From a virus, in IMG/VR virus record IMGVR_UViG_3300031722_000011, positions 39,444 to 103,443 of that record: a DNA stretch of 64,000 nt; one strand, given 5' to 3'. The number at the start of each line of letters is the position of its first letter. Positions within the stretch are counted from its first letter, which is position 1. This document shows positions 1 to 64,000 of this stretch, in pieces. The notes below the pieces were generated by a model. The model was not told the DNA's origin. It saw only the letters and a list, made by a program, of their open reading frames with translations, and made no database searches. Both the position numbers and the translations under genes were made by a program.

Positions 1-2
1 AT

Positions 3-1100
3 GTATTTGATGATTTAGAGTATATTTATCCGTATGGAAACTATAAAGGGAAAATGGTAGGAGTGTTTGATTTATCATATATTGATACATTAACAAATGA
101 ACAGAAGAAAGCCTTATATAATAATTTAACCCCCTTAGTAACAGAAAATATGTATAAAAAATGGAAGAATGAAAACAATGCTGATAAGAAAAAAGAATTA
201 CAGTTAATTGTATTACCTCCAGATAGGTCATTAGTTGCTAGAACTAGAGTATTATCACATAATCAAAGATTAGGATTGCCAATGGGAACTCAAGCAATTT
301 TTGATTTACAACATAAACAAAAGATGAAAGATTTAGAACGTTCTATGGCTGACAAGATTATAAGAGCTATAGCCGTAGTAAAAATGAGAGATAAAGATGA
401 CAATGATGTTAAAGTAAAAGAATCGGTGCAAAGAAAAGTATTTGATAAAATAAAGAAAGCATTAGAGAAAAATACAAGTGGGAAGAATGGATTAACTTGT
501 ATATCAATGCCATCTTTTGCTGACTTTTCATATCCTGAGTTTAAAGGTGCTGATGATATATTAGATTCTGGTAAGTATGACAGTGTAAATAATGATATTA
601 CTACTGGTACAAGCATATCCTCAACATTAGCAAATGGAACAGGGGGCAATTACGCTAGTGCAAATCTAAATCTTGATATGATTTATCAAAAAATAGGTAC
701 AATGTTAGAACAAATTGAAGAAATATATAATCAATTAATTGTTATCATACTAGGACAAAATAAAGGTTCTAATTATTATTTTGAATATGATAAACAAAAG
801 GCACTTACAAAAAAAGAAAAATTAGATATTTATAAAGGTCTATCCGATAAAGGGTTCAGTATTAGACCGATGATTGAATTGATTGGTGGAGATTTTGAAG
901 CATTTATAAATGAAAGTATATATGAAATAGATGATTTAAAATTAAGAGAAAAAATTATCCCACAATTAACATCATTTACGGCTTCAGATACAGATTCAGA
1001 TCAAATAGGAAGACCTACTAATGAAGCTGATACAAATACTAGCACAATCCAAACAAAAGAAACTGATGGAAATTCAAATCCGAAACCTAGCACAACATAA
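3..1100 (+). CDS. Portal protein, C-terminal part (5'-truncated by window edge)
   Basis: Frame is open from nt 3 (VFDDLEYIYPYG...). It lies directly upstream of protease/scaffold and capsid genes and ends in a typical portal tail (QIGRPTNE). SPbeta YonE-like synteny. Confidence 0.7.
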   Translation, partial: VFDDLEYIYPYGNYKGKMVGVFDLSYIDTLTNEQKKALYNNLTPLVTENMYKKWKNENNADKKKELQLIVLPPDRSLVARTRVLSHNQRLGLPMGTQAIFDLQHKQKMKDLERSMADKIIRAIAVVKMRDKDDNDVKVKESVQRKVFDKIKKALEKNTSGKNGLTCISMPSFADFSYPEFKGADDILDSGKYDSVNNDITTGTSISSTLANGTGGNYASANLNLDMIYQKIGTMLEQIEEIYNQLIVIILGQNKGSNYYFEYDKQKALTKKEKLDIYKGLSDKGFSIRPMIELIGGDFEAFINESIYEIDDLKLREKIIPQLTSFTASDTDSDQIGRPTNEADTNTSTIQTKETDGNSNPKPSTT

Positions 1101-1105
1101 AGTAG

Positions 1106-1291
1106 GTGATAAATATGAAGATACTAGTAGTTAAAAAAGAAGGATTGATTACTATTAGTTCTAATGGTAAGAAATTGTTTATTGATGAAAATAGTAAATT
1201 ATACGATAAATTAAAAGAATTATCAAAAGATGATATTAAGATTTGGTATGAAACTAATAGATTTAATAATTTATTAGACTTAAATAATTAA
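1106..1291 (+). CDS. Small hypothetical protein (probable start ATG 1115)
   Basis: ORF track; AGGTGA RBS before ATG 1115. Confidence 0.6.
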   Translation: MINMKILVVKKEGLITISSNGKKLFIDENSKLYDKLKELSKDDIKIWYETNRFNNLLDLNN

Positions 1292-1366
1292 ATATTGAAT
1301 TAATTTAATTATTTATTGTATGTATTTCAATATTTAATAGATTATACATTGAAAGGTGGTGATAAA

Positions 1367-2947
1367 TTGGAAAATAAGTTTGATAAAATTGGACAAGTCA
1401 ATATGTCTTTTAATACTTTAAATACTGTACCAAATGATCCTACAATAATGAAGGGAAAAGTAATAATATTTGATTTTGAAGAAAGTGGAAATCACCAAAT
1501 AATAACTGAAGAAATAGCTATAGAAAATATTCAAACTTTAGTTGGTAAAAGAATTTGTTGCAAATACATAACCAAAAGTGAAAATGATGGTATTGATGCG
1601 TTAGGTTCACATGAAGAACATGAAACTACTGATAGACAAGGTAATGATGTAATTTATTGCGATACTGATGCTATTGGATATATAGAAAATGTATATATAG
1701 ATGATTATACAGATAAAAATGAAATTACTAAAAGGGTTGTTTACGGTGACATTATATTATGGTGTGATGACCATTACGCAGACATAATTGGATTACTTCA
1801 AGAATGGCTTAATAACGGAATTGGTATTAATATGTCAGTTGAATATTTATATTTTAATTATTTAGTTAAGGATAAAATTGAATATATTCAATCCCCAATT
1901 CTATTTACTGCTCATACTTTATTGAATAGTGAGGATAGGGGTTATGCAATTGAAGTATTGCCATCATATGATTGTGCAACATTAACAAGCTTTAATGAAT
2001 TAAAAGACCAATGGAACAAAGCTGTAAATAGTTTAAAGTCTAACAATGAGTTAGATTCTAATAAATTAAACCAAAAGGAGGATATAAAAACAATGGAAAA
2101 TAAATTTTTAAAAGCCCTAAATGAGATTTCATTAGGCGATTTAAGAAGTAAAATTTTAGGACAACTAGGAGATGTAATGACTGCTAATGAATATGAATAT
2201 ATGTGGTTAAGCAATTATTCAATATTCCCAGAAAGTAAATATTTTATATATGAAACTTATGATAAGGAATCTGAAAAATGGGTGAATTATAAAGTTACAT
2301 ATGTATTAGGTGAAGATGATTCACTAACAGTAAACTATGACACTAAGGAAAAGATGGAATATCAATACACATTAGTTTCAGTAAATGAATTACAAGAACT
2401 TGAAACCTCTAAAAATGCAGTATTAGATTTAGAAACAGCTAATGCTAAGATTGAAGAATTGAATGGTGAAATCGTATCTTTAAATGAAAAAGTTGTTGAG
2501 AAATCAAATAACTCAAAAGTAGATACTGATAAATTTAATGAATTAACAAATAAATTAGTTGCCATGAATTCTATGATAACAGAAATGCAACCAATTGTAG
2601 ATCAATATAATAAAGAAGTATTTGAAAAATCATTAAATGAAGCAACAGAATTGTATAAAATTAAATTTACTAGCGTAAATGCTCTAGATATATTTGATGA
2701 AGATTCTACACAAGAATTAATTAAAGAATCTATTAATTCAGTAAAAGAAAAAGCTGATAAAGCCAAGTATAGTTTAAATGCTTTAATTGTTGAGAGTATT
2801 AAACCAATTGAAAAAGAGATTGATACAGATGATATTATGTTAAATGTACCTAAAATAAGTATTAATCAAATTGTTAAATTAGAAGATAATGAAGATTTAA
2901 TACCTGCAGATGACAATATCTTATCAAAATATGGACTAAACTACTAA
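1367..2947 (+). CDS. Prohead protease/scaffold protein
   Basis: RBS GAAAGGTGG before TTG 1367. The N-domain has prohead-protease-like His and Ser motifs (LGSHE, NMSVE) and the C-half is acidic coiled coil. It lies between portal and capsid. Confidence 0.7.
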   Translation: MENKFDKIGQVNMSFNTLNTVPNDPTIMKGKVIIFDFEESGNHQIITEEIAIENIQTLVGKRICCKYITKSENDGIDALGSHEEHETTDRQGNDVIYCDTDAIGYIENVYIDDYTDKNEITKRVVYGDIILWCDDHYADIIGLLQEWLNNGIGINMSVEYLYFNYLVKDKIEYIQSPILFTAHTLLNSEDRGYAIEVLPSYDCATLTSFNELKDQWNKAVNSLKSNNELDSNKLNQKEDIKTMENKFLKALNEISLGDLRSKILGQLGDVMTANEYEYMWLSNYSIFPESKYFIYETYDKESEKWVNYKVTYVLGEDDSLTVNYDTKEKMEYQYTLVSVNELQELETSKNAVLDLETANAKIEELNGEIVSLNEKVVEKSNNSKVDTDKFNELTNKLVAMNSMITEMQPIVDQYNKEVFEKSLNEATELYKIKFTSVNALDIFDEDSTQELIKESINSVKEKADKAKYSLNALIVESIKPIEKEIDTDDIMLNVPKISINQIVKLEDNEDLIPADDNILSKYGLNY

Positions 2948-3052
2948 AAATAAAAATTAAATATTTGTTAATTGAAATGATATATATTAATAAATATTAA
3001 ATAAATTAAAAAGCAAAGAACAATAATTTTATAAATAAAGGAGACGATTTTT

Positions 3053-3574
3053 ATGGCTACAATTTTAAGAGACGCATTGTTCCTTCCTGGGAATCATTCT
3101 ATAAGTGAGATAAATACAATTTGGGCTAAACCAGTAGCAAATGGTGCTATTTTAACAGGTTCGAATATGGATAATGGAGGATTAGTAGAATTTGCAGGAA
3201 GAGATGCTAATGGAAATAGACAATGCAAACCATTTGATGGAACAGGAGAATATTTTATATTACAAACTCATGTTGAAGACCAATTACTAATTGATATGGG
3301 TGAAACAGATTATAAAAATTTCTACAATAAAATCGGAGAACCTGTAAGATTAGTTAGAGCAGAAAAAGGAGTAAATCAAGAAGTATCAGGATATACCGTT
3401 AAAGGTGGAGTTACTCTAGCTTTAGATTTACCTGTAATTTGGGATGCTACTAATAAAGTATTCCAAGTAATAGATGTTATAACAACTGAAACACAAATAG
3501 CAACTGTAGTTGGATTGGACACTGACTTTGGTTACAATGCTGGTGTAACAACAATTAGAATCGAATACAAATAA
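3053..3574 (+). CDS. Head decoration / minor capsid protein
   Basis: 173 aa, beta-rich, immediately upstream of the major capsid gene, strong RBS. Confidence 0.55.
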   Translation: MATILRDALFLPGNHSISEINTIWAKPVANGAILTGSNMDNGGLVEFAGRDANGNRQCKPFDGTGEYFILQTHVEDQLLIDMGETDYKNFYNKIGEPVRLVRAEKGVNQEVSGYTVKGGVTLALDLPVIWDATNKVFQVIDVITTETQIATVVGLDTDFGYNAGVTTIRIEYK

Positions 3575-3608
3575 TAAATAAATTATAAAAAGAAAGGATG
3601 ATAATAAA

Positions 3609-4670
3609 ATGGAATTAAATAAAGAATTCTTACAATTAGGTAAAAGAGTATATAACAATAAAACATCAGTAAACGAAGAAGGAGTAAATGAGGATGAAAA
3701 TGTAATAATTGAATTAGTTAATAAAGCTTATAATTCAAATGCTACTATAAACAACATTCAAGCTTATAGAGATCTAAATCAATTAATCGTGACTACTGCT
3801 GAACAATTACAAGTAGTGGATAGACAAAGATATATCGACCTAGTTTCTGATTATAAAAAAGTAGGGACTAATGATATAATGCAATATAATGTAGCAGATA
3901 AAGTAGCCAAGGTTACTACTGCTGTAACAGCAACTGGTACAGGAGTTAATTTTACTAAAGTACCTTCTTTTACAAGCAAAGTTTATGCTACTCCATTTAA
4001 ACACCAATTCGGTATTAAGTATTCTGTTTCAGATATGCTTTCAAATCCAATTAACCAATTTAGAAATGCTGTAAATTTAGTTAATGAAGAAAAGACTAGA
4101 TATATATTATCACAAATATTCGTTGCAGTAAGAGAAGCTTCTGCAAATGCTAAAATTCCTACAAAACAAAAAAGTACAGTGGCAAATATTACTTTTGCTG
4201 GATTCAAAGGAATTGAAAGTTCTCTATTAAGATATGGTAGAAATGTTAAACCTGTTATGATAGCTGATACTGCTTTTATAAGTGCTTTAGCAGATAAACA
4301 AGCTAGTGTATCTGTAACTGGAATGACTAATGTACCTTTATATTTAACAGACGCTATGAAGGAATCATTATTAAGAGATGCTACAATAGAACAAATTTCT
4401 AAAACACTTGCTATTTCTATAGATAATCCTTACACAGATAACATGAATTCAAAAGTAGATTTACCAGTTGATGAAGCAATTTTGATTGCTGGAGGTTCTG
4501 CTAGTCCATTAAAAGTTACAGAATTTGGAGATATGGCTTTACTTTCAGATACTATGCAAGAACATATCGAAAATGAAGAAGTATTTATGAAAATATCTTA
4601 TAAAGTAGATATAACTTTATTATTAAATAGAGCTATTGGTTACATAAAAGATACTTCTGTAGTTCTTTAA
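3609..4670 (+). CDS. Major capsid protein (HK97 fold)
   Basis: 353 aa, synteny, biased codon usage, followed by an intrinsic terminator. Confidence 0.75.
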   Translation: MELNKEFLQLGKRVYNNKTSVNEEGVNEDENVIIELVNKAYNSNATINNIQAYRDLNQLIVTTAEQLQVVDRQRYIDLVSDYKKVGTNDIMQYNVADKVAKVTTAVTATGTGVNFTKVPSFTSKVYATPFKHQFGIKYSVSDMLSNPINQFRNAVNLVNEEKTRYILSQIFVAVREASANAKIPTKQKSTVANITFAGFKGIESSLLRYGRNVKPVMIADTAFISALADKQASVSVTGMTNVPLYLTDAMKESLLRDATIEQISKTLAISIDNPYTDNMNSKVDLPVDEAILIAGGSASPLKVTEFGDMALLSDTMQEHIENEEVFMKISYKVDITLLLNRAIGYIKDTSVVL

Positions 4671-4681
4671 TCAATATAATT

Positions 4682-4712
4682 AGGACTTCTTTAATTAGAA
4701 GTCCTTTATTTT
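4682..4712 (+). terminator. Intrinsic terminator after the capsid gene
   Basis: AGGACTTCT-ttaatt-AGAAGTCCT followed by a T-rich tail. Confidence 0.85.
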
Positions 4713-4742
4713 AATAATTTATAAATTAAGGAGAGAAAAATA

Positions 4743-5285
4743 ATGAGTAAAAATACAGTAACATTAGTAAGAAAACAATCTGATACATTTGAGGTAAATT
4801 ACCCTTTTGCATTACCCGATGGGAAATTAACACATTTTGATTGGACGGGAACTAAAGGTAGTATTATAAGTAGAAGAGATGTTCCAGTAGAAGTATTTCA
4901 ATGGTTAAAAGATAGTACAACTACTTTTACATCAGGACAATTAATGGTTGAAGAACAAGGTAATGAAGATTTAGAAGAAGATGTTAAATATTTAGTAGAA
5001 GATGTTGAAGAAAAACAATTAGAAATAAAAGATGCTATAAAAACTAGAGATGAAATACAAGCAATGTTAACAACAGGAAATCAACTTGTATTAAAAAAAG
5101 CTTTAAATGATTTAGTCAAAGATATTACAGATGAAATACAAGTAAAAGAAGTAAAAGCTTATATATATAGAACTGCAATTGATATCGGTATAGATTCCAA
5201 TGCAAAAAGAAAAGTAGTTTGTGAATGGTATGGATTATCAGATTATGAAAATTGTGGTTATATTTTTGATGAAGAAACTAAATAA
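4743..5285 (+). CDS. Head-associated hypothetical protein
   Basis: ORF with RBS AAGGAG, located after the capsid gene. Confidence 0.6.
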   Translation: MSKNTVTLVRKQSDTFEVNYPFALPDGKLTHFDWTGTKGSIISRRDVPVEVFQWLKDSTTTFTSGQLMVEEQGNEDLEEDVKYLVEDVEEKQLEIKDAIKTRDEIQAMLTTGNQLVLKKALNDLVKDITDEIQVKEVKAYIYRTAIDIGIDSNAKRKVVCEWYGLSDYENCGYIFDEETK

Positions 5286-5505
5286 AATATAGAAAGGTGT
5301 GATATTATAATGACTGTTACAGATTATCAGATTATGAAAATTGTGGTTATATTTTTGATGAAGAAACTAAATAAAATATAGAAAGGTGTGATATTATAAT
5401 GACTGTTACAGATTATCAGATTATGAAAATTGTGGTTATATTTTTGATGAAGAAACTAAATAAAATATAGAAAGGTGTGATATTATAATGACTGTTACAG
5501 ATTAT
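5233..5505 (+). repeat. Exact tandem triplication of an 89-bp unit spanning a gene junction
   Basis: Units start at 5233, 5322 and 5411, with the GATTAT microhomology again at 5500. Confidence 0.95.
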
Positions 5506-5901
5506 GATACTATATGGGAAACCTTTCGAGATATCTCAGGATTAGATGACGAATTACTACCTTCTGATAGCCAAGGAATATATATAGAAATTCATAATGC
5601 AGTAAGAAAATATAATATCAAAACCGATGATCGTGAAGAAAAGTTAACCTATATAGATTCAGCAGAAACTATAAGTAGGTTGTTAGATGATAATAGATTA
5701 GAATTACTTGCATTATTTATTAAACAAAATATATTAGAAAGTAAATTGGAATACTTCGAGCAAATATATCAATATGATTTGAAAGAAGTTAAAAGTAAAT
5801 TCTTCAAAGATCAAGTTTCTACTAGACAATCCACTATTGAAAAAGTAGAAAAAGATATACTAGAAAGACTGAGTTACATGGATACTCATGATTTAAATTA
5901 A
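5488..5901 (+). CDS. Putative head-tail adaptor
   Basis: 137 aa, helical, neck-region synteny. Confidence 0.45.
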   Translation: MTVTDYDTIWETFRDISGLDDELLPSDSQGIYIEIHNAVRKYNIKTDDREEKLTYIDSAETISRLLDDNRLELLALFIKQNILESKLEYFEQIYQYDLKEVKSKFFKDQVSTRQSTIEKVEKDILERLSYMDTHDLN

Positions 5902-7169
5902 TGAAAGATTACAGTAACTATAAAAAACATGTTCAAATTGATATGAAGGATTATAGTGGTAAATTCCATTTCAATGAACAATTAAAACAAGAAGGCACTG
6001 ATATAAAAATAAATGGGAAAAGTACACAATTAATTAATGGAGAAGAAAAGGTAATCAGAGCAATAGTTAGAAACTCAGGCGTAGAAAACAAAGAGGCTAA
6101 TGAGGAACGTTCAATAATGATTGGAAAAGAATATGCTTATAAATATGGTGACTATGTAGAATATTTAGAGGATATTTATTTAACAAATGTTTCAGTAGAT
6201 AAAGATAATCCATTTTTTAATACTGCAAAAATGAAAAGAACTAACCATCTATTCAAATGGATATATAAAGGTGTTGTATACTCTGCTTATGGCATAGGTA
6301 CTAATCAAACTAAATATACGTTAGGAACTAGTAATTTAGTTGTTGGAATCACTGAGAGTGACTCACGTTATTCAATTGACTTCCCAAATAATGTTAATTG
6401 TAAAACAATAAAAGTAGGGCAAAGATTTATATTTAATGATGGAGCATGGAAGGTAACTCAAATAGAATATGTAAGTAGCCAAGACGCTATTCGTTCTATT
6501 CTACTAGGACAAGATAGTATTAATTATGAAATTGATGATACAGAACATGAAATTGCAGGAGCATATGAAAATAAACATACTTATACATATGATATTCCTA
6601 CAAGTTTTGAAGTTGCTAACGGAAGTGAATATACTATAAATTATAGCGTTAAAGATGAATCAGGTAAAGACTTTGATTATAGTTTAGTAAATGTTACAAC
6701 TACTAACAACACATTGGTTCAAGTAACTAATACTAACGGTGTAATATCTATAAAAGGTTTATCTGTTGGAGCAGGTAGTATTAAACTTTCAGTACCTATT
6801 GGTTCAAGTAGCCAAGATTTTGACATCTCATTTGAAGTAAAAGATATTGTAGTAGATAAGATCGAATATAAATATGATTTCAAACAAGGAACTACAATAA
6901 AACAATACGTTACAAATTTAGTCACAATAACTAAATTAAACAAAGGTATTAAAGATGATACATTAAAAATAAATTATAGTTTTGACAATAATACACAGAT
7001 TTTAATTAATGCTAAAAAGATTATTATTACCGATATCAACAATTCAAGTTTCAATATCAAAAATGCTTTAGTTAGTACTAAAACTATTATTTATCTTACT
7101 GTTAATGATATAGGCACAGGAACTAAGATATTAGATAACTTCCCATTGACTTTAATTACTGGTATATAA
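5901..7169 (+). CDS. Putative head-closure protein with C-terminal Ig-like domain
   Basis: Neck synteny. Two beta-barrel-like segments (YGDYVEY, KVGQRFIF..AWKV) and an Ig-like segment (VISIKGLSVGAGSIKLS). Confidence 0.5.
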   Translation: MKDYSNYKKHVQIDMKDYSGKFHFNEQLKQEGTDIKINGKSTQLINGEEKVIRAIVRNSGVENKEANEERSIMIGKEYAYKYGDYVEYLEDIYLTNVSVDKDNPFFNTAKMKRTNHLFKWIYKGVVYSAYGIGTNQTKYTLGTSNLVVGITESDSRYSIDFPNNVNCKTIKVGQRFIFNDGAWKVTQIEYVSSQDAIRSILLGQDSINYEIDDTEHEIAGAYENKHTYTYDIPTSFEVANGSEYTINYSVKDESGKDFDYSLVNVTTTNNTLVQVTNTNGVISIKGLSVGAGSIKLSVPIGSSSQDFDISFEVKDIVVDKIEYKYDFKQGTTIKQYVTNLVTITKLNKGIKDDTLKINYSFDNNTQILINAKKIIITDINNSSFNIKNALVSTKTIIYLTVNDIGTGTKILDNFPLTLITGI

Positions 7170-7206
7170 ACAAAATATAAAACTTATAAATGGAGGTGAT
7201 GGATAA

Positions 7207-7776
7207 ATGAGTTCGTTGGATAGTTTTAAAGTGTTTAAAGATTATATTAAAAGGTTTGTACTTGAAGACCAAGAATTACAAAAACTCATCTACTATCCTT
7301 ATAGTACTTGCTTAGATGAAAATAACTTAGCAAATCCATTTGATATATTTTCAGAAGAAACTGCAACAGATAATGAAAATGGGGTACATGGGGTGCTATT
7401 GTTTAAAAGACAATCTGATATTGTTATGAATGCAGAAATGCCATTGGTTCTAGTGTCGTTTGAGAATGCAAAGAAGAGTAAAGAGTTTTCAAACATTTAT
7501 ATAATTTTCAAAATTATTTGTAAAGGTAATAATATACAGGAATTAGAAAATGGAGATTCTAGAATTTATAGTATTCAAAGAAAAATAAACGATAATTTTG
7601 CTATGGCAAATGTAAATGGATTAGGACAAGTTGAAGAAAACTCATTCAAAGAACTTTCTATAAACTCTAATAATGATGCCATGCTCTTAATGTATAAGGC
7701 ATATTCATTCAATTCAAACATATCAACTAATAAAAACTTTAAGAAAAGAATGTTTGGTGACAATTATGCAAATTGA
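7207..7776 (+). CDS. Putative tail terminator/completion protein
   Basis: 189 aa, upstream of the major tail gene. Confidence 0.45.
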   Translation: MSSLDSFKVFKDYIKRFVLEDQELQKLIYYPYSTCLDENNLANPFDIFSEETATDNENGVHGVLLFKRQSDIVMNAEMPLVLVSFENAKKSKEFSNIYIIFKIICKGNNIQELENGDSRIYSIQRKINDNFAMANVNGLGQVEENSFKELSINSNNDAMLLMYKAYSFNSNISTNKNFKKRMFGDNYAN

Positions 7777-8587
7777 TGATTTAGAATATAGGTTGATTAG
7801 GTCGTTAAATATTCCTTATATGAGAGTCAAAATTAGACAACCTCGTTTAAGTGATATAGATGATGAGAGTGTAGGTTTATTAAGATATTCAAGCTATAAA
7901 TCTTTATTTACTCTTAGAAAAGAGCATTTAAATATGAATGAAGAATTAATTGATATAACTAAAGACAATAGTTTTTTTGAAACTTTATTTATAATAGACG
8001 ATTATTATATGAAGCAGGGTTTGATTGATAGAGTTCCATTTATTGATATGTTAATAATGTCGTTAATCTTCTTTTTAGATGTGAATGTTGATACTGATAA
8101 AATAAGTAAAAACGTTAGAGAGAAATATATTGGTATATTTAATGAACAAGAACAACCGATATTTATATTGAGCAATGATAATTTTGAAGAATTTAGTGAA
8201 TTAATTAGAATTATTTGTTGTTGTAATATGATTGAGGTTGAAAGTGATAAGCCTAAAAATCCCTATAAAAATGAAAGTCTAAGAAGAAAATTTGAAAAAA
8301 TACAAAGACAAAATGCAGAAGTAGAAGCAAAGAAGAGAAAAGAGAATGAAATAACTATTGCTGATATGATTGGCTTAATAGGAATTAATGAAATAACAAA
8401 ATATAAATTAAATCAAGATATGGATAATTTGACTATATGGCAATTAAATTATATTTACAATGGAATGTTTGTTAGAGAAAGTAATGAGTTCACAAAAATG
8501 CAATTTTGTAGTTATAAATTTTCTTTTGAAAAAACACCATCATTTAATTGGATAAAAGAGACAAAAGTTAAATTACCTGAAAAGTAA
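7766..8587 (+). CDS. Conserved phage morphogenesis protein (possible tail chaperone)
   Basis: GGTGA RBS before ATG 7766; NLTIWQL motif reminiscent of tail chaperones. Confidence 0.4.
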   Translation: MQIDDLEYRLIRSLNIPYMRVKIRQPRLSDIDDESVGLLRYSSYKSLFTLRKEHLNMNEELIDITKDNSFFETLFIIDDYYMKQGLIDRVPFIDMLIMSLIFFLDVNVDTDKISKNVREKYIGIFNEQEQPIFILSNDNFEEFSELIRIICCCNMIEVESDKPKNPYKNESLRRKFEKIQRQNAEVEAKKRKENEITIADMIGLIGINEITKYKLNQDMDNLTIWQLNYIYNGMFVRESNEFTKMQFCSYKFSFEKTPSFNWIKETKVKLPEK

Positions 8588-8607
8588 CAAAATAAAGCAA
8601 ATGATTT

Positions 8608-8636
8608 AGTTCTTACAAATGTGTAAGGGCTTTTTT
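8608..8636 (+). terminator. Intrinsic terminator
   Basis: AGTTCTTACA-aatg-TGTAAGGGCT followed by TTTTT. Confidence 0.7.
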
Positions 8637-8680
8637 ATTATATACAAAATTAAACAAAAATAAAAAGGAGGAATTTTATT

Positions 8681-9784
8681 ATGATAGCAAATTCAAATTT
8701 ACTTGGTAGAATGGCAATTATAGGTGGTGCAGACGCATACATATATAGTGCTAAAACAAAAGCATTAGAAACAATTTTTGAAAATTGCAATAATTTAGAA
8801 TTAACAGCAAAGGGGGATAAAGTAGACATCAAAGAAAAAGGTGCTATAGTTATGTCTGTAGCAAAACCAATGTCTTGTACATTAAAATTCACAGCAGAAA
8901 CAACTTCTTTTGATAAGGTTGCTATGGCATTAGGTAGTGCTGGATTTACAAAAACTACAACACTTGATACTTATCAAAAAAATGAAATGTTTAGAGTTAC
9001 AGATACTGCTTCAATGGTGTTTAATTTAAAAGGAGTTGCAGAAACTCTAGATAATGTGGTTAATGTACATTTAGTTACTGAAGATGGAGAAAAAGCAAAA
9101 GTATTAGCATTTACATTAGATACTACAAAGAGAATAGTTACAGTAACAGCAGACTCAGATATTGCAGTAGGAGACTACATACGAATCAATTACAATTCTG
9201 TTGTTGCAAGTGGTAAAATGTATCAATTTAAAGTACCAAGTAAAAGTAACACAGACGCAAAGAGAGTTGTTATAGATGCAATTGGATTAAGAAAATTAGA
9301 CAAATCTCAAATATTAATGCAATTTGAATTCTATAAAGTTGCAGTTGAAGAAGGTATTACATTGTCATTTGATGGAGAAAAAGCTACATCATTTGATATA
9401 AGTATGACTGTTTTAGCTGATAATACAAAATTAACAGATATAGAAGGAAGTCAATTCTTTAGACAAATGGTATTAACAGATGATGCTAATGCTATTTCTA
9501 ATTTAGCAGGAACTTCATCTGTTGCAGGTAAAGTAGCATTAACATTTAATGCACCAACAGGGGCAACATCTGTTGATTTACAATATAAACTTTCAAGTGG
9601 TTCAACTTGGGCTTCAGTAGCTACTAGTGGAACAACTGGAGTTTATATAAGTGGAGCTTTAACTAGTGTATCAACAGGAACTACAGTTAATGGATTAACA
9701 ACAACAAGTCCATATGACTTTAAAGTAATTGTTACTGATGGTTCTTATGAAGGAACTTCAAATATCATAACAGTTACGCCCTAA
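8681..9784 (+). CDS. Major tail protein with C-terminal fibronectin type III domain
   Basis: Strong RBS AAAGGAGG and tail-tube-like N-domain. FN3 motif (VALTFNAP...LQYK...TVNGLT...YDFKV). Ends in CCC-TAA. Confidence 0.75.
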   Translation: MIANSNLLGRMAIIGGADAYIYSAKTKALETIFENCNNLELTAKGDKVDIKEKGAIVMSVAKPMSCTLKFTAETTSFDKVAMALGSAGFTKTTTLDTYQKNEMFRVTDTASMVFNLKGVAETLDNVVNVHLVTEDGEKAKVLAFTLDTTKRIVTVTADSDIAVGDYIRINYNSVVASGKMYQFKVPSKSNTDAKRVVIDAIGLRKLDKSQILMQFEFYKVAVEEGITLSFDGEKATSFDISMTVLADNTKLTDIEGSQFFRQMVLTDDANAISNLAGTSSVAGKVALTFNAPTGATSVDLQYKLSSGSTWASVATSGTTGVYISGALTSVSTGTTVNGLTTTSPYDFKVIVTDGSYEGTSNIITVTP

Positions 9785-9931
9785 TGGAGCTAGTTCTTCA
9801 CGAATTGGGACTGGCGAAATAGGTTTTGCAATCGTAGGATAAAATATAATATTAAGAATGGACATCTATACGGTGTCCATCTATTAGTATTATAGAGAAT
9901 TAATAAATTAAACCTAAAGGAGAATAAAACA

Positions 9932-10384
9932 ATGGCAGATTTTGATAGTATAGAGTCATTTATACGAGAAGCTAAAAAACAAATAGAAAATACAATGAAA
10001 AAGGAGATGTTACCTGCATTAAAAGAAAAGGCACAGGAGATAGTAATAACAAAAATTTACTCTGCTTATACACCTAAAATTTATGAAAGAACAAACGAAT
10101 TAATTGAAGCATTTGAAATAGAATGCAAATGGGAAGGAGATACTTGTTGGGGTATATTAAAAGTAAAAGAAGACTTACATAGTGATAACCCAACATGGAA
10201 AGGTCAAATATATCCACTAGATGAAATCATAAATTATTACTTTGCTGAAGGACATGGATGGGGTGAAGGAACTAATAGACCAGCAGTTGATACTTTAGCA
10301 TTGACCAATGAAGAAATGATTGAAACGGGAGAAGCATTAAGAATAATATATGATGAGTTAAAGAAACATTTCGATATTATATGA
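9932..10384 (+). CDS. Putative tail component (HK97 gp10-like)
   Basis: YERT motif, GHGW...RP segment, size and position. Confidence 0.45.
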   Translation: MADFDSIESFIREAKKQIENTMKKEMLPALKEKAQEIVITKIYSAYTPKIYERTNELIEAFEIECKWEGDTCWGILKVKEDLHSDNPTWKGQIYPLDEIINYYFAEGHGWGEGTNRPAVDTLALTNEEMIETGEALRIIYDELKKHFDII

Positions 10385-10501
10385 AATAACATAAATTGTT
10401 CATTTTAAAAGAAATATTAATCTATATATTGTAGTGTTAATGGAGATGATACTACAATATATAGTGTGTGAAAATAAAATAATAAATTAATATATAAAGT
10501 G

Positions 10502-10530
10502 TTGACAAGAATTTAAATTGGTATTATAGT
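10502..10530 (+). promoter_or_regulatory. SigA promoter of the antirepressor
   Basis: TTGACA-17-TATAGT. Confidence 0.8.
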
Positions 10531-10759
10531 ATAAACATACCAATTAATAAATTAATGTATAAAACAACAGTAGATATATACGTATTTTTTAATGATGTTC
10601 TCCGACATCAAAATTTATTTAATGTATGTATGAGTAATTTATGACTAAGGGTAGCTCCCTTAGTCGGATTATTCTAATTAAATAAACAATGGGGAATATG
10701 ATTAAAATGTATGTGAAAATACATACATTAAATAAATTATTAAAGGAGATGTTTCAAAA

Positions 10760-11695
10760 ATGGAACAAAACAAAATTATTAAATTATTTACAGAAGGAAA
10801 GGTACAAGTAAAAGAAAGAAAGTTCACCCGTTTATTAGGAGGGTTTTCTGAGACAAGCCCGATTGTTACAACAAAACAAATTGCAGAACTTTTAGGAAAA
10901 GAAATTAAACATGTAAATGAAAGGATCAATGCAAATATTGAACATTTTGAAGATGTACATATTCTAGATTTAAAAGTAGTCGACCAAACCGACTACAATT
11001 TAGAAGCTCTGAAAACACTAGGTTATACTAATATGCAGATATCAAAAGCCAATAATATTTATATTCTTTCAGAATCGGGATTTTTATTATATTTAAAATT
11101 TGCAGAAGGCGAAAAAGCAGTAGAAATATATAAAGAATTCTTAGAGGATTATTTTAAAATTAAGGCAGAAAATAAAATTTTAAAAGCAACTTTAAAAGAA
11201 CAAATTTCTCAATTAAGAGATACATATTATGTTACTTTCGGAAAAGGAATTGCAACTGGTGATACAGAACTATTAATGAAGTCTCAACAAATTAACAATC
11301 AAATAATAGAATTAGAAAAACAATTAACTGAAGAATTAACTATAGAAAAGTATAAAGTATATGAAGATAAATATAATCAATTTATGGATAATGATGGTTG
11401 TTTCACTTTTGAAAATGCTAGTAAAATACTTAGTACAACCGCAAATAATAATGGATTAAAAGTAAAATTAAATAAAATATCACTACCTAAAATGCTAAGA
11501 GAAAAATGTATTATATCAAAAGATAAGAGTGGAGATAGTTATAGAAATTTACCTAATAGTGGATATGAAGAATATTTTAATGTTACTACTCGTAATTATA
11601 CTACTCCTGCTGGTGAAAATAAGTCTAAAACACAATCAACAATTACAACTAAAGGATTAGATTTTATTTATGGGATATTAAAAGAAGCTAATTAG
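10760..11695 (+). CDS. Antirepressor-like protein (ORF6N N-domain, KilA-C/ANT-like C-domain)
   Basis: TTKQIAELLGKEIKHVNERINAN (ORF6N-like); YNQFMDNDGCFTFENASKIL...TITTKGLDFI (KilA-C-like). Confidence 0.75.
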   Translation: MEQNKIIKLFTEGKVQVKERKFTRLLGGFSETSPIVTTKQIAELLGKEIKHVNERINANIEHFEDVHILDLKVVDQTDYNLEALKTLGYTNMQISKANNIYILSESGFLLYLKFAEGEKAVEIYKEFLEDYFKIKAENKILKATLKEQISQLRDTYYVTFGKGIATGDTELLMKSQQINNQIIELEKQLTEELTIEKYKVYEDKYNQFMDNDGCFTFENASKILSTTANNNGLKVKLNKISLPKMLREKCIISKDKSGDSYRNLPNSGYEEYFNVTTRNYTTPAGENKSKTQSTITTKGLDFIYGILKEAN

Positions 11696-11858
11696 TAACA
11701 AATTAATAGAAATAAAACTAAACAAATGACAATATAGAAATGGACTGAAATAACGATGAGTAAACTTAGAAGACTTTAGAAATTATTGAATTAATTCTAA
11801 AGTGTTCATTTTTAAATTAAACTATTGACAGATAATAGTAAAAGAGTATAATAGTAAT

Positions 11859-11937
11859 TGTAAAGAAGTTAAAAACAAAATTATATAAATGTTTCATGCG
11901 ATAAGATGCTTAGTTCCAGTAAGTATCTTATTTTTTA
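11859..11937 (+). ncRNA. Putative type I antitoxin sRNA 1
   Basis: Promoter TTGACA(11825)-16-TATAAT(11847). Terminator ATAAGATGCTTA/TAAGTATCTTAT plus T-run. No ORF. Carries repeats complementary to toxin 1 mRNA. Confidence 0.65.
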
Positions 11938-12054
11938 TATGTAAAAAGAACTTTCTATATTGCTTCATTACCATCTCACATGAGTTCCAGTCACGCTTTT
12001 TAATTACACAATATTTACTCGTTCTTATTTCCAACTATTAAATTTTTCGATTAG

Positions 12055-12177
12055 TTATTTAATTATTGGGATATGTATATTTAAAACTGATGCTATCATA
12101 TTAAAAAGTCCGCCTAAGAAGATAAGTACTGATTTCAACAATTCGTTATCTATAGTAAATTTCTTGCAATGTTTCAT
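12055..12177 (-). CDS. Putative type I toxin 1, 40 aa (MKHCKKFTIDNELLKSVLIFLGGLFNMIASVLNIHIPIIK)
   Basis: Hand-translated, not in the ORF track. GGAGG RBS 7 nt before ATG. Promoter TTGTAA-17-TATAAT (12251-12223). Single hydrophobic helix. Confidence 0.7.
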   Translation of the reverse strand: MKHCKKFTIDNELLKSVLIFLGGLFNMIASVLNIHIPIIK

Positions 12178-12304
12178 GCCATCGCCTCCCTCCCAATTAG
12201 GAATATTCGAGATGGCAATATAATTATAACATTGTATGGAAGTAATTACAATTTAATGGAAAATAAATTTATTGTAAATAAGTATAGAATTGTGATATAA
12301 TGGA

Positions 12305-12455
12305 GATAATAAAAAGAAAAAGCCTAGCGTTGAAGCACTAAGCTATTTCTATAAACAATATCACGTTTTTAAAGTTTTCAAAGGACTATTGAATTGATAT
12401 GTAAATGAATACTAAATCACTGAATTAGCACTACTTAGTGGGGGGTGCTTTTTTC
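12305..12455 (+). ncRNA. Putative type I antitoxin sRNA 2
   Basis: TTGTAA(12272)-18-TATAAT(12296) with TG extension. Terminator AGCAC...GTGCT plus T-run overlaps the 3' end of toxin 2. Confidence 0.6.
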
Positions 12456-12581
12456 AGTTGTCTCAAAATAAAAATCTTTGTAATGAATTTTAACTAGGTT
12501 TTCGGAATTTAGTGCTTTATATAAAATTAATATAATACCTAATAATTCAATTACTTTAATAATAAAATCAAACATATCCAA
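12435..12581 (-). CDS. Putative type I toxin 2, 48 aa (MDMFDFIIKVIELLGIILILYKALNSENLVKIHYKDFYFETTEKSTPH)
   Basis: Hand-translated. RBS AGGAGGTG, TTG start (or ATG 12575), N-terminal TM helix with polar tail. Layout resembles C. difficile prophage type I toxins. Confidence 0.7.
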   Translation of the reverse strand: MDMFDFIIKVIELLGIILILYKALNSENLVKIHYKDFYFETTEKSTPH

Positions 12582-12894
12582 TAGCAACACCTCCTAGAAT
12601 TATATTTTCAATAATCCTTTGAGGTAGGAAACGTAATCAACCACCGATCCACCATATCGGCATTAAAACAAATTAATATAAAATAAATTAATACTAAAAG
12701 GAGAGAATTAAAAATGTTATATATAAAACTATAACTATAGTTAATTTCTTTTAGTACAAAATTAGTATACCATATATTTGTAAAAATGGATATAGTTAAA
12801 TAAATATATTTGTTTATAAAATATGTAAATATTGTAACATTCCCTTACAAATGGTATAATTAGAAAAATACTATTTAATAGGGGTTGGATAATA

Positions 12895-13650
12895 ATGAAT
12901 AAAATCTTTAAAAAGTTTATATCAATAGGAATAATAGCAAGTTCAATAAGTATATTACCTTTAACTGGGGCAAGTGCAGAATGGAAACAAGACACTAAAG
13001 GTTGGTGGAATGCTGAGGACAGTTCGTGGTCTAAAGGTTGGAAACAAATAGATGGCAAATGGTATTATTTTGGGCAAGACGGGTATATGGCTCATGATAC
13101 CATAGTTGATGGATTTAAAATTGATAATAATGGAGTATGGATTCAAAATAACACTGTAAATAATACAACTGAAACAAGTACAAATGTTTCGAATACTGCT
13201 AATAGTAATAATAGTTCTAATACTAATTTAACTAGCAATGTAGATAATAGTACAAGTAGTAATGCAAGTGTAACATTAAATAATACTGGTGTGATTAATG
13301 CAAATACAACTAATAATGTAGCCGTAGATAATGTAAGTAAAGAAGAAAAAGATTATTATAAAGCATTGAAGAAAATCCAAGAAACTAATCAACAAAATGC
13401 TCAAAATGCCCAAGATAATTTAAAGGCATATTATCAAAAACAATTAAAACAAGCAAAAGATGATTTAGCAGAAGCACAAAAAGAATTGAATAATGTCAAA
13501 GGGCAATTAACTAATAAGACATTAGTTAAACAAGCAGATGGAACATGGCAATACGTATATGTTGCAGATACTCAAAAAGTTGCACAGTATGAAAAGAAAG
13601 TGAAATCTTGTCAAGATAATGTTGATTATTATGAAAAATTAGCTAAATAA
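12895..13650 (+). CDS. Secreted cell-wall (choline)-binding repeat protein, moron
   Basis: Signal peptide ending ASA-EW; GWKQIDGKWYYFGQDGYM repeat; N/T/S linker; coiled coil. Own promoter TTGTAA(12832)-17-TATAAT and terminator ~13664-13695. Confidence 0.85.
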   Translation: MNKIFKKFISIGIIASSISILPLTGASAEWKQDTKGWWNAEDSSWSKGWKQIDGKWYYFGQDGYMAHDTIVDGFKIDNNGVWIQNNTVNNTTETSTNVSNTANSNNSSNTNLTSNVDNSTSSNASVTLNNTGVINANTTNNVAVDNVSKEEKDYYKALKKIQETNQQNAQNAQDNLKAYYQKQLKQAKDDLAEAQKELNNVKGQLTNKTLVKQADGTWQYVYVADTQKVAQYEKKVKSCQDNVDYYEKLAK

Positions 13651-13741
13651 TTCTAAATTGATTAAGACTTTAGATATGAATGTCTAAGGTCTTTTATTGT
13701 TGTGGGAAGTTGTAAAATATGTAAGACTAGAATTTTGAGTT

Positions 13742-14233
13742 CTAGTCTTTTTCCAATTCGTACTTTTCATCATCTAAAAATTGTATTCCTGTTTTTAATG
13801 GTTTATAATTTTTATTTAAATATTCAAATATTTCAACTAAAGATTTATTTAATTCTTCATTTTTCAATATTATTGAAAGCATCATTAAATTGTTGTCAGT
13901 ATTTTTATTCAAAGGATTAGCTAATGCAAATATGTTAGAAATAAATCCTTCAAACAAATTTATATCCATATGACCACGTTTTAATTGTGTTATTATTCCA
14001 GAATCAACCTTTGTCTTAGGAATCCATGCTAATTCACAATCTAATATATCAGCTAAGGCTTTTACCTCGGTATATCTAACTGTATCTCTATTCAATTTAT
14101 TAGTAAAAGCATTTGTAGTAGTAGATATTCCATAATTATTTAACTTATCAATTATTTCGAAATATTTTAAATCACTATTGAATATATATTCTTTTAATTC
14201 TGTTTTTGTAGAGTTTTTATTCATAAAAATCAT
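13742..14233 (-). CDS. Putative HTH transcriptional regulator
   Basis: FTNKLNRDTVRYTEVKALADILDCEL is an Xre-like HTH signature. Divergent from 14460. Confidence 0.6.
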   Translation of the reverse strand: MIFMNKNSTKTELKEYIFNSDLKYFEIIDKLNNYGISTTTNAFTNKLNRDTVRYTEVKALADILDCELAWIPKTKVDSGIITQLKRGHMDINLFEGFISNIFALANPLNKNTDNNLMMLSIILKNEELNKSLVEIFEYLNKNYKPLKTGIQFLDDEKYELEKD

Positions 14234-14459
14234 CTCCTTACATTTATATTATAGCACTAAGTGTCAATTGATACAAATATAAAAAATAATTACTAATACG
14301 TTGACAAGGTAACTAATGAGTGATATTATAAATACATAAGGTTGGTAAACAAAACCAATCTAATAAAAATAAGGCAATAACAAAAGTAGTTATCACCTAG
14401 TATATCGCAAATATTAGTATAACACATGTTAGAGTCTAATTCAAGGGAGATGTTGTATT

Positions 14460-15158
14460 ATGGAAAATTTTATGCAAACAGGTTTGAAAAGAGAAGCAAT
14501 AATTGAGAACAATGAAGTGAGCAAGTACATTAAAGAACTGCATAAAGAATACGATTGGTTTTGTCAGTTTTACGAAATAGAAGATGTAGATTTTATAGGT
14601 AATTATGAATTGTTCTTATCTTGTGGACATGTAGAATGGAATATTGATAGGCAAAATTTTTATTCCATTAAAGAAAATCAATTATATAATTTCTTTAGAA
14701 GATTAAAAACTGGTATTTATAGAAGTATTTTAGTTAATGATAAAGAAGTATTAATTGATGATGATAACCTTACAGATTGTTTGTATAAAACTTTAGTTGA
14801 AAAAATAGAAAACTCAAGTATTGTTATGGGTTGTGACTCCTTAAAAGTCATACATATATATGGAGAAATAAGTGAACTAAAAGGATATGATGAAATGTCA
14901 TATTTTGAAATATTTACAAGACAATTTTTAAATAATGAATGTGGTGAAGATTTTGGATTGATTGTTAAAAACGATCCTTATCAAAATGAGTTTAAGGATA
15001 CTCAGTTTAAAGATGTTGATGACTATTATAAGAGATGTAGTAATATAGTATTTGCTGAATATGTAGAAGAAAACAAATCAATGAATGGCAATGCTATTAG
15101 AGTTCAGTATAAAGGACGAGATGGACAAGTATTGAGTGAGATATGGCAACCGATATAA
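14460..15158 (+). CDS. Hypothetical protein
   Basis: ORF with GGGAG RBS and upstream TTGACA promoter (~14301). Confidence 0.7.
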   Translation: MENFMQTGLKREAIIENNEVSKYIKELHKEYDWFCQFYEIEDVDFIGNYELFLSCGHVEWNIDRQNFYSIKENQLYNFFRRLKTGIYRSILVNDKEVLIDDDNLTDCLYKTLVEKIENSSIVMGCDSLKVIHIYGEISELKGYDEMSYFEIFTRQFLNNECGEDFGLIVKNDPYQNEFKDTQFKDVDDYYKRCSNIVFAEYVEENKSMNGNAIRVQYKGRDGQVLSEIWQPI

Positions 15159-15199
15159 AATTAAATATTGTTTAAATGAATAAATATGGTATAATTAGA

Positions 15200-15300
15200 G
15201 TATAATAAAAGAAAAAGGACGATTGCTCGTCCTATGTATCTCAGCCAGATGTAGGCTCTAATTTAAGTATTCGGCTCTTTACTTCAGAATATTTATAATT
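15200..15300 (+). ncRNA. Putative type I antitoxin sRNA 3 (ends approximate)
   Basis: Extended -10 TGGTATAAT (15187-15195). The transcript starts in the toxin's terminator hairpin AGGACGA/TCGTCCT and converges on the toxin 3' end. Confidence 0.45.
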
Positions 15301-15458
15301 AGAGTCTTTATTATGTCTTGGTTAACACCATTTACAATAGCTTTAGATATCGAGTCTAATGCTAAAATAAACAATATAACTTTCCAAAGGCTTAATCCAT
15401 TCTTTTTAACTGAAACTGGTTTAGTTTCGTAATCCAAATGAATACGTCTCTCTTTCAT
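15279..15458 (-). CDS. Putative type I toxin 3, 59 aa membrane peptide
   Basis: RBS GGAGGAGGTGA, hydrophobic helix LSLWKVILFILALDSISKAIV, and a 14-bp hairpin abutting the RBS. Confidence 0.6.
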   Translation of the reverse strand: MKERRIHLDYETKPVSVKKNGLSLWKVILFILALDSISKAIVNGVNQDIIKTLIINILK

Positions 15459-15920
15459 CAAAATCACCTCCTCCAAAGTATTTTACCTTAAAAATAACTT
15501 ATTATATCTAAGATAAAATACTTTGGATTATGGTCGTTAGAACCATGAAAGACTACGTGATTTACTATATTGTTATAGATATTAATCTAATGTTTTAAGG
15601 TTTAATTTTGGACATGATTTGTTCAAATTCATTTTTCATAACATTTCATTTTTAACCCTTTATCTATTTTAATACAGTGAATACATTATACCATAAATTT
15701 GAAAATATAGATATTATTATTTTAATGAATTGATATTATAGGAATTGAAGAAAAGAAATTTAGAGATAACTTTATGCATACATAACGGAATTTGAGGATA
15801 AAATTAATATAATTATTGAATTAAATGGTGAAAGACAAGAATATATTTTGGAAATAGCTTAATTAATTTAATGGTTATTTAGAGTTGATTATAGGCAGAA
15901 ATGCTTTATAATATAGATAT

Positions 15921-16000
15921 GGAAGAAATAGATGTGGAATAAGGTTCGAAACTTATATTACATTGAACGGGCTATCTCCAATTAGCTTTTCTTCCTTTTT
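15921..16000 (+). ncRNA. Cloverleaf-like structured leader RNA upstream of a GIY-YIG gene
   Basis: Outer stem GGAAGAA/TTCTTCC plus T5, two inner hairpins, promoter TTGATT-16-TATAAT (15885-15912). Confidence 0.6.
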
Positions 16001-16045
16001 ATTAATATTGGAGAAATAAATTAAATTATATTGGAGGAATTTAGG

Positions 16046-17293
16046 ATGAACATAGGTAACTTAGAAGTATATGGAATTATATATAAAGTTGAAAATTTAG
16101 TTAATGGAAAAGTTTATATTGGACAAACTACAGAAGATAAAGGATTTGATGGACGATATTGTAGAAAAGGAGAAGATGTAGAAAGAGTTTATAAACAGAA
16201 TAAAAGATTAAAAGAGTTAGGATTAAGTTATAATAAACATTTATTAAGTTCTATAGAAAAGTATGGTTTTGATAATTTTAAAGTAGATAAAGAACTTGAT
16301 TATGCCTTTAGTCGCAATGAATTAAATATAAAAGAACAATGTTGGATAAGTATTTTTAACAGTTTTAATAATGGATATAATAATAATCATGGAGGAGCTG
16401 GGAATTCAGGATATGAAGGGCTAAAAGGAATAGATAATCCTATGAGTAGAGAAGTTGTACAATTATCTTTAGAAGGAATTTTTATAAAAACGTGGGACTG
16501 TATGGAATATGTTTCTCAAGCATTAAATATAAATAAAGCACATATATGTGGAGTATGTAATAATACTTATGGAAGAAAATCAACTGGTGGTTATATGTTT
16601 ATGTATAAAGAAGATTATCAAAAACTAACTAATAAGGATACTATACATTATAATAACGAAATTGGAGAATATAACAAAGAACCAGTTATGCAATTAGATT
16701 TGAACGGTAAATTTATTCAAGAATTTAACTCTATTTCAGAAGCTAGTAGATTAGTAAATGGAGCAACAATAGCAAAGATATCTAAGTGTTGTAAAAAAGA
16801 GAGAAAGTCGAATGGTGGTTTCATATGGATATATAAAAAAGATTATTCTGATAACAACACGTATTCATGGAATGGCATACACAACGGAAAATCAAAAGAA
16901 GTTATACAATTATCTCTGAATGGTGATTTTATAAGTGAATATTCTTCTATTACTGAAGCTTCTAAATTTGTAAAAAATACATCAGTAAGTAAAATATCAA
17001 AATGTTGTAATGGAAATTCAAAATCTCATGCAAGTTATATATGGGTATTTAAAAATGATTATAATAAAGACATCAATTATAAGTTAGATACAAAACATAC
17101 TGGAAAATCTAAAAAAATAATTAAATTATCATTGAATGGAGATTTTTTAAATGAATATGATTCAGCAAAAGAAGCCGAAGAAAGTAATAATATATCAAGA
17201 AAAGCGATAACTAAATGTTGTAGTGGAAAAAGTAAAACATCAGGAGGATATATTTGGAAATATAAAGAAGATTATAATAAAATAGCAATATAA
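16046..17293 (+). CDS. Free-standing GIY-YIG homing endonuclease with four NUMOD1-type repeats
   Basis: YGIIYKVENLVNGKVYIGQT...NGYN, plus four repeats of V.QL.L.G.FI...ISKCC...GGYIW.YK.DY. Confidence 0.9.
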   Translation: MNIGNLEVYGIIYKVENLVNGKVYIGQTTEDKGFDGRYCRKGEDVERVYKQNKRLKELGLSYNKHLLSSIEKYGFDNFKVDKELDYAFSRNELNIKEQCWISIFNSFNNGYNNNHGGAGNSGYEGLKGIDNPMSREVVQLSLEGIFIKTWDCMEYVSQALNINKAHICGVCNNTYGRKSTGGYMFMYKEDYQKLTNKDTIHYNNEIGEYNKEPVMQLDLNGKFIQEFNSISEASRLVNGATIAKISKCCKKERKSNGGFIWIYKKDYSDNNTYSWNGIHNGKSKEVIQLSLNGDFISEYSSITEASKFVKNTSVSKISKCCNGNSKSHASYIWVFKNDYNKDINYKLDTKHTGKSKKIIKLSLNGDFLNEYDSAKEAEESNNISRKAITKCCSGKSKTSGGYIWKYKEDYNKIAI

Positions 17294-17351
17294 AATGATT
17301 GGAATAATTATCTAACATATGGTATATTATACTATAAGAGGTGATTATACT

Positions 17352-17633
17352 ATGGGATTAAATCAAATTATTTTTTTGTTAATTATTTTAATTGTTATAA
17401 GTTGTATTATATGGCAATTATTTAAAAGTAGACAGTTATTTTTAGCAGGATTTATATTAAATTCTAATTCATATATATTATATTTATTTTCTTTAATAGT
17501 TCCGTTAGTAGGAATTATAGTTGGTTCTATAAAGATTAGCAAAGATGATAATTATAATAGAAATGTAGGGATTAATTGTATAATATTAAGCATAGTATCA
17601 ACTATTATAGGGATAATAATTATTACAAAATAG
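17352..17633 (+). CDS. Small three-TM membrane protein (moron)
   Basis: GAGGTG RBS, hydrophobic helices, extended -10 upstream, terminator ~17663-17690. Confidence 0.65.
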   Translation: MGLNQIIFLLIILIVISCIIWQLFKSRQLFLAGFILNSNSYILYLFSLIVPLVGIIVGSIKISKDDNYNRNVGINCIILSIVSTIIGIIIITK

Positions 17634-17719
17634 GAATATGAAAATAATATAATAATTTAGATAAGACTTAGTAAATCTAGGTCTTTTTATTATGTAAAAA
17701 ATAAAGGAGAAATGTATAA

Positions 17720-18253
17720 ATGGGAATTTTAGAAAAACACCAAAAGTCAAATATTAGATATTCAAATAAAGATATAACATTTTTTGAACCTACTGATGAA
17801 CAATTAAAAGAAGTAAAAGAAATCATTGAAAATAACATTACAATGATAAATGAACTAACAGTAAATCAAGAATTAGATACAAAAAGTATAAGATTTATTA
17901 TTCGTGAATTAACCAACATTGGTGCAGAAATAGACGAATTTACAGATGAAGAATTATTAAATAAATTAAATGATGGTGATAGAATTTTAAAACTTTTATT
18001 AAGAGAAGTGCAAAAATTTGTTAATGAAGTAGTAGATGACATATTAGATGAACAAATTGAAAATGTAAAAGCTTTTAATACCTTAATTAATATTTTAAAT
18101 AGTAAGCAAGATATTAAAATATTAGAAACAAAAGTAAATAAATTCTTTAAAAGGAATAAAATAAACATGAAATTTGAGGAATTGAAAGATTTTAAAAATA
18201 ATCCAGAAAAAGCACAAGAATTAATAAATAAATTAAATATAAAAACTAAGTAA
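17720..18253 (+). CDS. Putative tail assembly chaperone
   Basis: Directly upstream of the tape measure gene; helical and charged. Confidence 0.4.
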   Translation: MGILEKHQKSNIRYSNKDITFFEPTDEQLKEVKEIIENNITMINELTVNQELDTKSIRFIIRELTNIGAEIDEFTDEELLNKLNDGDRILKLLLREVQKFVNEVVDDILDEQIENVKAFNTLINILNSKQDIKILETKVNKFFKRNKINMKFEELKDFKNNPEKAQELINKLNIKTK

Positions 18254-18313
18254 AGAAGTGCCAAATAATCGGTACTTCTTTTATTTTTGAAATGAAAGGA
18301 GAAAAGATTATAA

Positions 18314-21300
18314 ATGGCAGGACAATATAAAAATTCAATTAGCTTAGGTATAAAATTACAACCTACTAGTGAGGTACAAATAGAATTAAAAACTGCAATA
18401 GAACAATTGAATAAAAATTCCAGTATAGATTTAAAAATAGATACAACACAAATAAATCAATCTTTAAAAGATTTTTCAAGTACTTTAATGAATGTTGGAG
18501 ATCAATTAAAATCACATTTTAATATGCATGGTGTAAGTGATGAGATTGATATGTTACAAAAAAAGATTACAAAAGTCAAAGGAAGTTCCTTAGATATTGG
18601 AGATGGTTCAAAGGGATTTGATGAACTTCAACAACGTGCTAAGGTAATTAGGGAAACTGTTGATGAATTAGCTAAAATCAGTTTTAATACAACAAAAAGT
18701 GGTTCAGTTAAAGACGCAAGTATTACGTATACTGATAATATGGGAAAACTTGTAACCGAAACGATGAAATGGAAAAATGTTTCTGGAGATGCTGAAAATG
18801 AAGTTAAAAGAGTATTTACTACTACTAATATAGCAGTTAGTGAAAATATTAAAACATTAGAAAATTATAAGCAAAAACTAGAAGAAACTAAATCTAAAAT
18901 GCAATCTAGTTTGAATACATTATCAAGTAATTCAAAAAACAGTAATAATCTTAATGGGTTCATAGATGAATCTGTAATAAAAAGTATACAGTCACGATTG
19001 AATTCTATTAATACAAATACTGCCGATAGTGAGATTAAGGAATTACAAAATACTATTAAAAACTTAGGTAGTAGTGAGTCACAAATAGTAAGAGTTCAAA
19101 ATGCAATATTGAAGCTAGAAAATGGATTGACTAACCTACGTGGAAAATATTCTGGATTAGTGGGGGACTCAAGTTCTAAGGCTGAATTGTCAAATTATAT
19201 TTCTCAAATAGAAAATCTTAAAAAGGTATTATCTAGTTTAAATAATGGAGATAGTTTGAATGGAGCTAAAATATCTCAAGAAATAGGAAAAGGAACTAAT
19301 GCTAGTAGAGAATTAAGTACGGCAGTTAAAAACTCATCCAATGCACTTAAGCTTGCAACTACAGACAGTGAATCATTTGGACAAAGCATAAGAAGAACCC
19401 TAAGCAATGCAGGCATTTACATGGGAACTTATCAAGCTATAAACATGATTACTAGTGCTTTAAAAGATGGTATAAAAAATATAATAGACATAGATACACA
19501 AATGCGTGATTTAGCTAAGGTTAGTAGTGCAACTACAGAACAACTATCAAAGTTTTCACAAGTAGCAAATAAAATAGCAATAAATGTTGGAACTTCTACT
19601 GAATCTGTAATATCTGCTACAACTTATTATAGCAAACTAGGATATTCTATAGAAGAAGCAAGCAAACGTGCAGAAAAAGCTAGTATATTTGCAAATGTTG
19701 CAGATATGGGAATAGATGATGCGTCAAAGGCTTTAATAACTATTCAAAAGGGTTTTGATTTAAATAGTTTAGAAGATATGAATAGAGTAATGGACGTAGC
19801 AAATGCAGTAGGAAATAACTATTCATCAACTTCTCAAAATGTTGCCGAAGGTTTAAGGCGTATGGGTAATGCTATGAAAGAAGCAGGAAATAGTTATGAG
19901 CAATCAGTAGGTTTATTTGTAGCTGGTAATGCTTCGGTTCAAGATGCTGAAGTTGTAGGAAATGCCATCAAAACAATAACTATGAGATTACGTGGAATGA
20001 AGACCGAAATAGATGAAACAGGCATCCCTGCAACCAAATTAAGACAAGCAATTAAAGATGTGACAGCAACAACTGGGCAAGAAATTGATATTATGAAGGA
20101 TGATAATACATTCAAATCTACTTATCAACAAATGACTGAATTATCGCAAGTTTATCCAAAATTAACAGATGCTCAAAGGTCTTATTTACAATATGTAATT
20201 GCTGGTCAAAGGCAAGGAAATATTTTTAGTGGTATGATGACTAACATGAAAGAAGGAACAGACGCTTACACGACTGCATTGAACTCAAATGGATCAGCTA
20301 TGCGTGAACAACAAATTTTTATGAATAGTATTGAAGGTAAACTAAACAAATTAAAAGAAACATTTAAGCAATTTTGGGTATCAACGATATCAAGTGATTC
20401 TGTAAAAAATATGGTTGATGGATTAACTAGTGTAGTTTCAATTTTTGGGAATTTGCCCAGTATTGTAGGACTTGCAACTACTGCTTTTTTAATATTCAAA
20501 GGACAAGCAATAATAGGTGCTATTAGTGGATTAATGCAATATGCCACAACATTAACTTCAGTTATATCAAGAGTAGGTTTAATGAAAATTGCAATTGGCG
20601 AATTAAGCATTGCTATGTCTACGAATCCTTTTGGTTTATTAGCAATAGGTATAACTACAGCAGTTATTGCATTAGATTTATTTGGAACATCTACAGAACA
20701 AGCTAAACAAAAAAATGAAGAATTATTAAAAAGTATTCAACAAAGTAAAACTGATATTAGTTCATTGGAACAATTAAAAACCCAATATGAAAATTTAAAT
20801 AAAGAATTAGATAATGGAAGTCTTTCTACGGAACAAGCAAAGCAAAAGAAACAAGAATTATCAGGAGTATATCAAAAATTAATCCAACTAGCACCAGAAT
20901 TAGAAGGTTTATTGAACAGTGAAAGTGAAGATTACAAAAATCAATCAAAAGCTATTCAAAATATAATTGATTTAAAAAAACAAGAAATGGCTTTGAAGTC
21001 TGAAAAATATTTTGATGATAATAGTATCAGTGATAAAACCATACAACAAAAAATAGAACAAATGAAGAGATATAGACAAATGATGGAGTCTAATGCGAAA
21101 TACGCAACGATGTCTGATGAAGAATTAAAAAATAATAATGCACTTGGTTGGAGTAGTGGAGATACTGTCAGGGATCAAAATAAACATTCAGAATTACAGA
21201 ATAAACAGAAACTTATGGATATAAATCAAGAATTACAAACCATTATGACAAATTATAATACTCTCAATGGTATGGGTTTAAAAAGTCCAATAAGTAATGA

Positions 21301-24300
21301 AATGATTAATAGTATAAAAGAAGCATCATCAAGCATGGATGTTTATGGTAAAGAAATAAAAACTACATCATCAAATGCTAATAGTAATACTAAATTAGTT
21401 TCTGAGGCTATGAATCAAATAAGACAGGGTTCTTCGGTAAGTTCGGAAACTATTAGTAAAATATCACAATCGTATCCTAACTTAGGTATAAATGCAAGTA
21501 ATGCAAAGCAAAAAATTCAAGAATTAAATAAAGCAATTTCTGATACCCCAAGTGTAGATGACCAAACAAATAAAGAACAAGAAAATGCAAATGCTATAGC
21601 AAATGCTACTAAAGAATATGGAAAATCTACAGAAGCAATTGCCAAAATGCAAGGATATCTTGATAAAATTAATAAAACACATTCGTTAACACCGACTCTT
21701 GTTACACAAATCTCTAAGGCTTATCCTGAATTAGCGAGTCAAGTTGGAAATGTAACACAACTTGAAGAGTCGTTAAAACAAAAGATACAAGAACAAGCAG
21801 ATTCTCAGTTGGCTAACTATGAAATCATGATGGGATCAGACCAAGAATTTTATTCACAAAAAATAAAAAACAATCAAAGCTTTGAAGATTCGCTTAATGC
21901 ATTTCTAAATTCATTTGTGACTAATAGTGAAGATGCTTACAATATTGACACAAATAATTACAAAACACTAAATGAACTTAAGCAAGGCATTCAGGGAGAT
22001 TTTGGCGAATCGATTAATCAATGGCTTAGTCAGTATGTTGATACATCTGTAAAAGGATATTCTATTGATCTAAGTAATTTTAAAAGTTTAGCAGATGCGA
22101 AACAAGGTATATTAAAAATACTTAAAGGTGAAATGGATAAACTTAATCAAGCTATGGCGACTATGACTAAAAATATAGCAGACCAAGCCAAAGCTATAGA
22201 TAATGCTAAAAGTAGTGATGTTAACTCTCTAAATTCAGAAAAGCTATATGGTAAAGATATTCAAGCGTTAGAAAGTTTAGCTGATAAACAAAAACAAGTA
22301 CAAGGTGGAATTAATGATTTTAATGCTAGTTTTGATAAGTTCGGAATAGCTGAAAAAGGTCTTAGTGGTGGAAGTATAGGTAATGGTGGGACTGGAACAC
22401 CAGCTAAAGACACCTCGAAAGCAGATGCTAAAAAAGCAGAAAAAGAACTTGAAGATTCTGAAAAGAAAATGATTGATAATATCACTGATGCTTATAATAA
22501 AGCAAAAGATATCATATCGAATGATATTGAAGAAATAGATGCTAAAATAACTGGATTAGGTGATATAGATGATTCTAATTTTACTCAAAAAGTTTCACTT
22601 GTAAATGATAAAATAGGTGAACAAAAGAAAATAGTAGATGAAGCTGATAAACAGTTACAAGCTTTAAAAAACACAACAGTAACTACAGCAGATGCACAAG
22701 AAAGTCTAGAAAATGCGACACTTAAAGCATCGAAAGAATTACGGCAAGAAAGTTTAGAAGTAGCAAAACTTCAATCAGAAATCGAAAAAACTGATATTGA
22801 TGAATTAAAGAAGATGTATGAAGACCAAAAGAGCATTGAAACTGAAACTTTAGAAGCTAATCAAAAAGCACAAACAGATAAAATAGAATCTATTAAGCAA
22901 GCACAAGAAGATGCACATAACCAAATAATGAATGATTATGAAGATGAATTAACTGCTTTAGATAACAAATCTAAGAAATTAGATGAAGATAATGACAAAA
23001 TAGAAAGAGCTAATGAATTAGAAAAAGAGAAAAATGATTTATTAGAGAAGCAAAAAGAGTTAAGTAACTTAGAATCACAAAAGACTGTAAAAACTTTAAA
23101 ACAGGATAGTTCAGGGGCATGGTCATATGTAGGTGAAGTAGACACTACTGCTATAGCAACTAAACAAAAAGAAGTTACAGAAGCTCAAAAAACTCTCGAT
23201 GATACAAATAGAAAAAATGCTTTAGATGATGCAAAAAAAGAAATAGAAGATAAAAAAACTGTTATTGAAGCAGAAAAAACAGCAGAAGATGACTTGTATA
23301 AAAAGAAAAAAGAATATTTAGATAAGTATTCAGATGATTTGAAAGAATCACAAGATAGAGATACGAAGCGTCTCGAGAATAATTATTCCGACATTGAAAA
23401 AATGGCAAAAGATACATTAAAAAAATTAGAAGAAGAACACAATAATGATTGGAATGCTATTTCAGATTCAATTTCGCTTACATTAACTAGAACTAAGAAA
23501 GCATTAGAAGACTTAACTACATTAAGAGCCAATTTTACAACATCAGAAGCAAATGATGCTATTAATAGTGGAGATGTATCAGGATATGTAACAAAAAATA
23601 AGGATAAAATGAATCTAAAAGCAAATGTAGATGAAAGTGACATAGATGCTCATTTAAGTGCTATTAGTGATAATGCAGATGAGGCTACTACTTCAATTAC
23701 CATATTAAATAAAACCTATGATGAGTTATTATCTAAGAAAAGTATTAGTAATATAACCGAAGCTGATATTAATGATAAAAAAGTACAAGTTCAAAAAACG
23801 GTGGATATAGACAATGAGGGCTTAACTAATACTCTAAATAATTTAAAAACTATTAATGCTACAATTGAAGCAGAAATAGATTCTCACTATGCAAAATTAC
23901 TTGATAAACAAAATATATCGCAACAAAGTGAAATGGACAGTTTAAAGGTTTTTGCAGAAGAATATACTACTTATTATAATAAATTTTTAGAATTAGTACA
24001 AACAGTTAATGACTTTAGGTTTAATAATATTGTAGTTAATGTGCAAAGTTCAGTAGATAATGTATTACAAGGATTAGAAGTTATTGCAAAAGCTTATGAA
24101 AAATATGCTAAAGCCTATAATATTATGCATCCAAAAGACAAGATTTCATCCAGCGTAGATATATCAGATGTGCAAAGTGCAAATAATACATATAAGCAAT
24201 CTGTAACAGGCTATCAAGCTAATGTATTAGCATCTTATTCAACAGAGTCATTTGAAAAATATGCAAGTCAAATAGGAAGTGGTATAGGAGATAGTATAGT

Positions 24301-24505
24301 TAGTAAATTAAATAGTTATTCTTCTTCAACTGGTGTTTCAACAAGTACTAGTAACTCCACAACTAATAATAGCAATAAGTCAACAACAAGTAGTACAAGC
24401 ATTGTAATAAACGGAGTAACTGTGAATGCAGATAATGCAGAAGATTTCCTAAGTAGTTTATTAACAAAAGCAAAGCAAACAAGTGTATTAAAATCAATAA
24501 ATTAA
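18314..24505 (+). CDS. Tail tape measure protein (TP901 family core)
   Basis: 2063 aa. TP901-like core (IDTQMRDLAKVS...VGNNYSST...VGNAIKTITMRLRG), TM segment and long coiled coils. Confidence 0.92.
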   Translation: MAGQYKNSISLGIKLQPTSEVQIELKTAIEQLNKNSSIDLKIDTTQINQSLKDFSSTLMNVGDQLKSHFNMHGVSDEIDMLQKKITKVKGSSLDIGDGSKGFDELQQRAKVIRETVDELAKISFNTTKSGSVKDASITYTDNMGKLVTETMKWKNVSGDAENEVKRVFTTTNIAVSENIKTLENYKQKLEETKSKMQSSLNTLSSNSKNSNNLNGFIDESVIKSIQSRLNSINTNTADSEIKELQNTIKNLGSSESQIVRVQNAILKLENGLTNLRGKYSGLVGDSSSKAELSNYISQIENLKKVLSSLNNGDSLNGAKISQEIGKGTNASRELSTAVKNSSNALKLATTDSESFGQSIRRTLSNAGIYMGTYQAINMITSALKDGIKNIIDIDTQMRDLAKVSSATTEQLSKFSQVANKIAINVGTSTESVISATTYYSKLGYSIEEASKRAEKASIFANVADMGIDDASKALITIQKGFDLNSLEDMNRVMDVANAVGNNYSSTSQNVAEGLRRMGNAMKEAGNSYEQSVGLFVAGNASVQDAEVVGNAIKTITMRLRGMKTEIDETGIPATKLRQAIKDVTATTGQEIDIMKDDNTFKSTYQQMTELSQVYPKLTDAQRSYLQYVIAGQRQGNIFSGMMTNMKEGTDAYTTALNSNGSAMREQQIFMNSIEGKLNKLKETFKQFWVSTISSDSVKNMVDGLTSVVSIFGNLPSIVGLATTAFLIFKGQAIIGAISGLMQYATTLTSVISRVGLMKIAIGELSIAMSTNPFGLLAIGITTAVIALDLFGTSTEQAKQKNEELLKSIQQSKTDISSLEQLKTQYENLNKELDNGSLSTEQAKQKKQELSGVYQKLIQLAPELEGLLNSESEDYKNQSKAIQNIIDLKKQEMALKSEKYFDDNSISDKTIQQKIEQMKRYRQMMESNAKYATMSDEELKNNNALGWSSGDTVRDQNKHSELQNKQKLMDINQELQTIMTNYNTLNGMGLKSPISNEMINSIKEASSSMDVYGKEIKTTSSNANSNTKLVSEAMNQIRQGSSVSSETISKISQSYPNLGINASNAKQKIQELNKAISDTPSVDDQTNKEQENANAIANATKEYGKSTEAIAKMQGYLDKINKTHSLTPTLVTQISKAYPELASQVGNVTQLEESLKQKIQEQADSQLANYEIMMGSDQEFYSQKIKNNQSFEDSLNAFLNSFVTNSEDAYNIDTNNYKTLNELKQGIQGDFGESINQWLSQYVDTSVKGYSIDLSNFKSLADAKQGILKILKGEMDKLNQAMATMTKNIADQAKAIDNAKSSDVNSLNSEKLYGKDIQALESLADKQKQVQGGINDFNASFDKFGIAEKGLSGGSIGNGGTGTPAKDTSKADAKKAEKELEDSEKKMIDNITDAYNKAKDIISNDIEEIDAKITGLGDIDDSNFTQKVSLVNDKIGEQKKIVDEADKQLQALKNTTVTTADAQESLENATLKASKELRQESLEVAKLQSEIEKTDIDELKKMYEDQKSIETETLEANQKAQTDKIESIKQAQEDAHNQIMNDYEDELTALDNKSKKLDEDNDKIERANELEKEKNDLLEKQKELSNLESQKTVKTLKQDSSGAWSYVGEVDTTAIATKQKEVTEAQKTLDDTNRKNALDDAKKEIEDKKTVIEAEKTAEDDLYKKKKEYLDKYSDDLKESQDRDTKRLENNYSDIEKMAKDTLKKLEEEHNNDWNAISDSISLTLTRTKKALEDLTTLRANFTTSEANDAINSGDVSGYVTKNKDKMNLKANVDESDIDAHLSAISDNADEATTSITILNKTYDELLSKKSISNITEADINDKKVQVQKTVDIDNEGLTNTLNNLKTINATIEAEIDSHYAKLLDKQNISQQSEMDSLKVFAEEYTTYYNKFLELVQTVNDFRFNNIVVNVQSSVDNVLQGLEVIAKAYEKYAKAYNIMHPKDKISSSVDISDVQSANNTYKQSVTGYQANVLASYSTESFEKYASQIGSGIGDSIVSKLNSYSSSTGVSTSTSNSTTNNSNKSTTSSTSIVINGVTVNADNAEDFLSSLLTKAKQTSVLKSIN

Positions 24506-24562
24506 ATAATAGAGATACTAGATAATATTTTAGTATCTCTTACTCTATAAGGAGGAATTATA

Positions 24563-24838
24563 ATGTCCCTACATAAAGATTTAATAGAAACAATAGATAT
24601 TAGAATTCAAAAATATTTAAATGAATTTACTTATACAACTGAAAAAATTGGAGTAATAACTTCCTTAATAGATGGAAATGAAAAACACAAAGTAAAAATT
24701 GATGGAGTAGAATATGATATTCCCAAAAAGAATAATGATAATACAGTTTACCAAATAGGAGATAATGTTATTATACGTTTTTTCAATGGGAATTTTAGTA
24801 GAAAATATATAGAATGTAAAAAACCAAATTGGAAATAG
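24563..24838 (+). CDS. Small baseplate/tail-tip protein (OB-fold-like)
   Basis: GVITS...KVKIDG...YQIGDNVII; follows the tape measure gene. Confidence 0.5.
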   Translation: MSLHKDLIETIDIRIQKYLNEFTYTTEKIGVITSLIDGNEKHKVKIDGVEYDIPKKNNDNTVYQIGDNVIIRFFNGNFSRKYIECKKPNWK

Positions 24839-24875
24839 AATAAATTATTACATAAATGAAAGGAGGATTACTAAA

Positions 24876-26024
24876 ATGTCAACTAATGCTCAAGAAATAT
24901 GTGCAAGGTCTAGGAACAAAAAAACGTTAGTTAAAGTACAACTTTTAGATAGTAATTATAATGTAGTAGATGAATTACAGGGAAAAGCTACTAGTGGAAG
25001 TATAACTATAAAAAATAGTGTAGATAGTAATTATAGTAGGCGTAGTGGCAGTTTAGACATGGTACTTACAAAAGATTTAAGTACGCAGTATTATAAAATT
25101 GATTTAATACATAAGGTGAGAGTAATAATTACTGTTACTGACATTATCACATCTATATCTGCTGATTACAACATGGGTATTTTTGTTTTAAGTAATCCTC
25201 AAATATTAAAATCAACTACAGATCAAAAGATAACAATTAGTTTAGTAGATTTAATGTCACAATATGATGGTACTTTTGGAGGAAGTCTTGACGAAAGTAT
25301 GACTACAAAAGTAACAAGTGGGACTAATATATCAACAGCAATACAAACAACTGCTATTAATATCATGGGCATATCAGTAGATAAAATGAAAATAGAAGCG
25401 ACAAGTTTGGTTACAATTGAGGAAATATCTTCATCTCCTGAGTCTAATGTTACTGACCATTTAAAATCAATTATGGACGATGCTTTAAATTATGATTTAT
25501 ATTTCAATGAGGACGGTATATTAGTTTTTGAATATATAAATGATAGGACAACTGATGCTATATTTCAAGAGTTTATTGAATCAGACGTAGTAGTTTCATA
25601 TGAAGTAGATGAAGATTTTACAAATGCTCGTAACGTGGTCAATATTATTGGTGAAACAATAGAAAATTCAACAATACAACAAAAAGGACAATATAAAGAG
25701 ACTAATCTGAATAATCCTTTAAATATTTATAGTAAATATGGAGAAAAGCCAATAACAATAACTAATGATAAATTGCAAACTACTGAACAATGTAATAATC
25801 AAGCAAAATATGAATGTCAAAAGAGAACAAACTATAAAGAAAAATTATCAATGGAAATATTACAAGATTTTAGATTACAACCAAATAAGAAAATAAAAGT
25901 AAAATATACTTCAGATAATTTGATTATAGATAATGATTATCTTGTAGATGAGATTTCTATAGACCTAAAAGTAGGTGGGTTAATGACCTTAACTAATCAC
26001 AAGATATATTATCCAAGCACATAA
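24876..26024 (+). CDS. Tail hub/baseplate protein
   Basis: RRSGSLDM and LYFNEDGILVF motifs typical of hub proteins; synteny. Confidence 0.6.
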   Translation: MSTNAQEICARSRNKKTLVKVQLLDSNYNVVDELQGKATSGSITIKNSVDSNYSRRSGSLDMVLTKDLSTQYYKIDLIHKVRVIITVTDIITSISADYNMGIFVLSNPQILKSTTDQKITISLVDLMSQYDGTFGGSLDESMTTKVTSGTNISTAIQTTAINIMGISVDKMKIEATSLVTIEEISSSPESNVTDHLKSIMDDALNYDLYFNEDGILVFEYINDRTTDAIFQEFIESDVVVSYEVDEDFTNARNVVNIIGETIENSTIQQKGQYKETNLNNPLNIYSKYGEKPITITNDKLQTTEQCNNQAKYECQKRTNYKEKLSMEILQDFRLQPNKKIKVKYTSDNLIIDNDYLVDEISIDLKVGGLMTLTNHKIYYPST

Positions 26025-26083
26025 ATCGTAGATTTTAACATGATTTAAATAAATTAAAAAAATAGAAAGGAGTTGAAAAATGA

Positions 26084-28771
26084 TTGATTAATAAGATAAA
26101 ATTAGGGACACTTTTTATGAATGGTGTGCAAGTTAAATTTAATCAAAGTACACCTACACAATTTATTAATGGTGCAACATTAGAATTAAAAACTAGTAGT
26201 TCAGATTTAAATTATCAAATAGAATGGGTTAGTTTCACAGATGGAAGTAAAAATATATTGATTTCTGATAGAAATGTGCTATCTAACATTTCATATAATG
26301 ACTTATCAATTCAAGGTTTAATAAGTGGAAATACTATTGTAACATTGCAGAATATAAAATATAAAGTTCTTTTAATGGCTTCTGATGAATATGATAAGTA
26401 TTTGTTAAATTCTATAAACCTAAATACATTATTAACTCCTACAACTTTAGATGAAACAAATGGTGGTTATTCGGATAGTACAATATCATCTAGTGATTCT
26501 AATAATTTATGGAATTGGTGGAAAACTCCTTGTTTAACTCAAACATTGACAAGCAGTAATAATATAATACGCGGTGGAAATACAATTAATGCTTCAAGTA
26601 CAATAAATGTAAATACAAAATCTAACTGGCGTTTAATGTTATCTCAATATAATACACCACCTACTATATCAGACTCAGATACTACATTAGGTAGTTATAC
26701 ATCTAATATAGTAAAGGCTTATACAATTACTGATCCTGATGATGATTTGTTTAAAATTGTAGAAATGATTGATTCGAATACAAATATTAGAACATTAGAA
26801 AATCAATCTTCAAAAAATGAATTTACTTTTACACTATCAACTGAACAATGGAAGAGTTTAAGTGCAGGCGTTCATACAATAAATATAGTGGTTACAGATA
26901 GTTATGGAAATATTGCTACAAGAAATTGGTTATTCAACAAAGTTGTAGATTCAACTGTGGGTACATCATCAGCTTTAACAAGACCTGTAATAGTGACACC
27001 TAGTAATTCACTATCTTTATCCCCTTTTGATGCTACATTTGATGAAATTATCTCTTTTACAGTAACAGGTGGAGATATGGTTTATGCTAATGAAATAAAT
27101 ATTATAGATAATTCAAATTCATCTATAATTGTTTATAATAAAAAAGTTGAGTCCTTTGATTTTGAAAACATTATACCAAAGAATACATTAATTAATGGAA
27201 AGACATACCAAATTAAAATACGTACTTATAATACAAGTGGACAATATAGTGCATGGAGTGATACTGTTTTGGTAAAAGCACTAACCACACCACAATTATT
27301 AGTAACAACTATTGTAGATGATATGATACAAACGCCTAATCCTGTAATGCAAGCTACGTATTATCAAGCAGATAATGATAGTGTATATAGTTATGTATTC
27401 AATCTATTAAAAGATGGGGTACAAGTAGATTCTAGTAATGTTTTATTAGACAAAGCTTTGCAATACCAATTTTCTAACTTAGATAATAAGGCAAATTACG
27501 TGATAGAATTAAAAATTCAAACTGCAAGTGGAATGATAGCGACAATACAGAAAAGCTTTTACTGTATATATTTACAATCTAAATTACCCGCAGTAATGAC
27601 TTTAATCAATGATAATGCTACAGGTAGTGTTAAAATAACTACTTATGTCAGACAGATACTTGGAAGAGTATATAGTGGTGATAATGTGACTTATATAGAT
27701 GGTGAGTGGGCAAATCTACATAATTCTACTGTAATTTGGGACTCCGATGGTGCATTTAGGTTAGATGGTGATTGGACTGCTAAAATATGGGCAAGAGACT
27801 TAGAAGATAATGATGTTATGCTTGTGAAATTTACTTTAGATGATGGAAATTATATTCAATTGACTAGATGGGGAAATATGTTCTCATTAACAAAGATAGT
27901 TAATGGAATCAAATTATATGAATTACATAAAACTATAGAAGGTGACATATTATCAACTGACGAATTATATTTCTTTATTCAAAATGATGTAGATTTAGGT
28001 TTAATGAACTTTGATGTAAAGCGAATAACTGACGGAAGAAGCACATGGTTCACTAAAAGTCATACAGAAGATGTAATACCTAGTTATGCTAATATAGATG
28101 GATTTTTAAGCCAATTAGATAGTAAATTTGTTAGTTTATTAAAAGATAAAATTATAGATGGTGAAATAATGAAAGTTCGTATACCTTCTATGAATGATTT
28201 CTCATCTACACCTTCAATAGGAACATCTGCCAAAATAGGTCAATTAATAATAGGACAAGCTATACTTGGCGATTCATCAACTAATGAATTTAATGCAATG
28301 TTATCAAATGGCAATTATTTTACAAGAGATATTTCAATAGATGATAGCAATAAGTTAATAGCTATTAATAATATTGGAAAGAAATATAATGCCTTTCCAA
28401 ATGACAAAACAATAGGAATAAGAATCATGGTAGACATTCCAAGTACAACAAAAGTATCAACCATAAAAGACCGTACCGATGATTGTTATTTTATTACGAC
28501 AAAAATTTTCAATTTATTTGATATACAACAAATATCTAATTTAAAAGTTGGGGATGGAATAAAAAGTAATAGTATCAGATATAAAGAAAATGTCATCAAA
28601 TTTACAATAAATAATATAGATTCAATTAATAATACTATTACTTTAATTAGTGATGTGATTGATATGGGAAAAGAATTTGATGCAAGTGAATCTGTATATA
28701 TAAATGGTAATCCAAATTGGAATACATCAAATTTACAACAATGGCTAAATAGTAATGTAAAAATAGGCTAG
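26084..28771 (+). CDS. Baseplate/tail protein with Ig/FN3-like domains
   Basis: GVHTINIVVTD and LINGKTYQIKIRT...YSAWSD motifs; tail module position. Confidence 0.65.
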   Translation: MINKIKLGTLFMNGVQVKFNQSTPTQFINGATLELKTSSSDLNYQIEWVSFTDGSKNILISDRNVLSNISYNDLSIQGLISGNTIVTLQNIKYKVLLMASDEYDKYLLNSINLNTLLTPTTLDETNGGYSDSTISSSDSNNLWNWWKTPCLTQTLTSSNNIIRGGNTINASSTINVNTKSNWRLMLSQYNTPPTISDSDTTLGSYTSNIVKAYTITDPDDDLFKIVEMIDSNTNIRTLENQSSKNEFTFTLSTEQWKSLSAGVHTINIVVTDSYGNIATRNWLFNKVVDSTVGTSSALTRPVIVTPSNSLSLSPFDATFDEIISFTVTGGDMVYANEINIIDNSNSSIIVYNKKVESFDFENIIPKNTLINGKTYQIKIRTYNTSGQYSAWSDTVLVKALTTPQLLVTTIVDDMIQTPNPVMQATYYQADNDSVYSYVFNLLKDGVQVDSSNVLLDKALQYQFSNLDNKANYVIELKIQTASGMIATIQKSFYCIYLQSKLPAVMTLINDNATGSVKITTYVRQILGRVYSGDNVTYIDGEWANLHNSTVIWDSDGAFRLDGDWTAKIWARDLEDNDVMLVKFTLDDGNYIQLTRWGNMFSLTKIVNGIKLYELHKTIEGDILSTDELYFFIQNDVDLGLMNFDVKRITDGRSTWFTKSHTEDVIPSYANIDGFLSQLDSKFVSLLKDKIIDGEIMKVRIPSMNDFSSTPSIGTSAKIGQLIIGQAILGDSSTNEFNAMLSNGNYFTRDISIDDSNKLIAINNIGKKYNAFPNDKTIGIRIMVDIPSTTKVSTIKDRTDDCYFITTKIFNLFDIQQISNLKVGDGIKSNSIRYKENVIKFTINNIDSINNTITLISDVIDMGKEFDASESVYINGNPNWNTSNLQQWLNSNVKIG

Positions 28772-28827
28772 AGATTAATTTCTTTGGTCTATTTTTGTAT
28801 TAAAAAAAATAAGGAGGGAATTAGTAT

Positions 28828-30474
28828 ATGGCAATAACTATGACGGATAATGAAGCAATAAAGTGGTCTAGTTTTACTACAGATGATAATTTAACAATGG
28901 ACGATTTTATTGTATTTCAAGATATAGATAAAGCACATTCAGATATGATAGATAGATATTATGTATTAAAAAATAAGACATACACAACTGATGCAGAAAA
29001 AGCAGAAATGACAACTTTATTAACTAACTTACAAGAATATATGCCTACAAGCGAGACTTGGAATAAATTATGTGCATGTATAAGGACTATGCAAATGTAT
29101 ATGAGAGATGGAGTAGTAGTTTTCTACGAACAAAAACAACAAGAGTTTGAAAATTTACTTAAACAGTATAAAGATCGTGGTGATTGGAATTCAACTACAA
29201 CATTTGTTTTAGGTAATCTAGTAAAACATAATGGATATGGGTTTATGAGTATATATGATGGAAATAATTTAAATCATGAACCAAATGAAAATATATCTAG
29301 TGATACATATTGGACAAGATTTACCATCAAGGGAGATAAAGGAGATCCTAGTTTAAATATAAATTATAAAGGTGAATATTCATCAACTACTACTTATGCA
29401 ATAGGAGACGCTTGTAGTTACAATCAAATAATGTATTATGCCAAACAAAACGGAACAATAGGAATATTACCAACAGATAATACAAAATGGACATATATTG
29501 ATAAATTTGTTGTTAGTGCAACTCAACCAACAGATACTCATATGATATGGTGGGATACTACTATTAATAAATTAAAAAGATATAATGGTACTGATTGGGT
29601 AGTTCCAACAAATAATGCTAGTGATATATCAATAACTGACAGTGCTAACTATTTTACAAGTGGAAATGTTGAAGGTGCTTTATCAGAAGTAATGAATAAA
29701 GTAAATAATATTGATTTGACTGCTAGTAAAGTTGCAGTTGTTGATACTGCTAATTTATATAGTGGAAGTACTGCTGAAACATGTTTAGCTGAGGTGATGA
29801 CTAAAGCAAATTCAGCTTCTAGCAAGGCTGATACTGCACAATCTCAAGCAAATATAGCAACAAGTAAAGCTGACACAGCACAAGCAAGGGCAGATTCGGC
29901 TTTTACGTATGCCAATAACGGGAAAACTAGTGTTGCTGGTGTTGTTGGTAATTTATCAAGCAGTAACACATTTGCTGAAATCACAAATGAAATTCAATAT
30001 GATAAGAATATTTTAGCTGGTAATTTAGGGAATAAAGGTATTAGTGCTAGTAGTGGAGATACATTGAGAAATTTAGCTGGATTAGTAAATAATATAACTG
30101 TACAAAGTATGGGTGGAACTAATTATGCAAGTGGTGCAATTACATTAGAGTGTTCTGATACTTCAAATATTAACTGGGTTAATAATAATTTAACAATTAC
30201 TCTTCCTAATCTATCATTTACTCCAAAAGTATATTATGTAATCGCATACCCAAATAATAACACTACTCAATTTTATACTTATACTGCAATTAATATGACT
30301 GAAAGACCGGGATGGCGTGTTTTCCGTGGAAGTCATTATAATACAGCTACAATAACGTCAGCTTCGATTACCTTGCCAACCATTATAGTTGGAACAGATA
30401 CTAGTGGTGCAGTACAGTCTGCGTGGACTTACAACGGTACTAGTAAGACGGTGTGCTGGTATGCATACGCTTAA
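28828..30474 (+). CDS. Tail fibre / receptor-binding protein
   Basis: KGDKGD, carbohydrate-binding-like repeats (GDWNSTTTF, GEYSSTTTYAIGD), GNVEGALSE and AFTYANNGK motifs, C-terminal WYAYA. Confidence 0.75.
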   Translation: MAITMTDNEAIKWSSFTTDDNLTMDDFIVFQDIDKAHSDMIDRYYVLKNKTYTTDAEKAEMTTLLTNLQEYMPTSETWNKLCACIRTMQMYMRDGVVVFYEQKQQEFENLLKQYKDRGDWNSTTTFVLGNLVKHNGYGFMSIYDGNNLNHEPNENISSDTYWTRFTIKGDKGDPSLNINYKGEYSSTTTYAIGDACSYNQIMYYAKQNGTIGILPTDNTKWTYIDKFVVSATQPTDTHMIWWDTTINKLKRYNGTDWVVPTNNASDISITDSANYFTSGNVEGALSEVMNKVNNIDLTASKVAVVDTANLYSGSTAETCLAEVMTKANSASSKADTAQSQANIATSKADTAQARADSAFTYANNGKTSVAGVVGNLSSSNTFAEITNEIQYDKNILAGNLGNKGISASSGDTLRNLAGLVNNITVQSMGGTNYASGAITLECSDTSNINWVNNNLTITLPNLSFTPKVYYVIAYPNNNTTQFYTYTAINMTERPGWRVFRGSHYNTATITSASITLPTIIVGTDTSGAVQSAWTYNGTSKTVCWYAYA

Positions 30475-30503
30475 TAAATTAAAATAAGTGAGGTGATAAT
30501 ATA

Positions 30504-31421
30504 ATGTTTATTACAAGAAAAGGATTCGGAAATGGAGAACCTTTCATTGGTAATTGTCACACTTCTAAAAAAGTATCTTCACTAATGGTATCCAATAGTA
30601 TATCTGATGAACTCAAAATAGATGAAACTTTGGATAGTACAAATTCAATAGCTAAAGAAGATTGGGGAATTGATACTGCATTTGATTGGAAAGCATTAAA
30701 TACACTTGAAGCAGGAAATGTTAGTGGTTCAGGTTCAAAAATACAAAAGATAAGATTTAAACGTAGAAAAGTTGGAGAATTGAAATGGGAAACTATGATA
30801 GATATAAACTATGACTTAAATATAGAAAATTATGATTTATTAGATTATCTCATTGAAAATAGTACATTGTATGAATACGCATTAGTTCCTATATTGCAAG
30901 GTTTTGAAGGTGTGGGAGTTACAAAAACAATAACAACAGAATATTTCTCAATGTTTTTAACTGGAAGAGATACAATTGGTGAGCTGAAGAATTACCCGTT
31001 AAGATTTGATTTAAAAACAAGCGAAATAAAATTAAATGAAGACAAAGTTTATCAAAAGACATTATCTTCAAAATTTCCTGCATTATTGTGTGGTGAAAGT
31101 AAATATTTAACAGGAAATATAAATGTAAAAATAATTTCACCTACAACTGAGAATGATAATGGAAAGGTAGATATAAAAGCTGAAAAAGTATATAGGGAGG
31201 CATTTGAGTCATTTATACATAGTGGAAAACCGATTTTAATACGGAATCACAGTTTATACATATTAGGCACTATTGGAGAGCCAAGTAAAAATCCTTCATT
31301 TGACGAGGAAACAGGATTTTCTATATATGACTATTCACTTTCTTTCACCGAGTGTGGTGATGCTAAAGATATGAACACATTACAAAACAACGGATTAACT
31401 TATGATATTAACTTAAATTAA
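30504..31421 (+). CDS. Tail/baseplate structural protein
   Basis: YEYALVP FN3-like segment and Dit-like C-half; synteny. Confidence 0.55.
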   Translation: MFITRKGFGNGEPFIGNCHTSKKVSSLMVSNSISDELKIDETLDSTNSIAKEDWGIDTAFDWKALNTLEAGNVSGSGSKIQKIRFKRRKVGELKWETMIDINYDLNIENYDLLDYLIENSTLYEYALVPILQGFEGVGVTKTITTEYFSMFLTGRDTIGELKNYPLRFDLKTSEIKLNEDKVYQKTLSSKFPALLCGESKYLTGNINVKIISPTTENDNGKVDIKAEKVYREAFESFIHSGKPILIRNHSLYILGTIGEPSKNPSFDEETGFSIYDYSLSFTECGDAKDMNTLQNNGLTYDINLN

Positions 31422-31438
31422 ATAAATTATAAACGAAG

Positions 31439-32917
31439 GTGATGAAAAAATTGAATACATTGAGAAAAATAAATTTAAAAGATGGCGAAGTATTGCACTC
31501 ATCAACTTTTGATATAATAAATGAAAATTTTGAATCAATGATAAATACTATCAACAACAGTTATTTATCTAATATTTCATTAGAATCAGAAATAATATGG
31601 AAAAATCAATCAAATGGCAAAGAGCCTATATACTCAAGTCCAATACTAAAAACATTATCAACAGGAGTTAAAGCCTTAATATACACTAGTTGGGACTGGT
31701 ATATTTATTGTAGAAATGCAAATACAGGTGAACTCATTTGGCGTTATGCTACAGGTGATGTCTGTTATGGACGTTGCCAAGCCGAAGATGTAAATAATGA
31801 TGGTAAAATAGAGATATTTGGAGCTTCACATGATGGTACTATTTACTGTTTAAGTGAAAGTGGTACTCTACTTTGGTCATTTAAAAACCTTTACGATAGA
31901 GAAGGAATTGGTGAAGTTAAAACTGCTGGAAGTTATTTTTTAGAAGACACAACTAAATCGTGGGTAGCTAATTCATTTATACGAGGAGTTCAAGGACTCA
32001 ACGCAAGTGTTCAAATAACAAGTGGAACTGGTAATGGTCAAATATTAGAGATATCTGGAGTTGAATCAAATAAATTATGGTTCTATGACAATTGGACAAC
32101 TGTTCCCGACAGTACAAGTACGTATAAAATTATACCCAAGTATACAAGCGATATAAATTATCAACATTGTGGAACATTGAGTGAAGAAGATACAGTTTAC
32201 TATCTATATATAACTGGATTTGACGGACAATTAGTTAAAATTAAAGCTAGTGATGGACGTTTAATATTTAAAAAGTCTATCCTTGAAGGTATCGAACCTT
32301 ACCCTATAGTTTTAGATGTAAATAATGATGGTATTTTAGAAGTTTTAATTAACTGTTTAGATAAACATGTATATTGCTTAAAAGCTACTGATGGTTCGGT
32401 TGTATGGTCTACCTCTTTTGTTGAGGGTAATGACAGTTTCTTATCTGTAAAAGATATTGATAATGACGGTATTTTAGAAGTATTAGTATCTAGTAGGGAT
32501 AATAGAGTTTACATACTAAATGGAAATACAGGAGTGGTAAAAAATTATACCAAGGATGTAGGTGGAGATATAGATTGTCGTCCGTTAGTTGAAAATTCAT
32601 TAGATGGTTTTGTATGTGGAAGTGATACTGGTTATATTTGTGGATATGATAAGACTGGTGAATGTGAATGGGTTTACAAAGCTATGGATTCTACTAATAC
32701 AAGTATGATATCAGCAATATTAAATGAAAGTTTGATATTAATTCAAGGAGATCAGATTGGAGGTCTTCATTTCTTAAATGTAAATGGAAAACTCATAAAA
32801 CAAATGTGTATTCGAGGTGGAATAGAAGGAACGCCATGTATAGAGCAATATGATAGGTATTTTATCTTATATATTACAACAATTGAAGGATGGACATATG
32901 CAATTAAAATATCATAA
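31439..32917 (+). CDS. PQQ-like/FG-GAP beta-propeller protein
   Basis: Repeats DVNNDG(K/I)(I/L)E and TGELIWRY / DGSVVWS. Confidence 0.75.
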   Translation: MMKKLNTLRKINLKDGEVLHSSTFDIINENFESMINTINNSYLSNISLESEIIWKNQSNGKEPIYSSPILKTLSTGVKALIYTSWDWYIYCRNANTGELIWRYATGDVCYGRCQAEDVNNDGKIEIFGASHDGTIYCLSESGTLLWSFKNLYDREGIGEVKTAGSYFLEDTTKSWVANSFIRGVQGLNASVQITSGTGNGQILEISGVESNKLWFYDNWTTVPDSTSTYKIIPKYTSDINYQHCGTLSEEDTVYYLYITGFDGQLVKIKASDGRLIFKKSILEGIEPYPIVLDVNNDGILEVLINCLDKHVYCLKATDGSVVWSTSFVEGNDSFLSVKDIDNDGILEVLVSSRDNRVYILNGNTGVVKNYTKDVGGDIDCRPLVENSLDGFVCGSDTGYICGYDKTGECEWVYKAMDSTNTSMISAILNESLILIQGDQIGGLHFLNVNGKLIKQMCIRGGIEGTPCIEQYDRYFILYITTIEGWTYAIKIS

Positions 32918-33012
32918 AAATAATAAATTATATTATTACGTAAATAAAAGACTTAGAGAAATCTAGGTCTTTTATTATATAAAAAATAAAATATGAAAGG
33001 AATGATTTAATT

Positions 33013-34515
33013 ATGTCAGATATAATTTTAGACCAATTAAATTTAAAGACGGGGGACATAGTAACACAAGCAGTTATAGATACTATTGATGAAAATACAA
33101 CTAAAACTCAAGATGCAATTAATTCAAATTCAGATAAACTTGGAGATTTAACTGGAAATGGATTAACAGAAACAGATTTAGCGACTGCAATTAAAAATGA
33201 CCGTTCACAATTGTCCAAAAATGTGCAACAAATAAGGACTACTCAAAATAATCCTACTAATTATAGTGGTGCGATAGTTACATTTATTGATGATGATGCA
33301 ACTTGGCTTTACCCCCAATGGTGGGATTCTATTTTATCCAATAAAAATATTAATATAACTTTAGCTACCATAACTAGTAAAGTTGGTACTGGTGGGTATA
33401 TGACTTTACAACAATTAAAAGATAGACAAGCACAAGGTAATGATATAGTTTCACATTCTGAAACACATTCTGACTTTGGAACATTAACTCCAACACAGGC
33501 TGATACAGAATGCAAAAACTCACAACAATGGCTAAAAGATAACAACTTTGATGGATATGATACTTTTGTATATCCTGGTGGTTTGTTATCAACCAATGTT
33601 GCACTTAAAAATGTAACAAGAAAATATTATACGCATGGTGTTGCTACATGGGATGCTGATAATATACATGTAAATACTATGCCAGTAGACAACTGGGCAT
33701 TAAAAAGAATATTTATTGCTACCAACACATTAGACCAATTAAAATTGGCAGTTGACAATGCTAATGCTAATAATCAATGGCTTATAGTATTATCACATTC
33801 AGCAGACTTTGTTCAAGCAGATTCAGACAAAATAAGCAGTTTTATAGATTATGTAAAAGGTAAAAATATACCTATATTAAAATTTAGCGAAGCTGTAAAA
33901 TACAAAGGAAATGCGGTAGCTTTAGGAGAATATACAGATTCTAGTAGTACATTTATAGGTATTAACGGTTCAATTAAATCACCAATTAAAGTGCCTATGT
34001 CAGTTAATAGCGCTACTGCTTCAAATTCAATGGATGCAGTTATTAGTACTTACCCAAAAGATGTATTTACAACAAAAGTTTTAGATGGTGATACTGATAC
34101 TTGCATTCACAATGGTGGTATCATGACTGTCTTTAGAAGTTCGGCACATGATTTATATACACGTGCTTTATTTTATCCATATCAATATAATAGGGTGTAT
34201 TCAAGACGTTGGGATTTTACTAATTTAGTATGGCTACCTTGGGAAAGGGTTGATAAAACAGATATAGCGTTAACAGTTGATGCAGGAAATATATTAAATC
34301 AACCTATAACTTACTTTGAAAAAAGAATGGTATATATGACACCTGTGTCTAATAGTATTAATGCACCTGATGGTTCAACAGGAGGAGTTTTAAATACATA
34401 TAGAATGGTAGACGATACTTATTCTTATCAAATTTATAAATTCTTTAATGCAAAAACTACTTATCATAGAAGATGGGCAACAAGTGCTTGGAGTGCTTGG
34501 GAATTAGTATCTTAA
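33013..34515 (+). CDS. Virion protein with polysaccharide deacetylase (CE4/NodB) domain and C-terminal knob-like repeats
   Basis: TFIDDDA, SHSETH, FVYPGG and LSH motifs; C-terminal YSRRW...WLPWE and YHRRW...WSAWE. Confidence 0.8.
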   Translation: MSDIILDQLNLKTGDIVTQAVIDTIDENTTKTQDAINSNSDKLGDLTGNGLTETDLATAIKNDRSQLSKNVQQIRTTQNNPTNYSGAIVTFIDDDATWLYPQWWDSILSNKNINITLATITSKVGTGGYMTLQQLKDRQAQGNDIVSHSETHSDFGTLTPTQADTECKNSQQWLKDNNFDGYDTFVYPGGLLSTNVALKNVTRKYYTHGVATWDADNIHVNTMPVDNWALKRIFIATNTLDQLKLAVDNANANNQWLIVLSHSADFVQADSDKISSFIDYVKGKNIPILKFSEAVKYKGNAVALGEYTDSSSTFIGINGSIKSPIKVPMSVNSATASNSMDAVISTYPKDVFTTKVLDGDTDTCIHNGGIMTVFRSSAHDLYTRALFYPYQYNRVYSRRWDFTNLVWLPWERVDKTDIALTVDAGNILNQPITYFEKRMVYMTPVSNSINAPDGSTGGVLNTYRMVDDTYSYQIYKFFNAKTTYHRRWATSAWSAWELVS

Positions 34516-34516
34516 A

Positions 34517-34545
34517 TTGTAATATACCCCACTATTATGTATAAT
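34517..34545 (+). promoter_or_regulatory. SigA promoter of the SGNH esterase moron
   Basis: TTGTAA-17-TATAAT immediately after the upstream stop codon. Confidence 0.8.
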
Positions 34546-34560
34546 ATATAGGGTTAGGGG

Positions 34561-35274
34561 ATGATTATATTGAAAAAAAATAACAAAAACATATTAACAG
34601 TATCATTAGTTTTAAATTTAATAGGTATATTAATTCTAGGAGTCGTATCTTATAAATATATGAATCTTAGAAAAGAATATCATTCATTGGATGGAGTAAG
34701 GGCAAGTATAATAAATTCGGGTTCAAATGCATTGGACAAGCAAGAGCACGGGAAAATTGTTTTTTTAGGTGATAGTTTAACAGAATTTTGTCAATGGAAT
34801 GAATTACTCAAAAATAATGATGTAGTAAATAGAGGTGTTGGAGGAGATACTACAAAAAACGTTTTAATTAGACTTGATTCTATATTACAATCAAAGCCTA
34901 AAAAAATACTAATAATGATTGGTATAAATGATATTATGACAGGGGCGGATATAACTGTTATTTTAGATAATTATAACAAAATTATAAATTCCATCAAAGA
35001 AAAAACACCCGATACTAAAATTATAATACAAAACATATTACCTATTACTAACATAAGTAATCATGAATCGAAAAACATTTATATAAAGGAAATAAATCAA
35101 TCAATATCTAAAATAGCTAAAGATAATAATATTGAATATATAGATATTAATGAAAAACTTATAGCTAAAGATGGGCAACTCAATAAGGACTTTACAATTG
35201 ATGGAATACATTTAAATGCACAAGGTTACGATATTTGGAAACAAACAATTGAAAGATATGTTAATACACAATAG
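34561..35274 (+). CDS. Membrane-anchored GDSL/SGNH esterase
   Basis: N-terminal TM helix; GDSLT, NRGVGG, GIND and DGIH catalytic blocks. Confidence 0.9.
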   Translation: MIILKKNNKNILTVSLVLNLIGILILGVVSYKYMNLRKEYHSLDGVRASIINSGSNALDKQEHGKIVFLGDSLTEFCQWNELLKNNDVVNRGVGGDTTKNVLIRLDSILQSKPKKILIMIGINDIMTGADITVILDNYNKIINSIKEKTPDTKIIIQNILPITNISNHESKNIYIKEINQSISKIAKDNNIEYIDINEKLIAKDGQLNKDFTIDGIHLNAQGYDIWKQTIERYVNTQ

Positions 35275-35690
35275 GAAAAAATGGTGTAGAAAACAATAAA
35301 ATTGGAATTAAAATTTAATAGGTATAGGTTAGAGATTTGGAGTATTTGCTAAATCTCTTTTTTATGTCAGAAATAAAACATATAAGTAAGAACTCAATCA
35401 AATGGACTTTTTACTTGGAGTTAGTAGTTTTATTAAAATAACCATTTTAAAACAAAATATGATTTTAAGAATGGGGCTATGACTAGGTTTTAAAATTAGA
35501 ATAATCTTTAAAAATCAATAATACTAAAGAGACAATAATTTTATTATGTAACATAACATAGTGAAATTTAATTAATTCGTAATTTATCTATAACTCAAAA
35601 TTAATAGAAACAGTAATTCTAAAGGTTTGGTTGAAACATATCAAGCCTTTTTATATGCAAAAATTAAAATATGAAGGGAAGTAATAAATA

Positions 35691-36716
35691 ATGGGTAATA
35701 TCAAAGGGATAGATATAAGTAATAATGATGGTGCAGTAGATTTTAGTAAAGTTTTAAATGATGAAATAGAATATATTTATGTTAAAGCTACTGAAGGTCA
35801 GTCATTTAAAGATTCTTATATGGATACTTTTTATAATGATGCTAAATCACATGGATTAAAATTAGGTGCTTATCATTTTTTAGTTGGCACAAGTTCTCCA
35901 GAAGCACAAGCAAAGAATTTCTATCAAAAAATTAAAGATTATGAATGGGACTTAGTACCTATGATGGATATAGAAACAAATTTTGATGGACTATCTGACT
36001 ATGTAATTAGATTTATTAATGCTTTTAAACAATTAAGTCCATTACAATTAGGTATATACTCTTATACAAGTTTTATAGAATATATTAGTGATATTCAAGA
36101 TACTATAAAAGATATGCCATTTTGGGAAGCTAATTATAATAATGACCCTTGGAGTTTAAATGAGACTTTCTTTACTAATAGAATAGGACATCAATATACT
36201 GAAACCGGTAGAATAAGTGGTGTAAATTGCAATTGTGATGTCAATGTATTTACTGAAGGAGTTCTATTGGATAATGATACTATCAAAGGAGAATGGATAG
36301 AAAAAGATTCTAATTGGTGGTATAAGCATAATGATGGTACTTATACATCTAATGGTTGGGAAAAGATTGAGGACAAATGGTATTATTTTAATGACTCAGG
36401 GTGGATGGTCTATGATTGGAAAAAGGACGGGAATAATTGGTATTACTTAGGTGATGCTAATGATGGTTCTGCTAAAATTGGCTGGTTACTAAAGGATAAT
36501 AAATGGTACTATTTCGACACAGACGGATCAATGCAAACAGGGTGGCAAAAAATAAATGATAACTGGTTTTATCTAGACAAATCGGGAGTTATGGCGACTG
36601 GTTGGGTTAATGTAGATAACAAAGATTATTGTTTATATTCTACTGGTCAAATGGTTCATGATTGTGATTATATCGGATATCATTTTGCACGTGATGGAGT
36701 AGCTACCAAATTATAA
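35691..36716 (+). CDS. Endolysin, GH25 muramidase with choline-binding repeats
   Basis: GIDISN, KATEG, GAYHF and DIE motifs; repeats W...KWYYF...G.M. Confidence 0.95.
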   Translation: MGNIKGIDISNNDGAVDFSKVLNDEIEYIYVKATEGQSFKDSYMDTFYNDAKSHGLKLGAYHFLVGTSSPEAQAKNFYQKIKDYEWDLVPMMDIETNFDGLSDYVIRFINAFKQLSPLQLGIYSYTSFIEYISDIQDTIKDMPFWEANYNNDPWSLNETFFTNRIGHQYTETGRISGVNCNCDVNVFTEGVLLDNDTIKGEWIEKDSNWWYKHNDGTYTSNGWEKIEDKWYYFNDSGWMVYDWKKDGNNWYYLGDANDGSAKIGWLLKDNKWYYFDTDGSMQTGWQKINDNWFYLDKSGVMATGWVNVDNKDYCLYSTGQMVHDCDYIGYHFARDGVATKL

Positions 36717-36740
36717 ATAAAAACAAAGGAGAGTGATAAA

Positions 36741-36929
36741 ATGTCAAATACCAAAGATTATTATTGCAAGGATAAAGAATGTGGTCACAAACTAATTAAA
36801 TATAGAGATGTTTATATTTGTATGGAATGTAAAAGTGCATATCAATTAATAGACAATTCAGAGAAATTAATTATAGGTGATATTGTTATCACTCTAGGGA
36901 AATTAGAATTATTAGTAAAAATAAATTAA
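36741..36929 (+). CDS. Small zinc-ribbon protein
   Basis: CxxxxC...CxxC; strong RBS. Confidence 0.6.
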   Translation: MSNTKDYYCKDKECGHKLIKYRDVYICMECKSAYQLIDNSEKLIIGDIVITLGKLELLVKIN

Positions 36930-36953
36930 ATAAAATGAAAGAAGGAATATAAA

Positions 36954-37631
36954 ATGGATATTAATCAAATCTCAGGTATTGCAATGCCAATTATTTTAGG
37001 AGGAGCAGTATATCTAGTAAAAAAACTTATAGTTCCAATTGGAGATGTAGTTATTGATTATTTAGTAGAAAAGAAAACTACTTTAGGAATTACTAAGCAA
37101 TTAGCACAACATCAAGATGAACTATTAACTGCTAAATCTGTATGGGGAATAGTTGAAGAAAAATATAGAATTACTGAAAAAGTAGAAGACTTATTAGTTT
37201 CCAAGTCACAAATATTTGATGAATTATTATTGAAAAAAATACCTTATTTAACTCAAGAAAATCTTGATGATTTAAGGCAATCAATAGCTGGAGAATTTAA
37301 TAAAGGAAAACAAGCAGTAATTACAGATGATACATTAAAAGCTTCTCAAATTGAATTGACTAATACTAATGCTTCACTTACTGATACAAATTCTACTTTA
37401 CAAGCTACTAATGAACAATTACAAGCAGAAAAAGATATATTGCAATCAAAGTTAGATTCGATTACTAGTGCTTTGAACCCAATAATAACTCCTGTTGCAG
37501 ATACTACTATTCAACCAGTAGTAGATAATATTATTCCAGCAACTCAAGAAATTGTACAACCTGTAGTTACAAATGATGTAGTAGATAATAGTGCTTTAGG
37601 AACTGTTGTTGGAACTATTATACAACAATAA
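36954..37631 (+). CDS. Holin-like protein (single N-terminal TM, coiled coil)
   Basis: One TM helix, next to the endolysin; LL-H-like layout. Confidence 0.55.
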   Translation: MDINQISGIAMPIILGGAVYLVKKLIVPIGDVVIDYLVEKKTTLGITKQLAQHQDELLTAKSVWGIVEEKYRITEKVEDLLVSKSQIFDELLLKKIPYLTQENLDDLRQSIAGEFNKGKQAVITDDTLKASQIELTNTNASLTDTNSTLQATNEQLQAEKDILQSKLDSITSALNPIITPVADTTIQPVVDNIIPATQEIVQPVVTNDVVDNSALGTVVGTIIQQ

Positions 37632-37865
37632 TAAAATATATAAAATACCACATAGAATTAAGATTTTACCGTAAGTTATGGTTTTAAGAATAAGGCTATA
37701 GGCTAGGTGTAGAATTTGAATAATTAGACTAGGGATTAATTTCTCTGGTCTTTTTTGTTATGTAGAGATTTATTTTCATAAAGCTTATCAGATATTGGTG
37801 GGTTTTAAAAAATAAAATATAAACAATAATATTGACAATGATACCCTAATAAGGTATTATTATAT

Positions 37866-37939
37866 TAGAAACTAGATAAGGAAGTCATGAGCCTTATTGA
37901 AAAGGAGATTTTGTTAACCGTCTCCGAGTTTCTATTTTT
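37866..37939 (+). ncRNA. Cloverleaf-like structured leader RNA upstream of a GIY-YIG gene
   Basis: Outer stem TAGAAACT/AGTTTCTA plus T5, two inner hairpins, promoter TTGACA(37832)-17-TATTAT. Confidence 0.65.
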
Positions 37940-37983
37940 ATACAATGGTTAACAAATAAATTTAAAAAGTGAGGTTAACGAAA

Positions 37984-38742
37984 ATGAACATTAACAAATT
38001 AGAAACAGGAATGGTACTAAAAAGTTATAGAGAGTTATGTAAGGTTTTGGATTGGGAAATTGCAAGTGGCAACGCAAAAAAGAAACAACTAAGAATACTT
38101 AGAGAATTGTGTAAATATGAAAAGCGAGGGAATACTTTCATTATAAAAGAAATATATGATGTTAAGAATGTATGTTTGGATATGAGAGGAAAAGCCATTG
38201 GAATAGATAGTAATAGTTGGAAAGAATATGAGCAACTTAAAATTTCTTATGAGGAAAGAGATAATATAGGAATTTACTATATTATAAAAGACAAGGATGT
38301 TTATATTGGTTCTACTACATGGGGATTCAGAAATAGATTTTTACAACATTATCATGGATATGACGAATTAATGAAACATACCTATGAACTATTACAAGAT
38401 AGTGGTGAATTTTATATACTTCATGATATGACAGGTATAGAAGATGAAGTATTGATAAGGCAAGTGGAAGATAAATATATACAATATTTTAAAAATAATA
38501 CTGATTATAATGTTATTAATAAAAAAGAAAATGCCTACAGTTTAACAGAAAAGAAGATAAAAAATAAAAAGATAAAATACAGAATACTTAAACTAAAAAT
38601 TAAAGAAGATAAATATGAACAAGCTATGCAGTTATTAATTAACAATGGATTATTAGATTTAGAAGAAGAAAATACTCCTACTAATAATTATATTTTAAAT
38701 GGTATGCTTGGAAATTTTGATATAAACAATATACCATTTTAG
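37984..38742 (+). CDS. GIY-YIG domain protein with N-terminal putative DNA-binding domain
   Basis: GIYYIIKDKDVYIGST...FRNRFLQH...E...N. The N-terminal ~60 aa is paralogous to the next ORF. Confidence 0.75.
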   Translation: MNINKLETGMVLKSYRELCKVLDWEIASGNAKKKQLRILRELCKYEKRGNTFIIKEIYDVKNVCLDMRGKAIGIDSNSWKEYEQLKISYEERDNIGIYYIIKDKDVYIGSTTWGFRNRFLQHYHGYDELMKHTYELLQDSGEFYILHDMTGIEDEVLIRQVEDKYIQYFKNNTDYNVINKKENAYSLTEKKIKNKKIKYRILKLKIKEDKYEQAMQLLINNGLLDLEEENTPTNNYILNGMLGNFDINNIPF

Positions 38743-38818
38743 AAAATTAAATAAGCAAGATTAAGAGATTAGATTTAATTCTAGTCTCTTTTTTGATGTG
38801 GAAAATTATTAGAAGGAG

Positions 38819-39928
38819 ATGTTAATAATGAATATAGATAAATTAATAGAAGGTTTAGTGGTTAAAAATTATAAACAAATGTGTGAGTTACTTAGCCAAA
38901 CTGTAAAAGGTGGAGATAGTAAAAAGGCACAATTAAAAGAATGGTCTACATATTTCAACTATGAAAAGGATGGAAATAAATTTGTAATTAAAGAAATTTA
39001 TGACGCACAACTAGAAAAAGAAGATGGTAGAAAAATATTAAGCATAGATGACAAAAGATATAATAGTGTATATGGAGATGATATCCAACAATTATTATTG
39101 CTTTTAATTGCTTCTTCTTCTGAAGATGATGAAATAATATTACCAGCCACAGTATTATTGAATAAATTATCTATGATTAATAAAAATTACTCTTTGGCTA
39201 GAAAGAATCAAGATAAGTTATCTGAAATATTGGAAATAGATGAAAAATACATAAATGAATTCTATGGAACAACACATAGTAATTTAAAAGCTAGTTTAGA
39301 ATCTTCTATGAATTCATTAAGAAGACGAGCATTAATTACTTGGACTACTGTTAGAATGGTATGTAAGAAAGTATTAGTAACAAATTATAATGAACTTGAT
39401 GAAATAGTTATTGATGATATGGATAAAATTTCTTATTCAATAAAAGAAGAATATAGTATTGCAGATAAAGAACAAGATCTTATAATTCTTGAAGCTGAAA
39501 GATTGACATTAAAAGACATGGAATATGAAAGTATAGGACAAGTTATAAGAGATGGTAAAATTAAAGATTTTTATACTTCTGTTTATAAAATGATACAATC
39601 TAAAGCAAATATAAAATATTATTTCAATGCCTATCAAATTAAGTTTAATAAAGATTTAATCATTGATGCTTTAGAAATGTATGGTGAAGACTTAAATCAT
39701 ATAAAAATTCAATTGAATAATAAAGTGAAAGAAAAGTTATTTGATAATGCTATTAACAGACAAGAAAAAGTAGAAAATGAAATAAAAGATATAATAGGAG
39801 TTCCTAAATTAAAGAAAAATCAAAAGTTGAGAATTGAAAAAGATTATTTAGATAATATTCAATTATTGATTAATACTGTTATACATATGACTTCTAAAGA
39901 TATAAGAAACAAATTAAAAGTTGACTAA
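38819..39928 (+). CDS. Putative DNA-binding / replication-initiator-like protein
   Basis: Shares its N-domain with 37984 (KNYKQMCELL...KKAQL...YEKDGNKFVIKEIYD). Followed by inverted repeats and a structured region. Function is inferred. Confidence 0.35.
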   Translation: MLIMNIDKLIEGLVVKNYKQMCELLSQTVKGGDSKKAQLKEWSTYFNYEKDGNKFVIKEIYDAQLEKEDGRKILSIDDKRYNSVYGDDIQQLLLLLIASSSEDDEIILPATVLLNKLSMINKNYSLARKNQDKLSEILEIDEKYINEFYGTTHSNLKASLESSMNSLRRRALITWTTVRMVCKKVLVTNYNELDEIVIDDMDKISYSIKEEYSIADKEQDLIILEAERLTLKDMEYESIGQVIRDGKIKDFYTSVYKMIQSKANIKYYFNAYQIKFNKDLIIDALEMYGEDLNHIKIQLNNKVKEKLFDNAINRQEKVENEIKDIIGVPKLKKNQKLRIEKDYLDNIQLLINTVIHMTSKDIRNKLKVD

Positions 39929-40278
39929 CTATCACCCACTATAATAGACAAGGACGATTTTGAATATACGTCCCGTATATAATATATAGTTAGTGATTTA
40001 TAGTCAACTTTTGATAAATTATATTAAACTAATCAAAAGTTGTACATAATTAATAACCTCAATAGAAAAACAAATTAAAGTATCATTTGGATTGTGAGGA
40101 ACGAACAAGACAAGCCTTTGGTTCTTGTGGCTACAAGAATATATATTAACAATCAACAATCAATAGAAGGCTTAGACCAGCCCGAACGTTCCGTTCTCCT
40201 CGGTCTTGTCTGCCAAACGAGTTGGCATCCAAATGATATTTGTCAACTATTTAAAATAAATTATTAAGGAGATTAAAT

Positions 40279-40602
40279 ATGAAAGTTGATAATAAAATGG
40301 GTGTATATATTCTAATAGACAAACAAAGAAGTGATGAAGAAAATATAGTTTATAAAATTGGATTCAGTTCAAAAGTTAGAAATAGAATAAATCAAATTAA
40401 AAAGACGTATTCATTTTTGGGACAAGATAATGAACTTGAGGTATTTACTATTATATATTGTAATCAAGCAAAAAAGTTAGAAGGTCACTTACATACTATG
40501 TTAAAATTTGCAAAGCTGATAGATAAACATGAGTGGTTTAAAAGTAGCTATGAAACATTAAACAATAGGCTTTTTAAAATTTCATTAGCAGATTATAAAT
40601 AA
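40279..40602 (+). CDS. T5orf172/GIY-YIG-like domain protein
   Basis: GVYIL...YKIGFS...RINQI...LEGHLH...EWF. Confidence 0.8.
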   Translation: MKVDNKMGVYILIDKQRSDEENIVYKIGFSSKVRNRINQIKKTYSFLGQDNELEVFTIIYCNQAKKLEGHLHTMLKFAKLIDKHEWFKSSYETLNNRLFKISLADYK

Positions 40603-40927
40603 AATATATCATGTGATAGAGATTAGAAAATAAAATTCTAGTCTCTATCTATCAATATTCACGTAAAACATTTGTTTTATTTTATTTTATTTTATTTGAA
40701 ATTATAAACTCTGTAAGCAAGTGATAGCCTTATTGTTAAATGTGAATTATTTTTATAAAGTCTATTTAAAAAAATAATTAGTAGACTTTTAAAGATAATT
40801 TTTGCAAAGATTATACAAATGAGCACAAAATACAAAATGATAACAATTAATATAAATTGAATTACAACAGAAAAAATTATGGAAAAGGGTGATAAATTAA
40901 AAAATAAAATAAAAGGAGGAATAAATA

Positions 40928-41383
40928 ATGGCAATACATGAATATCCAATGGGCTTGGATTATAAAAATGGAGTTCAACAAATTAGTTGTCTTGAAAGGG
41001 ACTTTGGTGGGGTTCGTACTACAGGAATTAATTCAGGATCAACATGTAAAATCATAGACAAAGCATTTGAATTAGTTTACGAACAAGAAACTCAACAATG
41101 GTATAAACAAAAGGTATTAGCTAATGGTGAATTATTATCACCAGAAACTATAGAATTTCTATCAACAGATTGGATACTAATAGCATCTAATGATACAGAT
41201 TATGTTGAAGGATTGACACTATATAAATTAACTATTACACATAATTTGAATACTACTATATTTAATAGTTATGTTTATAATTCAGACAATGATGAAATGG
41301 CTTGTTATGGAGACACAACAGATGCTAATAATGTAAAAATAATAAGTAATGAAATTTTTAATGGAAAGGTGGTATTAATTTAA
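40928..41383 (+). CDS. Structural/fibre-associated hypothetical protein
   Basis: ITHNLNT motif typical of fibre-associated domains; strong RBS. Confidence 0.5.
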   Translation: MAIHEYPMGLDYKNGVQQISCLERDFGGVRTTGINSGSTCKIIDKAFELVYEQETQQWYKQKVLANGELLSPETIEFLSTDWILIASNDTDYVEGLTLYKLTITHNLNTTIFNSYVYNSDNDEMACYGDTTDANNVKIISNEIFNGKVVLI

Positions 41384-41384
41384 T

Positions 41385-43055
41385 ATGAGAGAAAAAGATA
41401 TACAAATTCAATTATATAAAGTTGTTAATATTGAAAATACTATAGATGCTAAAATAGCAGAAAAAAGTGGTATTTCAAATCTCAATTCATTTACATCGGA
41501 TAACTTAACACAAGGAACAAATAATTTATATGCTACAAGTACCGAAAAAGCAAATTGGAATGCGAAAGCTAACCAATTAGATTTAAATACTACAAATGTA
41601 AATGTTACAAAAAATACTTTTGATATAGCTAATGTTAATGCATCCCTATCAGAAAAAGCGAATGAAATTATGAAAGCATCAATGCTTATAAACGCAACAA
41701 ATATTAATAATATTACAAATCCAAAAGTATTAGATATACCAACATACGACCTGAATCCAAGCGTAGGGCATCCAAGTATATTATATATTCAAGAAGGGTT
41801 TGCAGGGTTCAAATATTGGATGGCTTATACACCGTTTCCAGCAGAACCTAGAGAAAATCCTTGCGTAGTTGTAAGTAATGATGGAGAACATTGGATTAAT
41901 CCACCGTGGTTTACGAATCCGATTTTTTCAGCAACAGACGCAATTAATGATGGACTATCTTATAATTCTGACCCCGATATATTACTTATGAAAGATGGAA
42001 CAATTGGAGTCTATTGGAGAGGGTATAAGTCTAGTCCCAAAAGAGATGTTATTTACCTTAAAACTTTTAGCAAAGACACTTTAACATGGTCAGCTAGACA
42101 AATTGTAATAGATATCCCTACTTTTGCTTTAGCACCTTCTATACTATTAGAAAATGATGGTTCATATAGCATGTATAGTGTAGATACTAACTTAGCTACT
42201 AACCTGCAGGTTCAAAGACGTACATCTTTTGATGGCATAGTTTGGAGCGTACCAACGTCATGCATTCTTTCAACAGTAAATACAATATTTTCATGGCACA
42301 TTGAAGTTAGGAAAGTGTCAGATGGGTATATATTATTAAATTGTGATTCTGCTAGACACCTTATTTATTACAAGTCAACAGATGGTATTCATTTTAACGG
42401 TTCTAGTATACCACTAGTTCAAAGTAACAATTTAGGTTGGGATAACGGAGGATATTACCGAAGTAGTTTTTTAGTATTAGAAGAAAATCCATTAAAATTA
42501 TGGGTGTTTTTAACAGGTATGACTGATTCTACATCGTCAGCTACATGGAGAATAGGAAGCAAAATAGTAAATAAACTACCTATTTATTCAAATAGAAATA
42601 GTGCTAATTTAATTTTAAATCCTACTTTAACAACAGGGACTAGTGGAGTTGCTACAGGATTTACGTCTTCTAATATTGCGGGAATAACTTCCACGTATTC
42701 AATAGATGGTGGTCAAAAAATACAAATTACTGCGAGTACAGTTGCAAGTGCCTCATGTATAGGACAAACAATAACAACTATAGATTTATCAAAGACTTAT
42801 ACTATATCAGCGATATTAAAAACGTTGGGGAACGTTGTTGCACACATATATATAGATTGGTATAATGGTGCAACATATTTGAATACGACTGATGTAACAG
42901 CCGTGTCTAGCTATGAGTACGATTTAGTATCTAACACCACTATAACACCTTTAGCAAACTCTACTAAGTGTAAAATATCATTTGGAATACTACCACTGGC
43001 AATCGGCAACGTTGGTTCGGGTTGGTTTAAAGAAGTGGTATTTGTAGCTAATTAA
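41385..43055 (+). CDS. Virion protein with glycoside-hydrolase-like beta-propeller and C-terminal CBM-like domain
   Basis: HPSIL, YWMAYTPFP, ENP.V..SNDG..W, SDPDI, SFDGIVWS and STDGIHF blades; NLILNP jelly-roll start. Confidence 0.7.
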   Translation: MREKDIQIQLYKVVNIENTIDAKIAEKSGISNLNSFTSDNLTQGTNNLYATSTEKANWNAKANQLDLNTTNVNVTKNTFDIANVNASLSEKANEIMKASMLINATNINNITNPKVLDIPTYDLNPSVGHPSILYIQEGFAGFKYWMAYTPFPAEPRENPCVVVSNDGEHWINPPWFTNPIFSATDAINDGLSYNSDPDILLMKDGTIGVYWRGYKSSPKRDVIYLKTFSKDTLTWSARQIVIDIPTFALAPSILLENDGSYSMYSVDTNLATNLQVQRRTSFDGIVWSVPTSCILSTVNTIFSWHIEVRKVSDGYILLNCDSARHLIYYKSTDGIHFNGSSIPLVQSNNLGWDNGGYYRSSFLVLEENPLKLWVFLTGMTDSTSSATWRIGSKIVNKLPIYSNRNSANLILNPTLTTGTSGVATGFTSSNIAGITSTYSIDGGQKIQITASTVASASCIGQTITTIDLSKTYTISAILKTLGNVVAHIYIDWYNGATYLNTTDVTAVSSYEYDLVSNTTITPLANSTKCKISFGILPLAIGNVGSGWFKEVVFVAN

Positions 43056-43060
43056 TTGAG

Positions 43061-43089
43061 TTGTTAAAATCTTAAACTAATGATATAAT
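43061..43089 (+). promoter_or_regulatory. SigA promoter of the acetyltransferase moron
   Basis: TTGTTA-17-TATAAT with TG extension, just after the upstream stop codon. Confidence 0.75.
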
Positions 43090-43125
43090 TAACTAAAATG
43101 CAATTAAATGGAAGGATAGTGCTAC

Positions 43126-43689
43126 ATGATTATGGGAATTAAAACTAAAATAAAGAAGTATTTACTTTTGAAATTAACAGGGCAAATTGATTTTGGCACT
43201 CTAATTAAAAGAGGTTTAAAAGTTGGTACAAATTTTAGTATGCAGAAAGAATGCATTATCGATGATTCGCATTGTTCATTAATAACTATAGGAAATAATG
43301 TTACTTTAGCCCCTAGAGTTCACATTCTTGCACATGATTCAAGTACTAAAATGTTTTTAGGTTATACTAAAATTGGAAAAGTTACCATTGAGGATAAAGT
43401 TTTTATTGGAGCAGGAAGTATAATATTACCTAATGTTAATATTGGTAGTAATGTAATAATAGGTGCTGGAAGTGTGGTAACACAGAGTATTCCAAATAAT
43501 TCAGTTGCAGTTGGCAATCCTTGCAAGCCAATAGGCAAGACTGATGAGTACATTGATAAAACTAAACAAAGTATGGAATCCAATCCAGTATTTGATGAAA
43601 CTTATACGCTTCGTTCTAAAGAGTATACCAAAGAAAAAGAACTTGATATGATTGAAAGAATTGGTGCTGGTTTAGGTTATATTGAATAG
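43126..43689 (+). CDS. Hexapeptide-repeat (LbH) O-acetyltransferase
   Basis: ITIGNNVTLAPRVHILAHD...IGAGSIILPNVNIG...IGAGSVVT...VAVGNPCK. Terminator 43719-43750. Confidence 0.9.
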   Translation: MIMGIKTKIKKYLLLKLTGQIDFGTLIKRGLKVGTNFSMQKECIIDDSHCSLITIGNNVTLAPRVHILAHDSSTKMFLGYTKIGKVTIEDKVFIGAGSIILPNVNIGSNVIIGAGSVVTQSIPNNSVAVGNPCKPIGKTDEYIDKTKQSMESNPVFDETYTLRSKEYTKEKELDMIERIGAGLGYIE

Positions 43690-43958
43690 TGAATTTATAC
43701 GTAATCGGGAAAATAGTTAAAGAGAGTAATTAGTTTTACTCTCTCTTTTTATAATTAAAAACAAATTAAATGAACCAATTAAAATTCATATTTTAAAAGA
43801 ATATTACCCTTGAAAAATGGAGCATATTAAAGCATTGACGAGCATTTAAGAGTTATTTTATTAAAGATTATAAAATATTAAGGTAATTTTTAATAAAATA
43901 ACTCAATTAATATAATATATAGTTTTCATAAATAAAAATGATAAAGGAGGAATTTATT

Positions 43959-44768
43959 ATGTCATTTGATGCAGTACAATATGCGTTGGGTAAAAAAAAT
44001 AGAAAAGTTACATTACAAAGTAGTACAAACATAACAGTCGGTGGATTAAATGTTGATACAGAAATTAAAAATATGGATACAAATGACTTATTCACAACTA
44101 TGCTAATAAAAAGTTTAGCACCTAAGACAAAGCTTGAATTTTATGATTCATCAGATACTCTTATAGATCCTACAGTATTGAGAACTTCAGGGATACCATT
44201 ATTAATAAAAACAATAAAAGCAATATCAGAAAAATCTACCGAGTCTGACATTATCACAAGCATGGAAACATATTCAAATCCAGCAATAAGTGAATTTGCT
44301 AAATTAGATGTAGAACCAAATTCAGACTTAAATACATGGACTTTCAATGATATTACAATTGATGAAACAGTTACATTTTCTGTAATATCAACTAATAATC
44401 AAGGATTAATTGGAAAAAATAATACAACTTTTAATTTTGTAAATTGTTGTTATGCAGGAATTGTCCCTAGTACAACCACAATAACTTCAATATCCGAAAC
44501 AGATATAAAAAATGGTAAAAACATATTGCAACAAAAGAGTGATATAGATAATTTATTTACTGGAAATGGTAAAATGTTTTTTGCATATGAATCTACTTGG
44601 GGATATGCAAAATCAATAGTTGATGTACTAAATAATATGAATATCACAACTGCATTTGAGAAAAAAGAAATAGACATATCTAATATGAGTGGGACTGTAA
44701 AATATATAGTTTATTTAGCCAATATACGAGGTAATTATATTGGAAGCGAAGTTGCATTAAAGTTTTAA
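43959..44768 (+). CDS. Structural hypothetical protein (Ig-like)
   Basis: RBS AAGGAGG before ATG 43959; second fibre module. Confidence 0.55.
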   Translation: MSFDAVQYALGKKNRKVTLQSSTNITVGGLNVDTEIKNMDTNDLFTTMLIKSLAPKTKLEFYDSSDTLIDPTVLRTSGIPLLIKTIKAISEKSTESDIITSMETYSNPAISEFAKLDVEPNSDLNTWTFNDITIDETVTFSVISTNNQGLIGKNNTTFNFVNCCYAGIVPSTTTITSISETDIKNGKNILQQKSDIDNLFTGNGKMFFAYESTWGYAKSIVDVLNNMNITTAFEKKEIDISNMSGTVKYIVYLANIRGNYIGSEVALKF

Positions 44769-44797
44769 AAATAATATTGTGAGGTGAAAATGGTTAA

Positions 44798-45726
44798 ATG
44801 AAAAGAATTAAAAATTATATAAAAGAAGGTATTAAGAAATTCATATTAGTTCTATTACATGATTATATCGAAAAAATAAAAGAAGATATAAAAAAAGAAT
44901 CACTGGAAAGTAATATAATATATATTGAAAATAATATGTCTAAAAAAATATATGAAAATATAGGTGATATTAATATAATTACAAATGATATTGAAAGCAA
45001 ATTTGATAGTAAAATAGTAAAATTGATGGAAGTTATTAATGATAATAATAATTCTTTATCAGTTAGTATTCGAGATGTAATGAATAATATAAACAAATTA
45101 CAAAAGGAATTAGAAGAGTTTAAGAGATTGTTAGATTGTAAAGATAATGAATTATCAGATAAAATAGATGATAATTGCAAAACAATTAAAATAACTTTAA
45201 GTGATGAATTATCTATAAAAGAAAAAGAAATATTAGATTTTATAAGTCATTATAAAGAAGAAATTAATGATAAGATAAATGTTGTAAATGATTTTGTAAA
45301 AGAAATTAAAGAGAATGATAATTTGAGGTTATTGGAGATACAAAAAACTACTGAAGACGTAAATATTATTAGAGAGACATCACAATCAAAACAAATTAAT
45401 GAACAATATGTATCGTTTCCTAATGAAAATATTATAGGCAATGGGGATAAAGAAGTTAAAGATGGAACTATATCTTATGACTATTCAGGTAGTCAAATTA
45501 TTGAAAGAGTGTATTTTGATGGAGAGTGCGACAACCAAATAATAATACAAAAGAAGTACAAACAGTAAAAAATTATGTAAATATAGATAATATTACAAGA
45601 GAATTTGACAAAGATTTAATATTTTCTAAGGATAAATCAATTATTATTACAGATAGTTTAAATCACGATGATAAATATAAAATAATAATAAAGAGTTCAA
45701 ATATATTTTTAGAGAAAATAAAATAG
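44798..45726 (+). pseudogene. Coiled-coil protein apparently split by a 1-nt deletion near 45528 (ORFs 44798-45568 and 45526-45726)
   Basis: Adding one G gives ...VYFDGEWRQPNN... and joins both ORFs. Confidence 0.5.
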
Positions 45727-45742
45727 AAAGGAGATATTTTAA

Positions 45743-48700
45743 ATGAGTGATTTTTTAAAAGGAAATCCGTTAATAATGCCAAATTATTTTCTTGGAGATG
45801 TACCAATGGATACGAAGACAAAAGCATCCTCAGTATCGGAAGTTTTGACAGTTCTTGCAAAAGAAAATAGATATACAGGATTGACAATATATTGTGAATT
45901 AGAAGAAGAATTTTATTGCTTTAAGACTGGAATTGAAGATTCTGATTTTATAAAAACAGGTGGTTCTACTTCACTTATTAAAGTTGCAAATTTTGCTTCA
46001 TTGCCTACTATAAACCAAGACTCTACTGCTATATACATAGCATTAGATACAATGATTGAATACATATGGAATGTTAATATTTGGAGTACATTTAAAAACA
46101 TAGCAGATAATATCTCGTTTAATAATAGTCCAAATGGTACTAATATTTATCCTACTGATTATCAAACTGTGCAAAAAGTTTTGGAACAAAATAAAAAAGA
46201 AGTTGATTTAAAAGTAGATAAAATAGATGTTGTAACAGTTGCTACTCCGAATAAAATATTAAAATTAGATGAAAATAGTAAATTACCTACAAGTATAACA
46301 GGTGATTCTGATACGATTGATGGAAAGCATGTAGATGATACAAAGACTGGAATAGATGCTACTACAAATAATGCATTATGGACAGCAAATAAAGTTAAAA
46401 ATTATGTAGATACACAAGATAATTTAAAACAGAATATTATAGAAAATACGTTGACTACGACAACTAAAACTATACCTTTGGCAATCAATGAAGTAAATAC
46501 TGTAATAACTAATCATAAATCAGATACTAATAATCCTCATTTAACTACTAAAAGTCAAGTTGGATTAGGAAATGTAGATAATATTCAGCAAATACCAATA
46601 AATCAAAAAGGTGTTGCAAATGGAGTAGCTACTTTAGACTCAAGTGGGTTAGTTCCATCTATTCAACTGCCTAGTTATGTGGATGATGTTTTAGAATTTA
46701 TGAATCTAGCTAGTTTTCCAACTACAGGCGAAACAGGGAAAATATACGTAGATAAAACTACAAATAAAACATATAGATGGAGTGGTTCTGTATACACATA
46801 TATTACTAGTGGTGCAGTTGATAGTGTTAATGGTAAAACAGGCGTTGTTGCTTTGACAAAAGCTGACTTTAGTGATTTGAATTTAGTCGATAACATAGCA
46901 GATGCAAATAAGAATGTCTTAAGTGCAACAAAGCTTACAACTACAAGAGCTATTTCTTACACAGGAGATGTAATTGGATCAAATACCTTTAATGGTTCTG
47001 TTGATGTAACTACACCTATGACATTAGCTAATAGTGGGGTAACGGTAGGAACTTATACGAAAGTTACAGTTGATTCAAAAGGACGGACTACTAGTGGAAC
47101 AAATTTAATAGCTACAGATATTCCTATCTTAACATCTTCAAAAATTTCTGATTTTGATACACAAGTTAGAACAAGTACGTTAAATCAAATGGCAAGTCCT
47201 ACAGTAGATTTGTCAATAAATAATAAAAAAATAGTAAATGTTGCCAACCCAACACTATCTACAGATGCAGTTAATAAATCATATTCAGATACACAGGATG
47301 CACTTAAACAAAATATAACCGAAAACACACTAACAACAATTAATAAAACTATACCAACGGCTATAAACGAAGTAAATACTACATTAAATTTAAAAGTAGA
47401 TAAGGTTACAGGGAAGAGTTTAGTTTTAGATACAGAAATAACTAAATTAGCTACTATTGCAAACGGTGCAGAAGTTAATGTACAAGCTGATTGGAATAAC
47501 ACTGTTATAACCGATGATAGTTATATTAAGAATAAGCCAGATTTAGATTTGTACCAAACTAGAATAGATGATAGTTTACCAACTGCTAATAAAAACGTTG
47601 TAGGTTCAATTGGAGAAGTTTGTTTAAGTATGACTCTACAAGGACTTAAACCTTTATATGAAACACATCCATTTGGAAATAGTACAAGTGTAACTCAGTC
47701 ACAAATACAATCATGGTTTGATAATAATGCTTATCTTATAAATTTTGAAAGTTATGACACAATAAACCCTTCTACAGACTGCAATGTATCGATAGGTTGT
47801 GATGAAGGTTATGTATTATGGTTAGGTAGTAACACATGGTATTATAGTTTAAATAATGGAAGTGGTGACTATTGGTCTAATATGACACCTATGGCATCTA
47901 AAGGAGATTTTACTCTAGGGGAAATAACAATGATTGCAATGGGTAAAAAATTTATACCAACTAAAGCTGATTTGACTCACTCACATGTTAAGTCTGATAT
48001 TACAGATTTCGCACATACTCATGTAAAAAGTGATATAAGTAATTTTTCTCATACACATACTAAATCAGATATAACAAACTTTACACACACACATTTAAAA
48101 GCAGATATCACTGATTTAACTAATGTTACTCAATCTGCTAATGGTTTAATGATTCCTACTGATAAAACAAAATTAGATAATATTTACTCATTATCTTCTT
48201 CTAGTAGAGATTTTAAAACTGCATATAGTGCCAGTGGCGTATATAGGATGGCAAACCCACTTAGTAATATTCCCCCAGGTTATGAGCAAGTATACGGTGA
48301 TTTTTGGGTAGATGTTAAATATCTTGATGCTAATAATCAAAACCTAACTGTTTATGATATTAAATCTTCTGCTATTTGGAGATTATCTTGTGTTGCTGGA
48401 ACATGGAGTGAATGGTCTAGATTAGACTATGGTACTTCAGCTTCTTCTGATAAAATAAATTCACCTGATACTAGGGGAGTATCAGGTTATTCACTTCCAT
48501 CAGACTATATATCAAAAGGCAAAGGTGTTATGTACGAGTTTAAAAATATTACAAATATAGCATTAAGTCCTACAACTTTTCCAGTAATAGGTACAATGTC
48601 GTTTTGTCAAGTAGAAACAAAAATACCTTGGAATGATTCTAGTGGGGGGGGGTATCCTACACAAACAGCTACTTGTTCAGGATATGTTTTCACAAGAACT

Positions 48701-49069
48701 GGTACTAGTGGCTCTACTTGGGGAAATTGGACACAGTTTATGACAGTTCCAGCTAGTGTTGATTACGTTATAGAAACATGGAGAAGTGGAACAGAATGGA
48801 GAAGAACATATAATAGTGGTTGGGTAGAACAAGGTGGATATGTTACTATTAAATCAGATAGTAGTACGGTTATAACACTTCCTATTACTATGGCTGATGT
48901 CAACTATTCAATAATGACTAGTGTAAATTGTACTAATTCAACAGGGGGTAGTTCAGATGCTTCTTACTATGGAAGCGTGACTACTACTGGATTTACACTT
49001 TATAGTGATTATGCTAGTAACTCATATAAGTCTGGTATAAGATGGGAAGTTAAAGGACAAAAAGCATAA
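45743..49069 (+). CDS. Long tail fibre protein
   Basis: NPH.TTKSQVGLGNVDN, ANGVATLDSSG, QLPSYVDDV, VTVDSKGR, GAEVNVQADW, HxH repeats, knob-like and gp53-like C-terminus (SGWVEQGG). Confidence 0.85.
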   Translation: MSDFLKGNPLIMPNYFLGDVPMDTKTKASSVSEVLTVLAKENRYTGLTIYCELEEEFYCFKTGIEDSDFIKTGGSTSLIKVANFASLPTINQDSTAIYIALDTMIEYIWNVNIWSTFKNIADNISFNNSPNGTNIYPTDYQTVQKVLEQNKKEVDLKVDKIDVVTVATPNKILKLDENSKLPTSITGDSDTIDGKHVDDTKTGIDATTNNALWTANKVKNYVDTQDNLKQNIIENTLTTTTKTIPLAINEVNTVITNHKSDTNNPHLTTKSQVGLGNVDNIQQIPINQKGVANGVATLDSSGLVPSIQLPSYVDDVLEFMNLASFPTTGETGKIYVDKTTNKTYRWSGSVYTYITSGAVDSVNGKTGVVALTKADFSDLNLVDNIADANKNVLSATKLTTTRAISYTGDVIGSNTFNGSVDVTTPMTLANSGVTVGTYTKVTVDSKGRTTSGTNLIATDIPILTSSKISDFDTQVRTSTLNQMASPTVDLSINNKKIVNVANPTLSTDAVNKSYSDTQDALKQNITENTLTTINKTIPTAINEVNTTLNLKVDKVTGKSLVLDTEITKLATIANGAEVNVQADWNNTVITDDSYIKNKPDLDLYQTRIDDSLPTANKNVVGSIGEVCLSMTLQGLKPLYETHPFGNSTSVTQSQIQSWFDNNAYLINFESYDTINPSTDCNVSIGCDEGYVLWLGSNTWYYSLNNGSGDYWSNMTPMASKGDFTLGEITMIAMGKKFIPTKADLTHSHVKSDITDFAHTHVKSDISNFSHTHTKSDITNFTHTHLKADITDLTNVTQSANGLMIPTDKTKLDNIYSLSSSSRDFKTAYSASGVYRMANPLSNIPPGYEQVYGDFWVDVKYLDANNQNLTVYDIKSSAIWRLSCVAGTWSEWSRLDYGTSASSDKINSPDTRGVSGYSLPSDYISKGKGVMYEFKNITNIALSPTTFPVIGTMSFCQVETKIPWNDSSGGGYPTQTATCSGYVFTRTGTSGSTWGNWTQFMTVPASVDYVIETWRSGTEWRRTYNSGWVEQGGYVTIKSDSSTVITLPITMADVNYSIMTSVNCTNSTGGSSDASYYGSVTTTGFTLYSDYASNSYKSGIRWEVKGQKA
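47978..48115 (+). repeat. Four 33-nt coding repeats (H-x-H-x-K-[SA]-D-I-x-x-F/L)
   Basis: HSHVKSDITDF, HTHVKSDISNF, HTHTKSDITNF, HTHLKADITDL. Confidence 0.85.
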
Positions 49070-49105
49070 TAAATTAAAATAAAAATAGAAAGGAATGGTG
49101 AGAAA

Positions 49106-49312
49106 ATGGCAGTTGTAAGGACTAAAGAAGGATATCAAATCAACTCTCCAACCAAGGAATTTACTGCAAACGAAGGAGATATATTTCCAGATAATACAAA
49201 TAATTTACAAGGATGGATTCAAAATGGGAGTTGTATGAATTTAATAATGGATAATAATAGTTTAAAAGTATTAATGTTTAATGAAAAAAATAACGTATGG
49301 TTTGAAATATAA
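49106..49312 (+). CDS. Small fibre-associated protein
   Basis: NGSC...FNE...W.E motif; RBS. Confidence 0.55.
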   Translation: MAVVRTKEGYQINSPTKEFTANEGDIFPDNTNNLQGWIQNGSCMNLIMDNNSLKVLMFNEKNNVWFEI

Positions 49313-49812
49313 ATAAGTAATAAATTAACTTGATAAAACTGCCCTTTTACAATGATAAATTATAACAGAATAGTGAGTAGAAAAATATCGTGGGTTACTC
49401 TCCTACTCACTAAATATGTTTGTGCAATTTAGTATTAAATATTTATTATATCATATGTTGAGATTTTATGGAACAGATAGAGAAATAAATTTAAGTGTCA
49501 GAAATTATTTATACTTGTAATTGTGCTACTGAAAGCTATTTAAATTGATGATTAATAGTCAAAGTCAAAGTAAGTCAGTAAATGACTAAGTAGATTTGTA
49601 AATTGACCAAGTAAGTTAGAAATAATGCTTATAAACGTGATGAACAGGTAATTTTATAGTTGGAATTTGGAATAAGTAGTTTCAAGTAATGACCTAGTAG
49701 ATTATTACGACCGTTCTCGTTGTGGTTAGTTGGTCTTAAATGTGGGTGATGGTTAATGATATGGGCGAACGAGAAATATAAAGAAAGTAGAAAAGTTTTA
49801 CACTCTCCTACT

Positions 49813-50055
49813 TTAATATAATCTTACCTTGTTAAGAAATTCATGTACACTCTCTTCTGATTTTAATATATCAATCAACATAACATCTAACATTTTGCTC
49901 ATAGGATAGTTTGTTAATTCAGATATTTCTTCAAAATCAGATAATAAATCATCCCTTACCATTGTACTTAATCTACGTCGTTTACCTAATTTAGTATAAT
50001 CATTAGCATATTTTATGTTGAATTTATTACCATTAGCACCTCTCATTGTTCTCAT
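49813..50055 (-). CDS. Ribbon-helix-helix DNA-binding protein
   Basis: RLSTMVRDDLL...EISELTNYPMSKMLDVM. Promoter TTGTAC-17-TATAAT (50109-50081). Minus-strand terminator ~49782-49814. Confidence 0.75.
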   Translation of the reverse strand: MRTMRGANGNKFNIKYANDYTKLGKRRRLSTMVRDDLLSDFEEISELTNYPMSKMLDVMLIDILKSEESVHEFLNKVRLY

Positions 50056-50256
50056 ATGTAAATATCACCTCTTTTTATACATTATAACATATGGACAGTT
50101 ATTGTACAAGCGTGATACTAGCAGAAAATGATGTTTTCCCGATAGTGTAATGGTAGTTAATAGAATGTTGTTTATAGTATATGTAGTAAGGGTTTAGTAA
50201 TTGTACATAGGTTTTAGAATTTTAAAAAATACGAAATTAGAAAAGGAGAAAATATT

Positions 50257-50823
50257 ATGGGAAAAGATACAGTAGTTATTGAATTTAACCAAGACAATTT
50301 AGACAGGTTTTTAACAGAATATTATAAGACTCATAGAAAAGGTAAAAAGCCTATTGTAGAAAGTCCAATGTCAAGGTCATTAAATAAGATGCTTGTAATT
50401 ACAAATCGTATTGTACAAAATACGCATAAGCAAAATATGAAAGCTTATACTTGCTTTGTAGTAAAAGACTTAGGATTAGAAAATTTAGGTATTAGTTCTG
50501 CAAATTTGAATGTACATTTTGTTTTTCCTACAAAAATTCGTCATGATCTAGATAATTTCCTTGGAGGATGTAAAGAACAAGTTGATGGATTTTCGGAAAT
50601 TGGATTAATTGTAGATGATGACTATTCACATATACATACCATTTCCAGTTCAGCAGAATACATAAAAGGAGAAACAAAAATGATATTTACATTTAGTAAT
50701 TGTAAATTTGATTTAGATGAATTAAAAGAAGTACAAGCTAAAGAAAAAATAAGAAAAGAAAAACGTGAAGAAAGTATGGCTGAAAAGAAGAAAACCAAGA
50801 AAAAGAGTATTAAAAAGAAATAA
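50257..50823 (+). CDS. rusA: RusA-family Holliday junction resolvase
   Basis: FVFPTKIRHDLDN...K...DGF...GLIVDDD. Confidence 0.8.
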   Translation: MGKDTVVIEFNQDNLDRFLTEYYKTHRKGKKPIVESPMSRSLNKMLVITNRIVQNTHKQNMKAYTCFVVKDLGLENLGISSANLNVHFVFPTKIRHDLDNFLGGCKEQVDGFSEIGLIVDDDYSHIHTISSSAEYIKGETKMIFTFSNCKFDLDELKEVQAKEKIRKEKREESMAEKKKTKKKSIKKK

Positions 50824-50837
50824 ATTATATTATTGGA

Positions 50838-51029
50838 GTGAATGAGATGGATAAGAAAAAACTATATACATGTAAAACATTAAGGCTTTGTAATTGGTTG
50901 AATAAGATATATGACATATTATCAGTTGTTCCAGACAAGGATAATCCTAGATTTAGTGTATTTCTGTTCGAGGATAGTGATGAATTTAGAGAATATCTAA
51001 GCAAATATAATAACGGATTAAGTAAGTAA
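50838..51029 (+). CDS. DUF5659-like small protein
   Basis: LCNWL...PDKDNPRFSVFLFEDS. Confidence 0.6.
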   Translation: MNEMDKKKLYTCKTLRLCNWLNKIYDILSVVPDKDNPRFSVFLFEDSDEFREYLSKYNNGLSK

Positions 51030-51120
51030 ACTAGACACTTTTAAGGAATTGGAAGTGTCTTTTATTATGTCTAATTTTAATTATAAAAAATAAGAAATTA
51101 ATAAGAAAGAAGGAATTTAA

Positions 51121-52677
51121 ATGAATAAGTTTGAAGAATCAGAACAATTAATATTAAAATTTTGTAAAGAGAATAAAAGAATACCAACAAATGAAGAATT
51201 AAAATTTAAATGCAAAATTAAACCTGAGATAAAGTCATTAAGAGAGTATTATAGAAGTAAAAATTTTGACAATCATATTGAGTATTTTAGAGACTTAGGA
51301 TATCCGGTAGGAAAAGGAGAAGTATTTTTAAATAGTAAATATATATCAATAAAGAAATTAAATATTTTGGACTTGAAAAAATTAATTAAACAATTTATAG
51401 ATATGTATGAACATTTTCCAAAGCATTTTGAATTCAATATTAAGAATAATTTGCCAAGCTATACATCTACAAAAGGAATCTTAGATAATAATAATTCTAG
51501 TTTTAATGAAATATCTTTAGAATTGGGACAACATAGGATGACTAATAATGAAGGTTATGAGTATTGGTTAAATAAATATAAGGAGGTCATGATAAATGGA
51601 GAACCGTTAGAATACAGAGACAATAGTAAATTTATATTACCAGATGTTAGATGGTTTATAACTAATTGTAAAAATAGCAAAGTCAAAACATATAATGATT
51701 GGGTAAGATATGAATTAAACTTAATACCTCATGTAAATGTAAACAAAGAAGAATGTATTATCATGGCTAAAAGAATGGAGATTGATTTAAAAAGACCATT
51801 AATGTATGAAGATGTTACAAAAGCCAGTAATACTCAAAGAACAGTTAATATTGGATCTATAAAAAAGCATTGGAAAAATATGAACGATATGAAATTAGAA
51901 CTTGGTATGGAAATAATTCAAGAAGATATGATTATAAGACATAAATCTAAAGATGAAATGCTTAATGATATGCAAAAATTAATAGATGAGTTAGATAGAT
52001 TACCAACAACTAAAGATATCGTTGAATGTCCATATATTAATAATAGTGCCTGTTATAGCATATATTTTGGAGGTATAAATAATGTATTCATACAACTAGG
52101 ATATATACCTAATAAAAAATGTGTATCATTACATATGACAAATGAAGATATAATTAATATTTACAAGGACTTTATAGATGACTGCGGAGTTGTTCCTTCA
52201 TATAAAACTGCACAATATACTTATATATTACCTTCTCCTAAAACAGTAATAAGAAGATTCAACTGTTTATGGAATGAGTTCATAGAAATGATTGGTTATA
52301 CTCCAAATGAATGTAGATATATTTCCGCTGAAGCAAAAGACGGGACAAGATGTACTTCGAGTTGCGAAGTAATTGTACATAATTACTTATTAACTTTACC
52401 AGTTGATAAATTAGAAAAAGAAACAATGTATAGAGACATTTTAGATGATACGACTTTACAAATTGAAGCTGGATTTAAAAGGTTAGATTGGACATTTGAT
52501 TATAATGGATTTCATTATTATATTGAATTATTTGGAATGATGGGATTTAAAGAATATGACAAAAGACATGATGAAAAAATAAGTTTAATTACTAGAGATA
52601 ACAAATTAAATAATTTTATAGCTATTTATCCAAAAGATTTAAATAAATTAAAAGACATATTTAGCTATATAAAATAA
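51121..52677 (+). CDS. Putative homing endonuclease with repeated helical DNA-binding units and a C-terminal PD-(D/E)XK-like nuclease
   Basis: Repeats L.RLPT...FGG.N...LG; C-terminal DGTRCTSSCE...DW...YIELFG. Confidence 0.6.
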   Translation: MNKFEESEQLILKFCKENKRIPTNEELKFKCKIKPEIKSLREYYRSKNFDNHIEYFRDLGYPVGKGEVFLNSKYISIKKLNILDLKKLIKQFIDMYEHFPKHFEFNIKNNLPSYTSTKGILDNNNSSFNEISLELGQHRMTNNEGYEYWLNKYKEVMINGEPLEYRDNSKFILPDVRWFITNCKNSKVKTYNDWVRYELNLIPHVNVNKEECIIMAKRMEIDLKRPLMYEDVTKASNTQRTVNIGSIKKHWKNMNDMKLELGMEIIQEDMIIRHKSKDEMLNDMQKLIDELDRLPTTKDIVECPYINNSACYSIYFGGINNVFIQLGYIPNKKCVSLHMTNEDIINIYKDFIDDCGVVPSYKTAQYTYILPSPKTVIRRFNCLWNEFIEMIGYTPNECRYISAEAKDGTRCTSSCEVIVHNYLLTLPVDKLEKETMYRDILDDTTLQIEAGFKRLDWTFDYNGFHYYIELFGMMGFKEYDKRHDEKISLITRDNKLNNFIAIYPKDLNKLKDIFSYIK

Positions 52678-52704
52678 ATTAAAAACGAAAGGACTTGATA
52701 TAAT

Positions 52705-53706
52705 ATGACAGATATTAATATGAATATGGTCAGAGATAGATCATTAAAATTACCAATTGTTACAGATGAAATGTACAATCAATGTAATCAAGAAACTAGA
52801 GAGATGATACAGGAGTTCTTTGACAATAAAGCTTCGTTGTCTCCAGATACTAAAAAACAGTATTGGTCAGCATTAAGGCAGTTTGCACATTGGATGCATG
52901 TTTCTTGTGCCGATAAGCCACTGTATAAAATTAAGAAGAGAGATTTTACAAGGTTTATGTCTTATCTTGTAAATCGAGGAATGTCCTCAAGTGGTTTAAA
53001 ATTTAAGAAATCAGCTTGTAGTTCATTATGTGGCTATATAGAAGATAATATAGTAGAAGATGAAGATATGAAAGATTATGAAACATTTAGAAATTTCACT
53101 ACTTCATTTAAGGATATACCATTGAATTACGTATATGAAAAAATACCAATTTCAGAAGAAGAATACAACAAATTAAAAGAAGTTTTATTAGAAGATGGGA
53201 ATTATATGGCACTAGCATGGGTAGTTTGTGCTTTTAATTGTGGAGCTAGACGTAGTGGAATCGTACAATTCAAGGTAGATTGTATTAAGGATGGTATTCC
53301 GGAAGGTAAAAGTTATGTATTAAGTAACAAGGTGAGGGAAAAAGGGCGTAGTTTAGATGGCAAGGTGTGCCAGTACATGTTAAATCAAGAATGTATAGAT
53401 TATATAAACTTATGGTTAGAACATAGGGGATATGAACATGAATATATATTTACAACAAAATATGGTGAATTAAAACAAGCGTCTAGAGAATGGGCAGATG
53501 ACATATGTATAAATATTTTATCAGATATATTGGGAAGACGAATAAACGTTCATTTGTTCAAATCGTCAGCCATCACGAATCTTTTAAATAAAGGGAAAGA
53601 CATGAAAACTGTGTCGAAATATGTCGCACAACATAATGATATTTCGACAACTCAAAAGTTTTATGATCTTCGTCCAGAAGAAGGTTTAGATAATCTTTTT
53701 GATTAA
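52705..53706 (+). CDS. Tyrosine recombinase (SAM-like N-domain plus catalytic domain)
   Basis: TKKQYWSALRQF, GARRSG (R), REKG (K), HLFK, QHNDISTTQKFY (H, Y). Confidence 0.9.
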   Translation: MTDINMNMVRDRSLKLPIVTDEMYNQCNQETREMIQEFFDNKASLSPDTKKQYWSALRQFAHWMHVSCADKPLYKIKKRDFTRFMSYLVNRGMSSSGLKFKKSACSSLCGYIEDNIVEDEDMKDYETFRNFTTSFKDIPLNYVYEKIPISEEEYNKLKEVLLEDGNYMALAWVVCAFNCGARRSGIVQFKVDCIKDGIPEGKSYVLSNKVREKGRSLDGKVCQYMLNQECIDYINLWLEHRGYEHEYIFTTKYGELKQASREWADDICINILSDILGRRINVHLFKSSAITNLLNKGKDMKTVSKYVAQHNDISTTQKFYDLRPEEGLDNLFD

Positions 53707-54011
53707 TAACTATATATAAACTCGTATTTCAATACATAAAAACCAAAACCACACAAAAACTAATCTCATAGCTCTTAATAATTTAAAACAATTAACACTG
53801 GAGAGTGGAAAAATTATAAAAATATAAAAGACTATGAGATTATAACTAATTAAATAAACTAAAAGGTAAAATATTAATTGTAGAACCATTATAAGCTAAA
53901 TAACCAAACTTATAATTAGCATAATAATAACTCTACAATTAATATTATTTCCACAAATCTAAAAAATATACATGTTATTATACAAAGTAATGAAAGGATG
54001 GTGTCACTCCT

Positions 54012-54239
54012 ATGAATAATAACTTAAACAATTCTAATAATACCCTATTAAAATCACTAATAATTCAGGTAGAACATAGAGATATTTTATTAAAGCAATC
54101 TGAAAGAGAACTAGAAGTTAATCTAATAAAATTAAATGAAGAATCTAGAAGATTGAAAAACGCTATCCAATTGAATAAATTCCTAATAGTTTCATTAATT
54201 ACAAGTATAATAATGTGCATTTATTTTATATATCACTAA
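54012..54239 (+). CDS. Coiled-coil protein with C-terminal TM helix
   Basis: ORF track; hydrophobic C-terminus. Confidence 0.55.
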   Translation: MNNNLNNSNNTLLKSLIIQVEHRDILLKQSERELEVNLIKLNEESRRLKNAIQLNKFLIVSLITSIIMCIYFIYH

Positions 54240-54339
54240 ATTATCACTAAATTAAAGTATTAAATATAAATAATTTTAAAGAAAGGACAGTGTTTAATAA
54301 TGAATAAATAAAATAAATTATGAAAGGAATGATTAAATT

Positions 54340-54615
54340 ATGGATCAAATGTTCATAGAAATTTTTAAATTATCACCAATAGTAGGAATGTTACTTATAA
54401 TGTATTACTACCAACGAAAAGATTATACAAAACTTGTGGAGGATACAAGAAAAGAAAGTAAAGAAAGAGAAGACAAAATGCAATTAACTATTAATAAAAA
54501 CCAAGAAATTATAGGTAAGAATCAAGAAATAATTGGTGATTTAGCTAATAAATTTGATGTAATTGAAGAAATTAAAGACGATGTTCAACAAATCAAAGGT
54601 TATATTTTTAAATAA
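54340..54615 (+). CDS. BhlA/UviB-family holin-like protein
   Basis: N-terminal TM; KESKEREDKMQ.TI.KNQEII...IKDDV. Confidence 0.8.
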   Translation: MDQMFIEIFKLSPIVGMLLIMYYYQRKDYTKLVEDTRKESKEREDKMQLTINKNQEIIGKNQEIIGDLANKFDVIEEIKDDVQQIKGYIFK

Positions 54616-54751
54616 AAAGAAGTCAACTTTTACAAGCTAACTTCTTTAAAAATAATATATTCATCAATTAACTATGCCATGCTGAATATATTATTAAGAT
54701 TAGTTCCAATATAATTATATCAATTAAATTAACAAATATCAATATATATTT

Positions 54752-54812
54752 TATGGGTAGTATACTAAAATAGCACATTTGTGTTAAATAGTATACTACC
54801 CATATTTTTTTT
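54752..54812 (+). terminator. Large hairpin terminator at the convergence of the two arms
   Basis: 16-bp inverted repeat TATGGGTAGTATACTA / TAGTATACTACCCATA followed by a T-run. Confidence 0.75.
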
Positions 54813-54890
54813 CGTTTTATGAAGAACGAATGGAGTTATCACTATTATAAAAACTTTCTGCATTAATATTATATGTTGATTATTTTATAT

Positions 54891-56153
54891 TTATACACTT
54901 AATTTTCTACAATTTCTGAATAGTTTAATTTCATTTTTATCTAATTCTTCATTAATAATATTCTTAACTCTACAATATTGATAATTTGAACTACTCAAAC
55001 TACATTGACATTCGACTATATCCCCTATTTCAATGTCATTATCATCGCTAATAAAATTCTTTAAACTAGCACTATCATAAGTAAATTCTACCTGATAAAT
55101 TTTAGTTGTAATAGTATCTCTTTCTTTAATAGTAATGAAATAATCTTCAATGTCATTAAAATATTGAGTAATTCCACTAATCTTTCTAGATAATGCTCTT
55201 TGAATATATACATCACTTTCTATTAGTTCTATTGGTATTATCTTATCAAAAGCTCTAGTGTCTAATATTTCTACATCATTAGCATTTATATGTAAGACTT
55301 TGTTCCCGTATACTATAGCCATAGAAGTACCGTCATACAGTACATCTCCAGTTTTATAACCTCTTTTAGATAATTGTTCTTTAGTTATATATTTTGCTTT
55401 GGTTATATCAAAGTTTACTTTATCAATAGGTTCTTTAATATTATTATCACATGGTTTAAACCTAATATCAGAATACCAAGATTTAATTCCGTTATCATCA
55501 AGTACGAGATATCCACAATTATCTTTATCATATATCTTATATAGACTGCCTATTGTTAAAGCTAAATTGCCAGTATCATTATCAATACACTTTAAACATT
55601 CTGCATTGTTGGTATCATTTAAAGCAACATTATCTATAGATCCTTTTGTATATATCTGTGCAAAATCTATTTCTGAAAACTCATAAACTTTAAAATTATC
55701 TTCCTCGTCATAAGAATCTAAATCTCCAACGGCTATTCCATCTCCGTATTCAGAATCAAATTCATAACAAGTAAGGTTTTTATAATCATTATAATAAGTT
55801 TCATTCTGTATTTCATCTCCATCTGACCATGTGGTAATTCCATTAGTAATTAATACACCAAATAAAATTTTGGCTTCTTCTTTTGATTTGCAATGAATTG
55901 CTATGTCTTTATTTTTAAAGTCTTGAATATTAAAAATCCAGTTGTAATAATCTTTTGGATTTTCTGTAGTTTCATATTCTTCACCTTTGAATTGAATATC
56001 TTTAATCATATCTTTCATACAGTCGTCACATTCGATAAATTCACTACATTTGTCATTGTTTAAACCAAAATCACTGGGACATAATTCCTCTTTTACAGTT
56101 TGTTTTAGAAAGTCTTCTCTTGTCATGTTCTTTGCCATTTCATTAATATTCAT
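54891..56153 (-). CDS. Multi-domain hypothetical protein
   Basis: 420-aa ORF with phage modules (CPSDFGL, IAIHCKSKEEA, LTIGSLYKI). Confidence 0.7.
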   Translation of the reverse strand: MNINEMAKNMTREDFLKQTVKEELCPSDFGLNNDKCSEFIECDDCMKDMIKDIQFKGEEYETTENPKDYYNWIFNIQDFKNKDIAIHCKSKEEAKILFGVLITNGITTWSDGDEIQNETYYNDYKNLTCYEFDSEYGDGIAVGDLDSYDEEDNFKVYEFSEIDFAQIYTKGSIDNVALNDTNNAECLKCIDNDTGNLALTIGSLYKIYDKDNCGYLVLDDNGIKSWYSDIRFKPCDNNIKEPIDKVNFDITKAKYITKEQLSKRGYKTGDVLYDGTSMAIVYGNKVLHINANDVEILDTRAFDKIIPIELIESDVYIQRALSRKISGITQYFNDIEDYFITIKERDTITTKIYQVEFTYDSASLKNFISDDNDIEIGDIVECQCSLSSSNYQYCRVKNIINEELDKNEIKLFRNCRKLSV

Positions 56154-56282
56154 TTTCTAATTCCCCTTTATACATTAATTTATTAAATAGTTTCTAAAAT
56201 TATCCTTTTATTTAAATATTAAAAATAACATATTGCTAAACATATAATACATAAAGCTATTATTAATGCAACTGTTACCATA

Positions 56283-56873
56283 TTACTCAGCGACCTCCTT
56301 ATTTAAGCACAACTCTTTAAAGCTAGGTAATGTCTCAATCCACTTACAAAACTCTCTCCATTCTGGAAGCCTGTGACTTTTACGTTGACTATAAAGAGTT
56401 TTTAAACATCTATAATTAGTTGTTAATCTAGCAGTTAATTCAAATCCAGCAGGAACATTATATAGTATTTCTAAATATAATTCTTTTGCAATATCACAAT
56501 TTTTATCAGTAATTGAATTATATAATTCTACCTTTTGTTGAAGTTTTTCTATTGTACTATCCCATACGTATTTATTACATTGCTTTTTAATATCTAATTT
56601 AGTTATTCTATGCATAGTTGATTGTGAACTTACAAATTCTAAGAATCTATATCTTTCAGCTTCTACCCATGCTTTATTACTAAAGGTAACATCAAAGGCG
56701 ACTCTTATGCCAGTTAAGAATTGATCATGCCCCTCGCCTTTATTACTATTTCCTAATGCTAATACGGTTTTAGTAATATCTTCGCTACAAGAGTTTGTAT
56801 CTATTGTCATTGGATATTTACTTGCTTTTATGCTTTCTTCTAAATCATATACTTTTATATTTTCAATTTTCAT
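56283..56873 (-). CDS. Conserved phage protein, possibly a distant ThyX-fold protein
   Basis: H..FL..I.V.FD, E.ERYR...SSQSTMH, NYR.L...QR..H.L.EW. Lacks the canonical RHR. Confidence 0.45.
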   Translation of the reverse strand: MKIENIKVYDLEESIKASKYPMTIDTNSCSEDITKTVLALGNSNKGEGHDQFLTGIRVAFDVTFSNKAWVEAERYRFLEFVSSQSTMHRITKLDIKKQCNKYVWDSTIEKLQQKVELYNSITDKNCDIAKELYLEILYNVPAGFELTARLTTNYRCLKTLYSQRKSHRLPEWREFCKWIETLPSFKELCLNKEVAE

Positions 56874-56938
56874 ATTCTTTCATTCTCCATTCTTACTATT
56901 ATTTTATACATTAATTTGTTATTGTATATTTAACTTGA

Positions 56939-57250
56939 CTAAAATTTATAATCTTTATCCATTTCAGCATATACGCTTGTTAATAATAAAGTTTCTTCTT
57001 CAGTCCATCCGCCTTGATTATTTTTATCATTTTTAAGAATTTCAAGTTCAATTTGATTTTGAGCTATATTATGTAGTAATTCAACGTCATTCCTTAACTG
57101 TTCATTTACCATTTCTAGTTCATAGTTATTAGCTTTTAATATTTCATTTTCAAGTTTTAACCTATTCATTTCAGTATATAAATCCATTAAAGTCGGACTT
57201 TCTTTAATTTTTAATTGTGATAATTCCCCTATTTTACATGCATTACTCAT
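56939..57250 (-). CDS. Coiled-coil hypothetical protein
   Basis: ORF with GGGAG RBS. Confidence 0.6.
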   Translation of the reverse strand: MSNACKIGELSQLKIKESPTLMDLYTEMNRLKLENEILKANNYELEMVNEQLRNDVELLHNIAQNQIELEILKNDKNNQGGWTEEETLLLTSVYAEMDKDYKF

Positions 57251-57299
57251 TTTAATACAACTCCCTCATAATTCATTATTTTATATTTACTTTAATTTG

Positions 57300-57491
57300 T
57301 TAACTTTTCTTTTCTAGTTTAACATCATACCACCAGCGATTTAATCTTTTTGTTTTTAAATTAAATACTTTAGTTATTTTAGGATCATTAGTATATTCTT
57401 CTAAAATTGTATCTCTCATCTTGAATCTGTTTTCATTTAAGGATATTACTTGAATTGGATTTGTGTTAGTATCTTTTACTGATGTTTTCAT
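57300..57491 (-). CDS. Hypothetical protein
   Basis: ORF with AAGGAG RBS. Confidence 0.6.
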   Translation of the reverse strand: MKTSVKDTNTNPIQVISLNENRFKMRDTILEEYTNDPKITKVFNLKTKRLNRWWYDVKLEKKS

Positions 57492-57505
57492 TTGTATTTT
57501 CTCCT

Positions 57506-58261
57506 TTAATTTATATTTTGTTTATTAGATTCTTTTATGTGTAGTTTATAATCTTCATTAATCCATTTATAAATTTTGCCTAATCTCTCTTCACTATAGA
57601 ATTCTTTATCTTTTGTATACCACATTTCTAAACCTTCAGTATGTTTACTGCTATTACATATCTTACATGATGGTATACAATTTGATAAGTCATTAGAACC
57701 TTCATGGTTTACATGTTCTTTATGGAAATCTGTCCATCTCATTTCACCAGCAAATTTATTAAAATGTTCTTCAATGGGTACTCCACAATAGGCACATTGA
57801 TTATTAAAATATTCTTTACATAATTCCCATTCCTTTTTAGTTATTATATGAGTTTTATGTAATTCTCTATACTCCCTATATTTCTTCAACTTCTCAGGAT
57901 TATTACGTTCCCATTCTAAATATTTTCCACTTGCACGATTTCTTCTTGATACTTCTCTAAAATATTCTCTTTTGTCTGGAGCATATTTAATTTTATGTTC
58001 ATTTCTTTTATATTCTAAGTAATGTTCTCGGTTGTCAATTTGATATTTACCACTCTTTTTTGAAGTACATCTTTTACAATAAGGGCTTAAACCATCTTTG
58101 GTGTTTGATTTATTTTTATAGAAATATTCAGTATCACACAACATCCATTCATCTTCATCAGAAAAATAATCTTTATGTATAGAACATTTTTTATATAATA
58201 CTCCATCTATCTCTTTATGATTATTTTCATAATTAATGCGTTGCATTTCTTCTCGATTCAT
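57506..58261 (-). CDS. HNH endonuclease
   Basis: CAYCG...EHV...GSNDLSNCIPSCKICNSSK; N-terminal Zn module (KDGLSPYCKRC). Confidence 0.9.
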   Translation of the reverse strand: MNREEMQRINYENNHKEIDGVLYKKCSIHKDYFSDEDEWMLCDTEYFYKNKSNTKDGLSPYCKRCTSKKSGKYQIDNREHYLEYKRNEHKIKYAPDKREYFREVSRRNRASGKYLEWERNNPEKLKKYREYRELHKTHIITKKEWELCKEYFNNQCAYCGVPIEEHFNKFAGEMRWTDFHKEHVNHEGSNDLSNCIPSCKICNSSKHTEGLEMWYTKDKEFYSEERLGKIYKWINEDYKLHIKESNKQNIN

Positions 58262-58308
58262 TTAATCACTCGCTTTATATTTTATTCTAATTATGTTTTA
58301 TAATTTAT

Positions 58309-58407
58309 TCAATCATCTTCTTCTTGGTTTTTAGTTGCACCATTAAAGAAAGCTAGGACAATTGCTAGAATTAATACGTAACCTATTATAATTTTTGTTA
58401 AGAGCAT
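58309..58407 (-). CDS. 32-aa membrane peptide (MLLTKIIIGYVLILAIVLAFFNGATKNQEEDD)
   Basis: Hand-translated; RBS GAGGTG. Confidence 0.6.
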   Translation of the reverse strand: MLLTKIIIGYVLILAIVLAFFNGATKNQEEDD

Positions 58408-58446
58408 TTCCATCACCTCTTTTCTTATTCAGATTTTTTACGTTAA

Positions 58447-60534
58447 TTAATTACCTTTAATAATTTGTAGGAATTCATCTTCAGTTAATAAAGTAATATT
58501 ACTCTTACCACTTACATTATCATCCATAGCTTTCTTATCTTTACCACTCTTAGACATATCATGTCCACAAATAAGATAATCAAGTTTAGTCTTGTAGCCT
58601 ATTTCTACTATAGCACCTAGACTTTCAAGTAATTCTTTTAATTCTTGTTTTTTCATATTAAAGCCACCAGTAGGGTATACTTTTTTGCCTTGGAATGGTG
58701 TTTGTTGAGTTACTATTACTTCTTTTGGTTTATCTTCAATAAAAGTTAATTCCATTTGGGTTAGATAACCTAATACTTCTATATTACTTGAATCATGAAA
58801 CCAATTATAAATACTATTTGCTACAACCTCACCACAATCTTCCATCTTTAATAAATCCTTAACTTTTAATTGTAATATATTATTTATTGTATCTAATGGA
58901 ATTTCACCTTTCGCAAATTCAACTAAGGTTTGTGAAGTTTTAATTCCCACATTTGCTATACCTAATGCAAATATAAAACTAGGTAATTTACATTTCTTAG
59001 ATTCTTCTATAGCTTTAATCAATTTATTATATGAAGGTAATTGGAAACCTTCTTGTTTTAGTATCAATTCTTTATTACTCTCTTTCTTTAGAATATAAAT
59101 ATCTGCTATTGATTTTAATATTCCCAATTCAATAAACTTTTCAATCGTTTTTTCTGATAAACCTACAATATTCATAGCACTTCTTGAACAATAGTGGTCA
59201 ATAGATTTTGATAATTGTGCTTTACAACTCATAGTATTTGTACAATATACATATCTAGTTTTATTATCTTGTCTTATTTCTGTATCAGCACCACACGATG
59301 GACATTTACTAGGTGGTATAATATCTTGAACATCTGCATTTTTTAAGCTGTCTTCAACTACTCCCATGACCTCTGGTATTACGTCATTACTTCTTCTTAC
59401 AAAAGCCTCAGCATTTATTTTTATACCTTTTCTTTCAATATCATCTATATTATTCAATGTAGCACGACTTACGGTTGTTCCTCCTAATTCTACAGGTTCT
59501 AATATTCCAGTTGGTACAACTTTTCCTTGCCTACTAGTATTCCATTCGATATCTAAAAGTTTTGTAGTTGCTTCCTCAGCCTCATATTTATATGATATTG
59601 ACCATTTAGGGAATTTAATTGTATATCCCATTAATTCTCTAGTTTTTAAATCATTTAATGATACAACTGCCCCATCTATATCGTAAGCATAAGTATTTCT
59701 TCCTTCTTCAATAACATCAATACAACTTATTATTTCCTCATATGTATAACACACCATATATTCTGCTATTGGTAAACCTCTATAACCCATATATTCTAAC
59801 TGTTGTTGATAGGTTTCGTGTTCCATTATATTTGATTCAAAATAATTAATATTATAGAAATATATAATAGGTTTTCTTTTAGCGGTTTCTTTTGGATTTA
59901 AATTTCTTATTGCTCCAGCTACTCCATTTCTACAATTCTTCAATGGCACTATTGCTTTTTTATTATATTCAACCAATGCTTTTCTTGGCATTAAACATTC
60001 ACCATGAAATGAAGCAAAGGTCATAGCTTTATCATTATCTTCTAATTGTAAAGGTAGATTAATAACTGCTTTACATTGTTCTGTAACTAATTCTCCAACA
60101 ACTCCTGTTCCTCTAGTTGAACCTTGTATGAAATCAATACCTTTATAATCACACTTCATTGTTAGTCCATCAAATTTCTTTTCCACTACATATTGTGGAG
60201 TTGGTAATTTATCTGTATGTGTTCTATTATATTCTCTTACAAAAATCTCACATTTTTTCATCCAATCTTTTAATTCATCAAATGATTGTGCTTTATCTAG
60301 TGACCATAGTTTGTTTTTATGTTGTACTTTTTCAAAACCTTCTAAAGTTTGTCCACCTACCTTAACAGTTGGTGAGTTAGGTAATACTATTCCTGTTTCT
60401 TTCTCTAATTGTACTAATTTAGCATATTCTTTATCATAATCTTTATCACTTTTAGAAGGATTATCTAATGTATAATATTCATAATTCCATTTATTTAGCT
60501 TGTCTACTAATTTCTGCATTTCTTCCATTTTCAT
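58447..60534 (-). CDS. ligA: NAD-dependent DNA ligase
   Basis: YY...D.DYD, LWSLDK, KFDG, DGAV, OB fold, Zn finger CPSC, HhH and BRCT domains. Confidence 0.97.
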   Translation of the reverse strand: MKMEEMQKLVDKLNKWNYEYYTLDNPSKSDKDYDKEYAKLVQLEKETGIVLPNSPTVKVGGQTLEGFEKVQHKNKLWSLDKAQSFDELKDWMKKCEIFVREYNRTHTDKLPTPQYVVEKKFDGLTMKCDYKGIDFIQGSTRGTGVVGELVTEQCKAVINLPLQLEDNDKAMTFASFHGECLMPRKALVEYNKKAIVPLKNCRNGVAGAIRNLNPKETAKRKPIIYFYNINYFESNIMEHETYQQQLEYMGYRGLPIAEYMVCYTYEEIISCIDVIEEGRNTYAYDIDGAVVSLNDLKTRELMGYTIKFPKWSISYKYEAEEATTKLLDIEWNTSRQGKVVPTGILEPVELGGTTVSRATLNNIDDIERKGIKINAEAFVRRSNDVIPEVMGVVEDSLKNADVQDIIPPSKCPSCGADTEIRQDNKTRYVYCTNTMSCKAQLSKSIDHYCSRSAMNIVGLSEKTIEKFIELGILKSIADIYILKKESNKELILKQEGFQLPSYNKLIKAIEESKKCKLPSFIFALGIANVGIKTSQTLVEFAKGEIPLDTINNILQLKVKDLLKMEDCGEVVANSIYNWFHDSSNIEVLGYLTQMELTFIEDKPKEVIVTQQTPFQGKKVYPTGGFNMKKQELKELLESLGAIVEIGYKTKLDYLICGHDMSKSGKDKKAMDDNVSGKSNITLLTEDEFLQIIKGN

Positions 60535-60564
60535 ATCTCCTTTATTTATAATTTAATTTATTTT

Positions 60565-60708
60565 TTATATAACTTCTTTTAAATCTTCTTTCTTTAGTTC
60601 TGCGATATAATAAGCAACTGCCATTTTCCCATATTCATCTGAATAACTCCATTCATTATACTTATCTTCTCTTTCACAACCATAATCTTGTACACTTGAT
60701 AACATCAT
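60565..60708 (-). CDS. 47-aa hypothetical protein
   Basis: Hand-translated; RBS GGAGGG; downstream of promoter TTGACA-17-TATTAT (60829-60801). Confidence 0.55.
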   Translation of the reverse strand: MMLSSVQDYGCEREDKYNEWSYSDEYGKMAVAYYIAELKKEDLKEVI

Positions 60709-60860
60709 ATTACTTCCCTCCATTTATTTATATAATTTATTTTCTATGTATTATTTAATAATATTTAGGTTATTTGGAACTATTTAATGTCCATATGTAT
60801 ATAATAATATATTTGGATTCTTTTGTCAATGTATTTATATATTAATTTGTTAAAATATTT

Positions 60861-63800
60861 TTAATTGATTTCTTGGTCTCCCCACGTAATAATTATTGAT
60901 CCATCTTCATTCTTCTCTTTAACCATTAAACTATTTAACATCCATGAATCTATACCAAATTGTTCATATAATTCTTCTTCGTCAATATCTTCATTTTTCA
61001 TAAACATACACAACTTTTCTTTTGCCATATTAAGTTTTAATAAATTCACTTCTATAGATTTTTCATAGAACACATTATAAATATCGGTTATATTATCACT
61101 ATTCATTCTACTAAAACGGGCTTTAAATTGTTGCATAGAACTTTCATTCCATAACATTTCAGTAATTATTACCTTATCAACAAACCCTATATTCATACTG
61201 CAAGATAGACTTTGTTGAGTAGCTATCACTATACAATCACCATTTTCTTTCATTTGATTTACTAAGTCTTTTCTTTGTTTTAGAGTTGTATCTTTACCAG
61301 TTATTCTAAATACCTTTCTATTAGGATATCTTTTTAATAATTCGCTATAATATAAATCTACAGTTTTGACTCTAGTACACCCTATAACTACTCTTTCATT
61401 AAACCCATCTATTAATTCAAATACTTTTAAGAATTTACTACTAATTGTATTCCCATTATATTCTTTGAATGCATGAGGTGTACTACAAGCTTTAAGCAAA
61501 GTATTAAGTTGAGCGAGAATACGAAACATCGAATCTTTCCTACTGTTGCCAGTGTGTATCTGATATTCTGCACTCATAGAATAAAACTCTTCTAATATAG
61601 TCTTATATAAGGAATATTCAGCATCATTAAACTTACAAGTAACTTGATGTGGCTCTGTTAAATCTCTGCCTGTTATATCCTTTAAAGTCCTTGTTATTAT
61701 AGTCTTATCTATGAGTTGTTTTAAATTATCTTTATTCAATATATCTTGATTGAACTTAGCCATTCCAAAAACAGTTATTTTTTTAGGAATAAAACTGTTA
61801 TTAAAATATTCATAGCCTTTTCTGTATGGTGGAAATGGTCGCATATAAATATCATTATTAGTCTTTTTTAATTCCTTAGTATCATCATCTATTTTATATA
61901 TGTATTCATTAGTAGAAATCATATTAATTGAGTTATTGTAAAGCAATTCTAATTGCGTATATATTTCATTAATTGAATTTCTAGTACTTGTACCAGACAT
62001 TAGTAATTTATATGGTAATCTTCTAAAACAGTTTAATGAAGCCTTGCAACGTTTTGACATTGTATTACTTATTCCATCTGCTTCATCAACCATTAAGGCA
62101 AATCTTTTATTATTAATTTTAATAATTTTTTTGACCTGTCTTTGTAGCTTTATAAGCATATTGAATGTAAATAATAAAAATTCACCATCCTGTATATTAT
62201 TAATATCTTCTATAGAGTTAATTATTCTATAATTAACTCTATAAGTTTCTAACATATCTACATATGTATTTTTTATGGCAATTGCAGGAGCAACAACTAT
62301 AATATTTTTAACATGATTAAATTCTAATCTATATAATGCATAAAATAAACTAGATAAACTTTTTCCACTTCCTGTTGACCATTGGTTGTACCCATATTTC
62401 TTTTGTAATATCTTATTGATATCAAATCTTTGTTTATCTGTTAATCTTATTTCTTCCTCCTTTATATAATCATATAAGTATTTTTCTTGTAACCATTTAT
62501 TAATACTTTCATCTAACTTCATATCATCAAACTTAATAGATTGATATTCAAATTCTCTTTTCTTTTTATCTATAATTTTCTTGTATTTATTATCTTCAAA
62601 AGAATATCCGCTCAAAACCAAATCATTAATACCAACTATATTATTTTTCACATTTTGAACATATTTTCTTGTGTTATCTGAATATCCTTTTAATTTAATA
62701 TGATAATTAGTTTTAACTAATTCCACTTTATCTTCGTCTTTAAGATGTTGATTTTTTAGAACTGTTTTTAGCTTCTTAAACACCGTTTCTTTAGTGACCA
62801 TTATCTTCAACCATTCATCCATATTTAAGCTTTCAGGCTTTTTCTGATTATAATATAATTGATAGTAATTATAACATTCAGTATATTTAAGCTGAATACT
62901 TTTAGTTCTTTTAATATCAAATAGCATTTTAGTGACTTTATCATTAAATATTTTATCTTCATCTGTATATTGTCTTAGGTTCTCAAGCTTGATACTAGAC
63001 TTATACTTTCCTTGTAGGTCACGTATAGGCTTAATATAATTATTATATATAAAGTTACTATCACCACTTATAAATTCATTAGAATAAGGATTAGAAGGTA
63101 TGAATTCACTCTTCTTACTAAACAGTATTATCTTTGTTTCAAAGTTATCTATCCCTAAATATTTAAATGCTTTATGATCTAATAATATTTGCCCTATGAA
63201 ATTAAAATTCTTATCCACGTATTCAATATCTGACTTATTTATAAATTCATCATCAAGAAATGATTTAGGGACTATTAAAGCTAATAAACCACCATTTTTA
63301 AGTAATTCACAACTTTTCTGTATATAAATCATTTGTGAATATAATTCTTGATTTCTATATCTTAGTCTTAAATTAAAAGGAGGATTGCCAATAATGGTAT
63401 CAAAAATCATATGTGGATTATATTCTCTCATGTCTCCATGTGTTATATTTGCTAGTGAATATAAATGTTTTGATATCTTGTAAGCTTTTATATCAATTTC
63501 ATTCCCATATATATTATATTCATTAGGTAGAAAGTTGAATAAAGAGCCACTACCACAAGTTAAATCTAATACTGTTTCATATTCCGATATATTTAACATA
63601 TCAACTAAATATTGTGACTCTTGTACTCCTGTAAAGAACTGTCCATTTTCAATCTCCTGTTTAGCTTTTGTATAACTATGAAAAGAATTATAATTATTAA
63701 AATTTAATCCATGTAATCCTCCATCCCCAGTATATGAGTTATAAATAATTTCCTTAGTTAGACCATACTTTTCACACATTTTATTATCTATGCAATATAA

Positions 63801-63866
63801 TATCTTTTCATTGATTTGTTTTCTTTGTTCCTGCGGTATATTCTGATTTAGATTTTTATATTTCAT
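60861..63866 (-). CDS. N6-adenine methyltransferase fused to an SNF2-like helicase
   Basis: GQFFT, LDLTCGSG and NPPF (MTase); STGSGKS, DEAD, SGT and Q..AR..R (helicase). Confidence 0.88.
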   Translation of the reverse strand: MKYKNLNQNIPQEQRKQINEKILYCIDNKMCEKYGLTKEIIYNSYTGDGGLHGLNFNNYNSFHSYTKAKQEIENGQFFTGVQESQYLVDMLNISEYETVLDLTCGSGSLFNFLPNEYNIYGNEIDIKAYKISKHLYSLANITHGDMREYNPHMIFDTIIGNPPFNLRLRYRNQELYSQMIYIQKSCELLKNGGLLALIVPKSFLDDEFINKSDIEYVDKNFNFIGQILLDHKAFKYLGIDNFETKIILFSKKSEFIPSNPYSNEFISGDSNFIYNNYIKPIRDLQGKYKSSIKLENLRQYTDEDKIFNDKVTKMLFDIKRTKSIQLKYTECYNYYQLYYNQKKPESLNMDEWLKIMVTKETVFKKLKTVLKNQHLKDEDKVELVKTNYHIKLKGYSDNTRKYVQNVKNNIVGINDLVLSGYSFEDNKYKKIIDKKKREFEYQSIKFDDMKLDESINKWLQEKYLYDYIKEEEIRLTDKQRFDINKILQKKYGYNQWSTGSGKSLSSLFYALYRLEFNHVKNIIVVAPAIAIKNTYVDMLETYRVNYRIINSIEDINNIQDGEFLLFTFNMLIKLQRQVKKIIKINNKRFALMVDEADGISNTMSKRCKASLNCFRRLPYKLLMSGTSTRNSINEIYTQLELLYNNSINMISTNEYIYKIDDDTKELKKTNNDIYMRPFPPYRKGYEYFNNSFIPKKITVFGMAKFNQDILNKDNLKQLIDKTIITRTLKDITGRDLTEPHQVTCKFNDAEYSLYKTILEEFYSMSAEYQIHTGNSRKDSMFRILAQLNTLLKACSTPHAFKEYNGNTISSKFLKVFELIDGFNERVVIGCTRVKTVDLYYSELLKRYPNRKVFRITGKDTTLKQRKDLVNQMKENGDCIVIATQQSLSCSMNIGFVDKVIITEMLWNESSMQQFKARFSRMNSDNITDIYNVFYEKSIEVNLLKLNMAKEKLCMFMKNEDIDEEELYEQFGIDSWMLNSLMVKEKNEDGSIIITWGDQEIN

Positions 63867-63876
63867 TTAAACCTCC

Positions 63877-63999
63877 TTAATTAATAGCATAGCTTGTATA
63901 TTCATTTGCAAATTCTAATGCTTTAACTCCATTAGTAAATACTAAATCTACTTTTCCATTTTTATAGAATTTAGTTGATGTACAACATGTGAATTCAAG
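63877..63999 (-). CDS. C-terminal fragment of an upstream protein (window edge)
   Basis: Open frame LEFTCCTSTKFYKNGKVDLVFTNGVKALEFANEYTSYAIN-stop. Confidence 0.6.
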   Translation of the reverse strand, partial: LEFTCCTSTKFYKNGKVDLVFTNGVKALEFANEYTSYAIN

Positions 64000-64000
64000 G

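Follow-up and report, generated by a model that had tools for sequence, protein, structure and literature searches.

It is clear that bases 37866-37983 of the stretch analysed here belong to a widespread but uncatalogued family of small three-armed leader RNAs that sit in front of selfish DNA-cutting genes in phages. One loop of the RNA matches the ribosome-binding site of its own gene, and therefore probably holds back nuclease production, while another loop is, with one exception seen, self-complementary, so that the RNA probably pairs with a second copy of itself. The stretch (the window) comprises 64,000 nucleotides and is the last 64 kb of a 103,443-bp phage record (IMGVR_UViG_3300031722_000011) with 27% G+C. 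This phage is a relative of Clostridium phage c-st and the SPbeta group; a virion protein is 50% identical to the YonD homologue of Clostridium phages c-st and D-1873, and about 31% identical to SPbeta-group proteins. Positions are those of the window unless given as genome positions, and the features described in the window are on the + strand.

The observation in the original prediction held, as every element that it listed was read directly from the sequence. A SigA-type promoter, with TTGACA at 37832-37837, a 17-nt spacer and TATTAT at 37855-37860, matches the consensus at 11 of 12 positions and is the best promoter-like site in the region. It places the predicted transcript start at or just before the outer stem, and most family members carry a -10 box 5-9 nt before this stem. 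The outer stem P1 is formed by 37866-37873 paired with 37927-37934, and is followed by five T at 37935-37939. Hairpin A (P2, 37875-37898) pairs 37875-37881 with 37892-37898 and has a 10-nt loop (37882-37891), whereas hairpin B (P3, 37904-37925) pairs 37904-37909 with 37920-37925 around the loop 37910-37919. The P3 loop is complementary to two downstream sites. The site T1, at 37947-37956, forms 10 contiguous Watson-Crick pairs with it, while the site T2, at 37973-37983, forms 7 contiguous pairs (37973-37979), then one mismatch and 3 more pairs. T2 overlaps the last two G of the Shine-Dalgarno (SD) sequence GTGAGG (37969-37974) and ends at the ATG at 37984. The duplex energies calculated for this copy are -13.5 kcal/mol for T1, -12.9 kcal/mol for T2 and -6.6 kcal/mol for the P2 loop with itself. 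An intrinsic terminator of the upstream gene, with a 10-bp stem, a 6-nt loop and a T-run, lies at 37726-37757 (37726-37751 as more narrowly delimited) and insulates the cassette from upstream transcription, and a second one at 38763-38796 (more narrowly, 38763-38790) closes it.

The structure was first examined by folding single sequences. RNAfold returns exactly this three-way junction for 37866-37940 (-17.4 kcal/mol, z = -2.15, with 4 of 200 shuffles folding as well). This figure alone is modest, the full leader gives z = -1.13, and its minimum-free-energy fold is a different one, favored by 0.3 kcal/mol. Single-sequence folding is therefore weak evidence, and it is the comparative evidence that puts the structure beyond chance.

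The gene behind the leader (37984-38742, 252 aa) codes for a divergent GIY-YIG-type endonuclease, and its N-terminal 61 aa resemble the N-terminus of the next gene. The protein itself is not recognised by the Pfam GIY-YIG model PF01541, given that no Pfam family was found at E <= 0.01 for the whole protein, nor at E <= 10 for residues 76-194. It is GIY-YIG only through its motif and its homologues, which were found at E from 1e-54 to 1e-15, carry PF01541 and include one named GIY-YIG nuclease. In an alignment of 18 sequences the columns of the catalytic motifs are invariant (G96, Y98, Y107, I108, G109, R118, H122, E162, and N179). A fold of the nuclease predicted without an alignment was too poor to be used (pLDDT 40).

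The genome holds four copies of the leader. The sister leader in the same window (15921-16049) has its three-way junction at 15921-15995, the P2 loop word UUCGAA and a P3 loop that pairs with sites at 16007-16014 and 16030-16037 (the SD), and precedes a GIY-YIG/NUMOD1 gene. A scan of the whole genome for long-range stems followed by T-runs found a third copy at genome 26702-26765, before a PD-(D/E)XK-like homing endonuclease, and a fourth copy lies at genome 14139-14206, before a GIY-YIG gene. The original prediction had described the leader studied here as a sequence-unrelated copy of the architecture at 15921, which is wrong. These two leaders share the junction words, the U-run, the motif AAATAAATT after T1 and the same family consensus. 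Hairpin A and the junctions are conserved. Hairpin A of the leader at 37866 and of the copy at 26702 share the same core, and all four copies have AAATAAATT right after T1. The other two copies in the genome and the self-complementary loop of hairpin A had been missed.

A search with a covariance model and a tabulation of the downstream genes had been proposed in advance to probe the prediction, which would have failed if no further instances with loop-target complementarity were found. Such instances were found. An exact-pattern scan for the hairpin-A core in viral contigs returned 28 loci, about 17 of which have the same layout. A covariance model built from three of these leaders, all from other phages (R1), scored the leader at 37866 at 56.3 bits. 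A second model, built from 13 leaders including this one (R2), gave 71 bits (E = 1.4e-14). Further members came from bacterial genomes (Gudongella sp. and Candidatus Colivicinus equi), from whole viral contigs, some of which hold two copies, from a second pattern that leaves the loop free, and from metagenomes. R2 misses the two copies with a divergent hairpin A, so the family is wider than the model, and phage c-st has no R2 hit. In total, 33 distinct members were collected from viral, metagenome and bacterial contigs and aligned to R2. In this alignment 96.0% of cells form standard pairs, 17 of 18 pairs show changes on both sides, and the covariation score is 0.609, against 0.173 in shuffles (0 of 500) and at most 0.158 when the partners are slid. 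The alignment was fitted to the model, which favors the structure; nonetheless, the slid controls and the many pair types in P1 and P3 make the three helices secure.

To evaluate the pairing between loop and targets, the P3 loop and the leader downstream of P1 were extracted automatically, keeping one representative per distinct loop (18 in all). The best plus second-best contiguous Watson-Crick match of a loop to its own leader averages 12.9 nt, against 4.4 nt to foreign leaders, and none of 20,000 random re-pairings of loops and leaders reached the observed mean, the largest being 8.7. The own loop of a leader ranks first in 14 of 18 cases, and the exceptions are close relatives that share a loop core. 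The proximal site lies at -10 to -17 from the start codon, on the SD region, and the distal site at -22 to -40, with a spacing of 10-26 nt between them. T1 pairs at least as well as T2 in 11 of 14 leaders examined. Loop and target sequences therefore change together, with at least 18 different specificities seen, as the original prediction had proposed. That the leaders are orthogonal riboregulators, also proposed, is an inference; cross-pairing between loops and foreign leaders is weak in silico, but expression data were lacking. The core word of the P3 loop of this copy occurs on the coding strand only at T1 and T2 and once inside a gene, and the idea of trans targets at other genes was therefore dropped.

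The P2 loop varies between members, but contains a 6-nt palindrome of the form U-NNNN-A. Six words were seen, namely UCAUGA (this copy, at 37885-37890), UCGCGA, UAGCUA, UAAUUA, UUCGAA (the copy at 15921) and UUGCAA, and they differ from one another by paired changes at mirror positions. All 11 distinct loops in the first set hold one, as do all 11 family-like metagenome hits, compared with 10% of shuffled loops and 6 of 67 non-family hits of the same search pattern. The one exception seen is the copy at genome 14139-14206, which lacks the palindrome. The palindrome is offset from the symmetry axis of the stem, so it is not simply more stem. An intramolecular partner was rejected, because the word occurs only once per leader and has no consistent second copy in the ORF. 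The simplest reading is that the partner is the same loop on a second RNA molecule, forming a kissing dimer. Two other readings were also abandoned. A leader peptide starting at the AUG in the hairpin-A loop is not supported because the frame and stop are not conserved and other loop words have no AUG, and a tRNA T-loop mimic in the copy at 15921 is explained better by the palindrome rule.

The genes scanned downstream of the leaders are almost all nucleases and belong to at least six types, namely GIY-YIG with NUMOD1, classical HNH, NUMOD4/HNH_3, PD-(D/E)XK-like (phrog_4538/9084/559), DUF7487, DUF4379/CapR, and HNH_3/AP2. A further downstream gene looks like a T5orf172 nuclease from its sequence alone and was not scanned. 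A few others had no recognisable nuclease domain (those at the loci L011, L024 and L171 had weak or no matches, and that at L093 is truncated), and one marginal member precedes a DUF1376 gene. The leader at 15921 and a leader in another phage (L155) are about 90% identical from the P3 loop through T1, the spacer and T2, but have a different hairpin A and unrelated nuclease genes. Distant relatives of the nuclease at 37984 in viral contigs have no such leader in front of them by model R2. The leader is therefore a portable module and not an appendage of one protein family. A relative of the downstream gene in another phage (L205) has no nuclease cassette but also different neighbours, and the insertion borders were for this reason not set.

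A second signal lies inside the leader. The motif AAATAAATT (37954-37962), located between T1 and T2, occurs 40 times on the + strand of the genome and 7 times on the - strand, and 19 of the 40 copies end 13-45 nt before an ORF start, where 1.5 are expected. In all four leaders it lies between T1 and T2, 21-24 nt before the ATG, which is the same spacing as before some 15 other genes. It may be a phage-specific promoter, although its activity was not assayed and the position of the motif does not by itself decide whether transcripts that escape repression arise there. If it is a promoter, some nuclease mRNAs would carry T2 without the leader or T1, and only free leader RNA acting in trans could regulate them.

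The most likely role of the leader is antisense-type control of nuclease translation, probably repression, within a self-contained homing-endonuclease cassette made of terminator, own SigA promoter, leader, nuclease gene and terminator. The overall probability of this explanation is placed at about 0.6. The structure, the covariation of the three helices, the complementarity of the loop to its targets and their position, the palindromic P2 loop, the link with nuclease genes and the modular exchange of parts rest directly on the data. Repression, dimer formation and release of a free RNA are inferred from them, and the direction of regulation is not shown. In this view, pairing of the P3 loop at T2 would block 30S binding and keep nuclease synthesis low, which is held with moderate confidence and is in line with the RBS sequestration that controls T-even homing endonucleases (PMC2988022). 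T1 would act either as the high-affinity anchor or as the competing cis site. With less confidence, two leader RNAs would kiss through P2, so that a dimer offers two P3 loops, one holding T1 while the other occupies the weaker T2. With similarly lower confidence, the U-run after P1 would end part of the transcripts and yield a free RNA of about 70 nt able to act in trans on full-length mRNAs. A T-run of 4 or more within 9 nt after P1 occurs in 14 of 25 members and is missing in the other 11, and P1 of this copy is AT-rich, with 8 bp of which only 2 are G-C pairs, closes a junction and is followed by U5. A simple terminator scan did not call it, so these features leave undecided whether it terminates transcription; transcript data were lacking, and the transcript start, termination at the U-run and the level of free RNA were not measured. 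The interpretation in the original prediction, of a programmable riboregulator family for selfish nucleases, is thus partly supported.

The main alternative, considered unlikely, is that the leader acts only in cis as a permissive switch or stabiliser, with the P3 loop normally pairing with the nearer and usually stronger T1 in a pseudoknot that keeps the SD open, while the paired 5' end protects the mRNA from 5' exonucleases. The leader would then allow or boost nuclease synthesis, and T2 complementarity would matter only in a minor off state. The strength of T1, its proximity to the loop, the start of P1 at the predicted transcript start and the 11 of 25 members without a clear U-run, which may never be released, all speak for it. 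Nonetheless, complementarity of T2 to the SD region is kept through at least 18 specificities, which is hard to explain if it has no function, homing endonucleases are typically held down and not boosted (PMC2988022), and the self-complementary P2 loop is left unexplained. It is less likely still that the main output is RNA fate, with loop-target duplexes or the kissing dimer triggering RNase cleavage or premature termination. Two target sites on one transcript recall the P4 CI and P1 c4 RNAs, where pairing leads to termination, and AU-rich single strands flank the sites. However, the duplexes of 5-10 bp are short for RNase III, T2 sits on the SD region and not at a variable place, which points to ribosome access, and Rho-dependent polarity plays a smaller role in Firmicutes.

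A DNA operator bound by the protein irrespective of RNA pairing had been specified beforehand as a finding that would overturn the prediction, and this reading turned out to be very unlikely. In it, the three copies of the word (one inverted, two direct) would be binding sites for the nuclease itself, which would repress its own promoter. In its favor, I-TevI binds an operator that resembles its homing site and represses its own promoter (PMC2988022), and the word GTTAAC in this copy is itself a DNA palindrome. Against it, the same loop and target words precede two unrelated nucleases, GIY-YIG/NUMOD1 and a phrog_4538-type protein, and two unrelated DNA-binding nucleases would not share one operator. 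The orientation is always one inverted copy inside a hairpin loop followed by two direct copies, the helices around it covary as RNA, and the sites lie downstream of the promoter, at the SD. Chance resemblance in AT-rich DNA, which the modest fold z-scores might suggest, is already refuted by the compensatory changes in 33 members, the re-pairing test and the constant position before nuclease genes. A more speculative possibility, doubtful but not excluded, is that the leader is a self-contained, portable RNA timer. Early transcripts would be translatable because their own P3 loop parks on T1, after which terminated free leader RNA would accumulate, dock on the mRNA-borne leader through the palindromic P2 loop and place a second P3 loop on the weak SD site T2. 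Each nuclease would be made in a short burst and then shut off, and both the antisense address (7-10 nt) and the dimer address (6 nt) could be changed independently by evolution, or by an engineer.

No published description of the family was found in literature searches, including one for the hairpin-A word itself. A megablast of the region against GenBank phages gave no match, and a sensitive blastn of the leader gave only chance hits. Rfam 15 gave nothing at the gathering threshold in the window or in 11 loci, and the best hit by E-value, rli59 at E = 0.27, needs a 70-nt deletion and was rejected. The model of the int-alpA motif (RF02996, threshold 35.8 bits), also a small phage-associated candidate RNA of untested function, finds nothing at E <= 10 in the genome, nothing in 37800-38000 and nothing in five leader loci from other phages. 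The C4 antisense RNA model (RF01695, threshold 45 bits) likewise finds nothing in the genome at E <= 10, nor at the gathering threshold in the window.

In function, the closest systems are the RBS-sequestering hairpins of the T-even phage homing-endonuclease genes (I-TevI, I-TevII, I-TevIII, segB, and Aeh1 mobE; PMC2988022), where RNA pairing at the ribosome-binding site is thought to limit or time translation, and where a phage-specific promoter inside the structure yields transcripts that escape repression. Here AAATAAATT lies inside the regulatory region as a promoter-like motif, but its promoter activity is untested. Those are simple local hairpins that contain the SD and have no shared sequence family. 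In the leader studied here, with the junction kept, the SD region is not in a local hairpin but is reached from about 60 nt upstream by the P3 loop, presented by a conserved three-way junction, in a long-range loop-to-strand contact. There is also a second target site and a self-complementary loop, and the module moves between unrelated nuclease genes. In logic, the closest are the c4 RNA of P1/P7 and the CI RNA of P4, small structured RNAs encoded at the head of the operon they control (for the c4 operon context, see PMC8198154). Their loop elements are complementary to more than one site on the same transcript, one of them at a ribosome-binding site, and loops and targets co-vary between related phages, giving different specificities. 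Those RNAs control immunity and anti-repressor genes of Proteobacteria phages, are cut out by RNase P and act through termination, whereas here both targets lie downstream, the cargo is a nuclease gene and the promoter places the transcript start at P1, so that no 5' processing is required, although RNA ends were not mapped. As in kissing-loop sites such as the HIV-1 DIS hairpin, a 6-nt self-complementary word that varies but stays palindromic sits in a loop of 8-10 nt and is preceded by purines, but the context is a bacterial-virus mRNA leader and not a retroviral genome, and dimer formation is inferred from covariation only. Synthetic riboregulators and toehold switches also set translation by a short programmable RNA pairing at the RBS, with specificity changed by swapping a few bases on both partners, but these are engineered, while this is a natural family with a fixed scaffold, two targets and a dimerisation loop.

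Homing endonucleases must be expressed enough to spread but not enough to harm their phage, and outside the T4 group their control is largely unknown. The family would offer an annotation marker for mobile nuclease cassettes, a candidate new Rfam family, and natural, already diversified parts for orthogonal translational control in Gram-positive hosts. The covarying self-complementary loop suggests that RNA dimerisation is part of a bacterial-virus gene switch, which would be unusual. This family would be a common, modular answer to the problem of nuclease control in phages of Firmicutes, with a fixed RNA scaffold in which a few loop bases are rewritten to match the ribosome-binding site of each new gene.

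Downstream of the cassette, a G+C-rich element of about 165 nt is found at window positions 40078-40242 (+), in a genome that has only 27% G+C. This element is closed by a long terminal stem, and its minimum free energy of -48.6 kcal/mol (z = -4.28) was not matched by any of 200 shuffled sequences (0 of 200 fold as well). No match to Rfam was obtained for it at E <= 1. The element lies just upstream of a T5orf172/MUG113 gene (GIY-YIG clan) at 40279-40602. A second structured segment, at window 39920-40008 (+), is an 89-nt near-perfect long hairpin with an outer stem of 8 bp and an MFE of -25 kcal/mol, which is placed directly after the gene ending at 39928 and is followed by a T-run. This hairpin is larger than an ordinary terminator.

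At the protein level, the first 61 residues (window 37984-38166) of the GIY-YIG-type nuclease are 46% identical to the N-terminus (window 38828-39010) of the next gene, which encodes a protein of 369 aa assigned to phrog_36702. This N-terminal domain recurs on many phage proteins, and it may be a shared DNA-binding domain or, alternatively, a trace of how the cassette was inserted. Across the whole genome, the motif AAATAAATT, found in the window for example at 2999, 3576, 10730, 26047, 36919, and 40254, shows a strong strand bias (40 copies against 7). Nineteen copies end 13-45 nt upstream of ORF starts, where 1.5 are expected, and the motif is probably a phage-specific promoter or a 5'-UTR signal.

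Outside the window, at genome positions 10361-10498 (locus L001), an outer stem of 16 bp encloses a branched structure, and one of its loops is complementary to two short repeats just before the start codon of a 266-aa ORF, which was not identified. This arrangement resembles the layout of the leader RNAs found in front of the nuclease genes, but it has a different scaffold. In two loci from Campylobacterota genomes, L057 (2433-2476) and L097 (407-448), the exact hairpin-A sequence of the leader family occurs alone, as a terminator-like hairpin with covarying extra stem pairs and a T-run, and without the outer stem P1 or the hairpin P3 that complete the junction in the family. This may be chance, or it may indicate a reuse of the same hairpin. 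In other phages, group I introns lie within about 1-1.5 kb of family leaders, at 325-1080 (-) in locus L167 and at 10157-10424 (+) in locus L030, while in loci L007 and L022 tRNA gene clusters lie directly upstream. The leaders, therefore, sit in hot spots of mobile elements.
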